The position numbers were made by a program, and so were the translations under genes. DNA of 64,000 nt from Dimorphilus gyrociliatus (lineage: Eukaryota; Animalia; Annelida), in assembly GCA_904063045.1 (NCBI GenBank), contig CAJFCJ010000001.1, positions 2,728,001-2,792,000 of the forward strand. Reading direction: 5' to 3'. Under the pieces are notes generated by a model that ran no database searches, had not been told where the DNA came from, and saw only the letters and a program-made list of their open reading frames with translations. The number at the start of each line of letters is the position of its first letter. The first letter of the stretch is position 1. Below, in pieces: positions 1 through 64,000 of this stretch.

Positions 1-24
1 TTCGGGATCTGTTCCATTTCTCAG

Positions 25-832
25 GTTGTTATCATCAGGTGACGATGAACTTTTTGACGCTAGTCATATTGTATATTTACCGCTATACAAAAAGTCAAAT
101 TGGCGACCGTTATTGGCAACGGAAATTCTTCCGAAGGCCTATTTTACAGATGGCCGCGGTAATTTAATGTGTGATCAATATAGAAAAGTTATTGACGGTG
201 ATGATGGACCCTCAGGTATGACCCCAAATGAATATCGTCTCATGCAAAGAACTCATAAACTCGATGAATCGCCAAAGATAACGCCGAAATTCGGAAGAGA
301 AAGATTCATTGAATCCCCTTGTGGCCTTAGCAAATTTTCTCCAAAGCTCTCACCAATAACACCTCAAACCAAACCTCCCCAACGATCAGGCTCTTCAACT
401 TTCCGTCTAAATATTTCTCCTATTTTAGCCAATAGTCCTAATTTATACGGACCAGTCGGAGTTGGTAGGATAAGAAAAAATTCAGGAACCGTTGCACCAT
501 TCGCTGGACAATTGAGCTTTTGTTTAGACGATGACGATGAAGAGGAAGATGTTGAATCAAACGAGAAAAAGCCGAGAAAAGAAGAAAATAATTTTAATCG
601 TAGGAAAGTAAAACAGAAAGGACCAGTCGTAAATAGTACAATGCGTAGTATTAGTCAAATGGACGAAAATAGCACAATTCCAGACCAAGGATATTTAACG
701 ATGAGCACAAGAATGTCGGAAAATATGGATGGAACGGATATATCAGATGCTGCAATGGCTTCTACTCCATCGAAAAATCGGCTCTTTCAAGCTCTTTTAT
801 CAACAAATTGCGAACAAGTGGAAGAAAAATAG
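25..832 (+). CDS. 3' terminal exon of a Ser/Pro-rich, largely disordered protein; weakly Bora (aurora borealis)-like; 5' part lies outside the window
   Basis: 268-codon open frame starts right after an acceptor-like tttctcag (AG at 23-24), so the TTG is not a true start. It has many SP/TP sites (SPKLSPI, NISPI), an acidic patch and a DQGYLT motif resembling a DSGxxS/T degron. Confidence 0.6.
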
Positions 833-2092
833 CTTGTTCGGTCAACTTTAAGCCGTATATTTTTTTTCCTTTAATTTAGAACACTTTAAAATAATTACAA
901 ATGAAGAAAATTTTAGTAACTTTATTCTCTTATTTAAATTAGCCTTACTAAAAGTTTGGCTATAATTTTCATTTAGATTATAAAAAGTCATAACGTGTCA
1001 GTGTTCAATAAAGTCTTATTCACATTTAGAAAAAAAATCATTTGTTTTCTCTTTAACGGTTTTTATTCTTCTAAACATGCATGTCAACTTTCTAAAATTA
1101 ACAATAATGAAAACGGGTAAAACGTTTAATTCAAATCGATTAAAAAGCAATAAAGACCCGATACAATAGCAATAAAAACTGGTATTAAAGGAATAACTAA
1201 TTCAAACAAACAAGTTTCGTTTATTTACTAATATATGCAGTCTAATTGAAAGTTCTTCTTTGAAATAGGTAAGAAATTAAACAAGGTAGTTTGTCAAGTA
1301 AGAAACTTTATTATTATATTAGTATAAATAAAAACATAAGAAGATAACAATAGACGAAAAGAACTCTTTAACATGCGTTTATTTTAAATTATTAAATAAA
1401 TTAAAGTCTTTCTTTAATATATAGTATTTTGATTGAACGTAACGTAAACAATGTAAAGTATAACCTGAAAAGCATAAAGACAAACTTCGTAAAATATATA
1501 CTGTGATTGATTTTAATTATATATAATATATACAGTGTATATATACACCATATCCGATATGTAATCGCTTATCTTTAATATTAACTTTTAATAATTTATT
1601 ATATTCAAGAAAAATAACGGTTAAACAAATATTTAATAGCTTTATAAATAAAGGTTTCCCTTCTCTGATATTATTTTGGTTTTATTTCTTTTTCATTTGT
1701 AAATGAAAGTTGAAAAATATAAAAAACATTCTCAAATAGTTATTATTTTCTTTGTTTTTATAGTGAAAATGGGAAAAACGTCTCGTACTATTACAATTAT
1801 CATTTCTCTTAGAAATAATAATAAAAAAGAGTTTTAACAGTCTTTTTCTTAAATTTTAATAAAAACGGAAATACAAGAAAACTTTTCATATTTGCTTCGT
1901 TTATAATTGAATATCGTACAGACCTAAATATTTCTTTTTGATTATATTAATTAAATTTGATATTCTTTTCTTTAAATATAAAAAAGAGAGCGAAAGCAGA
2001 AGAACAAAAATATATAAAATTGATTAAACTAACTGGATTTTGTATTTTTTTTTGTTTTGCTTACGTTTCATTTCGTTTTTTCCAGACAAATG

Positions 2093-5000
2093 TTAGGCAT
2101 TCAATTTGTCCCATTCAAAATCTTTTAGTAGCCATTTCTGTGACATTTCACCAGTGCATGTACTTATAGTAGGCATATCACCAGTTTTGGGAGCACCTAA
2201 ACACTGTTTGCTATTTACGTGCTTTAGAGCAAATGTCTCTTTATCATATTCCCATAACTGATTACCAGATAGCCCATGACATTTGAATAATTTAACGGGA
2301 CCCCCAATGGCTGAAACATCTAAGCACAAATCATCAGTTTGAAGTTCCTTCTTAGCAGTAAATGCGAATACTTGATTTCCTCCTAAATTATGGCATCCAA
2401 CAGCTCCTACATTTTCTCCTTGCTTCCTTCCCATAGAATCCAAACATAAATTTGTAGCTTTTTGTCGAATTTCACCAAGATACGCGTAATTTAAAGGCAT
2501 TTGAGACTCGGGATAAATGTTTTGCAAGTACCATCGGAATGGTTTACACTGTAGCTTTTCCCTCAGAGCTAATCTCTCAGTTATATCACCAAAATCTGTT
2601 CCCTTAACACCTGTTTAAAGAGAAAAATATTATTGTTTTAAAGAAATATCCAATATTTTTTTCTATAACTGATTGTGTTGAGCACAGATTAATATACATC
2701 TTTTATAGCAATATTTAATTAAAATTCTCTACGAGTTATCAGTGGTTATGGCAGAAAAACGAGTTAAAACAGCAAAATATCATTAAAGATTAGAATGAAA
2801 CAAAAGAAATTAGATATTCAAATAACAAGATAAATTGAAAGAATATAATTAGTGAGCCATTAATACTGTGCCAATAGAATAGGTAATTTAATTATGTTAA
2901 GATAAATAATGAGATTCATTCAATCATTGACGGTAAAAATTGTTTGTTTTCTGATACAGGCAAAAAACAGAAAAGAAAAGAAACAATGCTAAAAGGACGG
3001 GGAATCGTTCTAACACAATCTAAAACGGGAGGGAAATAAAAAAATATAAATATTGAATGTTACTAAGTTATAGTGCTCAGTTATCAACAACAAATAGATA
3101 AATGAAATAAAGTCTGAAAAGAATTAAATAATTTTATAAAATCTACACCTGGATTGACTTTATAAAAGAATTCTTTATAACTATCCATCCATACTTCAAC
3201 TGTTCTCCTCGTGTTTGTATTTAATATCTTGGCTACACCTCCAGGCCATGAATATGGTGATAGTTTTCGAAACACATGACCTACTCTGGAGCAAGTTACT
3301 ATCATTATTTCACCACCGCACTGCCATATCTGTAAGGAATTGTACAACAGACATGCAAAATAGGAATCAATAAAAAGAGATAAGTGTCAAAATATATATA
3401 TATATATATTTGTATATATGTATAAATATATAAATGAACTGAATGGCTAGAAAAAAAATGCAGGCACTGAAAACAAACAGGTGCTGGCTCCTAATGTTTT
3501 TATATTTCCGTTATTTCATCTCTAATAAAAAGTACCTGGATTAACAGTAAAATAGAAATTCTTCCAATCGTCCATCCAGACGCTTGCTAAACGCCCATTG
3601 TTATGATTTATGATATATCCAGTACCGCCGGGAAAAGAATACGGTGTTGCCTTTCGGAACACATGACCTACGTGACTGCAAGTTACTATAAGGACTTCGC
3701 CTCCGCATTGCCAGACCTAAGTGCGAAATAGATTGAAGAAAATATGAAGATTGTTTGATTCCGGTGTTTTTGTTGTTGACGCTAGGAATAGGGTTTTACA
3801 TGTTGAAAGAAAAGGAAAATAAAAGTAATAAAAATAGCAAAGTTGTTTCGAGTGAACATCTCGGCGATGCCTTCCAAACTAAGGAAGTAATAATACTTCA
3901 TTTGTCATAAATCGTTGAAACAGCTGAAAATTTTCATTACTTCTCACTTCTTAGTCAAAAGCCTTATTTTCTTCTTATTTTGTAAGCAAATCATTGGTTA
4001 ATACTTTTTAACGCAAACAAAATTCATTAGCAAGGGAACAACATTTGCACAAGTAAAGTTTTGACTGGTTGAGTATAAATGATTGGGATACTTCGTTTTA
4101 AAGATTAATTATCTCTACATTATATAAATCTATATATATATATATGCAGGTAAACAAAGCTAATATAAACAGCTTTGTGCTACAGAGGAAAACAAAATTA
4201 TGACTAAATCTTTAAATATATAAAACAGGTGAGAAAATAGGATAAAAGTTGAGATAAGGCCAGCATTTTTTTAATAGAGAAAATCAATTTTTAATATATG
4301 GGTAAACATTGCTTTATTAAAAATCCTTTAAAATAATATTTTATATAGTTTTTAGTATTCTATGTTTAAAAATAGACTTTCTCTCTTTAATATTTGGGTT
4401 AATCTGTTTTCTTAAAAGTAAAATGGTAAAATAATAAAGATAAATAATCACCCTGAAAGACATTTCCAAATTCTCTCCACCCCAAATATCCATACCCGAA
4501 TCGTAGGAACCCACTTCGTAAAAATAGTCTCTATGAATTGAAAAGAGCCCTCCAGCCATTGTTGGTGTTCTTAATGGTAAACTTCTATCATTACCTCTTC
4601 TGTCCATTTCTCGTTGGGATACTGGATACCAACGAAAGTTTAATTTCCAATTGAAACCTCCCCACGTCATATCTGAGCCAGTTATATACTCAAAAGTATC
4701 ATCAGAAATAACATCGATTATTGGGCACACAACTGCCCTTCGGTTTTTTCGAATCTCTTCTAAAAGAGGTTCTAACCATCCTGTTGTACATTCGCAATGG
4801 GCATCTAAGAAAGTGAGAACTTTGCCTAGAGACCTCTTTGCTCCTCTTAAACGGGCCCTCACCAAGCCGTTTCGTTGTTCCATTCGCTCAACGTGAACAG
4901 GAACAGATAGGTTTTTAATGTAATTTTCTAGAGGTTTCCCTAAGAATTCTCTCTCGCTGGCATCATCAACCAGTATAATTTCTTTTAATAGGTGGCGGGG

Positions 5001-5655
5001 AGATCGATTTATGACAGAATGTATCTGGAGAGGAAAGAATATGGAGAATTTATAATATTAGCTTAAACAAGACAAAGAAAGATTTATTTTATAGAATAAA
5101 CATTATTTAAAGAAAAATCCCTTTTTATTCTTGCTTGTTCAGATAAAATAGTAGGAAAAAGACTTAAAATAATCGAAGTAATAGGAGATTATTAATAAAT
5201 AAATTCATTCTTACCGTTCTTAATAGTGTAGACCATGCCTCGTTATGAAATACAATAATTACAGAGGTATCTAATTCAGAATTTTCATATGATTTAGATT
5301 TGCAAGCCTCCATTCGGACGTCTGGAAGAGACCTATTGACACTTATTAAATCAGATGCCATTAGATTGAATTGATTGATTTTAAACATTTCTTTCATTCT
5401 TTCTTCTTCAGCTTTTGGTATATGAACAGCTTTACCCATTTCTCCGGGTCCAGTCGGTGCTTTATCTCCAAAGCCGAAGATCTTTTTTAACAAACCCTGC
5501 TTTTCAGTCTGTTTTACTTTCGTCTCACAATTTGCTGTTGGATTTGCGCACTCAAAAAAGTACATTATCAAGAATATATCCAATAAAAACCATACGACAG
5601 AAGTCGCAAGTATAATTTTGCAGTATTGAAGGTGTTTGACTTTTATGTATCTCAT
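2093..5655 (-). CDS. GALNT1: Polypeptide N-acetylgalactosaminyltransferase (GALNT1/13, pgant5/gly-5 class)
   Basis: Exons 5655-5215, 5024-4452, then either 3716-3536 or 3329-3149, then 2610-2093. N-terminal TM anchor, [22 protein letters not shown] (DxH), [11 protein letters not shown] and a C-terminal ricin-B lectin domain. All junctions are GT-AG and in frame. Confidence 0.96.
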
Positions 5656-6418
5656 TCTTTTATGCTATAACATTTTCCAATAAAAAATTCATATAGATCC
5701 AGGTTAATTAAATAAGTAACGTATATTCTTCTACAAAAGTATAAATTCCTAATAAATTTTTGACAAACTATAAGTAGAGCAAAATGATAATAATCAAAAC
5801 TTGACGACAATAGGTTAATTTATTGCTGGTGTGACGCTGAGTCTAGTTGACTGCCCATTGCATTTCCGTTTCCGGTTTCAACAATTATTGATAGCAACTT
5901 GATGAAAATAGTTAAAAATTTCTCTCATGACTGAGAGAGAACATTAATAAGTTTTACAATAAAATACGAAAGTATCTTTAATGATAATAAAAATTTTGAA
6001 TTTATCTACTGACAAGATCAACTTGTTAGGCTACTTAACTAGGTAATAAATAATTAAGATATTGACAAAATACAAAATGGAATAATGTTTTAATATTTAT
6101 TCTATGGTTATTTAAGAAGAAAAAGTTTAAATTTTATAAATTTCTGAAGGGGAAGTTGTAATATATACAGTATATATGTATATAATGTATTTACAGTATA
6201 TCTTTATCTCTTTCTTGAAACACAAACAATTCATTTCAAGTTCACTTTTTTATTAATTATACTCTTTGTTTTAAATGAGAATATCAATAAGTATTTACAT
6301 CAATATATTAAATATTAATAAGTCATCATATTAAATATAATATAAATTGCACTATCATAAAAATGATAAGTTAAAATTCTAAGAAAAAAAATTCTGTATC
6401 CCCTTTTAAACTAGGGTG

Positions 6419-6426
6419 AAAAAAAA
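6419..6426 (-). terminator. Pol III oligo-T terminator of tRNA-Gly
   Basis: T8 run on the minus strand, 5 nt after the discriminator base. Confidence 0.8.
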
Positions 6427-6431
6427 CTCAC

Positions 6432-6502
6432 TGCACTGCCCGGGACTCGAACCCGGCTCGCAAGAATGGGAATCTTGCATGATACCCCTACACTAGCAGT
6501 GC
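6432..6502 (-). tRNA. tRNA-Gly (anticodon CCC)
   Basis: Minus strand GCACTGCTAGTGTAGGGGTATCATGCAAGATTCCCATTCTTGCGAGCCGGGTTCGAGTCCCGGGCAGTGCA (71 nt). Acceptor stem GCACTGC/GCAGTGC, anticodon stem CAAGA/TCTTG, T-arm CCGGG-TTCGAGT-CCCGG. Confidence 0.95.
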
Positions 6503-7907
6503 TTAGCGGTAAGGCGCTATTGTAAACAAGCCTATAAAGTCTAGCTGGAGATTTTGATAGATTGTATAGATTGTATAAGTTTTAAAATTATTTATTATGT
6601 TTCTAGCCAGTTTATTTCTATTTAAAGAAATTTAACTAAATATTTAACGTAATAATAAAAAGGTAAAATATTGATTAATGTTACAGAAAGTACAAATAAA
6701 GGAAGAACAAGTCAATTAAATGACAATTTGTTACATTAGTTAAAAGTAAAGCGAAAGAGATTATGATGAATTCTATCAGTCCATAGATCTATACATAAAT
6801 ATATATAGCATGTATATATAGACATGAATATAAATATTTTAGCTGTTTTGCTATTGTATCAGCTGTATTGTAATGAAAATAGCTGACAACGGCCATTTAG
6901 CCAGCTCTCTTAATAAGTTTTAGTTTAGTGAAAATACAGAAACATTGCGTAATTTTTTATGGTTACTAAATATAGATATTAATATATCCATTGTATAGAA
7001 TAATGTACTTTATCTATATATAAATTTATATATATATATATATCTACAGATGTCTATATAATCTAGGTTATTTATTCTCTTACTTCCTCGTTTCGTAATT
7101 TCAACGATTTTCCTCTCTATAATTGTTTAAAGGAAACCTGAATAATCATCTATTAGAGGAAGTACTTTCAGAATCAAGTATCTCCGCAATAGACAATATT
7201 CATAGTTCCTATATTTCTTTCTTTACTTCTAACATTAATCAAAACATACGGGAACACCTGCAATATATGCATTTAACTATACAGTATACTGTACTGTATA
7301 TATTAAGGTATTCTATATTAGAAAACATCGATTAATATTATCATTTTTTAAAACACAAAGGTATATAATTAAATCTAATTAGATAAATTTTTATGAGGTT
7401 TTCATGTCGCTTTTCCTACATTGATGAGTGTTTTATAGAGATGAAATTTTTTTTATTATACTTTTTTATTACGCTTATAAAGTTTTATATATCGAAACAA
7501 TATGAAACAATTTTTTCTTTTTATTCATTCGTTTAAGACATTATAGGCCTAATTGTACTTTCTTATTTTAGACTAGTTTTTCTTTGTCTTACATAATAAA
7601 ACTAGGTAAGTATTAGACGTCTTTTTTTTATTTAGATCATAAGAAGGAGTAGAATTCATTGAAAGATCGAATATGAAATGAAAAAAGGTAACTGGGAAAA
7701 AGGAGGAAGAAGAGAGATAAAATTGAAAGAAGTGAAGATTAGAAATTATTAACATCTCAGTAAATTTTGTCAGAATTTTGAATGCTGTTTTTATTTTTAT
7801 AAGAAAGCTGAAGGCAAGTTTCATGGGAAGGATTCTTCAATAAAAAGAGCACCTTTTAAATTATTTGCTTTTCTTCATTTTATAATTCCAATACTCTTTC
7901 AACTCTC

Positions 7908-10427
7908 TTAAAAATTTTCGTCCCAACCAGAAATTTCATCTTCGGGGATGGTCGTATCTTTTTCATAATGGTCGAACACTGAAGTATCTGTAGGACCATT
8001 TAGAGTTGGTTTGATGGATTTTGGTACTGGAATGGATCTAGATCTTAAACCATCCCAATCGAAACCTTGAAACCATCTGTGTTTCCTTATTTCCATTAGT
8101 CCATTTTTACCATACCCTAATCTTTCTGTTGGATTACTTTTGCATAATTTTTTTATGAGGTTTGTGGCGTTCCTTCCAACCTTTTTAGGCATATCTAACT
8201 TTTCTACACCTTCTAAAATTATATTATAAGTTTTCATAGGATCTGGAGCAACAAACGGAGGGTTTCCCGTTAATAACTCAAACATTAAAATTCCTATGGC
8301 CCAATAATCAGCGGCAAAGTCATGGCCTTTATTTAAAATAATCTCTGGAGCAACGTATTCTGGAGTACCGCAAAACGTCCACGTTTTTCGTCCTGCCATT
8401 AATTTCTTGGCAAAACCGAAGTCGACAAGCTTAACGAAGCCGGATGAGTCGACAAGTAGATTTTCTGGTTTAAGATCTCTATATATAATATTTTTGTTAT
8501 GAAGATATTCAAAAGCCTCTAATACGCATGCCACGCAAAATCTAGCCGTTGGATCATCAAAAGTACCGTTAATTCTGAGCACGGTCCATAATTCTCCGCC
8601 TAAGCAGGCTTCCATTAGGAGATAAACAAATTTCCTATCTCTAAACGTCTTAAACAATTTAGCTATAAATGGCGAATCAGCTTCCATCATTATCTTCTTT
8701 TCTGATTTGACATGTTCCTGCTGTCTTGTTTCCACAATATGCTTCTTCTTTAAGCATTTTAAAGCTAATGATTGGCCAGGAAAGAACGAGGAGGTTACTA
8801 ATTCAACTCTACCGAATCCTCCAACTCCCAATGTTGCAACAATATTTAAATGATCCAATTCTATATTCTTGTATTTATCGAGTACTTGAATGACGGAACC
8901 GCCTGAGGTACCGCTTATCCTGTTAAGCGTTAAATCGTATTAAGAAATCATTATCGAGAACTTTTTATAGGCTTAAAAAGAACTACTTGTATGTGTTTGC
9001 AAATACTAAAATCTCTCACCTGATCAAATAGCTATAGCGTATTTATTTAACTAAATAGCCGCAAATAGTCAAATATAGACCCTAAAGCACCCCAATAGCA
9101 CTAATAATGATAATATTGTAAATAAATTTTTATACCTAACTAATTAATACGAAAGAGATTATATTCGTTTTGTATGTTTGTTTTTTAATTAATTCCATTA
9201 ATTACTCAAAATGAGTTTAATTAGATACTTACTTTTTATCATCTTCTCCCGTATATCTTTTATTTGCTAATTCGTCTCGTAATTCGTTTAAATCTCCCAC
9301 CAATTGGCAGAAAGCGTCTCTTTCAACAGTTAAACAGACAACTTTTGAAGCTGCTATTACAGAAGCTGTCCTGTATTCTTCGCTGAGCAACGCTTTTTCC
9401 CCGAAATATTTTCCAGCTCCTAGCCTATTTAACTCAATAGCCGTTCCTTCGTCTGTTCTTTTTTCAACCCTGACATGTCCTTCATTAATAATAAAGAAGG
9501 TATCTCCTCTTTCACCCTCCCTGACAATATGATCTCCCTCAAAGTAGCAATCTTCCTCGATAACATCAGCTATTTTGGCCAACTGCTCTTTTCCCAATTT
9601 CTCCAGCAATTCAACTTTTTCCAGATACTTCATATATCTATCTTGTCTTTCCAATCCAGATTTCATCATGATAGTCTTGAACACTTTTCTATCCAATACC
9701 CATAATTTTCCGTCTTCCAAAGCTTGTATGGACGCCGTCCTGGAACAATTGTACAAAATGGCTAGCTCCCCGATTACTTTGCCTGGTTTTATGTGGCCCA
9801 AGGTTTTACCATCCTGCGTCACTTCCAGGCATCCCTGGGCTAATACATACAAGGCATTTCCAGGTTCACCTTGTTTACATATGAATTCTTTTTGGGAAAT
9901 CATTTTTTCGTACATACTTTCAACAACCTCCACAACCTGAGATGTTTCGAGGTTCTTAAGAAAGTCATTGTTAGTTATAGCATCTTTAATCAGTTGTTTA
10001 GAACTGAAAAAGAAAAGAAAAAGAAGCGTTTAATCACAGTAAACAGTACCATTGGGAATGATCCAGGCTAAATCGTAAGTAAATATTATTGACAGAACAG
10101 TAAGAATATAACTAATTGTGGAGGATTTTGTAAGAGGAAAAGAAACTGATTTATTAGTACAATGAATAATGAACAATTCGTGAGTTTACAGTTAAAGTTA
10201 GCTTAAAATATTCCACTTGAAGGCGTCAAGAGTCTGTACAAAAAGTTACTCTCATTTTTTAAAGCCGACAATACGCTATCCTTATCAGTAATTTTTATTC
10301 AACGACGACTGTAAAAAGATTCAACAAAGAAGAAATAAAATAAAGTATAATTTACGAGAAATGACTGTTAAATGACACGCTTGTACAAAAAAAAGGAAAG
10401 AGAGAAAGAGAAAGGAGAAAATCGGAA

Positions 10428-10472
<45 letters not shown>

Positions 10473-11185
10473 CTATTCTTTTAGAGAGATGAATAGATTT
10501 CAATTATCTATTTTTAAGAAGGTAAGAATAAAAAAAAGCATGACGGGAAAAGAAAGTCGCTTTATCAGTTCCTTGGAGTATGTAACTTTGAATGATTTAC
10601 GATAAGGCCTACGATTCTATGACGACGAGTTTTCGCGGTGTTTACCTAACGCAAACAACCGCTTGCAGTTTCTCTAGCGTTTATACATAACAAAAAACAA
10701 CTGACAATTTTTGTTTAAATAATAATATCATGGTAAAAATGAGGTTTTAAAAAACACGACAAGGAAGAAATAGACAAGAAAGAGGAACGAGTGTTGAATT
10801 TGGTGTAAAAGGAAAGATGTAGTAAGATGAGGAATGAGAAATAAGGAAAGAAAATATATTCTAACCGGAAATCCTTATTGTGATGGATCAGTTCAAAGGC
10901 AACATTTGTTGCGTTGCTAGCCGTCCACGTTTCACCCGAAACGGCGAATTTTGCCCTCCTCTTTTGACCGCTCCGTAAGATCGGTTCTATCTCTAAGTCA
11001 TTTGTTTCTCGTAAGACGGATTGAAGTTTTTGAATTTCATGTTTAAGTTTTTCTATTTCACGGTCCTTTTCATTAAGTAAACGCCGACTTCTCTCTAATT
11101 CTTCACCTCTACCTTCCAACAAAATTCGAAGTTCGGTGGTCGAATGACCAGTCGGTCGAACGCCACCACTGGCTGCCGAACCCAT
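7908..11185 (-). CDS. PRKG: cGMP-dependent protein kinase (PKG)
   Basis: Exons 11185-10866, 10003-9233 and 8919-7908. N-terminal leucine zipper, two cyclic-nucleotide-binding domains ([15 protein letters not shown]; [15 protein letters not shown]), kinase domain ([35 protein letters not shown]) and AGC tail ending WDENF. Likely start MGSAAS at 11185. Confidence 0.96.
10432..10469. repeat. (CT)n microsatellite in PKG intron 1
   Basis: Uninterrupted tc/ct dinucleotide run. Confidence 0.9.
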
Positions 11186-13007
11186 GAATCTATTTGCCAA
11201 TTTTTATTTTTTTCCACCAGCGCCCTCTATGAATGATTGAATTATTAAATAATTTTTGTGATGTTGCACTTTTCCTCTCGTACTCGTTAAAGTTTATATT
11301 ATACTTTACTGGAAATATCCACGTTTAGTAGGAAATAGCTTTATTCGCCTCAGAAATAAACTTCATCATAAGATGAATGAAAATAAACAAACAAACTTTT
11401 TTATTGCATATTTTACTTATTTACGTAACAGATTAAGAAGATTTATTATAAATAAAAAAATATACCTTTATTGGTTATAATTGTCCACAAACTTTATGTA
11501 TAGATATCAGTGAAGTCTTTTAATAGTATAGTAATTTATACAATTATAACCTGTTATATCAAATATCTATTCATAATTAATTCTTCCTTTTTATAAGTGT
11601 TTTTTAAAACTTTATATTCATTAGGAAATCTATTATATTATTTTACTGACTTAGTCTCTTTTTAATCCAATCGATGACTGACTTTTAAAGAAACTTATAA
11701 TAAAAATAAAAAAAATCGTGTGAAATACTCTTAACAAAACTGGTATGAATATTAAAAATTAAGAAATGATGTATTGTTTTTTTTTTATTAAAAAAATCGT
11801 TATTCCTGTAAAGATTTAAAGTCAAATTAGACTCTTTGTAGTATAATTTCCTGTTCAATACTTTAATTTTTGCCGTTATATTTTCGAGTTGATCATATAT
11901 AAAACAGGCGGTTACTTAGTTTTATCGAATCCCTATAATATCGAGCTGTTTTTCTTGTCCTGAAGGAACTAATTTTGTTTTCTATACATCATTGACGGTT
12001 TTTGAAAGACGCATATTCTCCAAATTGTTTACAACAGGGCGTACTTAATACAAAAACAATATCCTAATTTTACTTTCTTCCATTGGTGTGAAACTTGTTT
12101 GTAAACAATGTTTTAATCTTTTAAAACTTCTTTTAAAAATAGTATGAGAAGTTACGCGGTTGTATTTGTCAAGTAATGATCTTTCCATTTCTCTGATCAG
12201 ACCAACAGATTCCATAACTGAAAAAAATAAATACGATATTCAATGAAAGGCATTGAGAAGCATTCTTTTTTGATTGAAGTGGACAGTTCTCTCATGAAAG
12301 AACTTCCGCCGGAACTTCTAAGGCAAATGTCCTAAAATATATAGATCTATACAAAAAACTCACCCCATTCTACACCTATCGCTTTATATAGCAAAATATC
12401 TTCTCTTCTAACTAAATAAAACAGTCATTTTAAGACTAATATTCAAAACAGAAAAACAAGCTAATATTTTATATGTTATTGATTTTAAAACATATAAGAA
12501 AGGTATTTTAAGAGACTATTATCAAAGATTTAAAAGATATATAATAGCTTGATATTAGAAGGACATACAAAGTAATAAAAACAAAAATTTGTCTGTTTTT
12601 TTGTTTAGCTCATTAAAAATTACATTTAAGAAGGAGGAACTAATTAAACCATATACAAAATGATAATAACAATTGCTTAAATTTGAGTAATATATATATA
12701 TATATATTTGTTTTAAGAGGTCTAATATCTCATTTGTACCTTAAAGCTTGACTTGGGATAATAAATATCCATTAAACATCTCTCGGAAATAATAGAGAAC
12801 TAATTTATAAAAAAGAACTTTTTTTCTAAATTTCTAATAGCGTTCTATTCTCTTTCACTTTTGAAAAAAATTTTGAGTTCAAATAAACTGGTGAAAAAAT
12901 GTATGTTTTACTATTCCAAGTCGACAATTTCTAACAAGACTAAATATCTCTAAAAGTCGAATAGCTGATAGAAAATAATTAATATATCGTTTTGATATAA
13001 CTGAAAT

Positions 13008-15765
13008 ATGACTGCAGACGATAGTTTGTATGACCTACCAAAGCCACATGCTAAACTATGCTTTGATATTGAAGACTTTGCTAAAGTATTATTTCATCTC
13101 TTTATATATTATATTATCGCTCATTTTATATTTCAGGCGAATTTTGATGTTGATCAATTTGTGATAGAATGTCGTAGAAAAGTTCCTCTAGAGTCTTTAA
13201 GGGAAGATTTACAAAAATACCTGGATATATTACAGGATTCTATGGTTGAAATAATTAACAAAGATTATGCCGATTTCGTTAGGTTGTCCACTAATTTGGT
13301 GACCCTAGATAAGTCTATTAATGGATTAAAAGATCCTTTAGTGAATATTCGAGAAAAATTAAATGATTCCAATGGTGAATTGGAAGTAAAGGTTTCCGAA
13401 ATTGAAATGAAACTTCAGAAAGAAGATGATATCAGGGAGAAAAAAGTATATATCTTTTATTAATTATATTTATAGAATGCAATTATACTCTTTCTTAGAA
13501 TTTAATAAGGCGACTTATGAACATAATGAGCTCGGTCGAAAATATTGAGGGACTACTTGGTTTAGAAGAAAATGGCACAATTTCCGAAAATGAACTGTAA
13601 GAGTTTTTATTTAATTAATAAAATAAAATAGTTTCTGTTATCGCACGTTTAAGCATCACAAACGATTATAAATTGGAGAGGGTCGCGTCAATATTCAACA
13701 AACTGCAGTTCGACGTCAACCAGTGCAGAAATTGTTCCTTGGTGCAAAATTTAAGACCTGTAAGTTAATCTGGTAGAAAATTATTTAAAAGAGTTAGATA
13801 TAAAGCTCTGACATTAATATTAATATTATCTTTATCGTTCTTGTCATTTTTAGAGGATTAGTGCCATAACAAGCGCTCTTCAATCAAATTTGGAGACTGC
13901 TTTACACCAGAGTCTAATGTTGAACGATGTTGCTGTGATAAGAAAATGTCTAAGAACATACGCCCTTATAGATAAATGTAAAGATGCAGAAGAGCTCTTT
14001 CAGTCAGCCATTGTGTCACCTTACTTTGAAAAGGTTTAGATATTTAGTGCAATTTATCTTTAAATTAAAAAAATTCTTAATTGATCCATTTTTTTAGGTC
14101 ATTACAGAGGAATACATTGCTAATAATCCAAGAGGTCTGCAAGTTGTCTATGAAAGTATATTAAACTTTATTCCAAAACATTGCAAGAGCGTTAGAGAAG
14201 CCGTTATCGGACCAAAAGATGAAAATGCTCATATTCCAGGATTTGAATTTGTAGTAAATGCCGTTTGGCCTGAAGTAATTGGTCGAATTCTCGAAGATCT
14301 GACGTCAATTTTTAATGCTGGAAATCCAGAAAGATTTTTTGAGGTTGTTTTGTGTTTATCATAATGTGACACATTTTATTTCTTGTAAAAATAACTAAAT
14401 GATTATGTGTTATACAGAAATATACTCTAAGTATGGAATTTGTAACAAATTTCGAAAAGCATTGCTCTTCTCAACAATCAGTGAAAAAGTTACGAAGTTC
14501 TCCAGCATATCAGTCATTTATGAACAAATGGAGCTTACCAGTTTATTTTCAAATAAGGTGATTTAATCTTAATCATAAAATTAGATTTCTTAATGGCTAT
14601 TAACTATTAATATTTTTCATAGATTTCAAGAAATCGCTGGTCAGTTGGAGGGTGCAATAGAAAGTAATAATAATGAAATGGTCAAAGAAGGAAAATTCTA
14701 TTTGAAAATTACAGAAAGTCTCTGGCATTGTTTGAGCAGATGTTGGGCAGGCGATGTTTTTGTACCGAGTTTAGTTCATAGATTTTGGAAGTTTACTCTT
14801 CAATTAATATCTCGATATAGCTCTTGGATGGAAAGTGCCTCTGGTGATGAAACAATTTTAACACTAATAACAGTTGATGCTTTCTCTTTAATCGCAAAGG
14901 TAAACATAATTTTAATCTATTGAAAACAAAACAATTAGAATTTTTACCGTTACTTGATAAATAAAGCTTCCTTCATTCTACCAAACCAAAATTCTCCCGC
15001 GACTTCTGGCTCTGGGCCTGAATGATTATAAGCAACTCGAAAAATCTCTTAACTGCTGTTATGAAAGTTTAGATGAAAAAGCAAAACTTTTATTGAATAA
15101 GGTACAAAGAATTGTTATAAACAAAAGCTCGGAGCAGTTAAAGAGTGTTAATGAGTTACCTCGCCTGTATAGACGAACAAACAAAGAAGTAAGTAAATAT
15201 TTTATTTGCTTTAACTTTTATTGAATTGACTTTTTCCTTTCATTATAACAGGTACCTACGAAGCCTTCGAAATATATTACTACATTTTGTAACATTCTAA
15301 CTGCTTTTGTCAATAAAGCTGCAACCTTTCTCCCAGAAGAGAAAAAAAAGAGTGTTATTTTAGAAATTATACTAGAAATATCCAATCAGTAAATATAATA
15401 CTTTATCATTAAGTAAATATCAATTTGTAAAAACATATCTCTATTATAGATTTGAACTGGTAACGGATGAACTTCTTGTATCCGTTAAGAAAACAGAAGA
15501 AAGTCTAAGAAGACTTAAAAGAAAAACTCGCGCTAATACTTCGCCAGGAAGCATATCGGATGATGATAAAATTCGCATGCAAATTATTTTGGACATTGAC
15601 TCATTTCGCGTTCAGGTTGTTTTATATTTATGTTATATCAAATATGTATCTTCAATTGTAAATTGTTCGTTTTTTTTTAAACAGGCCAAAGAATTTGGCG
15701 CAGAGAGTCAAATTGAAAATTTATCAAAGTTATCGGATAGGGCGAAATCTGATATGACTAGTTGA
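13008..15765 (+). CDS. COG2: Conserved oligomeric Golgi complex subunit 2 (about 12 exons)
   Basis: N-terminus LCFD..F...FDVDQFVIECRRKVPLESLREDL...SMVEIINKDYADFVRLSTNLV is the COG2 signature. C-terminal SDDDKIRMQIILDI motif is present. Short GT-AG introns link the ORF-track fragments. Confidence 0.92.
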
Positions 15766-16532
15766 TAGAACAATAACTATTCAAATGAAAACTGTACATA
15801 TTAGGAAATTATTTTTCCAAAAAGCATGAAATTAATTCAATATTATTAAAGAAGCGGGAAATTTAAGATGGAATAATAAATATACTCCTATTCTTATTTG
15901 AGAATAAGAAAATTTAAATTTAAAATGATTTAAGCTGCAAAAATATTTACATATTTTTATTTAATAATCCTTTTGAAGTCTTTGAAAAAGATTGAAACAC
16001 GAAAGAAAATAGTTAATAAAGTCTTAGACAACAATAACAAGAGTGCGTTTTAAATAGAAACGTCTTGAAAATTATATAAACAATATCTATTGGCTTCTTT
16101 GTTGGATATATTGCTGTAACTAAGGAAAGTACGTGTTTGCTCAGACTATTGTTTAAGTACACAAACAGATGGAGAAAAGGCTAAAAATACCAAAGACAGG
16201 TCATATTAATTTTTGTATTTGTCATAATTGATAAGCATATGACTTGGAAATGCTGATAAATAAATACTGAGTAATAAATATTTACCATAAATTACCCAGA
16301 GTAATCATAACAAAGTCGCTATGAGATGGTAACTTTAGCAGCTTTCTGAATAAGATTGTTTATGATATATTTAAAGTTAAGCTTATTGGAAAAAGTCGTG
16401 TCGTGTAAATATAAACATACACAAAACTCTTCACATGCAATTGAACATAGTTTAGTTAATTTTTAAAAATTTCTTGTTTACCGGAAACTTTTCCAGCGAA
16501 AAATGGTAGAGATGGACAATTTCTAAAAAAGC

Positions 16533-17110
16533 ATGGCTACTCCTAGCGAGAAGCGCGAAGAAGAACAAGATCAACCAAAGGACTCTACAGAATCCGTTGA
16601 CTTGCCAGATAAACGAAAACGAAATTTACTTGAGTTTGAAGATGTTCCGCGTTAGTAATTAAGATTGATATTCTTTTTAAAACAAATTCATTTATGATCT
16701 AATAATTTACATCCATTATCGCTCATTTTATTTAGCTATTAAACAGAAATTAAATCTTAAATACAAGGAAAAACCTAGTTGCCTTAAAACAAGAAAATTA
16801 CCGGAAAGTTCGGGTAAGTTAATTCTGTACTTAAATCATGTAGAAATACAATAAGCCTTTAATTACAGTATTATCAAAAGTTAAAGCTTTTCTACCAACT
16901 TTCAAAGCTGATAATGAAAAGATTTTATCAAATGCCGAAGAGCATCAAATAGAAAGTCGAGAAGAGGATGAAAAGGTTATTGAAATGAACATTGCTTTGT
17001 GCGAAATGAATAGTAGTGACGAAGAATCTGATGAAAACGTACAAAGTAGTTCTTTAGACAGTTCTTCAGATGAAGAAATGCAACCCAGAAAAAAAATCGA
17101 AGAATTATAA
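16533..17110 (+). CDS. NOPCHAP1: NOP protein chaperone 1 (C12orf45/DUF4598-like); not in ORF track
   Basis: Three exons: about 16533-16650, 16736-16814 and 16870-17110. Spliced product MATPSEKREE...SSVLSKVKAFLPTFKADNEK...KVIEMNIALCEMNSSDEES...KKIEEL resembles human SPLLDQVQTFLPQMARANEK / KVIQMDVALFEMN / KIEVL as recalled. Confidence 0.8.
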
Positions 17111-17287
17111 TATTAATAATTGCTTTTAATTGTTGATAAAATGTTGTAAAGATAGTTATATTCCTTATTATTTTGGAGCAGGGATGATTTAATAGTTATT
17201 CGTAGATAAACGTTTGATAATTATCACATAACTACACAGCAGGATTTTACAATAAGAGTTTCATAAAAGAAATTAATGTTCATTAAC

Positions 17288-18609
17288 CTATGACTGAGCA
17301 ACAGCAACAGCTTCACTTGTTTCTTTATCGGATTTTTCATCTTTTACCTCAGGAAAATTTGGCTTTCTTAATGTCCTATAAACTGGTTGCGTCGAAGGTA
17401 ACCAGCTTGGTACTATTTTACCATGAATTCTCCAAATACCATATTCATTTGATAAATGTTTTTCGAATACAACATAATCTAGAACGTCTCTAACCATATT
17501 TTCGGATCCGTACATTAATCTATAAGTTAAAAGTTGTGTACATTTTGATGAACCAAAAAAATTACAATTTCTTACCTTCCAAATCTATCATAAACAGCTA
17601 AAGTTTGACGAGTATGAAATCTTACTGTTACTTGACCATAAACATTATCCTTAGATAACATATCTAAGGTTCTGACATGAACAACTCTGGGAGGCTCAAG
17701 GGATTCGATAAAATCCCATTTAACCGTTTTCAAATTAAAATTCCAAGTTAACTCCTAAAGTTTATTTAAGAAAAACAAGGTTATTTGGAAAGCATCGCTG
17801 ATTTTAATCGAAATTTATTGAATGAAAAATAAAGAACTTACTGGATAGGCTTTTTCAGAAACTAATTCGTGTAATTTTTCTTCATTGGCCTTAATGCTGT
17901 TAATTTTAGTTAAACGGCTTTAGAAAAACATGGAGAGAAATAATTGAAAACTTACTCATTTAAACAGAAATTAGCCTCTTTATAAATTGCATCAGCTATA
18001 TCGGGAAAAGTCTTAACGTTAAAGTCTTCGTCGAATTGACGAATTTTCCTAGTTTGCATGTAGCTCTTTCCTTTTTTTTCAAATTCAGTAAACTTTTGCT
18101 TTGTACCCTCTCCAGAGAGCAAGCTGGATCTTCCGTCTCCCTCTGGTGGAACGTATGGTTCAAATATCGTACCACTCGCAGATATGGTTAAATCTTTCTC
18201 CTTAAATGTTCGAGGGGGAGGTTGACCAGTCTTTTTAGTATGAGAACGTAGCTCCTCCATCGTCATATTTGACTCTCGGCGTAATTTGTCGTAATCGGGC
18301 TTGTCGATTTTATATGTCTTTTGCCATCTCTCTTTACGGAACTTTGGATTATAGTGCTTGTCTAGGACAGCCGTGGTATGAATACAGGCATTACTGGATT
18401 TATGTCCCTGAGGATGAGCGATAAAAGAGTTTAAATAGGATATTGCTGCTTTAGTAAAATAAATCGCGAGTAATTTTAAACAAATTATACTTGCAGAAAA
18501 TTTTACAAATAATATTATATAAACATGATAATCTGTTCAAAAAACAAAGACTTACTCGTAGTGTTTGGTCAAAAATCCTGCGAGATAAAAGTCTCACATG
18601 GAACGCCAT
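17288..18609 (-). CDS. MRPL45: Mitochondrial ribosomal protein L45 (Tim44-like domain)
   Basis: Start [18 protein letters not shown] (mitochondrial presequence-like). Contains [38 protein letters not shown] and [19 protein letters not shown]...WRIHGKIVP. Confidence 0.93.
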
Positions 18610-18823
18610 TTTAAACTAAATTGTGTCTGTAGTTATGGACTTTGCAAGTATTGCTTTTCGGTAGTAGATTGTTCTATTATCGCCAATACTAAAAGCTTAT
18701 TTAATGATACAAAATAATAAAGCGTTCAATTTTTAAATAGAAAACTACACATTTTTTTATTTTGACTATGACTTGTGTAACCGAACGAAACATGATTACA
18801 TATTTCAAGTTTCAAAGATAATT

Positions 18824-18894
18824 GTTCCTATAGCAATTGCCACATTTATAACCGGGGATCTGCCTTTGAGCATGCGCAGTTTAACCATAGCAAC
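18824..18894 (+). promoter_or_regulatory. RFX X-box-like sites plus an NRF1-like site in the MRPL45/DNAI2 bidirectional promoter
   Basis: GTTCCTATAGCAAT (18824-18837), CCATAGCAAC half-site (18885-18894) and GCATGCGCA (18870-18878). Confidence 0.55.
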
Positions 18895-18975
18895 AAAGCG
18901 GGTACATAGTTACCTGAGCATACTATCCCAATTTGACTGTTGTTAATAAGAAATTTCAAAAAATAAACTAACAAT

Positions 18976-21900
18976 ATGGAAATTCAGTACGTTTATACTA
19001 AGAAACGTGCTGATTTCGGAAGACAATGTATATTTCAAGATAGAGCAGCCGAGTTGCATGTTGACATAGCACCAGATTCCTCCCTTTTGGATGATTTTAT
19101 CGAAAGGGACCCTGTAGATTCTGGAATACAATGCGTACAGGAAATGAGCGAACATGATGTTAATACAGAAAGGTTTGAAACAGATTCTCGAGGAATAAAC
19201 CATGCCGAAGGTGGTTGGCCTAAGGATATAAATCCAACGGTTAGATTTCATAACTTTTTTCCATTACAAAAAGATATAGAAAACAATAGAAAGAAACGAA
19301 TCTGAAAGAGTTTACTGATAAAGTTAATTTCTATTTAAACAGGAAATTGAACAAGTAATGAGGTTCAGGAAGAAAGTTGAAAAAGATGAATCTTATGTTA
19401 ACATTCTAAATAGTCTATTTCCACAAGTTGAAAAGATGGTTATGCAAAACAATGCAGTAGATATATATGAAGAATATTTCGTTGATGTTGATGCAGCTGA
19501 AAGTGAAGAGGTACCATCAGCCAAGACCATAAGCGTTTTTAGAGATCCTAATGACGATAAGAGATCAGCTACTCATATATCATGGTATCCCGACGGTGCT
19601 AGGAAATTGGCTATTGCATATTCTAATCTTGAATTTCAAGGTTCAGCTCCAGATATTTGCATGGATTCATATATTTGGGATATTGAAAATCCTAATAAAC
19701 CAGAATTTACATTAAAACCAGTATCACCATTAGTTTGTTTAGAATACAATCCAAAAGATTCGCACGTTTTGCTTGGAGGTCAATATAATGGACAAATTGC
19801 CTATTGGGATACTCGAAAGGGATCTCAACCAGTAGAAATGTCACCAATCGAACATAGTCATAGAGATCCCGCTTATAAAACAATATGGATTCAATCTAAA
19901 ACGAATTCAGAATGTTTCTCAGCATCATCTGATGGACAGGTATTTATATTTTTATTCCATAAAGATTCTCCTTTAATGCATTCATATTTAGATTCTGTGG
20001 TGGGATATCAGAAAATTAGGAGAGCCTACCGAACAACTTTGGCTTGATCCTACAAAGAAACAAGATAAAAGCAAAGCACTTGGAGCTATGAGTTTGGAGT
20101 ATGAACCGACAATCCCTACTAAATTTATGGTTGGAACAGAGAAAGGAATGATCATGTCTTGCAATAGAAAAGCTAAAACAATTCAGGAAAAGATAGTTGC
20201 TACCTATCCTGGTCATCTGGGTCCTGTTTATTCAATACAACGTAATCCCTTCTTCCCAAAGAACTTTTTAACAATTGGAGATTGGACTGCAAGAGTTTGG
20301 TCAGAGGACGTGAAAGAATCTTCAGTTTTATGGACCAAATATCATACATCTTATTTAACAGATGGTTGCTGGAGTCCCGTAAGACCATCTGTATTTTTTA
20401 CCACAAGTATAGGTGGTACTTTAGACGTATGGGATTTCTCTTTTAAACAAAACGATCCAACCTTATCTTTACACGTGTGCGATGAAGCCTTACAAACACT
20501 CAGAGTCCAAGAGCACGGACGATTAGTTGCAACTGGATCTCAAAAGGGTACAACAACTTTACTGGAGCTTTCAGATAATTTGTCTAATCTTCAAAGAAAC
20601 GAAAAACAACTTGTTACAGCCATGTTTGAGAGAGAAACTAGACGGTAATTACTTAAGACATCCTATTTCATCTTTTATCTTATTATTGAGAGAATTATTT
20701 GTACAGAGAGAAGATTCTAGATTCCAGACATAGAGAGATGAAGTTGAAAATGAGAGAAGGAAAAGCATCGGCCGAACAGAAAGACGAAGAAAAAGAAGAG
20801 GGAGTAGACGGCGAAGTAGATCTTGTCGCCGAAGCTGAGAAAGAATTTTTTGAGATTATTGAAAAAGAGCAAAGAAATAGAGAAAAAGCTAAGCAAAACG
20901 AAGAAGAGAAACAGGATGAGAGAAAGGTTAATTTTATATATTCCCAAAAATCTATAACGAGTAGATGATTCATCTATATTAACCTTTAGTAATGCTTATT
21001 ATATATCTTATATAATTATTAGGCGAGTCCGATTGCTGAAGAGGACGAAGAGGAAATTAATTCTGGAAGGGTAAGCTTTTAGAGACTTCCTATCTTTAAT
21101 TTTCTTTCTTTGTTTTTTTTTGCGTTGTTTTCGTAAAACTAAAAACGAAACAAAGGTTCTTTTTGGCACTAATTAAGAGATATTTTGTGTTAAATTTTGC
21201 CTTTGATAATATTGTGCTAGAATGAGATAAAACAAGATTTAGAAAAGGCTGATACCGAAAGGAGCCAAAAAGAGGAAAATCCTAATGAAGAGCTTGAGGA
21301 AGATGAAAAGAGAGAAGTAGAACTATCTGAGGATTTTGATGAGAAGCATAATAATGAACATGAAAATAAAGAAAAGGAGGATGAAATAGAGGATAAAAAG
21401 TCTCAAGTAGATAATGAAAATTATTCAGAGAAGGATGTGCAGGAAGATGAAAATAAGTCAGATGATGGAAGAGAATCAGTTCAAGTAGGCCCATAAAAGA
21501 AGCACACCTTGCTTGCAAATCATACTTGTAGACTAAGCTTATTTAGTATTTCCATTCCGCCATCTAAGTAGGGAAAGCGTAATAGATAATGCATAAATAT
21601 TTAGCACACATTAATAATATATGACCAACTTTTATTATATAGTTGAGTAGTTCTTGAGTAATAGAATACCGATAGGAGAGAAATCAAGACTAAGACGATG
21701 CCTAATGTTTATGCATGATAAAGAAAAAAAAATCACTTTAAGATATGAAAGTCACACGATATTTCACCGAATTGTTTTTTTTTGTCTTTGTATGTTATTT
21801 TTTTCCTTCCTTTCTCTTTTTACTTTCTTTATGTGGGTCACCTACTTAACTTTAAAGAAAGCAATAATTTAGGGTTCAGAATCCTCAATTTATTCAAGTG

Positions 21901-23951
21901 ATCACGTTCAATTTAAAAGAGTAGGTATCTATATTATGTAACACTTGAAGACAATTTATCCCTGTAAACCTTTCAAATGAATTGGTGAATATTTTAAATC
22001 AATCATTCATGTTACAGTCCCCTAAAGCGACTATTCGTAAATCACCCGGATTATTTAGTATTATTAATGAGGTATTTTATAGTATTTTGTTAAGGCTAGT
22101 TAATTATTTAGGTATTTCTTAAGATATTGTAAATTTAATGAAGATAAGAGATCAATTATTTATAGATTAAATTGCCTAAACAGATAATCTATTTCGTTTT
22201 AAAAAAGCTAAGTGTTGAAATAAGTTTGCTCATGATCTATTTAGCTGGGTTTTTTTTTATGTTTTCTTCTCTATCTTTTAAATTCATTCCGTTCGTTAGT
22301 ATTCCATTCTCTATATCCATCCTCCTCCAATCACCTCCCGCTTACTAGTAAAAAAAAACATTAGACACTTAAAATAGAAGAAAAAATGATGTAAAAAAAA
22401 AAAAACAAGGAAACAGCAACAGTACCCTTAGGGAGTGTTTAGTTGCAGCACTTTTGAATGATATAGAACAAGAAAAAAAAAACTAATGAGATGTTTACTT
22501 TGTAATCATTGTCACTAGAAAGAAACAATATACTCTGATGAAGAATTCCATAGGGAAGAGGATGAAGATGTTAGTGAAGCCCGTCTAGAGGATGTACGTT
22601 TATAGATTTCATTTAAAGCAGTAAATACATCTAGTACTACTCCTTTCTTTTTTCTTTCTTTGTTGTCTATAAACGCGAACAACAGTACGAGGCTGGAAGT
22701 CTAATGGTATCTATCCATTGTTCATAAATGTAACAAATTATCATCCGATTCCCAAAGCCCTTTCCAATCATGAACCGTTAATAGTATTCAACACATTTAT
22801 TACTTGTATTTTCAATTAAAAATCTCTAGCCAAAGCAATTTTTCGCAGTCAGGCAACGAAATTGAAAAAGGAATAAAAAGAGAGAAGGAAACCAATGATG
22901 AATACGAAGAGGATTTTAATGTATATAAAAACTAAATATGTATCATCTTACACCTATCAACTATAGATTGTAATTTTATATAAAAAGCCTATTAGATAAA
23001 AGAAATCTGCATTTTTGCACTTAATCTACTCATTGAAATCAGTAAACAGAGATAACAGAAATATAGAGAATGAAAAAGGGTTTTTAGATGATGAAAACAA
23101 GAATAATATTTCTTTTAAAAGTTAATAATAGTACTCAAAATGGGAGAAGATGATAAGAAATTTCTTTCTATTGTCCTTTTTTAGCTAAAACATAAAGAAT
23201 TTAGGATGTTTTAATTCAATTAAAAAAGAGATTGAAGAATAGCGCTTTGCTGTATTTCGATAGTATTGTTATTGTTGTAGTTTTTAACCTTATCTATAAT
23301 ATTTACCTATTTTATCTATTTATTTGTCAATTTATCCACTGAATATCTTATTCTTTAGAAGAAAAAATTTTAAGAATAAGATGAACAGAGAGAGAAAGAT
23401 TTCTGTTTTCTCTTTCTCCTACCCTGCCCTGTTCTTCCCCCTCTCCTTCTCTATTTCTTCCATTTATAGATAATTGTTTCATCTTTTTTTTAACTATTAA
23501 TTATGCAAGCTAATCAGAGCTGTCTATGCTTTAATAGTTTACAGCAGTTTAAGTAAAATGCACTGGCTTATTTATATAACCTGCCATATATCAACCTTTT
23601 TTATATAGTAATGGTGTATGTATTTGTGTCTATACACATCCCTGTCTGCGTATAAAATTGTTATTCAGGTCACAATTGCTCTTCCAAAGTACCTATGTTT
23701 TTTCCCATAGAAGAAAAAAGGTTACACAAAAAATCAAATGATGCTATTTTTAGATAAAATTAATAGCTTTTGTCATATTTTTAATGTTAATTTTTCACTA
23801 AGAGCCGTTCATTATATATATATATATATAAATTTATATTAACATTAAAATTTTTTATCATTTTTTATCCTTAAACAACAAAAAGGAAAAAGCCGAAGAA
23901 GAGGATACGAAAGAAAATAAGGAGGATGACGATAACGAAAACAATGAATAA
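18976..23951 (+). CDS. DNAI2: Axonemal dynein intermediate chain 2 (IC69/IC70) with an extended acidic C-terminus
   Basis: Core exons 18976-19239, 19343-19939, 19992-20644 and 20707-20926: [30 protein letters not shown] and WD40 repeats. Tail exons inferred at 21023-21070, 21221-21484, 22519-22593, 22849-22920 and 23886-23951. The 3' end is less certain. Confidence 0.93.
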
Positions 23952-24731
23952 TAATTCATAATTAATAATAAGAATGATAATGAAAAGGACAATTTTTAAT
24001 AAAGTTTTTCTTTTTCTTTTTTTTCATATTCAAATGTTTCATTTTAAATAAAATGCTGAATTGTTCAAATTATATTCATATTTATAAGAAAAATTTTATA
24101 ACAGTACTCACAAGTATTTCTTTTCAATACAACAGAAGCATATTAGTATATACAGTATTAAAAACAGACTTTAAAAATATACAATTATTGATTGGGAAAC
24201 ATTATAAAAAAAGAGACGAAACAAAAATAAATAAACAATAATAATAATAGAAAGTATAACGGAAGTTTTCAGATATATTTTTATAAACAAAAGATAAAAC
24301 CAGAGTTTTGTTCACTTAAACTCCTTTTATATGTCATGTTAGTTGATTGCGGTAAAAATAGTATCAAATGGATAGTTAATAGGCCTATATAATAATATAT
24401 TTTATGTAAAAGCATAGACACAACATATACAGTATATTATTTTTAATTGTTTATCTCAATTTTGTAAATAGTAGTTCTTTAAACTTTTATTACCATATGA
24501 CAATTGAAAGACTGCGGGCATTATTTACTGACAAACTAGACCTATAACTGCAATATATAAATTTTATGAATATTCATATTAAACAGGATTTATAAATACA
24601 TACAAATATATATTATATATCTATATATTTATACAGATTGTATATGAAATTGTTATTTTTTATCTTTTGACAAACTTCTTTCACTCTCTCTCTCTCTCTT
24701 TCTCCTGCCTCTTTCTTTCTCTTCTACTTTC

Positions 24732-25511
24732 TTAGTTAATTTCATACGATCGTAACTCGTAGGTTTTTTCGTCTTCAACTTCGCAACATCTGTCAAATCG
24801 GTGTCTCTTTTGCCTATTCATTATACAATTTGAAAAATGGCTCATAATTTGTTTACCCCAACTTTCACGCTTCATTGAAATTGAATAAATAATAATTAGA
24901 TGAAATAATGAAAAAATAGTTTAAATAACACTGTTACCTCTTGTAAAGTTTTTCTTAAAGAATCTTTTATTTGTCTATTAACGATTAAATGAGCAACAGT
25001 ATCTTTATAATATCGAGCGTCGCAGAGGAATCCTTTGAAACCTGCTAATTGTCCTAGCATACAACAGGACCAGTGGTGTTTTGGTACTTCTGTTATGGTA
25101 AATGAATAAAAAATAGAATACTCTTAAAAGGATACGATAAAAGGCTTACTTTGAAAATACCTAACCATTTCCTGTGGCGGAATTAATGGCTGTAAATTTT
25201 CTCCCTCGAGTTTTTGTAAATTCTCAGAATTGGTCGTAGCCTCCATTAAATATTCTGTAGAATTTTTATTAATTTATATTAACAATATTTATAATATGTT
25301 TGTCAAAATATTAGATGTAGGTATATATATATATATATATAGTATATATATATAGCTTGCTTTTTCTCTAACACTAACGATTGTAATTTTTCTTACCTCC
25401 GAATGATGAAAAGTAGACGCCTCTTCTACTTCCGCCTACACTTTTTGGATCTATCTTTTCAATATGCAAGGAAACTAACAATAAAGCTGCTAGTACGTGG
25501 AGAGGCTGCAT
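24732..25511 (-). CDS. Small secreted protein (169 aa) with a CC-C-C-CC anaphylatoxin-like Cys pattern; not in ORF track
   Basis: Four exons 25511-25397, 25254-25150, 25089-24938 and 24869-24732 have GT-AG borders and matching phases (1,1,0). Signal-like MQPLHVLAALLLVSLHIE, then WSCCMLGQLAGFKGFLC...FSNC...FDRCC. Confidence 0.8.
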
Positions 25512-26641
25512 ATTTCTGAATGTCAGAAAAATTCAGATTGAACTGAAAAGAAATCAGATATTTTTTTTTCCTTATAGGCCGAAAGTACTTAATTTTTGGT
25601 AATTAACACGGACGCGCCACTTATCAGGAGTCTTATTTTAACCAATCAGAATCGATCAATTGGAATAGTACGACTATTGAATATTTATTAACAGGGCTAA
25701 TTGAATACACATGTTGTTTTGTCTTTGTTTTAAAATAAGGTGAGGCCCCTATCCGATATCTTTTAAGGGAGGAATCCTTTTCTAATTTTTAATATAGAAA
25801 GAGAAATCTAAAAAACAATCTGTCATTCTGTCATTCTGTCTCGCAAAAATATGTTCTATGTTTTTCTAATTATTTTGTCTCTTTTTTGTTGTCTTCAAGT
25901 AAAACTAAAACTTATTTTTTGGTAACCTTTGTTTTTTAAAAAAAAAAGAACAACAACAAACAAAGAATAACTACAAACATACATAGATAGAGAGCTAAAT
26001 GGATTGACAGAAAAAAGGAAATAAAAAAGATAACCATATATTTACATTATAGGATTTTCAAATCTTAAGTCGTCTTTTTTTTAATTTATCCCATTCCATC
26101 TTCTTTTCCTACTTTCTTTCCCCTTTCTTACCGATGTTAATTGATTTCTTAATAAAAAAGAAAAACATTAAAGATAGGTTATTTATATACCTTTTATAAA
26201 AAAATGCATTGAAGAATAATGAATCTATTCAAAGAGACAGGAAAGCGATTAGTAACAATCAGCACTATTTATTCTACTATTAAATATTTAAAACCTTCAA
26301 TGAAGCTAACCGTTACTGTTCCTCATAGGCCTAGATTTACCCAAGGAGAAAATATAAAATATTACATAATAAATGAACAACCTTTCCTGAAAAAAAAGAG
26401 AAAAATTACAAATTTGTACTTTCTTGTATCATATCTTTTTCATGTTCATAAAGGTTAAAGGCAAGGTAGAGCACACACATACACAGACACACTAAATATA
26501 TTTATATGTACATACACACTGTGTTTTTAATGGATGTCACACTTCTCTTTAAGTAAAAAGATTCCTTTGAAATTGTTGAAAAGGGAAATGGAAATCAATT
26601 GACTTTCAATTCATTTCTTTATTTCTTTCTCTTTCTCTCTC

Positions 26642-26642
<1 letters not shown>

Positions 26643-26678
<36 letters not shown>
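26643..26678. repeat. (CTGT)n tetranucleotide microsatellite
   Basis: About nine tandem ctgt units inside a CT-rich tract. Confidence 0.9.
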
Positions 26679-29531
26679 TTCTTTCACTTTCTCTTGCTCT
26701 CCCTCTCTCTTTTCCTCTTTTCCTCTGTTTCTCTCTTTTTCTATTCTCAACTCGTTCATACTATTCTTCTCTTCACGCGCTGGAGTTAATTGATTATTGT
26801 TAAAAAATTTCCCTGAAAATAGAGACGCATTAAACGCCAAGAGGGAAGGAGCAATAGGAAAAGTGCGATATTAAGAAACTGATATAGTAAACAGACTATG
26901 AAAAGTAGTGTATGATGAATTATATAAGCTAATTTAAAACAGATAATTACAATCAAATGAGGAAAAACTCCATCTATCGGTAGTCTTTTCTACTAGATGA
27001 CATTATATAGATGTTACAAAATACAAAATCTATACGTCAATGTCAGTTAATATGCTAGGTACTAAAGAAAAGACGAATAATTTTAAAGGGCGAAAGGATA
27101 AAGGGTTGCGTGCTAAAATGAATTGTCAGTTAATCCCTCAAGTACAATTTAGAACGTCCGCTTGACGGCAAAAATTGACATTTTATTATTTTTTTACCAT
27201 ATAAATCTCTAAAATTTTCTCGATTTTATAAAACCTTGTCAAATTTCAATGAATTGCTAAACTTGAACAGTAAAATAGGATAAAATATGTAAATGATGTA
27301 TGAATATTTGAATTAACATTAGAGATTAATAATATAATAATGTACAAATATCTATAAATAAATATATATATATATATATATTGTGAACGATAAAAAGAAG
27401 CAAATAAACAAAAGAGTAAGGGTAAAATAAATATTTTAGAGTATTAGTCTTTATAGTTGCTTGGAGTCAAATTTTCCTTCTTCTTTCCTTCTCTATCCCA
27501 TTCTTTTCCCATATATTCTTTCTTTCTTTCTTTCTTTCTCGCTTTAACCTTTTCATTTTCAACCGAATAGTTAAACTCTATTTTCTCTTCCTCTCTCTTC
27601 AACTTATACTAAACAGGATCTTTTACAAAGAGATAACGAATTTTTTGCCTGTGTACAATTTCACTTAGCATTTCTTTCATTACGTTTTCCAACTTTACTC
27701 CTTTTATCCGTTACTAGCCGAAAGGACATCATATTGACTGGGCTTTTCAAATTAAATTATCTTATTAAGTTGTTATTGATGATGTATATAAATTATATAC
27801 TATGTAGATAATAGAAAAAAAACTGTCTTGGTTAAATTCACTAAACTATTTATAGATTATTCAAATAAAGAACAATTAGTAAGAATCGGGTGCAAAATTA
27901 AAGAAGATATTGAGAACAATTGTGTTCATCAAACGATTTATATGGGTTGTTTAAAAAGAAAAGAAAATTAGAATTTGAGTAAAAGACGGTAAAGATGGTA
28001 AAGACCCTCAAGAATAAGATAAATAGAAAGGAAAAGTACGAGAGAGAAAGAAAGAGAGAGAGAGAGGGAAAAGGGGGAAAGAAAGTGATATGAATCATCG
28101 TAATGGTAAGAAAATACAATTCTGATAATAATACAATATGTAAAGTTCATGGAAAAGGTATATAAATCGTATAAAAGAGAGAGAGAGAAAACGCTAAAGA
28201 CGAAAATGAAAAAGGCGCGAATGAACGATTGGGGAGATAGACAGATATAGAGAAAAGATAAGGAAAGTAATCGTTGAAGAAATAAAATGGTTTCGCGTTG
28301 ATTTCCTTATAATAATTAATAGGACTATATAAGGATAGGAAACGATTGGATAAGTGAGACTCGAAGAGAGGAGAATAAGAGGTACAAGGGAAAATAATCA
28401 ATTATTTTTAGTCTTAATTAGTTTAACAATTACGAACAGCTCTTCTATTGAATTTTTTTTAATTTTTCTCTCCTTCTCCTCAGATCTTCCTTCCTCTAAC
28501 TTTATTTCTTCAATTTTTTCTCTATCAGTCTATCTATCTATCCCTACTCACTTATAGCTCTACTTTCTTCCCTTTTGCTTCTCGTCCTCCTAACATTTCA
28601 ATAAACGACTATTATATAATGCAATATACTCGAAAAATCATCATTGAACGCTTTTATAAAGGGCGTCTAATATATAATACATAATATCGTGAAACAGACA
28701 GGAATAAAAGCTATCCAACTTATTAATTAATAGGCAAACCATTTTTAGCCTAATGGAAACGAGTAATACATTCTCATCTAGACATAGAAAGCTTGATTGT
28801 ACTAAACGTACATAACTATATATTTGTCTCTTAATTATATTATTAAAAGCTTCATTTAAATACAACGCCACCTACAGGTCCCAATACACATCTAAAGAGA
28901 CGCATTTTTCAGAAGTACGCAAGTGAGAGCGTTTAAGCTTTAACGTGATTCAAGTGGCTAATCGCTAGAGGAATTAACAAAAGGAGTTTATACTACAAAC
29001 AAACTTTAAGATAAACCTATCTAATTAATAAACATTGGATACATCTTCGTATTTTATTTCGTATCTAACTTTGCATATACTTTTATAAATAGTATATGCC
29101 TACTATTGATGAAAACTTTATATACAATTAAATTTCATAGATAATTCCTTTATCTTTATACAAATAGAAGGTAAATTTTATTTTCATTTAAATAATATAA
29201 CTGTATTATAAGCTTTATATATATAATATATATATATAGTTTATGATTAACTGGTGACAAACTTTTTACGCTGGAAGAAAGAGAACTTATGGTGGAATAT
29301 AACAATAAAGGAATAATAATAAGGAATATCACTATTTATGGATCATAAAACGTTTTCTGTCTCTCTGCAAACTTGACAACGACAAACCTCAAATACTTTT
29401 AAAATATAAATATATGTAAATATATATATATACTGTAAAAAAAAAAATATATATATATATATATAAACTATACTTTACTGTGTATATACAATTCATGTAT
29501 ATATATAGTCATTTATGGTCATTTAATAATT

Positions 29532-30611
29532 ATGCTAAATTCAACACCACCAACACCTTTTCATCAAAACGGAACAGAAAAGGTCGAAATAGGAAATCGT
29601 CTATGGCGTTACATGGCACCAGTTATTTTTTTTACTGGCCTAATAGGAAACGCCATTATATTATTAGTGATGAGAAGGAAAAGGATGGGTCATACGTCAA
29701 CGAGTCTTTACTTAAGATTCATTGCCACTGCCGATTTATTAGTTCTTGTCTTTGGAATGATACCAGAATGGTTGGAAGCTAGTGATATTGTAATTTTCAA
29801 AACTCTGCATCCGGCAACTTGTAAGATAGAAAAATTCGCTCATTACAGCGTTAACGATACGGCAACGTGGTTCCTCGTAGCGTTCAGTTTCGATCGGTTT
29901 ATCGCCGTCAAGTTCCCATTACATAAAAAGGTATTTGGTACTGCCAGACGCATAAAGAGTATTTGTACGGCTATAGTTCTCCTCTCTATGGCCAAGAATA
30001 TTGAGGTATTTTGGACTAGAGGGTTTGAAAGAGTGAACGAGGATTATCGTTGCGGCAGCCCTACACAAAAGATACTCAATTATAACAAAAACGTACGGCC
30101 GTATCTGGTATTTACTCTAGCCGTCGCAGTCCCGTTACTCGTTATCAGCAGCTGCAATCTGGCTATCATTTGGACGCTTTATAGGCAGAAAACACCAACA
30201 ACCGCAAATGTCGGTAAAAGTCAGTCCCGCACAAGGATAATGACGCAAATGACACTTATGTGTGTCAGCGTTTCATTTGCCTTTATTATCTGTATAACGC
30301 CGACGTTCGTCATGTACATTGGCAAACAGTACTGGAGAGATAGAGATTGGTATGATGTTGCGAAGGCAGTCTCCAATCAACTCCTATATGTTAATAACTC
30401 TATTAACTTCTTTCTATACTTTGCTACTGGTACAAAATTCAGGATCGAAGTCTTCGTTTTATTCGGCGGTCGCCGACAAATTCCTGTAGTCTGTCGAACT
30501 TCAGTTCCAACAGAGACAAGCGTTCAAATGCGTACGTCGCGACAGTCTAGTAGTCCGAGAACTGGACTATTGAATGGTGGATCAAGAAAATTGTCGCAGC
30601 ATTTTTTATGA
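29532..30611 (+). CDS. Intronless class A (rhodopsin-like) GPCR, peptide-receptor type (FMRFamide/MIP/proctolin-receptor-like), orphan
   Basis: Seven hydrophobic segments, TM1 GLIGN, TM2 IATADL, TM3 C...SFDRFIAV, TM7 NNSINFFLY, N-terminal NST/NGT glycosylation sites and a Ser/Thr-rich tail. Confidence 0.92.
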   Translation: MLNSTPPTPFHQNGTEKVEIGNRLWRYMAPVIFFTGLIGNAIILLVMRRKRMGHTSTSLYLRFIATADLLVLVFGMIPEWLEASDIVIFKTLHPATCKIEKFAHYSVNDTATWFLVAFSFDRFIAVKFPLHKKVFGTARRIKSICTAIVLLSMAKNIEVFWTRGFERVNEDYRCGSPTQKILNYNKNVRPYLVFTLAVAVPLLVISSCNLAIIWTLYRQKTPTTANVGKSQSRTRIMTQMTLMCVSVSFAFIICITPTFVMYIGKQYWRDRDWYDVAKAVSNQLLYVNNSINFFLYFATGTKFRIEVFVLFGGRRQIPVVCRTSVPTETSVQMRTSRQSSSPRTGLLNGGSRKLSQHFL

Positions 30612-32094
30612 ATAAAAGAAAAAAGATAAAGAAAGTTTAAAACTTTAAATAAAAGGAAATCAACTTTGAAAAAAGAAAATGAAAAAAAAATGGAAATGAT
30701 TGAAACAGATAAATATCTACATGATAAATTTAGTATATATATTCTGTACAGTACGTATATAACAGCTCGTGAATAATTGCTTGAAAGGACGGCGTCTATA
30801 ATTCACTGTTTGTCCTTGCGTGCGTGTGTAAATTTCTTTTCTTCCCTCATTATGATATTCTATACTGCATATCCTCACTTTCACATATAGGTATTCTTCT
30901 TTACAAAATGTACCAAGTAAATATTTAAATATACAATATACAGTATTCCGTATTTATTCTTAATCTCTTATATTTTCCTTCCTTTCTAGACGCATTTTTC
31001 TCTACTTATATACATATTTAGTAGCTGTCTAGTTCCTAAATAACAGCTTTAAACAGTTATCAACTCGATGTTGAATAATTATTATGCAATTGAAGAATAT
31101 CTTTGGAGTTTGTAGTCGTTTTTGAAAGGCTTATCGATTAAATATTGATTCAAGACGTAATACAGCGTTAAAAGCCAATACGATCCTTTCTACTTTTACA
31201 CTTTTCCCCAACTACTTCTTTCTGCATTAAGCCGGAAACTGGAATGAGATTTCCAATTGTATAAGGCTTTTAAAATATCTCTAAAATCTACTCATTCTAC
31301 TTATTCTAATATATCCGTTCATTATGAAAGCTATCAAAATTATCCTTTAAGTTAATTAAAACTAGCTTTTAATAATAGAGGTGTAACAATTGAAACTTTT
31401 TGTTGTATTAACGTACTTATGAAATACTTCTCAACCTTATTTCTTTACGTATTTTGTTCGTAAAGCGATCTAAGATTTCTCTATTTTCATCTTGACTTAC
31501 TTTAAGCGTATGGTGTGGGATATGAAGAAGCTTTGTTGGAAGAGAATGAAGAGGGAGAGGGAAAAAAAGGCGCATTTTACAGTCCATCCATTGATTTTTC
31601 GGCTTTAAAATAAGCTGTCTAAAAACATTTAGCCTATTTCAATACCGTCAATTTTCTTCTTCTGTAAAGGGATTGGCCTTGACGATAATATAAAGGAATA
31701 TAACAGATCTGTCGACCCGCTAATTCCAGTTTTCAATGGGATAACACGATGAAGACAGTCGTATAATTAGGGAAGACGATAGGCGTTTAAGTATAATTAT
31801 GAATTGAGAGATTGGATAGTAAATTTTTCTGAGACAGAGAACATAATAATTAAAGTTACCAGAAGATAATAAAAGGGCAAAGATTTGTAAATAACATATA
31901 TTCACGAAAGAAAAGGCGGAATTACGGAAAAGATAGGAATAATTGCTGTGTTAGAAAAAATAAAAAAGAGAAGAGTTGAATCTATTGAATAAAGAAAACT
32001 AGAATATAAGTGCAAATTAGTCACACATCACCGACGTTCTAATATTAGAATAGCTATAGCGTCCGGCTATAGAACAATTCGAACTTGTGTTCAA

Positions 32095-32102
32095 TGACGT
32101 CA
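32095..32102. promoter_or_regulatory. Palindromic CRE (TGACGTCA)
   Basis: Exact CREB/ATF consensus in a GC-richer non-coding island; target gene unknown. Confidence 0.3.
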
Positions 32103-34518
32103 GATCTGCATCGATTAAAAATAATTATATAGCGGAACGTCGGGCCACTTTCCCATTGGGAATCTAAAACTTCTGTTTACGAATACCGGTGTCCATTTAG
32201 TGTCGTACAATGAGCTCTCCTATACTCTCCTGACGATAAGCGAAGGGGAACGAAACAAGGGTTGTACTAGAAGCCTTTTCTCCCCTAAAATCATCTTTCC
32301 GTAACCCCTTTCGTACGACCCCTTCCCTCCACTTTCCATATCAATAAATCAACGTGTGGGAATATTTTCACTCAATTAAATATCCTTTACCAAACTTTCT
32401 TCTCTTTAGTCTTCTCATTTTTCATTTTCCTCTTCCTTTTCCTACTCCTATCTCCTTCAAAAAGTAACAAACAAAAACAAGTATTAATTTTTAATAATAG
32501 ACTTTGTTTACTTCTTAATTATGATTCTCCCACCTTTCTCCCTTCTAACTTATTAATATTTTTATTGGAATAATTCCCGCACCCTACGCGATCTAGCATA
32601 ATTAGGCGCATGGTATCGATCTTCATTTATTAATGAAATCGTCCGCGTGACTTTTTAAACGTCTACCACACCAAAGACTGGAATTTCGACTCTTGGTTGT
32701 AATCAGCTTTTGACACACTTCCCCATTCAGTTGTCTAATTGAGCCGCTTGGCAGGGCATTCCTGACTTCCTGTAGAAATGCAAACTGAATTACGAAGTGT
32801 TCCCTCTTTTTTACGTCTATTTCTTTGAAAAAAAAAATCGAAATTCCTAAAATGCGTACAAATACTCGAAAACTTTTCCCTTCCGTTCTTTTCTTCTCTT
32901 CCACTACCAATCCAAGATTTTCTTGTTCGCACATTGTTACCAAAAATCCTTAATCTTGTCTCTTTTCCGCATAAGCATTATTCTATTCTAGGCCTATTCG
33001 AATTTATCAAAAATTTTTAGTCTTCGCTTGGGAGAAAAGTAGTGGATAGAACCCTAGAGCTATTGTCCTGAAACAGTGCTAATTAGCATACAAACGTGAT
33101 ATTGTATAATATACATCTTTCTTAGGACAAACAGTTATAGAGAGAAAATCAGGGAATAAAGCTGAAAGACGCGAACGAGGGGAAGGGAAAAAGGCTAAAG
33201 TTCGCCTTTCAAACGTTCATAGGGTGTTTGTAGTGAAACCGTGAAAAATTTCGGTCGCCTCGGGTCTTCCTATCTGTCTTCTTCTTTGTTCCTTTTTTTC
33301 TCTCTCTAACGTGTAAAATAGCTGCTAAAACGAGCAGTAATACTAAGAATTGTTCCTGAAATGATAGATAGCTATTCCCTTCTTTCCTCTCGGCTTTATT
33401 TCCTTTTTCCGACATTTTCTCACTCGGTCATTCAATTTTCTTTAGGTTATTTCCGCTCTTCCGAAGAAATCGGTAATAATCTATTATCTATAAATAATTT
33501 TCCTATCTATTCTTTTTGCTTAAATTATAGACTGTCTTTCCCTAATTCTGCAAGGAAAGCAATTCAATCAAAAGATGGCTAAAGAGAAAAAAACCCAAGG
33601 ACAAACCGTTTGTTTCCAGTCGGAAAATTGGCATAAGATTACAGTAATTAGCAATTCCCTTAGATCTGTAACAACAATTTCCCTGTCTATAAGAAAAGCC
33701 AAGAGTGAATGTGTGAATCTAGAGATGTGTTTATTACAATATATCTTTTATCCTTGATTTTTTCTCCCCTTTATTTCATTTTTCATAAAATAAAAAGAGG
33801 AAAGAATGAAAAGAATGAAGGAATTAAAAATAGACGCTTTCCTTTATTTTCAGACTATACAAAAGCAAATATTTAACTCTTTTTTTTATATATTTAATCA
33901 TATATTTAAAGGCTCATTTATGTTTATTTTTATATCTATGCTATTGTACTTGTATATTCTTTATGCTAAAAAACAGCGTCTATTTTTATCAAACCATTAA
34001 CCGATTGCTGTTTAAAACAATGATAGTTATTTTAAAAGAGCGGAAAAGTGACGCTTATAACGTTAAAATTCATATTTACACAACTAGAAAGGAACGTATT
34101 TATTCGCTAGAACGATTATCTCATAATAGGTAAATCATATATTAGTTAATTATTTATAGGTTCTACCGATAGCAAATAGAGTGAGAGATGCTTATTTAAG
34201 ATAGAATAGAAATTTGCTCTTTTATATAGTTGGTAAAAGAGGGTGAAAGGTTTTCTCCTCTGCTGTTATGTAATAGAAGGGTAGTATCATATTTTTGCTA
34301 ACAAAATCTCTTGTCAATCCATCTTCAACAAGAGGTCCTTTTTGACTAGAGTCAAATTATCAATCTAAGGTCGAATAACATTCCCTCTGGTACCCCTTCC
34401 ACTTTTCAATAGCTAATGCTAATGTCGAATCATTTTATATACTATTATAATGTTAAATAGTAATATCTCATTATAGAAAACTAGAGTCTTTGGGGATAGG
34501 ATTGAGCGTGTTTGCGAA

Positions 34519-35125
34519 ATGAGAAAGTTAGTTTTCCGTTTCCTTGCATTTTCTTTCTAGATAAAAAAAATACTTAAACTTGTTTTATTAGCCTACAAAT
34601 ATTTTTCAAACAACTACAATTAACTGTATCTCGCTTCTCATCTTCATCTTGTCTTTCATTCAATGATAGTCTTGTTGCCAATCCTATTAAGACTTATCAA
34701 TCAACAAAAGAACTATGCCTTTTCCATCCTTGTACAGCAACACATTTCATATGGATTAATTCGTAAGTATTAACAATATTTTAATTCTCTATCCCCTCCT
34801 AATTGTTCTGTTCAAATCTCAATGTTCTCTTTAATGGTTTAGTCGAATATTCGATTAAAACAATCCACTTGAATTAGTTGATCTAGATATTCATGTTAGT
34901 TGCTGTTTTTTGCAAACATTGGATTTGTTGCCAGATAGATGGCGGACTTATCGAGTGATAGGAGATATTGGCAATGCGAAAAGCGAGAAAAAAGCTAATG
35001 AGAATAGTAAATTTCATATTCGTTTGCAGAAGAAATATAATCGTGGAACGACAGTTACAAAGCTGTTGTTTGTATCCATTATTAATTTCTATCATGTATT
35101 ATCATCATTTTCCTCTGATAAATAA
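34519..35125 (+). CDS. Possible small multi-exon Cys-containing protein (weak model)
   Basis: ATG at 34519 with donor at 34527. Exon 34592-34762 ends at a strong GTAAGT donor. An in-frame continuation from 34900 gives ...LCLFHPCTATHFIWINSCCFLQTLDLLPDRWRTY... No recognised family. Confidence 0.25.
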
Positions 35126-35690
35126 TAGTAAAGTTACAACTTAACAAAGAACAAGTTTGTTTACTTTATAACCAGTTAAAAAAAGTGTTGGATCGCTTTT
35201 CTTCTTTCTCTGCTCGTATGATAACTATTTCCTATGGCAGTTGTAATCAATAAGCTAATGTTAATTGCTATTCATAAGAAATTCCTAAAAAGACTTATGC
35301 TGTTCTGACTTTATCTCTTAACTATTACTTATCATTAGTAAGAAAAAACCTTTGCGACAAGAAGCACAAAAAATAAGAAAACATCTAACCAATAGAAGTA
35401 TTTTAGGTTACATTTGATTACATTGTACCTTTTATTAGTTTTGTATCGCTTACCTTAGTTTGTCTGATTCAATGAGATCGAATTATTCTTGTCCTGAAAG
35501 TGGGGACAAGTTTACTGGCTCTGCTGGACACAATCTAGACCGCACTTAAGCAAGTAAATATTCAGGTTTTTAATAAGTTTGTTTCTTTAAACTCATAATG
35601 AAAGTTCTGATGAAAATTAATGGGCCTATTAAAAGATCAAATAACCTAAATATAACAACGTTAGAACAAACAAATTCCCTTTATAGTCTG

Positions 35691-37001
35691 TTAGTTGAGA
35701 CACGGTGATTCTCTTCCGTAAGCACGAAATACCTTACGAATAATAGTCTTGATATCGTTCATAGTTATGTCTTCACATAAAGCACTCCACCATTCGACTT
35801 TTGCAGATTCATTTAAAGGAACATGAATACCATGAACACATAGAGATGCATAAAATAAAGAGACAGCAATATGCTGAGAAGGGTATTTCATACAGATATC
35901 TGTTACATAACTATCCTGCAATAATGACCATGCAGTTTTCACTAAGGGTACTCTAGATACAACGCCAGGCGGAAGCCACGATAAAAGCGATTTCGCAAAG
36001 TATAACAGATAATTATGAGGAAGGTCCACATCCACTTCGTACTCGATAGCTCTGAGGACTTGGAGTTCCATTTTCGTAACGGATTCTCGTAACTTCCAAT
36101 ATGTATCATCTAGTTGCAAAGCCTCTTTGTCAGGATGTAAAATTTTATAAGAAACGTTTATGACATCTCGTAGGCGCACCGATTCTTCACACACTTTTCC
36201 GGATAGGTATAAGCAAGCAACAGCAACCGTCTGTAAAAATAGCGATATATTAATTACAATAAAGTTGATAAAATAAAGGAAATAACTTACATATACATCG
36301 TAATTCTCTTGTGAATATATACTAAAGAATTTACGATATAGAGTTGTTGCGTGCGCTATGACTATGACTGTTGTCCTTACACGTAAACCTGAAAGAATAA
36401 CAGGTAAAATTTCATTGAGTTTGTCTCTTATATTTCAGAACTTTTACAGAAGAGGAAAAAGAATAAGGTAAGGAAGTGCGTAAGATGATTACTAATTATG
36501 CAATAGCCGTAATAAAAACCCATAAGAATCATCCCTTAGCGTCTAAAACTACTACTGATGGACCAAAGAAATGCAATATAATATTTAGACTTTTCCATTT
36601 ACTGTGCAAATATACTTAAATATCTAGGAAACGCCTAACTCGAGATGTTTCATAAAAAACATGAGAATCTATTGTTAAAAAGATCGTATTCATTAATCTT
36701 GTCCCTTTCTCCCTATACTTTCTGGCAAGCATTGCTTCGAGAGGATAAAAATAGAACTTAAGTATATTTTTAACGTTTGCCGGTTACATTTTAGGTATCG
36801 GAAGAGAAATGGAAATATTAGAAATTCTTAATATCTTAATCGTTTTTTTTAAACATTTTATAGAGGGCTTTGAAATTAATACTCATTAAAATAAATAATA
36901 AAAGCTGCCTAAATGCAAATAAACGGGAAATTGAAAATATTTTCCGAACCTGCCTCTCTTATAAACAGTGATACTTCATCGTGCACTTTACTTTCACTCA
37001 T
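35691..37001 (-). CDS. CCNQ: Cyclin Q / cyclin M (FAM58A), CDK10 partner
   Basis: Exons 37001-36950 (MSESKVHDEVSLFIREAG), 36389-36291 and 36230-35691. Motifs LYLSGKVCEE..RLRDVINV, YWKLRESV..MELQVLR, AWSLLQDSY, HIAVSLFY and EWW match the cyclin Q pattern. Confidence 0.9.
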
Positions 37002-37353
37002 AGCTTCTAGTTGATCACGGCCAATTTAATGCATAAGAATTGTGTATATTTATTAATTATGCTTTATTTAGAAGCATATAAAGGTTATTTATTAAAGTTC
37101 TTTGATAACGTTTGTTACAAATACAAGTACGAAGATGACACTTCCGGTAAAGTAAACTTTGTAGGAATTAAACTGTTTTCGTATTATATAGTAGAAGTTC
37201 ATAAATACTATTATGAAAGAAAAATTTTTATATTAAGTTATATTTTAAGTAAAACTTAAATAAATTGTTGTTTATATATAGACTTTTTTATTTCTATGAT
37301 ATCCCAATGAGTGATTTCGTGCATAGTTAACCTGGAACGAGGCTCGTCCAAAG

Positions 37354-40300
37354 ATGGCTGCTGAAACGACTATGGATAAAAAATCAGGTAATATCTCGGG
37401 AATCGTTAAAATTAATTCCCCTAAAATGCGATTCTTCAGCAAATCATCGCTATTTACCTTCAACTAAGCCGTAACGCCAAATTTATTCACATAATAACAG
37501 ATCAGTTTTCGACCGGAAAATATCGTTCATCTTACCTAGAGTATTTTTGGGCTAAAAAGTTGATTAATTCGCGTGACTTGTAAGAACGATCAAAATAGAT
37601 TGCGTTTTAAGATGTATATGTCGAATGTTTATATTTTGTTTTTTTTTTTTGACTTAACAACAGATGCTGAGGTTAACTCAAATGGGCAGAGCGCAAAGGA
37701 GACTAAAGAAATTGCCCTCCAATGGGCAGATTATTACGAGAAACAAGCTGAAAAAGCTGCTGCTGAAGGAAAAACAGACGATGCTAGCTTGGCAAAGCAA
37801 TGGGCAGATTATTATAGGCGGCAAGCTGAAGCAGTTCAAGTAGAAACAAAAACTGATGAGAACGTAAAAGAACACGTAAACAACTCGATGGATACATCTG
37901 ATGCCTCGCCCAATGAAGACACAGTTACTGATTCGAAGAAAGAAGAGCCACTAAACGACAGAAAGGACGCCAAAAAGAAAAAAGTTAATCCAGAAATCGA
38001 AAAGTATTGGAAAATCGTGAAAAAAGATTTTAAAGACTTCAACTCCTGGACTTACTTATTACAGTTGATTGAAAACGAGGTTTGAAAATAAGTTAACTTT
38101 CAGAGTATATGAAATTTGGATTTAAGAATTCGTTGATTATTAACTTACTTGTCAAAAATAGAAACTAAAGTATGTTTAGTGTATGATAACGTAAGCAGTA
38201 GTCATTTTTAAATATTAAACTTTTAATGTTGTTGATCAGTTTTAAATGATGTATACTTAAAACAGGATGACATCGAGGAAGTTCGTCATGCCATGGATTC
38301 GTTCTTAAAGCATTATCCGTATTGCTACGGTTATTGGAAGAAATATGCAGACATTGTAAAAAAGCACCATGGATTCGATGAGGTGGAGAAGGTGGGGCTA
38401 ATGCTATTGACGCTATTTTTTCTTTTTGTAGCACTGTTCCGCCTTACAGGTTTGGTTAATAAACCAAAAAACTAGTACGCGAACCAAACAAAATTATAGC
38501 TATGAAGCGTAGTACGTTGGTATACGAAATGCAATAAAGATGCATAAATACTAACAGTTTATCTTTTTATACTTTCCAGTTGCCGAAGTGACTGTAATAA
38601 TTGTATTTCAGGTGTAGAGGAAGTGTTTATAAAAAACATGTACGCGTCAGTTGAATATTTTTATCTCCAATTAAAATTATTACTTCATGTATTTACTTGA
38701 CAACAGATTTTTGAAAGAGGAGTTGAGGCTATACCGCTATCAATCGATTTGTGGATTCACTATCTGGAATGGACGATTAAGCAAAGATTTAAAGATAAAA
38801 ATGAAAACAATGATGAGCATATTCGGAAATTATTTAATCGGGCATTAGAAGTTTGTGGAATGGAATTTAAATCGGATCGTTTATGGCAAATGGCTCTGGA
38901 TTGGGAGAGCCAAAAGCGAAATTCACACAATGTTTTCGCTCTGTACGAGAAACTAATCACCATTCCAACGCAGTCGTATTCCAATCATTATACAAGCATA
39001 ACGGAGATTGTACAAAGTACAGATCCATTAGAAATTCTTGAAGCGGAAGAGCTTAGGAAATTAAAATTACAGATTCAAAAAGAAAGAAAAGAAGCTGCTG
39101 AAGCAGCTAAGGCAGCCCAGCCGAATGAAGATGCTGTTATTGCAGCCACACTCATTCCTGATACAGCAGCTGATGCTTTAGGTAAATCCACCGATGCAAT
39201 TACCGATCCTCATGATCTTCCTTTATCGGAAGAGGAAGAGCAAAAGTTACTTAAAGAAAAAATTCTAGCATCACGCGAAATCATCCATAAGAAAACGGCA
39301 GAAGAGGTAACCAAAAGATGGCAATTCGAAGAAGCCGTTAAAAGGCCATATTTTCATGTGAAACCATTAGAAAAGTCGCAACTAAAAAATTGGAGGGAGT
39401 ATCTGGATTTCGAAATAAAAGAGGGCTCCAAAAAGCGTATAGCATTGTTGTTTGAACGATGTTTAATTGCTTGCGCGTTGTATGAAGAATTTTGGATAAA
39501 ATATGCTAGGTACACATACGATTCTCTCAAGAATATAAACGAGGCTCGTAATATTTTCCGAAGGGGTTGCATTGTTCATTTACCTATGAAAGTAAATTTA
39601 GTTTTGGAATGGGCAGAATTTGAGGAAAAGGTGTCTGGTTTTGACGAAGCCCTATCTATCCTCGATGAATATGAGAAAAGATATCCAGGAATAATAGCTG
39701 TTAAAGTTCACAGGTTGGGAATTTTAAGACGATCTGGTAACCTAGATTCTTGCGAAAATATACTAGAAGAAACCTTAAAGTCTGTTTCGAACGCTACCGT
39801 TAAAGCTTTTTGGGCACACAAGTATGCACGATTTTGTTTGAAAGTGTTGCAAAATTCTAGTAAAGCTAAGGAAATTCTCACTGAAGTTGTCAAAGAGCAA
39901 CCTTCGAATGCTAAGTTAGCTATGCATCTGGTTGATGTTCTTTATACTGACAATGACATTGATGGAATGTTAAATGTCTTAGAAGAATGTACACAGAGAG
40001 AAAATTTAACAGCAGAAGAGCGTATTGCGTTTTCACAGTGTAGACTTGACTTTCTCGATGACTTAGCTTGTGATGTAAAACTTGTTGTAGCTGCCAAATT
40101 AGCACACGAAAATCTTCACTTTGAAATAAAAGAGAAAAAACAAAAAAGAAAAGCTGAAAGCATTGAAGGGGGTGGTGGTGGTGGTGCTGCTGCTGCTGCT
40201 GCTGCTGCTGCTGCAACCTATACTGGAGGTGATGGAGCAGGTGCAAAACGAACTAAAGTGGACCAAGACTGGTATCAACAATTTCAGCAACCATCAGGAT

Positions 40301-40374
40301 CAGGCGATTATTCTTCGCAACAGTTTTACCAACAGCAGTGGGCAAATTACTATAGTGGTAATTGGCAACAATAG
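37354..40374 (+). CDS. PRPF39: Pre-mRNA processing factor 39 (U1 snRNP-associated HAT-repeat protein)
   Basis: Exons 37354-37387, 37664-38079, 38266-38391 and 38707-40374. Motifs [60 protein letters not shown] and [22 protein letters not shown]. Confidence 0.96.
40168..40215 (+). repeat. Coding (GGT)n(GCT)n repeat giving G6-A10 in the PRPF39 tail
   Basis: GGG, five GGT, nine GCT, then GCA, all in frame. Confidence 0.9.
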
Positions 40375-42010
40375 TTTTAGAAGGGTTCAAAATTACAAAA
40401 CGATTTTTGTTGTATTGAAGGAAAAACATTTGCGACTTTTGATAAAAAAAGATGAATAAAAGACTTGAAATAGTGTAAAGTATATTCATAACATTCTCGT
40501 CGTTTGATTTTTTTTTTTTTTTTGCATTTCTTTTCTATTGAAAAAAAACATATCTTTTACAAAATTGCCAAACTTGTCTTATTTTCTATTTTGGTTATAC
40601 CTACAAACATTGTAAGCCATACACTGTTTATGTATTTATAAAATAAGACTAGATGCGTGCTTAGATCTTGCTTTCATTTATACGCTATTATGAGCTGGTA
40701 AAGATGCGACGGAAATGATCTAGAAAAAGCTATCTACTGTAATAACTATATCTAGACTTTCACCGCACCTTACGTGCAAAGGAATAGTTGCACGATTTAT
40801 CTGCAGAAATAAATGTAGGTCATCTATTAAACATAATAATTTATTTGATAGCAGAAGAATAAAAAATACCTATATTCCTTTCAACTAAGTTAATCTCAAC
40901 AATATAAAGCACTAATTGATGAGAAGCTAATCTGGGGAAAAAACTGCATTATGCATACACAAGAGCAATACAACAGCACGAAAACAAAAGCGCATACCAA
41001 CCTTTTACGATAGATTATATAGAACTAAAAGAAAGGTTAATTCAAGAAGAAAGAGATGTCATTGCCAATACACAATCAGTTGAGGATTATCTTTAACATG
41101 TATACTACTTTTTACTGCTTTCCAATGAAAAGTTCCCTACTCTTTTCCCTTGATTTTCCGCAACCCCTTTCATGTCTATTTCTTTTAAACCCGTTAGATA
41201 AAAGAAATAACTAGTTAATTAATTAAAAAAGTTAATAAACCTTTCCTTTCTTTCTATTGTAGCAAACAATCAGCAAACAGTATACAACGTAAAAGATAAT
41301 TTCAGATCATGAGGATATACATGCATACAGTTTATCCTGTATATATGCATCCATATATACCATTACATTATGAGTAGCCCTATACAATTCTTAAGCAAAT
41401 GTTTCTTATGATAAAACTCCACGCAAGAAATCGACACCGGAAATAAAGAACAAGATATATATTTTAGTATATATGTCCTTATACATATCAAGTCACTTTT
41501 ATATAAATAATAAATTGATTAAAAAAGAAATTGTAGATAAAAAAATAGGCACAACTGAATAAAAAACAAAAATATGAGATATCAAAGAAGGAAAGAGGAG
41601 AAAGTCAATAGAGAAATCAAAATATAAAGGGAAATACAGTAGTAATGTTAGAAGAGGAAGAAGAGATTTCACTCATTTCATCTTCTCTAAATATTCAAAC
41701 TTTTAACAAATCCGATTGAACTTTCAAAGTATTTATTAATTATTAAAATAATTAGTATTTCTTTTTTTTTAAAAAGAAAGAGAAAAAAATAAATAAAATC
41801 CCTAGAATGTTCTATTTCTTTTTGTACTACATAATAATCTTATTATTTCAACTCATTCATTTTTATCTTTTCTCTCCCTTTTTAGGTAATAATTAAGAAA
41901 TCTAGTTCATTTTTTATGTCCTAAAAAATTAAGCTAAAGGCAAACGATTGCTTCTTTTTTTCTCTTTTTAAAAAAGAAATAGAAGAATTAAAAGAAAAAG
42001 AGAATTAGAC

Positions 42011-42011
42011 G

Positions 42012-42043
<32 letters not shown>

Positions 42044-42097
42044 GAAGAAGAAGAAGTAGAAGAAGTAGTAGAAGAAGAATTAGAAGTAGAAGAAGAA
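42011..42097. repeat. (GAA)n degenerate trinucleotide repeat just 3' of the AChBP-like gene
   Basis: Long gaa/gta run. Confidence 0.9.
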
Positions 42098-42119
42098 AAA
42101 ATTGAAAGAATACACTTAA

Positions 42120-44018
42120 TTACCTAAATAAGAAACTGCAAAATACTAAAAGCAAACAGGAGACTGAATAAGTAAATTCAGATGAACTATTGTCGTCCTT
42201 ATTATTAATAATAATATTCTTTGAAATCTTCATATTGACCGTTTTCGCTCCTATATTTCTATCATCTTCGTTCTTTACAATTGAAACGTGAGCAACCTCG
42301 AATTTTTGCGAGGCTCCAAACATTTTAATATTGACTTTTGTTTCTCCTAGACCGTATACCATGTAACGGAAGAAGCAGCTAATCGATTCGCCAGATGGCG
42401 TATTATTCCTACAAGGTAAAGTTGTTCGAAAGCCTTCTTCCATCATAAAAGTTCCAGTACTATATACTTGAACGACATCCGATTTATGAATAGATTCATA
42501 GTTTTCGTTAGGATTGAATAGATAAATACTCGGTGTCCATATATCTGTTTTCCTCATAGATGCATTCTCAATAGTCTTACTATCATTACTAGGGGCCCAT
42601 TTTCTTGTTGAATCGTTCCAAGACTGCCAAATATTTTTACATTAAACAAACATAACATTTAAGTTCTTTTTACTATCTCCCTTTGGTTATATTTTAAATA
42701 TACCAATAGATAATTAATTATATAGGTTAGTATATTACTTAGTAATGTTTTGTATATATGCATATGTATATTAATGTACTTTTTTAAACTTCATACATTG
42801 ATCGCCAGGGGGCGTTCTGGTGAAAGAATTTCTATATAACTTTTTATATAAATAAGTAATAGATAAAGGATGGAGAAAACTTTTTAGTTTGAAGAAAAAA
42901 AAAGAAAACTTACAATTTCTTGCCAAACAAGAAGAGAAAGTTTGCTAAAATCTTCTGTAAACTTCCAATTTCCTTCGTCGAGTTTTAAAACAATTTCACC
43001 GATAACGTTTACGTTAGGCGCCAGTTTGTTTAAGTAGCCTCGCTCAAAAACTTCCGTAAACGAACGCAAATCCATGCGAGAAAGCCTGAAGGGTTGAAAA
43101 GTTTTCTATAATTAAAGCCTATCATTCCAGAGGGGGAGAGGGAGAGAGCAAGATACGAATCGGTTCTTTTCACTTTTTCTCAGTTGGGCCTACTCGATCA
43201 AATTTTATGGCAAAGTAGGAAAATACTATCTATATGTTTTTTTAAGAGCATTTATCGGGTGATTAATTGTCGAGAAGGCGTGGCCAAAAGTATTCATTTT
43301 TATGTTAGTCGCTGATATATGTATACATATATATGCTCATTAATGTGTCGTTTATCGTCTAAACAAGTATTTAATCATCATATTAGAGTGTTATATACTG
43401 TAAAAAGGTCGATTTATTTTAAAGTTACTCTCAAAGTGAAAGTAGAAAAACATAGCTATTTAAACTACTTGATTGATTTTACAGAAGAACATTTTCTACG
43501 ATAAAACCAAACAGAAAATTACTATAATAATATATAGATAAAAATATGTATATATCTTGATTACATCTAAAAACAAACCCGTATAAATTAACCTATATTC
43601 TCTCTTTACGATTCCCATCTCATCTCTTCTTCCTTCTCTCTCTTTCTCTCTCTCTTTCTCTTTTTTTTGTTTTCTCGTATTCTTTTACTCCTAATCTTCT
43701 ACGTCTAATTTTTTTTATTGCCTTCATGCTTAACGCCTACTTAAACGCTTTAGGAAAAATGAAATAATATAAAGAAAATTTTCCGAATTCTTGTATCCTT
43801 TTGGCTAAATATCAACATATTTAGAATAGAAACAACTATTTCTCGGTTAATGAACGAAAAACGGGTTAAAAAGGTGGAAATTTTTTTTAATAACCTTATT
43901 AAACCATATAACTAATTAAATGTAATTTATTACTTTATTAACTTAATTGTAATGAGACTTACTTAACGCCAAAGACAGTGAATAGGAAGAAAATGGTAGC
44001 TAATCTCGTACAGATCAT
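42120..44018 (-). CDS. Stand-alone Cys-loop receptor ligand-binding-domain protein (AChBP-like, 243 aa) with signal peptide and hydrophobic C-terminal tail
   Basis: Exons 44018-43963 (MICTRLATIFFLFTVFGV), 43085-42914 and 42623-42120; phases 2 and 0 match. LLVWQEI|SWNDSTRKW and IWTPSIYLFN correspond to the WxxxxWxD and IWxPDIxLYN LBD motifs, followed by C-x11-C. No TM1-4. Confidence 0.8.
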
Positions 44019-45287
44019 TCTTCACCCTTGAAATAATCCAGTCTCTACTGATAGCTTGAGTGGATGTTGAATAAATGCGCACCATACGGCCCCGCCAAAC
44101 TAGAGAAAATGCCGGCAAAAGTCACTATATATTTTTTTCTCGTTTTGTTTGTAGAGTTTGTGGAATTAGGTGTATACAAACTCGATCGGCTACTTTGCCC
44201 GAAAGTGATTTACGATCGCTATCGGCTAACTAGTACATGCTGTATAAATTAACTCGTTACTTGTACCGGCTTAAGATTAAGCCTATTTTGTAAACAGTAA
44301 ATGCTTTTTTACCTTTTTTCTTATAACTATCCAAACGCCTAGTTCGTTCGCTCACTCACTCTATCTTTCTCTTGAGCGCCTGCTCCCCCCCCCCTTCTCC
44401 CTTGTTCTCCTTCTATCATCTATCAGACCATTCTATACTTCCCTTCTCTTTACCTTTCTCCTCAATCAGTTGGCTGCTTTCCTTCATCTGCATCATTTCA
44501 CCAGTCAAACTTTTCCTTCCACCCCTAGTTTTTTTTTCTCTTTCACTTTCTTTTCTTTAGCTCGCCTCCCCCCGCTTCCACCCCCCTCCCCCGACTCTCC
44601 CCTCACCCCGTCTAAATATATCCTAATCTCAGGTCATTCTCAAAGTAGTACGGACGTTTTCTAAAAAAAGATGCTTCATAGAAATAACAGATATGATATA
44701 TGCCTATGTTATTGCATATCAGTTAGATATGAATTACCCTCTCATAGGCCTGGGTATTTTTCCTGTATAGATTTACTTGACTCCATCAAATAATTTGAGT
44801 CGGTAGAAAACACCCGAGAGAATTTAAATTTATAGGCATAACAAAAAAAAATAGTCTGCTAGTTACGCCATTTGCTTATTTTATTTATTCTTTAACGGTC
44901 TATTTCTTTGATCTAAGTATAACTTATCCCATTGATATTACACATGGCGCTGAATGTTTTTATAGTTGCATTTTATTTTTTAAACGTAGCAAATATTCCA
45001 TTAAAAATAAACAACGTAGTATATAAAAGTTATTTTTTTTAAATAATTTAATTAAATTTTATAATCCACGTGTTTCTTATCAGAGAATTAAAAAAAAAGA
45101 AAAGAAAAAGATGAAAATAAACTACCTAAATCGCGCAAACCTAACCTTTCAAACTTAGTTCTCAGGCTGTTTTCCGATAGAATTCGAAAACTTTCACCTT
45201 TCGAAATTTTACCGCCAAATATTTTTCAACGTCAGCTTGTAAATATTCTTTTTATTCTCTTTCCGCTTCCGGTTAAAGCAGAAAAAT

Positions 45288-46403
45288 ATGACGAATGCAA
45301 AAAAAGTCACAGATTTTGATGCATTTCTATCAAATTATGATACTACAACATTAGCAATTGCTGCAACATTTATTTTAGGAATTATAACAGGTTATTCATT
45401 TTATAAGTTTCTATTGTGTTTATATTTTCCACCAAACGACATATGTTTTCATGAGCGATGTTAAATAATTGTTCGCAACTTGACAGTGTTAATATTCTTC
45501 ATAAAAAGATCCACTGGTTCTGGAAATAGTATTTTATTTATGGGAATTAATAATGCTGGAAAAACAGCAATTTTCTTAAATGTAAGTTAAAAATATTTAT
45601 CTAATACTAAAGAAAATTTTCATTTTATATATTTACAAATATAAATTTCTATTGTAGCTCATAAAGTCAGAGAATCGTCTTACTATAACATCGATGAAGC
45701 AGAATGAAGGAACTGTTCAAGTAGGAGGAAAAGTAATTATTTTAAACAAAGAAAAAACACTTTTATTACCTGATAAATTCATTAATTATTTTCTTTTTTA
45801 TTCTTGCGTAGAGCTTGAAAATAATTGATCTGCCAGGAAATGAAAGAATAAGAAAACAATATATGGACCAATTTAAAAAGAGCGTTAAAGCCGTTTTTTT
45901 TGTTGTTGATAGTTTTACATTGCCAAAAGAAGTTAAAGATGTTGCTGAGTAATGAAACCTATTAAATTAGGATTAAACTCTAATACTAATCTATTTAACA
46001 GGCTTTTGTATGATATTCTTATCGATGGAACGTTAACAAAATATTCTCCAACAATAGTAATTGTATGTAACAAGCAAGACCATGCTATGGCTAAAAGTTC
46101 TTCAGTTATTAAGAATCTTCTTCAAAAAGAACTGTAAAGTTTTTCTTTTTTGTGTTTAGTAATTGTAATGTATAAATAATCAATTTAAACAATTATCTTA
46201 GCAACACCCTACGTACAACGAGAGCTGCTGCCTTAGATTCGATTGATCAAAATGAAAAGGTAAACCTTCTTGGAAAGAAGAACAAGGATTTTGAATTTTC
46301 GGATTTGAAGTTTAAAGTTGAATTTATTGAAAGCACAATAAAAGATAACGATGGTAAAAGCGGTTTAAGCTCCGTTACTGATTGGTTAGAAAAGGTCGCA
46401 TGA
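45288..46403 (+). CDS. SRPRB: Signal recognition particle receptor subunit beta
   Basis: Six short exons. N-terminal TM segment, P-loop GINNAGKT, IIDLPGNERIR, VFFVVDS, NKQD and ELNTLRTTR. Confidence 0.92.
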
Positions 46404-47471
46404 TCCAACTATATAATATTATGAAATATATGGAAAAAAAATATCAACAGACAAAATGTAATTGGAAAAACCTGGAAAAGTAAATCTTTTCGGTATATGA
46501 AAAGAAGAAAGAAAAATATGTTACGTGTTATGGTTAATTATAAGTTATGAATACATCCTTTCTTTGAAGCTTATTTTTTTTATTATCTTTTGTTTAGACT
46601 TTTTGCTTGAAAGCCACTTGGCTGGATAAAAAAAAACCTCATTAAACGTTATTAAGTACGTAAAAACAATGAAATGTAACATCTTCCTAACAGATGCAAT
46701 ATTCTATTTTCATCTTAAGTGCTAAATTAAGACTTTTGCTTAAGCCTCTTACTATAACTAATATTAATTAAAATAGTTGTCACGCTTCAGATGAGAAAAA
46801 CATTATAAATTGATTTCTATATTACGTAAGTATTTACCCTCTCCATTTCTAGATTGAAGAGTACCTACAGAAACTTCAATTTAAACTATATATACTATTC
46901 ATATATATATATATATATAAATGTATATATTAATTGAGTTGAAGAACCTTCTCGTTTTAATCCTTTAATTTTCTCCTTCTATAGTTTAAAAATAAAGTGG
47001 GTTATTCTACGTATTTCTTACACTGCACTCTTATTATTAATAATACATTAGAATACAAAATAAGAAATTTAAGGTAAGTATAATAGAAGCAAAGTAAAAC
47101 ATCTTTAAAAAAATTACATGATTATATATCATTTTAATAGAAGTATAATAATGAAAGGAATATTTTCTGATGGTATTTTAGCATCATTCAACCTATATAT
47201 ATGCTTTTATTCGAGTTTCGCAAACAGATGATAACATTGGTTTATCAACACCTCTTTCCACTTGGTGGGAAAATTTACTGTTAATATTCTATTCGTAAAA
47301 TCTTCTCCACCCATCTAAATTCTTTCAGTTTGAACCAACAATCTTTTCAATGTTAACAGTATATAGATTTACATTTAGATCACGTAAAGGTTCTAGTTGT
47401 TATTTAAATATATCTCATTACAAACTTTTGACTATTAAATACAGAATACGATATAAAAGATTTTTTTGTGT

Positions 47472-50168
47472 CTATTTTCCTCCCCTCATTAGGTCAGTTA
47501 ATATTCGATTAACCATTTTAGGATTTAACTTTCCACCACCTTCCTTCATAATTGATCCAATTAGAGCATTTTTAGCCTTTTTCTTTCCACTTCGATAAGC
47601 ATTTACCTGTACGGAATAGTTAAAGATATTTATAGTTTTTTTAACGATTATATAGGTCATTACATACAATATCCTTATTATTTTTAATGGCATTTATACA
47701 TATTTCTTCTATACGGTTCGAATCATTTTCCTGCCATAAATTAAGGTTGTTTACTGCTTCGGTAGTAGTCAAATCTTGGACGTTAAACAATTCGCTAATA
47801 ATCTATTACAACAAACATAGAAAGACTGAGAAACTCTAGAGTTAGACATTAATTTATGCTTTTAAAAAACTTATTTACAGATTGAGCGGCGGTCTTAGAT
47901 ATTTTTTCACTTTCTAGTAGATTAACTATTTCGGCAATATTGGAGGGTTGTATAGGGCTAATGAGATAATGCAATAATGTTCTAAATATAGCTAATTTCG
48001 TTCAAATTATTGGATAAACTATTCACCATTCTGCAAAGGTTAAATTTCTCGAGTTAAGTTCTCCAAGTACATTATTAACTAAAAGATTATAAATCATCAT
48101 CACTCTCTTCTTTATCTTATCAGTCAAGAAATTGACCGAATTTTCAAAGTATTCCCGTAATCCTTCTTCATTCTATAAGGTTTTTTATTTGAATACTTGG
48201 AATAGTATATTAGGAGTCTAAGAACGAAATAATTTATCATACCAGAAGAATGGAGGTTTGTAGCAACGATAAATCAAATCGTTCTCGTAAACTTTCTCGA
48301 ATCTTTTTTGGTAAAGCTGGTAATGATTTCCGAATAGTATCCACATTAATTATCTGAAAGGGGTAAACCTTAATTTTATCCAATTTCCCTTTGATTTGAT
48401 TAGCGTTTCAATATCTTTAAAATGTATTTTTAGCTATATTTCCGTTCCCAAATTTAACCCTTCCCTCTATCTTTAAGTGAAATAGATGGCGTTATCTACC
48501 GAACATATATGGTAATGTTTTCTCTCTCACTTTCTCACGATAATAGTGGAGGGTACCTGATCCGAATCGGAATTCGGAGGGGGTGGATGAAGGTCATCAT
48601 AAATCCTAAGAGGGGGTAGGTTAAGTTCCGGCATAAATCTATAATCTTGAAGTTTCTCTTTATCTCTCATTTCAACAGTTTCGCTTTGTAAGAAGAGTTT
48701 AAAAAAGGATAGCGAATAATCATGTAAATTTAATTAGAGAACATACTTATTTTCCGAATCAAAACTTCTAGTTTCATTTTCTATCTCCATTCCTTTTTCA
48801 ATTAATTTCAATTGTCTCTTTATTTCAAAACCTAATTAAATTAATTTATTTATTATAATTCTTTGTCCATTGATTAATTACTTATGGCCCTTGCAACATT
48901 CTTAGGACTACTTATATTCTTAATTTCTGTTCGAGTACCAAGCGGGGTTCCTGGTTTGTGCACGGAAATATTTGCATCAACCCTGAGAGATCCACCTAAA
49001 TAAGATATTAAATAAACAGAGAAAAAAAGAAAACTTGTAATATAATTAAGAATGCTATTTTAGGCGGAGAATAGAATAAGCTCTTACGATCCATTCTTCC
49101 ATCGGAGGCGCCTATTATTCTTAATACGCTTTGTAGTTCTCTTACAAATGATGCAGCCTCAAGTCCTGATTGAAAATCCGGCTCTGTGATAATTTCCAAT
49201 AAACCGATACCTTTTTTTTTAAATAGAAATGAAGGAGAACCAAGCAGATTTAATAAAGAGTGTTAACTAATTTATTTTTTAATTTACCAGCTCGATTTAG
49301 GTCAATAAAAGTTTTTCGATTATCTAAATCATGTATGCTTCTACCAGAATCTTGTTCCAGTTGAATTCTTGTGATTTTTGCTTGTTTAACATTAACTTTG
49401 TTGTTTTCCACAACTAGATACTCTAATTTTCCATCTTCAGCTATAGGTTCCCAATATTGAGTAATTTGGTAGCCAGCCTTTTAAAAAAAATACGGCTTTT
49501 AGCTATTTTGATAATAAATTGAGCGGGAAATCTAAAATTTTCACTTTACCGGTAAATCGGCATAAAAGTAATGTTTTCTATCAAATTTTGACACCCTATT
49601 AATCTTGCATTTCAAAGCAGAAGCTGTTAGAACAGCTACTTCTACACATCTTCTATTTAGAATCTGAAAATGTTCTTCTATTAATAATTAAACTTCTTTT
49701 CAATGTATGAACAGTTGTCTTTCAATTCGTCTGTTTTTTTTTAAAGGCATCCACCCTCTTCTTACCCACAGGCGTTCCTAAGTCTAATTTTAGAATTTTA
49801 TACGGACTACTTTATAGTCGGTAAACAAACCGGTAAAGTTCCTGGCAATGAAGCGTCTAAAGGAGCGACTTGATTATTTGTTAGACCGAAAAATTCTGTG
49901 CTCGCACCAGAAAATAATTTGGTTTTTGAGTTAATTTGTGCGTGAACCTCCAATCCGATCACTCCAACATAGCCCCTAAGTGTATGTATAGGTTATTAAC
50001 ATAATATCGCTCAAGACGGCGTGTTCTAAGTCAAATAAAAATTAGCAATAAAATTAAATTTACAAACTTGGATTTTGGGATTTGGGAGTATAACCTTCTA
50101 TTATTATAATACAGTAACGGAAGACGATATCTTGTTAGGGTTATAATTGAGCAAAGCCTATTCTTCAT
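47472..50168 (-). CDS. GATB: Mitochondrial glutamyl-tRNA(Gln) amidotransferase subunit B (PET112)
   Basis: Presequence-like [17 protein letters not shown], then [63 protein letters not shown] and DYRFMPE. Confidence 0.95.
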
Positions 50169-50339
50169 GCTTTTTTTGGACACTGTAAATTTTTACCAGA
50201 TTCACAATTGATTCTATTTTCATCAAGTGAAAAAGTTATGAAACATACTTTCATATATGATATATTTAATAATTTTATTTTCAAGTTTACAAATAACGTA
50301 CAAATTTACATTTTGAATATGTTTTACTTTTTAAGGACT

Positions 50340-53053
<2,714 letters not shown>

Positions 53054-53805
53054 TGCAAGTATATTAACTTTAAGAAATAATTACAAAATTGAATATTTAA
53101 CGAATTTTCTCATTAGACATTCTTAGTAATAGTTCCATTAAAAAATATCCAAAGATTTATTGGGAAAACGAAAATAAAATTCACGCTGAAAGTAGAAAGA
53201 ACGATAATTGGTTGACCGAATGAAAATCGAAATCGATATTTGAAAAGAATCATATCGTATCGCGTACTATCGATTTGGACTTTTATTCGAAAACTTTCCA
53301 CAAAAACAAACTTTTACCTTATAAAGTCCTAAGTTTAACACTATCGATTCAAAAGTCCAATGCATAGTTAATAATCAAAACAAAATATGTATTTCTTAAA
53401 ATAACGTTACGTTTATCAATGTCTCTTTTCTTGTTAGTTAAAAAAAAAATAAATATCAAATATTATGTTGATAAAACAATACAGTAGTTTTGTGGTAAAA
53501 AGTAACTTTACTTTACCATCTGATTAATTAAAATTAAGTTTGATTGTCGCTTAAATTACCTCTCTTCTTACAAAAGAAAAATCAGTTGATTTGTTGAATA
53601 GACTTTGCCATTTGTTTCAACACTTGCAGATCTCTATAATTATTAATAAATTAATATTATTCTTCTACAACTGAAATTATTTTCTCTTAGTATTTGATTT
53701 GTTATTGGTAAAGCGGCTATTTTAATATATCTCTAAATACGTGTCTCTATAAATATTATGATTAAGTCTATAGAATTTATTCATCTAGTGAAGCGGTCGA
53801 AAAAT

Positions 53806-55534
53806 TTACAATGGCAACTCAAATTTTACATCGACTGCTGCTTCTTTAGCCAATGCGACAATATCGGATAAACGTACAACCTGTTTAAAATAAAGAGTTA
53901 ATTAGTAATTTAAGATATAAGTCTTTTATAAGATTTTTAAAAGAGAAAAAAATACATCGCAAAATGATTTATTACCATTTTAGCGGCGTCATCCAAATTA
54001 TCACAAGACAAGATTCGAAGGCCAGAAGCGGCTATGAGAGCTTTGGCATCTTCTACTCTGGTACCCTGAAGTCGAACAACTACGGGTATATTCAGATTTA
54101 AGGTTTGAGCAGCATCAATAATTCCCTTAGCAATTACGTCACATCTCATTATTCCTCCAAAGATATTCACTAAAATTGCCTTCACTCTAGTTTTATCACT
54201 GGTTATTAGTCTGAAAGCTTCGGTAACCTGCTCGGCCGTAGCTCCACCTCCCAGATCCAGGAAATTTGCAGGAGAGCCTCCATGCAATTTGATAATATCC
54301 ATGGTGGACATTGCTAAACCAGCACCATTAACTAGACAACCAACGCTTCCATCCAGACCAATGTAATTTAAACCAGCTTTGCTGGCAACTTCTTCACGTG
54401 GATCTTCTTGTGACCAATCGCGAAGTTTATGAATTTCTTTCTGCCGATATGCTGCATTGTCATCAAAGTTTATTTTACAGTCCATACAGTAGACTTTTCC
54501 AGTGGCATCCTCAGCCATAGGATTGATTTCAATTAGAGTAGCATCGTAATTGATAAATACGTTATACAGCTTTTCGATATAATCTGCAGCTTGGACAGCT
54601 TGGTTGCCAGTAAATCCCATGGCTTCAGCCACCCTTTCGGCTTGCTCCTTCTTTATTCCTGTATTAATATCTACAGGTTCTGTGACAATACTTTCTGGAC
54701 TTTCTTTCGCAACTTCCTCGATATCCATTCCTCCTTGAGAACTTGCTAGCAGCACAGGGCCCTGCAAGGAAAGAAAATATGTAATAGTTATATAAAAATA
54801 AAAGAATGATGATTACAGCATGTTTTCTGTCCATGGTAATAGCAAAGTAGTATTCTCTTCTCGAATAGAGTCTTTCGCACACCATAACTTTGTTGACAAT
54901 ACGACCAAGCTCCCCAGTTTGTTTCGTAAATATTTTATGGCCAATCATTTTGGATGCTACCTCCTCTGCCTCTTTTTCGCTAATTTCAATAAATATGATA
55001 ATTTTAATTAATAAAATTTCTTATAACAAACTAATGAATTGTTTACTTGAAAACTATTTTCACTCCTCCTTTTAAACCGCTGTCAAAGCTACCTTTTCCT
55101 CTTCCACCAGCCAAAACTTGAGCCTTAAGTACAACATCCTTAGTCCCAGTTATTTCACCTTTGGAATTAGAAAATAATATTTGAACAGAAATTGTACAAC
55201 GTTTGGGACGAACCATATTTTTTAGCAATTTTATTCACTTCGTTGGCACTTTCAGCAACTTTGTATTTGGGAACAGAAATGCCATTTTCCATAAGCAGAT
55301 TCATGGCAGAATATTCGTGAATATTCAAATTTCTTCGCTGATTGACAGTCTGGTTTTTCACACTGACGGCCTGTCATAAAAAGCGGAAAGACAGCGTTAT
55401 CATGCATTTTTTCTAACAAAATGATTTAATACATTTTGTTGAAATTATTAAGATTGTCATACTTTCAGTAAGTTTCCAATTGCACATTTTTCATGAGACA
55501 TAAAATTTCTCGCCCGTGTTATTATGGACGCCAT
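53806..55534 (-). CDS. SUCLA2: Succinyl-CoA ligase [ADP-forming] beta subunit, mitochondrial
   Basis: [53 protein letters not shown] and [11 protein letters not shown]-terminus [24 protein letters not shown] fits the ADP-forming paralogue. Confidence 0.93.
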
Positions 55535-56485
55535 CTTTATTTTCGACCTTGTCGTATGGTTGGGCAAATTGTGGACTTAAAGTGGCAAAAAGCTATATAC
55601 ATCTTTATATACTAAATTTGATTATTTTTTATCTACAAATGGGAAAGTCTACTTTTTTCTGATAATTTGATAAATTCGAAAAATTCAATGAATCTTTGCT
55701 CTGTTCTTTCCGGTCAGAGTTTTTAGCGGGAAAATTATAAAAATATATTTTATTTTTATTTCTTATCTCTAATCCTTAATAATAATGATAAATATTCATA
55801 ACAAACCTTACAAGAGATTAGACTTTGATAGATTTCGTAGTAAAAAACTGGCATACAAAGGTCATGAGTAACAATTTCTCTACCTTGGTTTATTGTTTTC
55901 TTACATAAGCACGAAAGAAATACTAGAAATTAAGTAATACAAGGCGTTTAGTGACTAATTCCTAATTGCATTACATTTAACGAAAAAATCAACTATAGTA
56001 TAACTACCTTTAAGATATGTGATGTGAAGATACAGAGTACATAGTACACATTTCTAAATATAATTAAATTTACATTTATTTTAAAACAATAACATTACAC
56101 GAGACAATAAGATAGTTAATAAGTGATATTTATAAGAAGTATATAGATACATTATGCCATGATTATGTGATATTTATTTCTTATAAGTTTAAAATAACCA
56201 ATTTGAATTAAAAGTAAATAGGAATATTTTATATTCTTAATCTTGTTAAAATAGTTCAACTTTAAAAATTGCTATAATGTAATGTATAATATACAATATA
56301 TAGTTTAGAAAGATATAAATAAATATATATGCTGTATATATGTATATATATATATAAGACAATGTGTAAATGGAAATAAATTGAGCAGGAAAAGACATGT
56401 TTAAGAAATATACGAGTATCTGCTCATTATCAGTCTTTTTCTCTTTCTTTCTCTTTCTTGCTTGCTATTCCTCTTTTTGTTTTCT

Positions 56486-57605
56486 TTAAGAACGCTTTAG
56501 AAGTACGGAGAAAATACTTGCTGTGGCAATTACTGCAGCCGAAAATGTCAACCATTGAGGTGGGTTTGTAGACTCATCCTGGGAGAACTCTTGTAGAAAT
56601 TCCTTCCAGCCTCCCTTTTTCTCAAAATATTCTCCAACTTTTTTATATAAATAATAACCAGTAAAATCTCCTATGGCTTCCACAGTTTTATCAACATTAT
56701 GCTGCAATCTACAAAATAATGAATTTTCGAATATTATTATTATAAATATTAATAATTTTAATTTAATTTAGTTACCCAAACTCAATGCATTTTTTAGCTA
56801 TCCATCCACTAAAGGCGAAGACAACAACAAGACGCAAGCGATGATTATCTTCCAAATCATCTGAAAATGTTTCATCTATTATCTTCATAATCCAATCAAG
56901 TCCTTTTTTCTCTGCCAGCTTAAGTCTAGTGACGAGTTCTTCAAATTCATCCGAATGACTCTTAATTATATCTTTGACTAATTTTCTTGTTGTTTTTATA
57001 ACAGGGTTAAGAGGAGTATAACTATCATCATCTCTCAAGTCCTTTGTTACATATTGAGCAATATCTATACCCAGTAAGCGAAAACTGGACAAATTTTTTG
57101 ATTGAACACCATAAGGTAGGCAAGAATTTTGGAGGTTAACCCCATCAGGTAAATCCTCTCTAGTAAATTGCCTGACAACCTCTGGAGCATCCATTTTATT
57201 GTCTTTATCAGATTTTAAGTCTTCTACGTATTTTAATAACAATTCAAGTTTATCGCTCATTTTTTCAATCTCATCTTTATGTTCGAAAGGATTATTTTCT
57301 TTCAAAACTTCATCTTCATTAAAGACTTCACTAAGTTTTTCAATTAAATGGCCGTTATTACTATTTTCAAGTGCCTTATAAAATATCTTTTTAATATTTT
57401 CGTTCCTACTGTTATTAACAAACTTTAAAAGTTTTCTTACTGCAGGTATTGGTCCCTCATGGTTGATAGTCAGATAAATTCGATCTTTTTGCTCATGAGT
57501 TAAAATATATTCTTGGAATAGATGATCCGTCAACGATGCGGGCTCTATATTGTTCACCAAATATGTATAATTTTTCCGAAGTATTAGTGTGAAATTCATA
57601 TTCAT
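56486..57605 (-). CDS. CARD-Bcl-2 family fusion protein (350 aa) with C-terminal membrane anchor
   Basis: Exons 57605-56776 and 56708-56486 (phase 2, GG|A). Residues about 3-91 show a CARD pattern. The C-terminal half has BH3-like RKLVKDIIKSH, BH1-like FSDDLEDNHRLRLVVVFAFSG, BH2 KKGGWKEF and a TM tail WLTFSAAVIATASIFSVLLKRS. Confidence 0.82.
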
Positions 57606-57966
57606 TTCTCAAAATCTCAATAGTGGTCAGACTGCACAAAGAGACTAGAGAAATTGTTGTCTGCAAATCCTAGTCCCGCACTCGTATTTATACATATTTG
57701 TTATTGTCTTGTAAGAAAAACCACTTAGCTAATCTATGATTAATTTACACGTGATGAAGAAATATTATATAGTTCACTTACGGCTACAGCTAATAAGATT
57801 TTGAAGTAAGATTTATTTTCTTCCCTTTTTCATAGATAAAAAAATATTTGCAAACACGAAGAAAAAGTTAAAAAGAAGCTCAATTAAGATATTCATAAAT
57901 AGGTTTATAAATGCTTATCTCCTCTGCCAAAGCATTATGGCAATTTATCAGATACACATTATACTG

Positions 57967-59838
57967 TTAATCTTTAGCATCAGCTATCCCACCTCCTGTA
58001 ATAGCGAAAGTAGCCTCGTTCTCAGGGAGATCAGGGCTTGTAAAAAATAATTTATTTTTAGTTTTTCGATGAATAATATAAATATTTTTATTACCTATCA
58101 TATATTTTGGCAATACGAGTTTCCCCACGACCTTTTCTTAAACTTATTCGTGTAGTAGAAGCATGAGCTAAAACATGTCCACCTATTGGCTTTTTCGGAT
58201 CAACCTGAAATCTATAATTCAAAAATAAAAATTTAAAGGTAATGTCATAATGTAAATTTACGTCATAGTTGCTCCAGGGTCGGATGTCATTTGATTTGTT
58301 ATCAAAACTGACAAATTGTATTCTATTTGAAAAATGTATATGTAATTATTATTAAGAAATAATTATACCACTACAACCTTCAGAAATTTTCTGTAATCTT
58401 GATAATAGCTGTGCTAACTTTTGTTGACGATCAGCAAGTTCACCTCTTCCACTAAAGTCAACTCTAAAAAGAGCCATAACTGAATCCATTATCTGGAAAA
58501 ATAAAAAAAAAAGTTTCAAATTGTTTAAGTGTCGTATTGTATAGTTTACGAGAAGTTTGAAAACTCCCATTTCTTCGTGAAGTTTAGCTGCAGCATAATC
58601 CAATAAATCCATTTGATGTTCGCCTAGAAATTACTCGTATATTTTGTTAATCCTCTTAGTAGTCTACACTTTACAAACTTGTATATGCTCTTGCATATAA
58701 AATATTATCCAAAACGGCCTCTGAATCCAAATTGAATCTCTCAGCAATTTGTCTTAGGCGTTCAGGTCGGCTAAAAATATGTATTGGAAGATAGATTTTG
58801 AAATATTATTTGTAAGTGAAAACCTACAAAGTTCCTTCGGTGTCTATATAGACAACTTTACCTCCTGGATAGTCACTTCGTGGTATTTGGGATGTAACTA
58901 ATACATAATAAATTTTAATGACAGTTGACTTCATAATTGCGAAATACCACAAAGAGTATGTGCCAATTGGGTTTTTCCCGTCCGAAACTCTCCGAATACT
59001 TCCGTTATAGCCATACTCTCAACTCCACCACCAATTACTTTGCTGAAGATAAAAGTTATAGTTGATTAAATGATAGCTTAAATATAACTTTTTTCAACTT
59101 CAACGCAACATACTCTAATTCATCACTGCCTGAACAAATTCTAAAGCAATTCTTTCGGACATCTGCGTATTCTAAAGCAGTTGTAAATCCCCCATGCTGA
59201 AATTAGTTTGCTTTTTATTACATACTTCTAGGCTAAATACATATAGTCTCAATATAAAACTTTAAATAAACTATATAAAATATAGTAAAGAATAAACCAA
59301 ATATCTCTATTCTATCTAGTAGATTAAATGTTTCGAAGGTAATGGAAATATCATGTACTGTACTTTCAGCGAGAATATCGTCTTGAAATTGAACAAAATC
59401 TAACGTACCCCTAGCAATTTATTTGCCACCTCTTTAATTTTTTCAACTTTATTTTCGCTAAGGCCTTTAATAGCACACATTCTTTTACGAGTTGTCATTT
59501 GTATACCCTATATATATAATAGGAATAATTTCGTGTTTATAAATTATTAAAACATTTTCCTTTTACCTTTACGGTACATATACCAGCTGCTTTTAACTTT
59601 TTTATATCAGCAGCATTCTAAAAATCATTTTTATAAAATTTATAAAGAATTAATTCTGGAGATAATTATATACAATGCCATGTTCTTGCATTTGGTCGAC
59701 ATCAATAAATAATTCAGTTTCATTATCGAATAGTTCGTTTTGTGTTCCCATATCAGAAGCTTTTGTGCAAGTACTATCAATGTCCTTAACTTTACTCCTT
59801 TGAGTGGACCTTTGAGACATTTTAGCTTGTTCTTGCAT
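57967..59838 (-). CDS. DMC1: Meiotic recombinase DMC1 (about 10 exons)
   Basis: [93 protein letters not shown] and [22 protein letters not shown] and GHVLAH favour DMC1 over RAD51. Confidence 0.95.
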
Positions 59839-60194
59839 GACTTTAATAATATGAAAATAAAGTATTTATTCCAATTGAATTAGAATGTGCTCTGGTGATT
59901 ACTATTTAAATTTTGCAAACGCTATAAAGTTAAGAAAGTAGAAAATATAAAGTTCAAAAGTTTTTTATACACTACCTTCAAGTATTACCAATTATTTACT
60001 ATAAAGTGTTTTCAAAAAGAAATGTAACACAAAGCTTGAAATAAATTCACCCAATGTTCTGAAGAGAAGAATTCGAGCTGTTCGAGAAGAACTCAATGTT
60101 GTTTTCGTATCAAAAAAATACGAAATACACCGGAAGCTCACTAAAGCGTGCGTTTTGTTTTCGCTCAGTGAAGTAGTCTACGGAGAGCATTAAA

Positions 60195-60727
60195 ATGGTA
60201 TGTATCAGTTGAAAATATTAAATAGATCTAAATATCATGGTACAAAGATTATTGAACAAGCATAGAATATATCACGTTATAAATATTTGACTAATATTGT
60301 GTTCTATCATTATTTTTCGACTAATAGATTGCGGTATTCTTTTCAGACTGAAGAAGTAAACCCTAAAGCTTACCCTTTAGCTGATGCTAAACTTACTCAG
60401 ACCATTCTACAGTTGCTGCAACAAGCTCAGCACTATCAACAATTGAAGAAAGGGGCAAACGAAGCAACCAAGACTTTAAACAGAGGTATTGCCTCGTTTA
60501 TTGTTTTGGCTGCAGACGCAGAGCCTTTGGAAATTCTTCTACATTTACCTATCTTGTGTGAAGATAAGAATGTACCCTATGTGTTCGTCAGAAGTAAAAC
60601 GGCATTGGGACGAGCATGTGGTGTCTCTAGAGCGGTAATCGCAGCTTCAGTAACGAATAACGATGGATCACAACTGAAGTCGCAAATTATTCAGGTTCAG
60701 CAGAGTATCGAGAAACTGCTTATTTAA
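60195..60727 (+). CDS. SNU13: SNU13 / NHP2L1 (15.5K kink-turn-binding protein)
   Basis: ATG-only exon 60195-60197, then 60347-60727: [13 protein letters not shown]...[16 protein letters not shown]...[38 protein letters not shown]. Confidence 0.96.
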
Positions 60728-61047
60728 ATGTTTATTACGATCGTGGAGTTTTTTAGTGTTTAAATAAATTCAAAGTTATCGGAAAAAATTTTAATAAAAG
60801 ATAAATATTAATAAAAAATAACAGCTAAACTTATAATTACCAAATACAGTACATTAAAGAGTATATTTAGGTGAGATGTGCATTTATAAAAGATCATGTG
60901 AACTGTTTCAAAACGTATTTACTATCGGTGTAATTCACTATCAGTCGGAAGCGGAAGTTCTTCTATTCGTTGGAATTAATAATATCGAGTTTCTATAAAA
61001 CGACGACTGATCGATTTTAACATTATTCAGATTAATTTGGCTTAGAA

Positions 61048-62430
61048 ATGGTAAGATCTATCTTTTAGTGCAATTCAGTAGTCATTTACAATATTTGTCT
61101 ATTAATTTTATTTTCCAGGGTGAGCGTAAGGGCCAAAATAAATATTATCCACCAGATTTTGACCCAGCAAAACATAAATCTCTGGATAATTATCATGGAA
61201 CACACGCTCTACGAGAAAGAGCACGAAAACTGCATCAAGGAATTATTATTATCAGGTATGATTTCATCGAAAACTTGTAAAGAATTAGCTAAATTTAATT
61301 AAAAATTTAAGATTTGAAATGCCTTACAATATTTGGTGTGATGGCTGTAAGAATCATATAGCTATGGGTGTCCGATATAATGCCGAGAAATCAAAGATTG
61401 GGAAATACTATACAACACCAATATATAAATTTCGAATGAAATGTCATCTTTGTGACAATCATTTTGAAATTAAAACAGATCCAGCTGTAAGTGGAATTTT
61501 TCTTAGTAGTTGTTTCATTATACTTATTTAATTTGCCAGAAACATGATTATGTGATAACAAGTGGTGCCAGACGAGAAGAACAGCGCTGGGATCCGTTTG
61601 AAAATGAACAAATAGTGCCAGAAGGTAATCAGAATAAAGAAAAGTAAAAATCTTTAATTATTAAATATTTTTAGATAAGGCAACGCATAAGAAACTTGAA
61701 ACTGATGCTATGTTCAAATTAGAACATGTTTTTGATGATAAAACAAAAAAGATTGAAGCTGCACCAGGGTTCAGTGAAATTGTAGATAAAAGGAGTGAAT
61801 GGAAAGACGATTATTCCTTGAATAAAATGGCACGAAATATTTTTAGGGTAATCATTTCTTGTCAAAAATAATTAATTTTTAAATAGCTAATTTTTTGCTA
61901 AATTAGACAGAAAAAAAGAAAATTAATGATAATAATAAAGCAGACGATAATGTAAGGAATAGACTGTGTCTAGATATTAATTTAATGCCAGAAAATGAAG
62001 AAGATGTAAAATTAGCCGGTTTAATTCAATATGAACAAACTGATAGTAAGTTATTAGAATAAGAATATATTTTATATGTTCATTGCTTATTAATCATCAT
62101 TAATTATTTTTTGAAGATGAGGATAACTCTCAATTAAAAAGAAAGCACGAAGTAATTAATCAATCTATTTTCTCAAAAAAGTCTGGTTCTAAATCAAAAA
62201 CTTTTCCATCTTTAAAATTATCCTCAAACCCCGTTCAAAAAGATACATCGTTAAAATTGTCGTCACCTTTAGTAAGAAAGAAACAAAAAATGGAGACTGA
62301 TAATGTACCTACAGAATCTAAAACAATTGATGATAGTGGTGGTGATAAAGATGAAATTAAAGTTGAAAAAACTTCTGGCATTTTATCACTATGCAAATAT
62401 GACAGTTCAGGATCATCTGAAGATGAATAA
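61048..62430 (+). CDS. YJU2B: CCDC130 / YJU2B splicing factor (Cwc16 family)
   Basis: ATG-only exon 61048-61050, then GERKGQNKYYPPDF, ALRERARKL, FEMPYNIWCDGCKNHIAMGVRYNAEK, FRMKCHLC and LETDAMFKLEH. Stop at 62428-62430. Confidence 0.92.
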
Positions 62431-62724
62431 AAAGTTAAAATTATCTCACTTTTCTATTCAATTTACTGTTTTGTATATAATTTAAATGTAATAAAAACTG
62501 TGGTCTTTATAACTCAGTCAAAGGATTGAAAAAGTAGTTTTATATGCAAACAGCTTCAATGTTTATTTTTATGTAAAGTTTCTTTAGTCTTGTTGAATAA
62601 TATTAAATGTATAAGCAAGATATAAAATAGAGCGTATAGGAAAAAATAAATATTCCCGCCAATTAATCCGGATGTAGTAACCCTCACTATGGTATTCATT
62701 GGTTATTCAAAGAGTTGGCGACTG

Positions 62725-62738
62725 GTCACCCTAGTAAC
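62725..62738 (+). promoter_or_regulatory. RFX X-box-like motif upstream of SPEF2
   Basis: GTCACCCTAGTAAC is one mismatch from RYYNYYWWRRNRAC and lies about 80 nt before the ATG. Confidence 0.5.
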
Positions 62739-62818
62739 ATCGCAAATTATCGCTCGTCTATCATGACAGTTTTAAACTAATTATTTATATTTACTGTTGA
62801 ATTTAAAACTAACGGAAG

Positions 62819-63750
62819 ATGACGGATATAATTTGTAATTGGTTAAATAATGAAGTAAAGTTATCGAAGACGATAGGTTAGTTTTTATATTTAAATAAGT
62901 CAATTTTTTTCCTAATCGAATACTTTTCAAATAGACGAAAGAAATTTTGCTTCTGAGCTCTCCTCTGGTTTTTTAATTGGTGAATTATTAGATAAATTTA
63001 AACTTCTAAATGATTTTGATCAGTTTTCCCAATCTGCGTAAGTTTCACGATAATTTTATCAATGTAGTTTGCTGTTATTAGGCCTGTTCATTGTTGTTAT
63101 ATGTATAAAGACTATAATAAATTCTCAGGACCGAAGATTCTAAGCTTAATAATTTTACGAGACTTGAACCAGTTATGAGCCTATTAGAAGTTCCTTTCGA
63201 TATAAAAATTGCCCGTAAAGTATGCATTATTTATTATCTAATTATAGTATTCTAAAGTAAAAGTATAATAATTATAATCTATTTAGATTATGACTGAACA
63301 ACCCGGAGTTGCGACAAAGCTTCTATATGAGTTATTTATTGCATTGAATAAGAAAGAAAAGAACAAATTAACTGGAGTTGCTATGGAAACAATGAGACCA
63401 GCAGCACCAGTTAAATTGGAAAGAGTTGAATCGACAATTTATAAAAATGTAAAATATTTTGATAAAAAGACTAATTTTTAATTAAAGTTTAACTGATTTT
63501 TCATTTTTTCATTAATATTATTTCTATTATAGAAATTAAAGCAAGTTACACCAAGACAAACTGACAACAATCTTCAGAGTATCTCGAATAGATATATTGA
63601 TGCTAGAATTGAGAAGGAAAAGACCAACTTTCAAGAAGCTTACGAAGAAAAACTAGAGCATGAAAGATGGATACAAGAAAAAAGACAAGAGGAGCTTGAT
63701 CTACAGAAGAATCGTATTGAAAAACGAACGGAAATGTTGGCTAAAATACA
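62819..63750 (+). CDS. SPEF2: Sperm flagellar protein 2 (5' part; gene continues beyond the window)
   Basis: MTDIICNWLNNEVKLSKTI, FASELSSGFLIGELLDKF, KLNNFTRLEP, TEQPGVATKLLYELFIAL and PRQTD..L..IS.RY match the SPEF2 N-terminal CH-like domain. Confidence 0.9.
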
Positions 63751-64000
63751 GTAAGCATATCTAGCATATTTACAATATAAAAAACATGTTACATAAAATT
63801 GTTTTGATAATATTTAATCCTATTTTATTGTGTTATAATTAAAAATTAGATATATTACTTTTCCTTTCCTTTCCCTAATTAAGCATTGAAGAAGATTATT
63901 TGTTCAGGAACAAGAGTATTCAAAGTGGTACCAGTGTATCAACTAGGCATGAAATCAATTTTATTATTAATAGTTGCAAAACAACAACAACAAAAATATG

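Follow-up and report, generated by a model that had tools for sequence, protein, structure and literature searches.

A gene on the minus strand of the Dimorphilus gyrociliatus genome, at positions 42120–44018 of the stretch analysed here, encodes the extracellular LBD of a nicotinic-type channel and ends before any channel part, and we regard both the reality of this gene and the channel-less nature of its LBD product as near certain. Positions are counted from the first letter of the window, by which we mean the whole 64,000-nt stretch of DNA that was analysed (GCA_904063045.1 CAJFCJ010000001.1:2728001-2792000). D. gyrociliatus is a miniature annelid with a genome of about 73.8 Mb (PMC7854359). 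We propose that the gene descends from one for a nicotinic-type pentameric ligand-gated channel (pLGIC), of which it has kept only the extracellular LBD. Its product has four parts: a signal-type N-terminus comes first, then an LBD that is complete though very divergent, then a polar linker of variable sequence, and finally a hydrophobic C-terminus, which is short. The protein would enter the secretory pathway with cleavage of its signal peptide, and the hydrophobic C-terminus may then be exchanged for a GPI anchor or, less likely, stay in place as a minimal membrane anchor; either way the LBD would be displayed at the cell surface as a tethered binding protein. There it may act as a decoy, a chemosensor, a toxin binder or a modulator of channels, the roles suggested in the original prediction. 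Taken as a whole chain, a surface-tethered binding module with a non-classical pocket seems to us probable by a small measure. The more specific proposal, a natural GPI-tethered nicotinic-family LBD that would serve as a pore-free surface binding or sensing module for a non-cholinergic ligand and would be expressed from an ultra-conserved promoter and 5'UTR, is put forward tentatively, as something possible but doubtful.

The gene consists of three exons, both introns are GT..AG, and the translated product has 243 residues. Exon 1 (43963–44018, minus strand, 56 nt) holds the ATG, MICTRLATIFFLFTVFGV and 2 further nt, ends in phase 2 and encodes a hydrophobic, signal-type N-terminus; by inspection, its charged n-region (MICTR) and hydrophobic core of 13 residues form a candidate ER signal. 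Two codons ahead of the ATG there is an in-frame TGA, which leaves the frame no possible start further upstream. Exon 2 (42914–43085, minus strand, 172 nt) supplies the LBD with its N-terminal helix and strands β1-β2 and ends with LLVWQEI in phase 0. Exon 3 (42120–42623, minus strand, 504 nt) runs from SWNDSTRKW… to …CSFLFR and encodes the rest of the LBD, the linker and the hydrophobic tail, followed by the stop codon at 42120–42122.

Logan contigs from three runs, one from the same species (X3) and two from a relative (X1/X2), were compared with positions 41400–44400. The X3 contig (924 nt, 100% identical) covers 42108–42623, 42914–43084 and 43962–44113 and extends 85 nt past 42108 within a GAA repeat, while the X1/X2 contig (990 nt) contains the same three pieces and is about 92% identical in exon 3. 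In both species the RNA joints, 42623|42914 and 43084-5|43962-3, coincide exactly with the splice sites of the three-exon structure that had been proposed from the DNA alone, and since spliced RNA is the only possible source of such exon-exon contigs, the gene is transcribed and spliced. The contigs of both species run unspliced through the stop codon at 42120–42122. The 5' reaches of the RNA contigs are 44113, 44207 and 44319. On the other side, the 3'UTR extends at least over 42023–42119 (minus strand), judged by the X3 contig, which runs into the GAA-rich simple repeat; this long GAA/GAAGTA repeat (41984–42107) lies directly past the stop codon and opens the 3'UTR.

Public annotation covers the locus with two imperfect models of an unnamed protein. 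DgyrCDS723 (P0001, 221 aa) joins exons 2 and 3 from an internal Met and lacks the signal sequence. DgyrCDS724 (P0002, 222 aa) includes exon 1 and introduces an extra 63-nt GT..AG mini-intron inside exon 3 (42455–42530), removing 21 residues of a SIYLFNPNENYESIHKSDVVQ-type segment. This mini-intron was not found in the RNA contigs, which may drop rare isoforms. The RNA contigs thus favour the three-exon model over both annotated ones. In the searches and structure predictions, single exons and the database models P0001 and P0002 represented the protein.

The product is a complete, very divergent LBD of nicotinic descent. The original prediction of a Neur_chan_LBD domain was borne out by the PF02931 profile (gathering cut-off 26 bits), which scored 35.4 bits against exon 3 alone (residues 1-106) and 40.8 bits against P0001, the match spanning profile positions 44-163 only. 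All sequence matches in the PDB were to AChBPs or nAChRs, the best being Biomphalaria AChBP2 (PDB ID: 4AOE, E 4e-6) and the next the Torpedo γ subunit. An AlphaFold model whose input alignment included paralogues (mean pLDDT 64, core 70-86, C-terminal third of low confidence) shows the β-sandwich LBD fold with an N-terminal helix, exon 2 contributing helix and strands. Foldseek matched the model to AChBP and nAChR ectodomains with a probability of 1.00, and VIA-align superposed it on the nAChR α1 ectodomain (PDB ID: 2QC1) with a Z score of 14.3 and 3.3 Å rmsd over 187 residues. The domain may oligomerise; a homodimer prediction (residues 20-203, two copies) scored 0.00, which gives no verdict and is evidence neither way.

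That the LBD is followed by a stop codon without TM1-4 was likewise confirmed. A whole-genome search with the channel membrane domain profile PF02932 gave 162 matches, and neither PF02932 nor M1-M4 exons were found in the window at E≤1. The transcript passes the stop, no joint leaving exon 3 was seen in the RNA contigs of X1, X2 or X3, so that onward splicing to TM exons finds no trace there, and the neighbouring gene downstream is PRPF39, which is convergent with the LBD gene and ends at 40374, beyond a 1.7-kb AT-rich spacer. Two other loci, L027 and L028, were considered as further TM-less genes and rejected, as both carry divergent TM exons.

The canonical signature disulfide loop is C-x13-C with an FPFD-type motif. 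In the window protein the Cys loop (42375–42413, minus strand; CRNNTPSGESISC) is C-x11-C without FPFD, with its two Cys at the aligned positions. The spacing had been noted correctly in the original prediction; it does not set the protein apart from AChBPs, as was claimed there, because Biomphalaria AChBP2 has C-x12-C and the AChBP-type genes of D. gyrociliatus itself have C-x9-10-C. A short polar Cys loop is expected where there is no M2-M3 loop to couple to, and in sequence this one resembles those of channel-less relatives. With neither M1-M4 nor an FPFD Cys loop, the gene product cannot itself be a channel.

The orthosteric site is remodelled. There is no CC anywhere in the ectodomain, in agreement with the predicted absence of the vicinal loop-C cysteines; the only ectodomain cysteines are the two of the Cys loop, and any others that the mature protein has are in its tail. 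Aligned with paralogues, the protein has the Tyr of MVY (RYMVYG) opposite the loop-B Trp, as was proposed, retains the loop-D Trp (LLVW), and carries Phe (IYLFN) for the loop-A Tyr and Ser for the Asp of W-x-P-D. The loss of the vicinal loop-C cysteines together with the loop-B Tyr suggests that any ligand is probably something other than classically bound acetylcholine. All five predicted N-x-S/T sequons are present in the product, and an ortholog described below keeps two or three.

The nicotinic-type family is large in the D. gyrociliatus genome, with 170 LBD exon matches. A phase-0 acceptor lies exactly one codon ahead of the W-x-D Trp (WQEI|SWND), a position that the original prediction had matched to nicotinic receptor genes; compared with paralogues of the same genome, it occurs in at least 16 of about 25 paralogous pLGIC genes. 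Because both position and phase are identical in these paralogues, the shared intron is good evidence for common descent from the local nicotinic-type family. The gene itself is single copy and very divergent: a search of own-genome proteins returned nothing besides the gene itself at E<0.4, and a phmmer search of 1.84 billion representatives returned only itself and P0004 (E 5e-4). P0004 is a 230-residue LBD-only protein from an environmental transcript, whose own relatives are two similar environmental proteins; it was rejected as a close relative, being no nearer to the LBD gene than to the ordinary channels of the D. gyrociliatus genome. Orthology to any AChBP was not demonstrated, all similarities being about 15-30 bits.

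Starting from a Logan protein (P0003), we reached genomic contigs (L034-L038) from a related worm. One of these, L034, carries a syntenic ortholog adjoining a convergent PRP39; this ortholog is identical to the window gene in the lengths of its exons (56/172/504 nt), in where its donors and acceptors lie, and in its stop. The sequence of exon 1 is conserved in this ortholog, including the candidate N-terminal signal.

How the protein is held, if it is held, depends on its C-terminal extension (42123–42197, minus strand; DDNSSSEFTYSVSCLLLVFCSFLFR), in which 13-17 uncharged hydrophobics come after a polar linker containing small residues; it is a candidate GPI signal or minimal anchor. By hydropathy, the last 17 residues form the only strongly hydrophobic stretch apart from the N-terminus. 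A GPI signal has small residues at ω and ω+2, a spacer of 5-10 residues and a hydrophobic end, with no cytoplasmic domain. By inspection, the tail of the window protein fits this rule with N-S-S or S-S-S, EFTYS and then VSCLLLVFCSFLFR, and that of the ortholog fits it with N-A-S, QFTYSF and then GCLLLAFCSFFFR; both have small residues at ω, ω+1 and ω+2, a spacer of 5-6 residues, 13-14 hydrophobics and no cytoplasmic domain. For a GPI signal, 13-17 hydrophobic residues are near the lower limit of length, and the tail is a plausible candidate for one.

Two readings of the tail compete, according to where the LBD ends. We considered that the protein may be soluble, secreted and AChBP-like, in which case the tail would be a greasy β10 ending in the conserved pre-M1 Arg, and the 34 residues before it a long loop C. 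MAFFT does pair …LLLVFCSFLFR with …DLTFYIRVKRK of the paralogues, the AlphaFold model forms strands in the tail (205-208 and 212-220), and the C-terminal Arg is as in canonical LBDs. However, the model rests on that same MAFFT alignment and is not independent of it, the tail has a pLDDT of 53-62 and residues 173-200 are disordered; a second AlphaFold run, made without paralogue rows for the C-terminus, reached a mean pLDDT of 49 and left residues 158-221 unresolved. The supposed loop also holds a conserved, strand-like segment, TVNMKISKNII, which HMMs of own-genome LBD C-termini (with or without M1) place on β10, with KFEVAHVSIV on β9 and the tail unaligned, at scores of 5-6 bits. TVNMKISKNII is identical in both species, and the linker that follows (NNKDDNSSSE, against QNNNNNNASQ in the ortholog) is the most variable part of the protein. 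From the β9 landmark FEV to the stop there are 60 residues in the window protein versus 35 in the AChBP-type paralogues (+25), and the spacing after β9 allows a normal loop C and β10 before the tail; BLASTP of the C-terminal half against these paralogues gave no alignment. Further, 11 consecutive hydrophobics and two conserved, partnerless Cys are atypical for an exposed β-strand, and the two tail cysteines would stay unpaired if the tail remained in a soluble protein. An LBD complete before the tail is thus favoured, with fair but not overwhelming weight, over a tail that is itself β10, and we consider a soluble product rather unlikely; if the tail were only β10, the gene would be one more divergent AChBP-like protein.

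Given an LBD that is complete before the tail, the hydrophobic segment could also be retained to span the membrane as a minimal anchor, perhaps what is left of M1, in a type I single-pass protein whose tail is not exchanged for GPI. The tail occupies the place where M1 would start, it presents 17 uncharged residues and then a terminal Arg, and its best local alignment with an M1 profile sets the first tail Cys on the conserved Cys of the M1 'PC'. That alignment scores only 0.8 bits for the window protein and 2.6 bits for the ortholog against an own-genome M1 profile, however, and is matched by 191-348 of 1000 shuffled tails for the former and by 22-33 of 1000 for the latter; a remnant of M1 was rejected on this ground, as not significant against shuffles. 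Moreover, 17 residues, T, Y and S among them, and a cytoplasmic end of a single residue are short for a stable TM helix, and we hold a retained transmembrane anchor to be improbable. Exchange of the tail for a GPI anchor would remain our preferred account of how the LBD is tethered.

Counted per exon, the window gene and its ortholog differ by a dN of 0.125 and a dS of about 0.94, and the resulting dN/dS of about 0.13 points to purifying selection and to a gene that is not a pseudogene. The most conserved part of the protein is the block GTFMMEEGFRTTLPC(R/K)NNTPSGESISCFFRYMVYGL, which surrounds the Cys loop and has one change in 38 residues between the orthologs. The extreme divergence of the gene, with its single match besides itself among 1.84 billion representatives (E 5e-4), and the loss of the classical binding residues would suit a decaying truncated channel gene, transcribed yet functionless, but such decay is very improbable given the dN/dS of 0.13, the frame, exon lengths and stop kept at a dS of about 0.94 in a second species, splicing and expression in two species and the single change in the 38-residue Cys-loop block. 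By these measures we take the locus to be a functional, lineage-restricted gene under purifying selection.

The 5' end of the gene lies in an ultra-conserved block of about 350 nt (44000–44349; L034 ~190-545) that is 96-100% identical to the ortholog contig, whereas the introns are about 55% identical. The block is single copy and takes in the start codon and 5'UTR, a TATA-like box and some 215 nt of DNA further upstream; the 5'UTR and promoter region (44019–44349, minus strand) is inside it, with TATATAG some 20-25 nt ahead of the point where the X3 contig begins at its 5' end. Synonymous sites in the adjacent CDS are near saturation at the dS given above, against 96-100% identity in the block, and the RNA contig of the relative likewise has 3 differences in 244 positions of the block versus 43 in 510 of exon 3. 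Rfam gave nothing credible in the 5' block or the introns, and folding of the 5' block showed no excess stability. An upstream ATG at 44091 on the minus strand, in weak context and near the likely cap site, opens a 40-codon frame (44091–43963) that overlaps the main ATG out of frame and terminates in the final three bases of exon 1; lying inside the ultra-conserved block, it also occurs in the ortholog. Within intron 1, an island of about 170 nt (43380–43560; L034 1390-1560) is about 80-90% identical, above the rest of the intron, and has no Rfam match. The next gene upstream is transcribed divergently (45288–45590, plus strand) and begins with a hydrophobic segment and then a GxxxxGKT-type P-loop (…GINNAGKTAIF…), a sequence reminiscent of the SRP receptor β subunit.

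Proteins that consist of an LBD without a channel are already known, and what is unusual here is the tail and also the altered pocket. AChBPs are the main structural surrogates for nicotinic receptors, and to our knowledge these channel-less copies of the nicotinic LBD are known only as soluble scavengers. They are the closest known kind of protein to ours, which lacks two of their defining features, namely an end at β10 and the aromatic/CC site. The AChBPs of molluscs and of Capitella teleta (PDB IDs: 4AOE, 1UV6, 2BR7 and 4AFG) share with the window protein a signal peptide (putative in our case), a stand-alone LBD without a channel, the fold, and a short, hydrophilic Cys loop without FPFD. 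They are soluble and end at β10, whereas the window protein has about 25 further residues of linker and hydrophobic tail; and they keep the vicinal loop-C Cys pair and the loop-B Trp, both of which the window protein lacks.

The same genome (G000) has AChBP-type genes of its own, L055-L058 (C58:15936-16178, C117:13447-13653, C93:19176-19382 and C66:102957-103163, with a copy of C66 carried by C194). Their contigs are small, and haplotype copies may be among them. Like the window gene they are channel-less and have short Cys loops (C-x9-10-C). In contrast to it, they stop right after β10 (…INLKRRT, …IQLRRKV and …IILSKR, each followed by the stop codon), with no extra tail, and they keep a YxCC loop C and the loop-B Trp as GSW or ASW. 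None of the four was returned at E<0.4 when the protein of the window gene was searched, and judged by sequence the window gene is distinct from them.

Full-length nicotinic-type pLGIC subunits, including the orphan annelid Alpo receptors (PMC10338036), share with the window gene the LBD fold, the W-x-D…W-x-P motifs and the intron before W-x-D. The Alpo4-like subunits have, like the window gene, lost the CC tip of loop C (PMC10338036). The window gene differs in having neither M1-M4 nor an FPFD Cys loop. Cephalopod chemotactile receptors (PDB IDs: 8EIS and 8EIZ) were among the structure matches, no closer than ordinary nAChRs; they show that an LBD of the nicotinic type can be adapted to different ligands. 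The GPI-anchored Ly6/Lynx modulators of nicotinic receptors offer a functional analogy only, as small tethered surface proteins in cholinergic contexts: their three-finger fold is unrelated, and they bind receptors rather than mimic them. No GPI-linked AChBP-type protein was reported in the literature library covered by full-text searches, where Ly6/Lynx were the only GPI-linked proteins to appear alongside AChBP.

If the proposed reading is true, a membrane-tethered, remodelled copy under purifying selection would mean that the fold had been taken up for a different role on the cell surface, be it as a tethered decoy, as a sensor or as a partner of real channels. A GPI-tethered LBD would then be a use of the Cys-loop fold so far undescribed, and the gene would add a case in which truncation converts a channel into a binding protein. 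Since it shares a genome with classical soluble AChBP-type genes, the two kinds of channel-less LBD can be compared directly.

Follow-up and report, generated by a model that had tools for sequence, protein, structure and literature searches.

To our knowledge, the Bcl-2 proteins of the textbooks contain no death-fold domain, and they reach caspases by only two routes, namely, through cytochrome c and Apaf-1 or by binding CED-4. In the second of these, described for Caenorhabditis elegans, the membrane-bound Bcl-2 protein CED-9 itself lacks a CARD and binds the CARD protein CED-4, an Apaf-1-type ATPase, through another surface. When basic residues flank them, Bcl-2 tails direct the protein to the outer mitochondrial membrane or the endoplasmic reticulum (ER), and a glycine within BH1 (G145 of Bcl-2 and G138 of Bcl-xL) is required for Bax binding. 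Membrane anchors and coiled coils also occur together with CARDs outside the Bcl-2 family. In MAVS, a proline-rich disordered stalk connects an N-terminal CARD to a C-terminal tail anchor, and there is no Bcl-2 fold. CARD19 (BinCARD), a small CARD protein, is anchored through its C terminus to the membrane of mitochondria or ER, and in CARD9 and the CARMA proteins, the CARD is directly followed by a coiled coil; neither CARD19 nor these proteins contain a Bcl-2 domain.

Annelids, molluscs, and brachiopods are reported to be without Apaf-1 but to have Bax/Bak-type proteins and CARD caspases, with CRADD also present in annelids and molluscs (PMC10959488; 10.1101/2023.12.11.571055). This raises the question of how Bcl-2 control is connected to caspases in these animals. 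We describe here an annelid gene that joins a CARD to a tail-anchored Bcl-2 domain and is real, expressed, and conserved. The conserved, Bcl-xL-like family to which it belongs, with a CARD of its own, represents a concrete and testable candidate for the connection, and we found no mention of it in the Apaf-1 surveys (PMC10959488; 10.1101/2023.12.11.571055), the lophotrochozoan one being taken without its supplementary tables.

The window analyzed is a 64,000-nucleotide stretch of Dimorphilus gyrociliatus contig CAJFCJ010000001.1, from a genome that is AT-rich. The CARD-Bcl-2 gene lies on its minus strand and encodes a product of 350 amino acids from two exons (Table 1). A splice search identified 56775..56709 as the sole GT-AG pair yielding an open frame. 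An in-frame TGA is located two codons 5' of the ATG, and orthologues from two related species both begin at the position of Met3 of the window protein. Contigs of sequencing run X1 join 56776 to 56708 exactly, skipping precisely the 67-nt intron, and are unbroken across the entire CARD-bearing exon 1. The run bears no RNA label on record, but 14 short GT-AG introns within 5 kb are missing from its contigs, and it was treated as RNA-derived for that reason; such contigs give splice joints rather than transcript ends, strand, or level.

As the splicing of the mRNA matches the prediction, the fusion is not an artifact of the gene model. A sequence-only reading of this DNA had proposed a single 350-residue frame comprising CARD, short linker, Bcl-2 domain, and tail anchor, with CARD and BH1 in one exon, and Pfam, the splice search, and the X1 contigs bear out both statements. 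The alternative that two adjacent genes or a pseudogene were read as one frame might appeal to the fact that neither exon alone reaches the strict Pfam Bcl-2 cutoff (31.4 bits). However, CARD and BH1 share one uninterrupted open reading frame, RNA-derived contigs contain the splice, two other species have the same gene model, and the identical architecture recurs in about 21 sequence clusters. We consider this alternative already refuted, with a negligible probability.

Table 1. Features of the CARD-Bcl-2 gene and its upstream neighbor (positions in the window)
Feature	Position	Strand	Residues and remarks
AATAAA of upstream DMC1 gene	57817-57812	-	sequence
DMC1, last coding exon and stop	57968..58036	-	run X1 contig joints; gene upstream of CARD-Bcl-2
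Candidate promoter element TATAAA	57687..57692	-	82-87 nt 5' of the ATG; sequence only
Coding exon 1	56776..57605	-	residues 1-276 and first two bases of codon 277; CARD, linker, and Bcl-2 helices through BH1; open reading frame list and splice search
CARD	57330..57584	-	residues 8-92; Pfam CARD_2 46 bits, CARD 40 bits
Linker helix	57204..57272	-	residues 112-134; shorter version of the long helix seen in the family; possible coiled coil
Short linker motif	57144..57197	-	residues 137-154, K-M-D-A-P-E-V-V-R-Q-F-T...; mostly invariant in three orthologues
Bcl-2 domain	56585..57092	-	residues 172-318, split by the intron; Pfam halves and family profile
BH4-like helix	57036-57083	-	coordinates verified by translation
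BH3-like helix	56955-56999	-	coordinates verified by translation
BH1 (N-H-R-L-R...)	56805-56846	-	coordinates verified by translation
Intron	56709..56775	-	67 nt, GT..AG, phase 2; between BH1 (alpha5) and alpha6
Coding exon 2	56486..56708	-	residues 277-350 and stop codon (56488-56486); alpha6, BH2, tail anchor
BH2 (G-G-W-K-E-F)	56585-56614	-	residues 309-314; coordinates verified by translation
Tail anchor	56498..56554	-	residues 329-347, then K-R-S and stop

The N-terminal half was assigned on the basis of both sequence profile and fold. In exon 1, residues 8-92 pass the Pfam cutoffs for CARD_2 (PF16739; 46 bits against 28.2) and for CARD (PF00619; 40 bits against 23.9). The AlphaFold2 model of exon 1 places six helices in this region, the first of them broken (5-11/13-19, 22-31, 37-49, 52-65, 71-81, and 86-91), with block pLDDT values of 88-97 over residues 11-100. 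Foldseek matches it to the CARDs of RIG-I, Apaf-1, and MAVS (target TM 0.73-0.84, rmsd 1.2-2.4 Å), the weak E-values of these matches being due to the presence of two domains in the exon 1 model. The CARD identification proposed from the letters alone is hence upheld by profile as well as by predicted structure. By sequence and fold, the closest solved matches are the CARDs of RIG-I and MDA5. On a CARD profile of the wider family, the CARDs of MDA5, RAIDD, CED-3, caspase-9, and Apaf-1 fall within ~12 bits of one another (41.5-53.1) without a winner, RAIDD being level with MDA5; those of caspase-9, Apaf-1, and CED-3 match at E-values of about 1e-9 to 1e-10, and those of CARD11 match weakly (E about 1e-5). 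Guessing the CARD partner from the CARD subtype was abandoned, as the scores of these five are too near one another.

These matches bear on the possibility that the protein is a MAVS-like innate immune adaptor, the anchored CARD of which would hear CARD sensors (RIG-I-like helicases or others) and seed signaling filaments, with the Bcl-2 fold standing in for the MAVS stalk. The window CARD indeed scores higher on CARD_2, a RIG-I/MDA5-type model, than on the generic CARD model, the MAVS CARD is among its best matches next to those of RIG-I and MDA5, and the succession of N-terminal CARD, spacer, and C-terminal tail anchor is the topology of MAVS. A TRAF6-site-like motif, P-F-E-x-x-[D/Q], is additionally present in the linker of two of the three orthologues. 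However, this motif is not kept in the wider family and could be due to chance. For most members of the family, the generic CARD model (44-69 bits) far outscores CARD_2 (22-33 bits or no match), and RAIDD and MDA5 are level. A search for RIG-I-like receptors gave no evidence of them in this genome. Moreover, there is no proline-rich stalk in the window protein, and the space is filled by a folded, strongly conserved Bcl-2 domain that would have no role in a MAVS scheme. An adaptor of this kind is, in our view, quite improbable.

The C-terminal half is identified as a Bcl-2 domain when its two exons are considered together. Scored apart on PF00452, exon 1 reaches 28.4 bits (residues 207-275, profile positions 2-68) and exon 2 13.8 bits (profile positions 68-100), so that the two halves abut exactly across the intron, and their rough sum of 42 bits exceeds the cutoff that each piece misses. 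The spliced protein scores 160 bits on a profile built from 21 other CARD-Bcl-2 proteins (CARD part, 54.5; Bcl-2 part, 108.9), whereas the best of 300 shuffled sequences scores 7 bits, and the match of the Bcl-2 part reads through the splice junction. The Bcl-2 assignment made in the earlier reading stands, although each Pfam score by itself is below the cutoff. The Bcl-2 part of the exon 1 model (alpha1-alpha5), which is of mixed confidence (block pLDDT 54-86), matches NRZ, Bcl-2, Bcl-xL, CED-9, Mcl-1, and Bak with target TM values of 0.38-0.51. When the window Bcl-2 half and exon 2 were each searched as single sequences against solved structures, no match reached significance (Mcl-1, E 0.22, for the Bcl-2 half).

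The signature regions of the domain are conserved to different degrees. In place of the BH1 signature N-W-G-R, the window protein has N-H-R-L-R and both orthologues have N-C-R-L-R; the change noticed from the sequence is real in that W and G are replaced, with retention of the Arg (R258), which is invariant in 24/24 aligned sequences. A second proposed change, of the BH3 G-D to K-D, does not hold, since alignment to Bcl-xL by way of a relative gives V-K, then D, and a valine at the G position is typical of the whole family rather than a peculiarity of the window gene. The BH2 signature, G-G-W followed by an amphipathic helix, is represented by G-G-W-K-E-F at residues 309-314. No other 19-residue stretch of the protein is as hydrophobic as the tail anchor (mean Kyte-Doolittle 1.94), and orthologues and full-length relatives share this feature.

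Placing this protein next to its relatives clarifies which of its features are ancestral. A HMMER family search returned 67 matches, about 21 of which are 340-430 amino acids long and were matched in two stretches (clusters at 50% identity, P0003-P0026, P0040, P0060, and P0077-P0079). The common plan consists of CARD, helix, conserved short helix, Bcl-2 domain, and tail, with CARD through BH2 in one exon. All ten relatives tested match both a model of the CARD family and the Bcl-2 model of Pfam. For PF00452, the matches (62-87 bits) are all far over the cutoff, and a CARD model is over its cutoff in nine of the ten, the sole CARD match of P0004 being CARD_2 at 28.0 bits against 28.2. The family is seen in annelid-type sequences and is so far unnamed; one member is "hypothetical protein LSAT2_027704" of the annelid Lamellibrachia satsuma. 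The fusion is thus not peculiar to this genome, with about 21 clusters sharing its plan, at least one of them from an annotated annelid. An architecture both widespread and already characterized had been named as an outcome that would refute the earlier reading. The CARD-Bcl-2 architecture is widespread, so half of that objection applies; as to characterization, we found no published description of a CARD and Bcl-2 fusion in the full-text literature, including a lophotrochozoan survey without its supplementary tables. A fold search of the protein atlas, covering clusters of at least 50 members, returned Bcl-2-only and CARD-only clusters and none with both.

The Bcl-2 half of the relatives is of the Bcl-xL/Bcl-2 type. 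Its alignment with Bcl-xL spans the BH4 helix through BH2 at 29-32% identity (E 3e-20 for P0008), and the full-length model of P0008 matches Bcl-xL and Bcl-2 with target TM values of 0.80-0.85. The family shares with these proteins the canonical NWGR and GGW, an intron right after GGW, and a basic-flanked tail anchor; in four relatives, GGW is directly followed by a GT donor, and a downstream tail-anchor exon was located at 3/4 loci checked. It differs from them in about 170-230 additional N-terminal residues, which contain the CARD and the helical linker. In the window protein, the Arg of NWGR survives, and GGW, the groove Tyr, and the tail are still present. Unlike its relatives, however, it has lost the W and G of NWGR, its linker is shorter by 40-60 residues, and it lacks the canonical intron after the Trp of G-G-W, as do the two orthologues, the sole intron lying 32 codons upstream. 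It also shows no significant single-sequence similarity to solved Bcl-2 proteins. Because the rest of the family keeps the canonical NWGR, the altered motif is a derived state of the window lineage alone. In the phylogenetic tree, a stem of 2.2 substitutions per site leads to the window clade, and the lineage is a fast-evolving derivative of the family with the order CARD, long helix, Bcl-2, and transmembrane segment.

The linker illustrates the same divergence. In the model of P0008, a 57-residue helix (113-169) connects the CARD and Bcl-2 parts, and two relatives give weak coiled-coil Pfam matches; a CARD placed directly before a coiled coil is reminiscent of CARD9 and the CARMA proteins. 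For the window protein, AlphaFold2 predicts from exon 1 a helix at 111-135 with low confidence, and the motif at residues 137-154 aligns with a conserved helix of the wider family.

The orthologues in the two related species are about 56% identical and share gene neighbors and intron position, their introns measuring 65 and 54 nt. Values of dN between orthologues are 0.12-0.26 against saturated dS, which demonstrates purifying selection on the gene; exact dN/dS ratios were dropped because of the saturation. Among the three proteins, conservation is highest in the Bcl-2 half (66-82% identity) and lowest in the CARD (39-60%). The latter observation would suit a protein that is an ordinary pro-survival Bcl-2 paralogue, in which the CARD is a relic without a partner or serves only self-association or stability, and such a decorated Bcl-2 protein would be a modest addition to the death-domain shuffling of invertebrates. 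Against this, the CARD persists in all ten relatives (nine over the cutoff and one just under), passes the cutoffs in the window protein, and is modeled there with high pLDDT values; its dN is 0.25 against a dS of about 1.5, and the fusion is retained across sequences just 20-40% identical to one another. It is very doubtful, then, that the protein is such a paralogue.

With gene model, splicing, both domains, tail, family, and purifying selection established, a physiological role can be considered. We think it reasonably probable that the protein belongs to the pro-survival (Bcl-xL/Bcl-2) type of Bcl-2 protein and, held by its tail anchor, docks a CARD partner at the membrane. The tail would insert it into the mitochondrial outer membrane or ER, as in other Bcl-2 proteins, and the cytosolic CARD could dock its partner there through homotypic CARD-CARD contact, with the linker helix probably pairing or bundling chains. 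Candidate partners would be an initiator caspase of the caspase-2/caspase-Y type, a CRADD-like adaptor, or a CARD-only protein. Apaf-1, proposed in the sequence-only reading, is removed from this list by its reported absence from annelids (PMC10959488). One chain might thereby perform what CED-9 and CED-4 do as two. The likeness to that pair would be a functional one only, a membrane-bound Bcl-2 protein holding a CARD protein at an organelle surface, with the difference that the CARD here belongs to the Bcl-2 chain.

Within this docking role, the groove of the canonical members, with NWGR and GGW intact, should still accept BH3 ligands, and ligand binding could thus control the CARD cargo. The window lineage, with other residues in place of the W and G of NWGR, probably has a groove that excludes standard BH3 helices or is retargeted, and its strongly conserved Bcl-2 half may act mainly as a membrane scaffold. 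Given the Bcl-xL-like type, sequestration of the partner seems somewhat more likely than its activation. As a natural variant, the window gene combines a broken BH3 groove signature with continued strong constraint on the domain; setting it beside canonical members could show which roles depend on the groove and which do not.

Activation is the core of a different proposal, in which the protein would replace Apaf-1 as a platform. Chains clustered through bundling of the linker helix, or through BH3 ligands or Bax/Bak-type proteins engaging the Bcl-2 half, would bring CARD caspases together on the membrane and switch them on. The long helix between CARD and Bcl-2 parts in the family and the matches of its CARD profile to caspase-9, Apaf-1, and CED-3 are in line with such a platform, but no NTPase or other known ring-forming module is present, and Pfam detected no NB-ARC in the window protein or ten relatives, which sets them apart from the plan of Apaf-1 and CED-4. 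The resemblance of the Bcl-2 half to pro-survival Bcl-xL/Bcl-2, including a BH4-type helix, speaks against it as well, as do the reduction of the linker helix to about 25 residues and the altered groove in the window lineage. The named source of the family is, furthermore, an annelid, which provides no tie to Apaf-1 loss across taxa. We regard replacement of Apaf-1 as unlikely. It could be speculated more broadly, although we hold this to be rather unlikely too, that the family is the missing link from Bcl-2 control to CARD caspases in annelids and perhaps other spiralians without Apaf-1. As a single chain bound to the membrane, it would then correspond to CED-9/CED-4 or to the apoptosome, holding or firing initiator caspases directly at the organelle surface, and the window lineage would since have become uncoupled from BH3 ligands.

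Finally, the location of the gene directly downstream of DMC1, from which germline coexpression had been suggested, is confirmed. The penultimate exon of the upstream gene scores 67 bits for DMC1 against 58 bits for RAD51, and the two genes are adjacent in three species. This conserved adjacency is microsynteny in compact genomes rather than evidence of coexpression. An RNA-type contig of run X1 extends from the CARD-Bcl-2 gene into DMC1.

The CARD-Bcl-2 gene is best described by two minus-strand exons whose spliced product comprises 350 residues. The open reading frame opens with the ATG at 57605 and extends to 56772, where its final codons pass into a GT donor; among all GT-AG pairs searched, only one gave an open model. 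A TGA lies in frame two codons 5' of the ATG. In this window of 31% G+C, the 3' flank carries a tract rich in purines (GA/AAAG) along with simple repeats rich in TA. Two large protein searches over a limited length range returned no annotated protein identical to the product; the gene may have been deposited in a different form, such as a fusion with DMC1, whose length would lie outside the range searched.

Features of the CARD-Bcl-2 gene and its surroundings (window coordinates)
Feature	Position	Strand	Basis or remark
Exon 1	57605-56776	minus	splice-pair search and ORF
Intron, 67 nt, phase 2	56775-56709	minus	GT-AG pair search
Exon 2	56708-56489 (stop 56488-56486)	minus	GT-AG pair search
TATAAA	57692-57687	minus	sequence; 82-87 nt upstream of the CARD-Bcl-2 ATG
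AATAAA, likely DMC1 poly(A) signal	57817-57812	minus	sequence; in the spacer
3' flank repeats	56305-56469
Nearest AATAAA beyond the 3' flank	56178-56173	minus
Linker motif P-F-E-H-K-D	57273-57290
Succinyl-CoA ligase exons	54800-55300
SNU13/L7Ae	60287-60727	plus	neighbour
YJU2/Saf4	61068-61531	plus	neighbour
Gene order: succinyl-CoA ligase beta-like, CARD-Bcl-2, DMC1, SNU13/L7Ae, YJU2/Saf4	53000-61531		same order at the relatives' loci L001 and L005

Only one public sequencing run (X1; 91% of sampled words) contains the stretch, and its record does not list it as RNA. Its contigs skip 14 short minus-strand introns with GT..AG ends inside 5 kb, which shows that they come from spliced RNA. One contig of 3,274 nt joins 56776 to 56708, matching the predicted splice exactly, and has no break between 56776 and 58036, which means that the entire CARD exon is covered. 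It continues across a 361-nt spacer into all DMC1 exons, the spacer and the last DMC1 exon together taking up window 57606-58036. Transcript ends cannot be read from contigs, and overlapping UTRs, read-through, or k-mer (assembly) merging would fit this continuity equally; operons are reported to be absent from Dimorphilus gyrociliatus (PMC7854359). The downstream succinyl-CoA ligase exons are covered by RNA-derived contigs of their own, and the GT-AG introns there are short (55 and 67 nt).

Pfam was run on the two exons separately and structure prediction on exon 1. The CARD is assigned at residues 8-92 by two models above their cut-offs (CARD_2, 46 bits; CARD, 40 bits), and Bcl-2 is matched in two pieces, profile positions 2-68 in exon 1 (28.4 bits) and 68-100 in exon 2 (13.8 bits); as these pieces abut, the intron divides a single domain cleanly. 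The AlphaFold2 model of exon 1 presents a six-helix CARD (block pLDDT 88-97 across residues 11-100), a low-confidence helix at 111-135 and, beyond a disordered stretch, Bcl-2 helices one to five at mixed confidence. Of the top fifty Foldseek matches listed, all but one (a designed protein) are CARDs (including RIG-I, MDA5, Apaf-1, MAVS, NLRC4, and ASC; target TM 0.73-0.84 for single-CARD targets) or Bcl-2 proteins (NRZ, Bcl-2, Bcl-xL, CED-9, Mcl-1, and Bak; 0.38-0.51 for a model without its last three helices). The Bcl-2 half alone is too diverged to give a significant match among solved structures. On a profile of 21 family proteins, with the window's clade left out, the spliced protein scores 160 bits, of which the Bcl-2 part contributes 108.9 bits, continuous over the splice junction; no shuffle out of 300 exceeds 7 bits. 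The sequence-only reading of CARD and Bcl-2 domains in one frame is therefore borne out by both the profiles and the RNA-derived contig.

The wider family was collected with HMMER, using a profile of three exon-1 proteins against 1.84 billion representatives. The search returned 67 proteins, of which about 21, of 340-430 aa, were matched in two stretches, CARD and Bcl-2 half. All ten family proteins tested match both a CARD family and Bcl-2 in Pfam; Bcl-2 scores are 62-87 bits, and generic CARD scores are 35-69 bits in nine, the tenth (P0004) having CARD_2 as its sole CARD match, at 28.0 bits, just under the cut-off of 28.2. Alignment gives a common plan of CARD, long helix, short conserved helix, and variable spacer, followed by a Bcl-2 domain that has a BH4-type helix, the canonical N-W-G-R and G-G-W motifs, and a hydrophobic tail. 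Genomic ORFs that stop shortly past G-G-W make up most of the family, and the DNA directly 3' of its Trp codon in relatives reads GTAAGT, GTAATG, or GTCAGT; at three of four such loci a downstream exon encodes an acidic stretch and tail anchor, the gene structure canonical for Bcl-2. The annelid Lamellibrachia satsuma supplies the one annotated member, LSAT2_027704, which GenBank already lists as a hypothetical protein. P0008, closely related to it, can be aligned with Bcl-xL over the span from the BH4 helix to BH2 (E 3e-20); the P0008 model comprises a CARD (9-95), a helix (113-169), a Bcl-2 bundle at block pLDDT 68-95, and lastly a terminal helix, the bundle resembling Bcl-xL/Bcl-2 (target TM 0.80-0.85, 29-32% identity). 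The initial proposal was to fall if the fusion proved widespread and already characterised: widespread it is (about 21 clusters), while searches of open-access full texts turned up no paper that reports a CARD on a Bcl-2 protein, the texts covered including the two recent metazoan and lophotrochozoan apoptosis-gene surveys, the Acropora repertoire paper, and the 2007 ancestral-network paper. Domain-architecture databases may already catalogue such fusions.

A word-based search found two close relatives only (54-55% identity; about 56% in the CARD-Bcl-2 protein), both of them ORFs in genomic sequence produced by other projects. Each is flanked by a Rad51/DMC1 gene on one side and a succinyl-CoA ligase gene on the other, and L7Ae and Yju2 genes follow further out; no Rad51-type gene is adjacent at L011 and L012, loci of more distant members. 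Both share the identical phase-2 intron position (65 and 54 nt), followed by a second exon encoding BH2 and the tail. Identity among the three orthologues is 39-60% in the CARD, 55-60% in the linker, 66-82% in the Bcl-2 half, and 57-80% in the tail. With dN at 0.12-0.26 and dS saturated (at least 1.3), purifying selection acts on all parts, most strongly on the Bcl-2 half. The linker motif P-F-E-H-K-D keeps its P, F, and E in all three orthologues. In two of them it agrees with the consensus for TRAF6 binding, PxExx(acidic/aromatic), which may be chance, and the wider family does not conserve it.

In a maximum-likelihood tree the three orthologues form a clade that nests inside the family and has a stem length of 2.2 substitutions per site, with P0003/P0004 as nearest canonical relatives (support 83/86). 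On this stem the linker shortened by 40-60 residues, the canonical Bcl-2 intron directly after the G-G-W Trp, present in relatives (L007, L010, L011, and L012), disappeared, and the new phase-2 intron arose 32 codons upstream of the G-G-W position, a clear case of intron loss and gain (or sliding) within a conserved domain. N-W-G-R also lost its W and G, becoming N-H-R-L-R or N-C-R-L-R, with the Arg invariant in 24 of 24 sequences. The altered BH1 first noticed in the window thus belongs to this stem, relatives being canonical; the BH3 change first read as K-D is V-K-D in the alignment, and Val at the Gly position is common to the family. The BH1 glycine packs against a small residue of the incoming BH3 helix, and its mutation abolishes Bax binding. 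Leu or Arg at this position should therefore close or retarget the groove in the window's lineage. The Bcl-2 half remains better conserved than any other part, which speaks for a role that has been kept rather than for decay.

From this architecture we infer a mechanism in which the tail, with its basic end, would anchor the protein in the outer mitochondrial membrane or ER, the remainder being cytosolic; from there the CARD could tether a CARD partner to the membrane, and chains may pair through the linker helix. The family CARD profile scores best with MDA5 CARD2 and RAIDD (E about 1e-13), followed by CED-3, caspase-9, and Apaf-1 (E 1e-9 to 1e-10), and with scores this close the CARD subtype does not name the partner. 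Annelids are reported to be without Apaf-1 and to have caspase-2, caspase-Y, and CRADD (PMC10959488; 10.1101/2023.12.11.571055), the last three being candidate partners. Sequestration of a partner is slightly favoured over activation, because the Bcl-2 half is of pro-survival type. MAVS-like signalling is a real rival reading in the case of the window's subclade, where the CARD has its highest score on the RIG-I/MDA5-type model.
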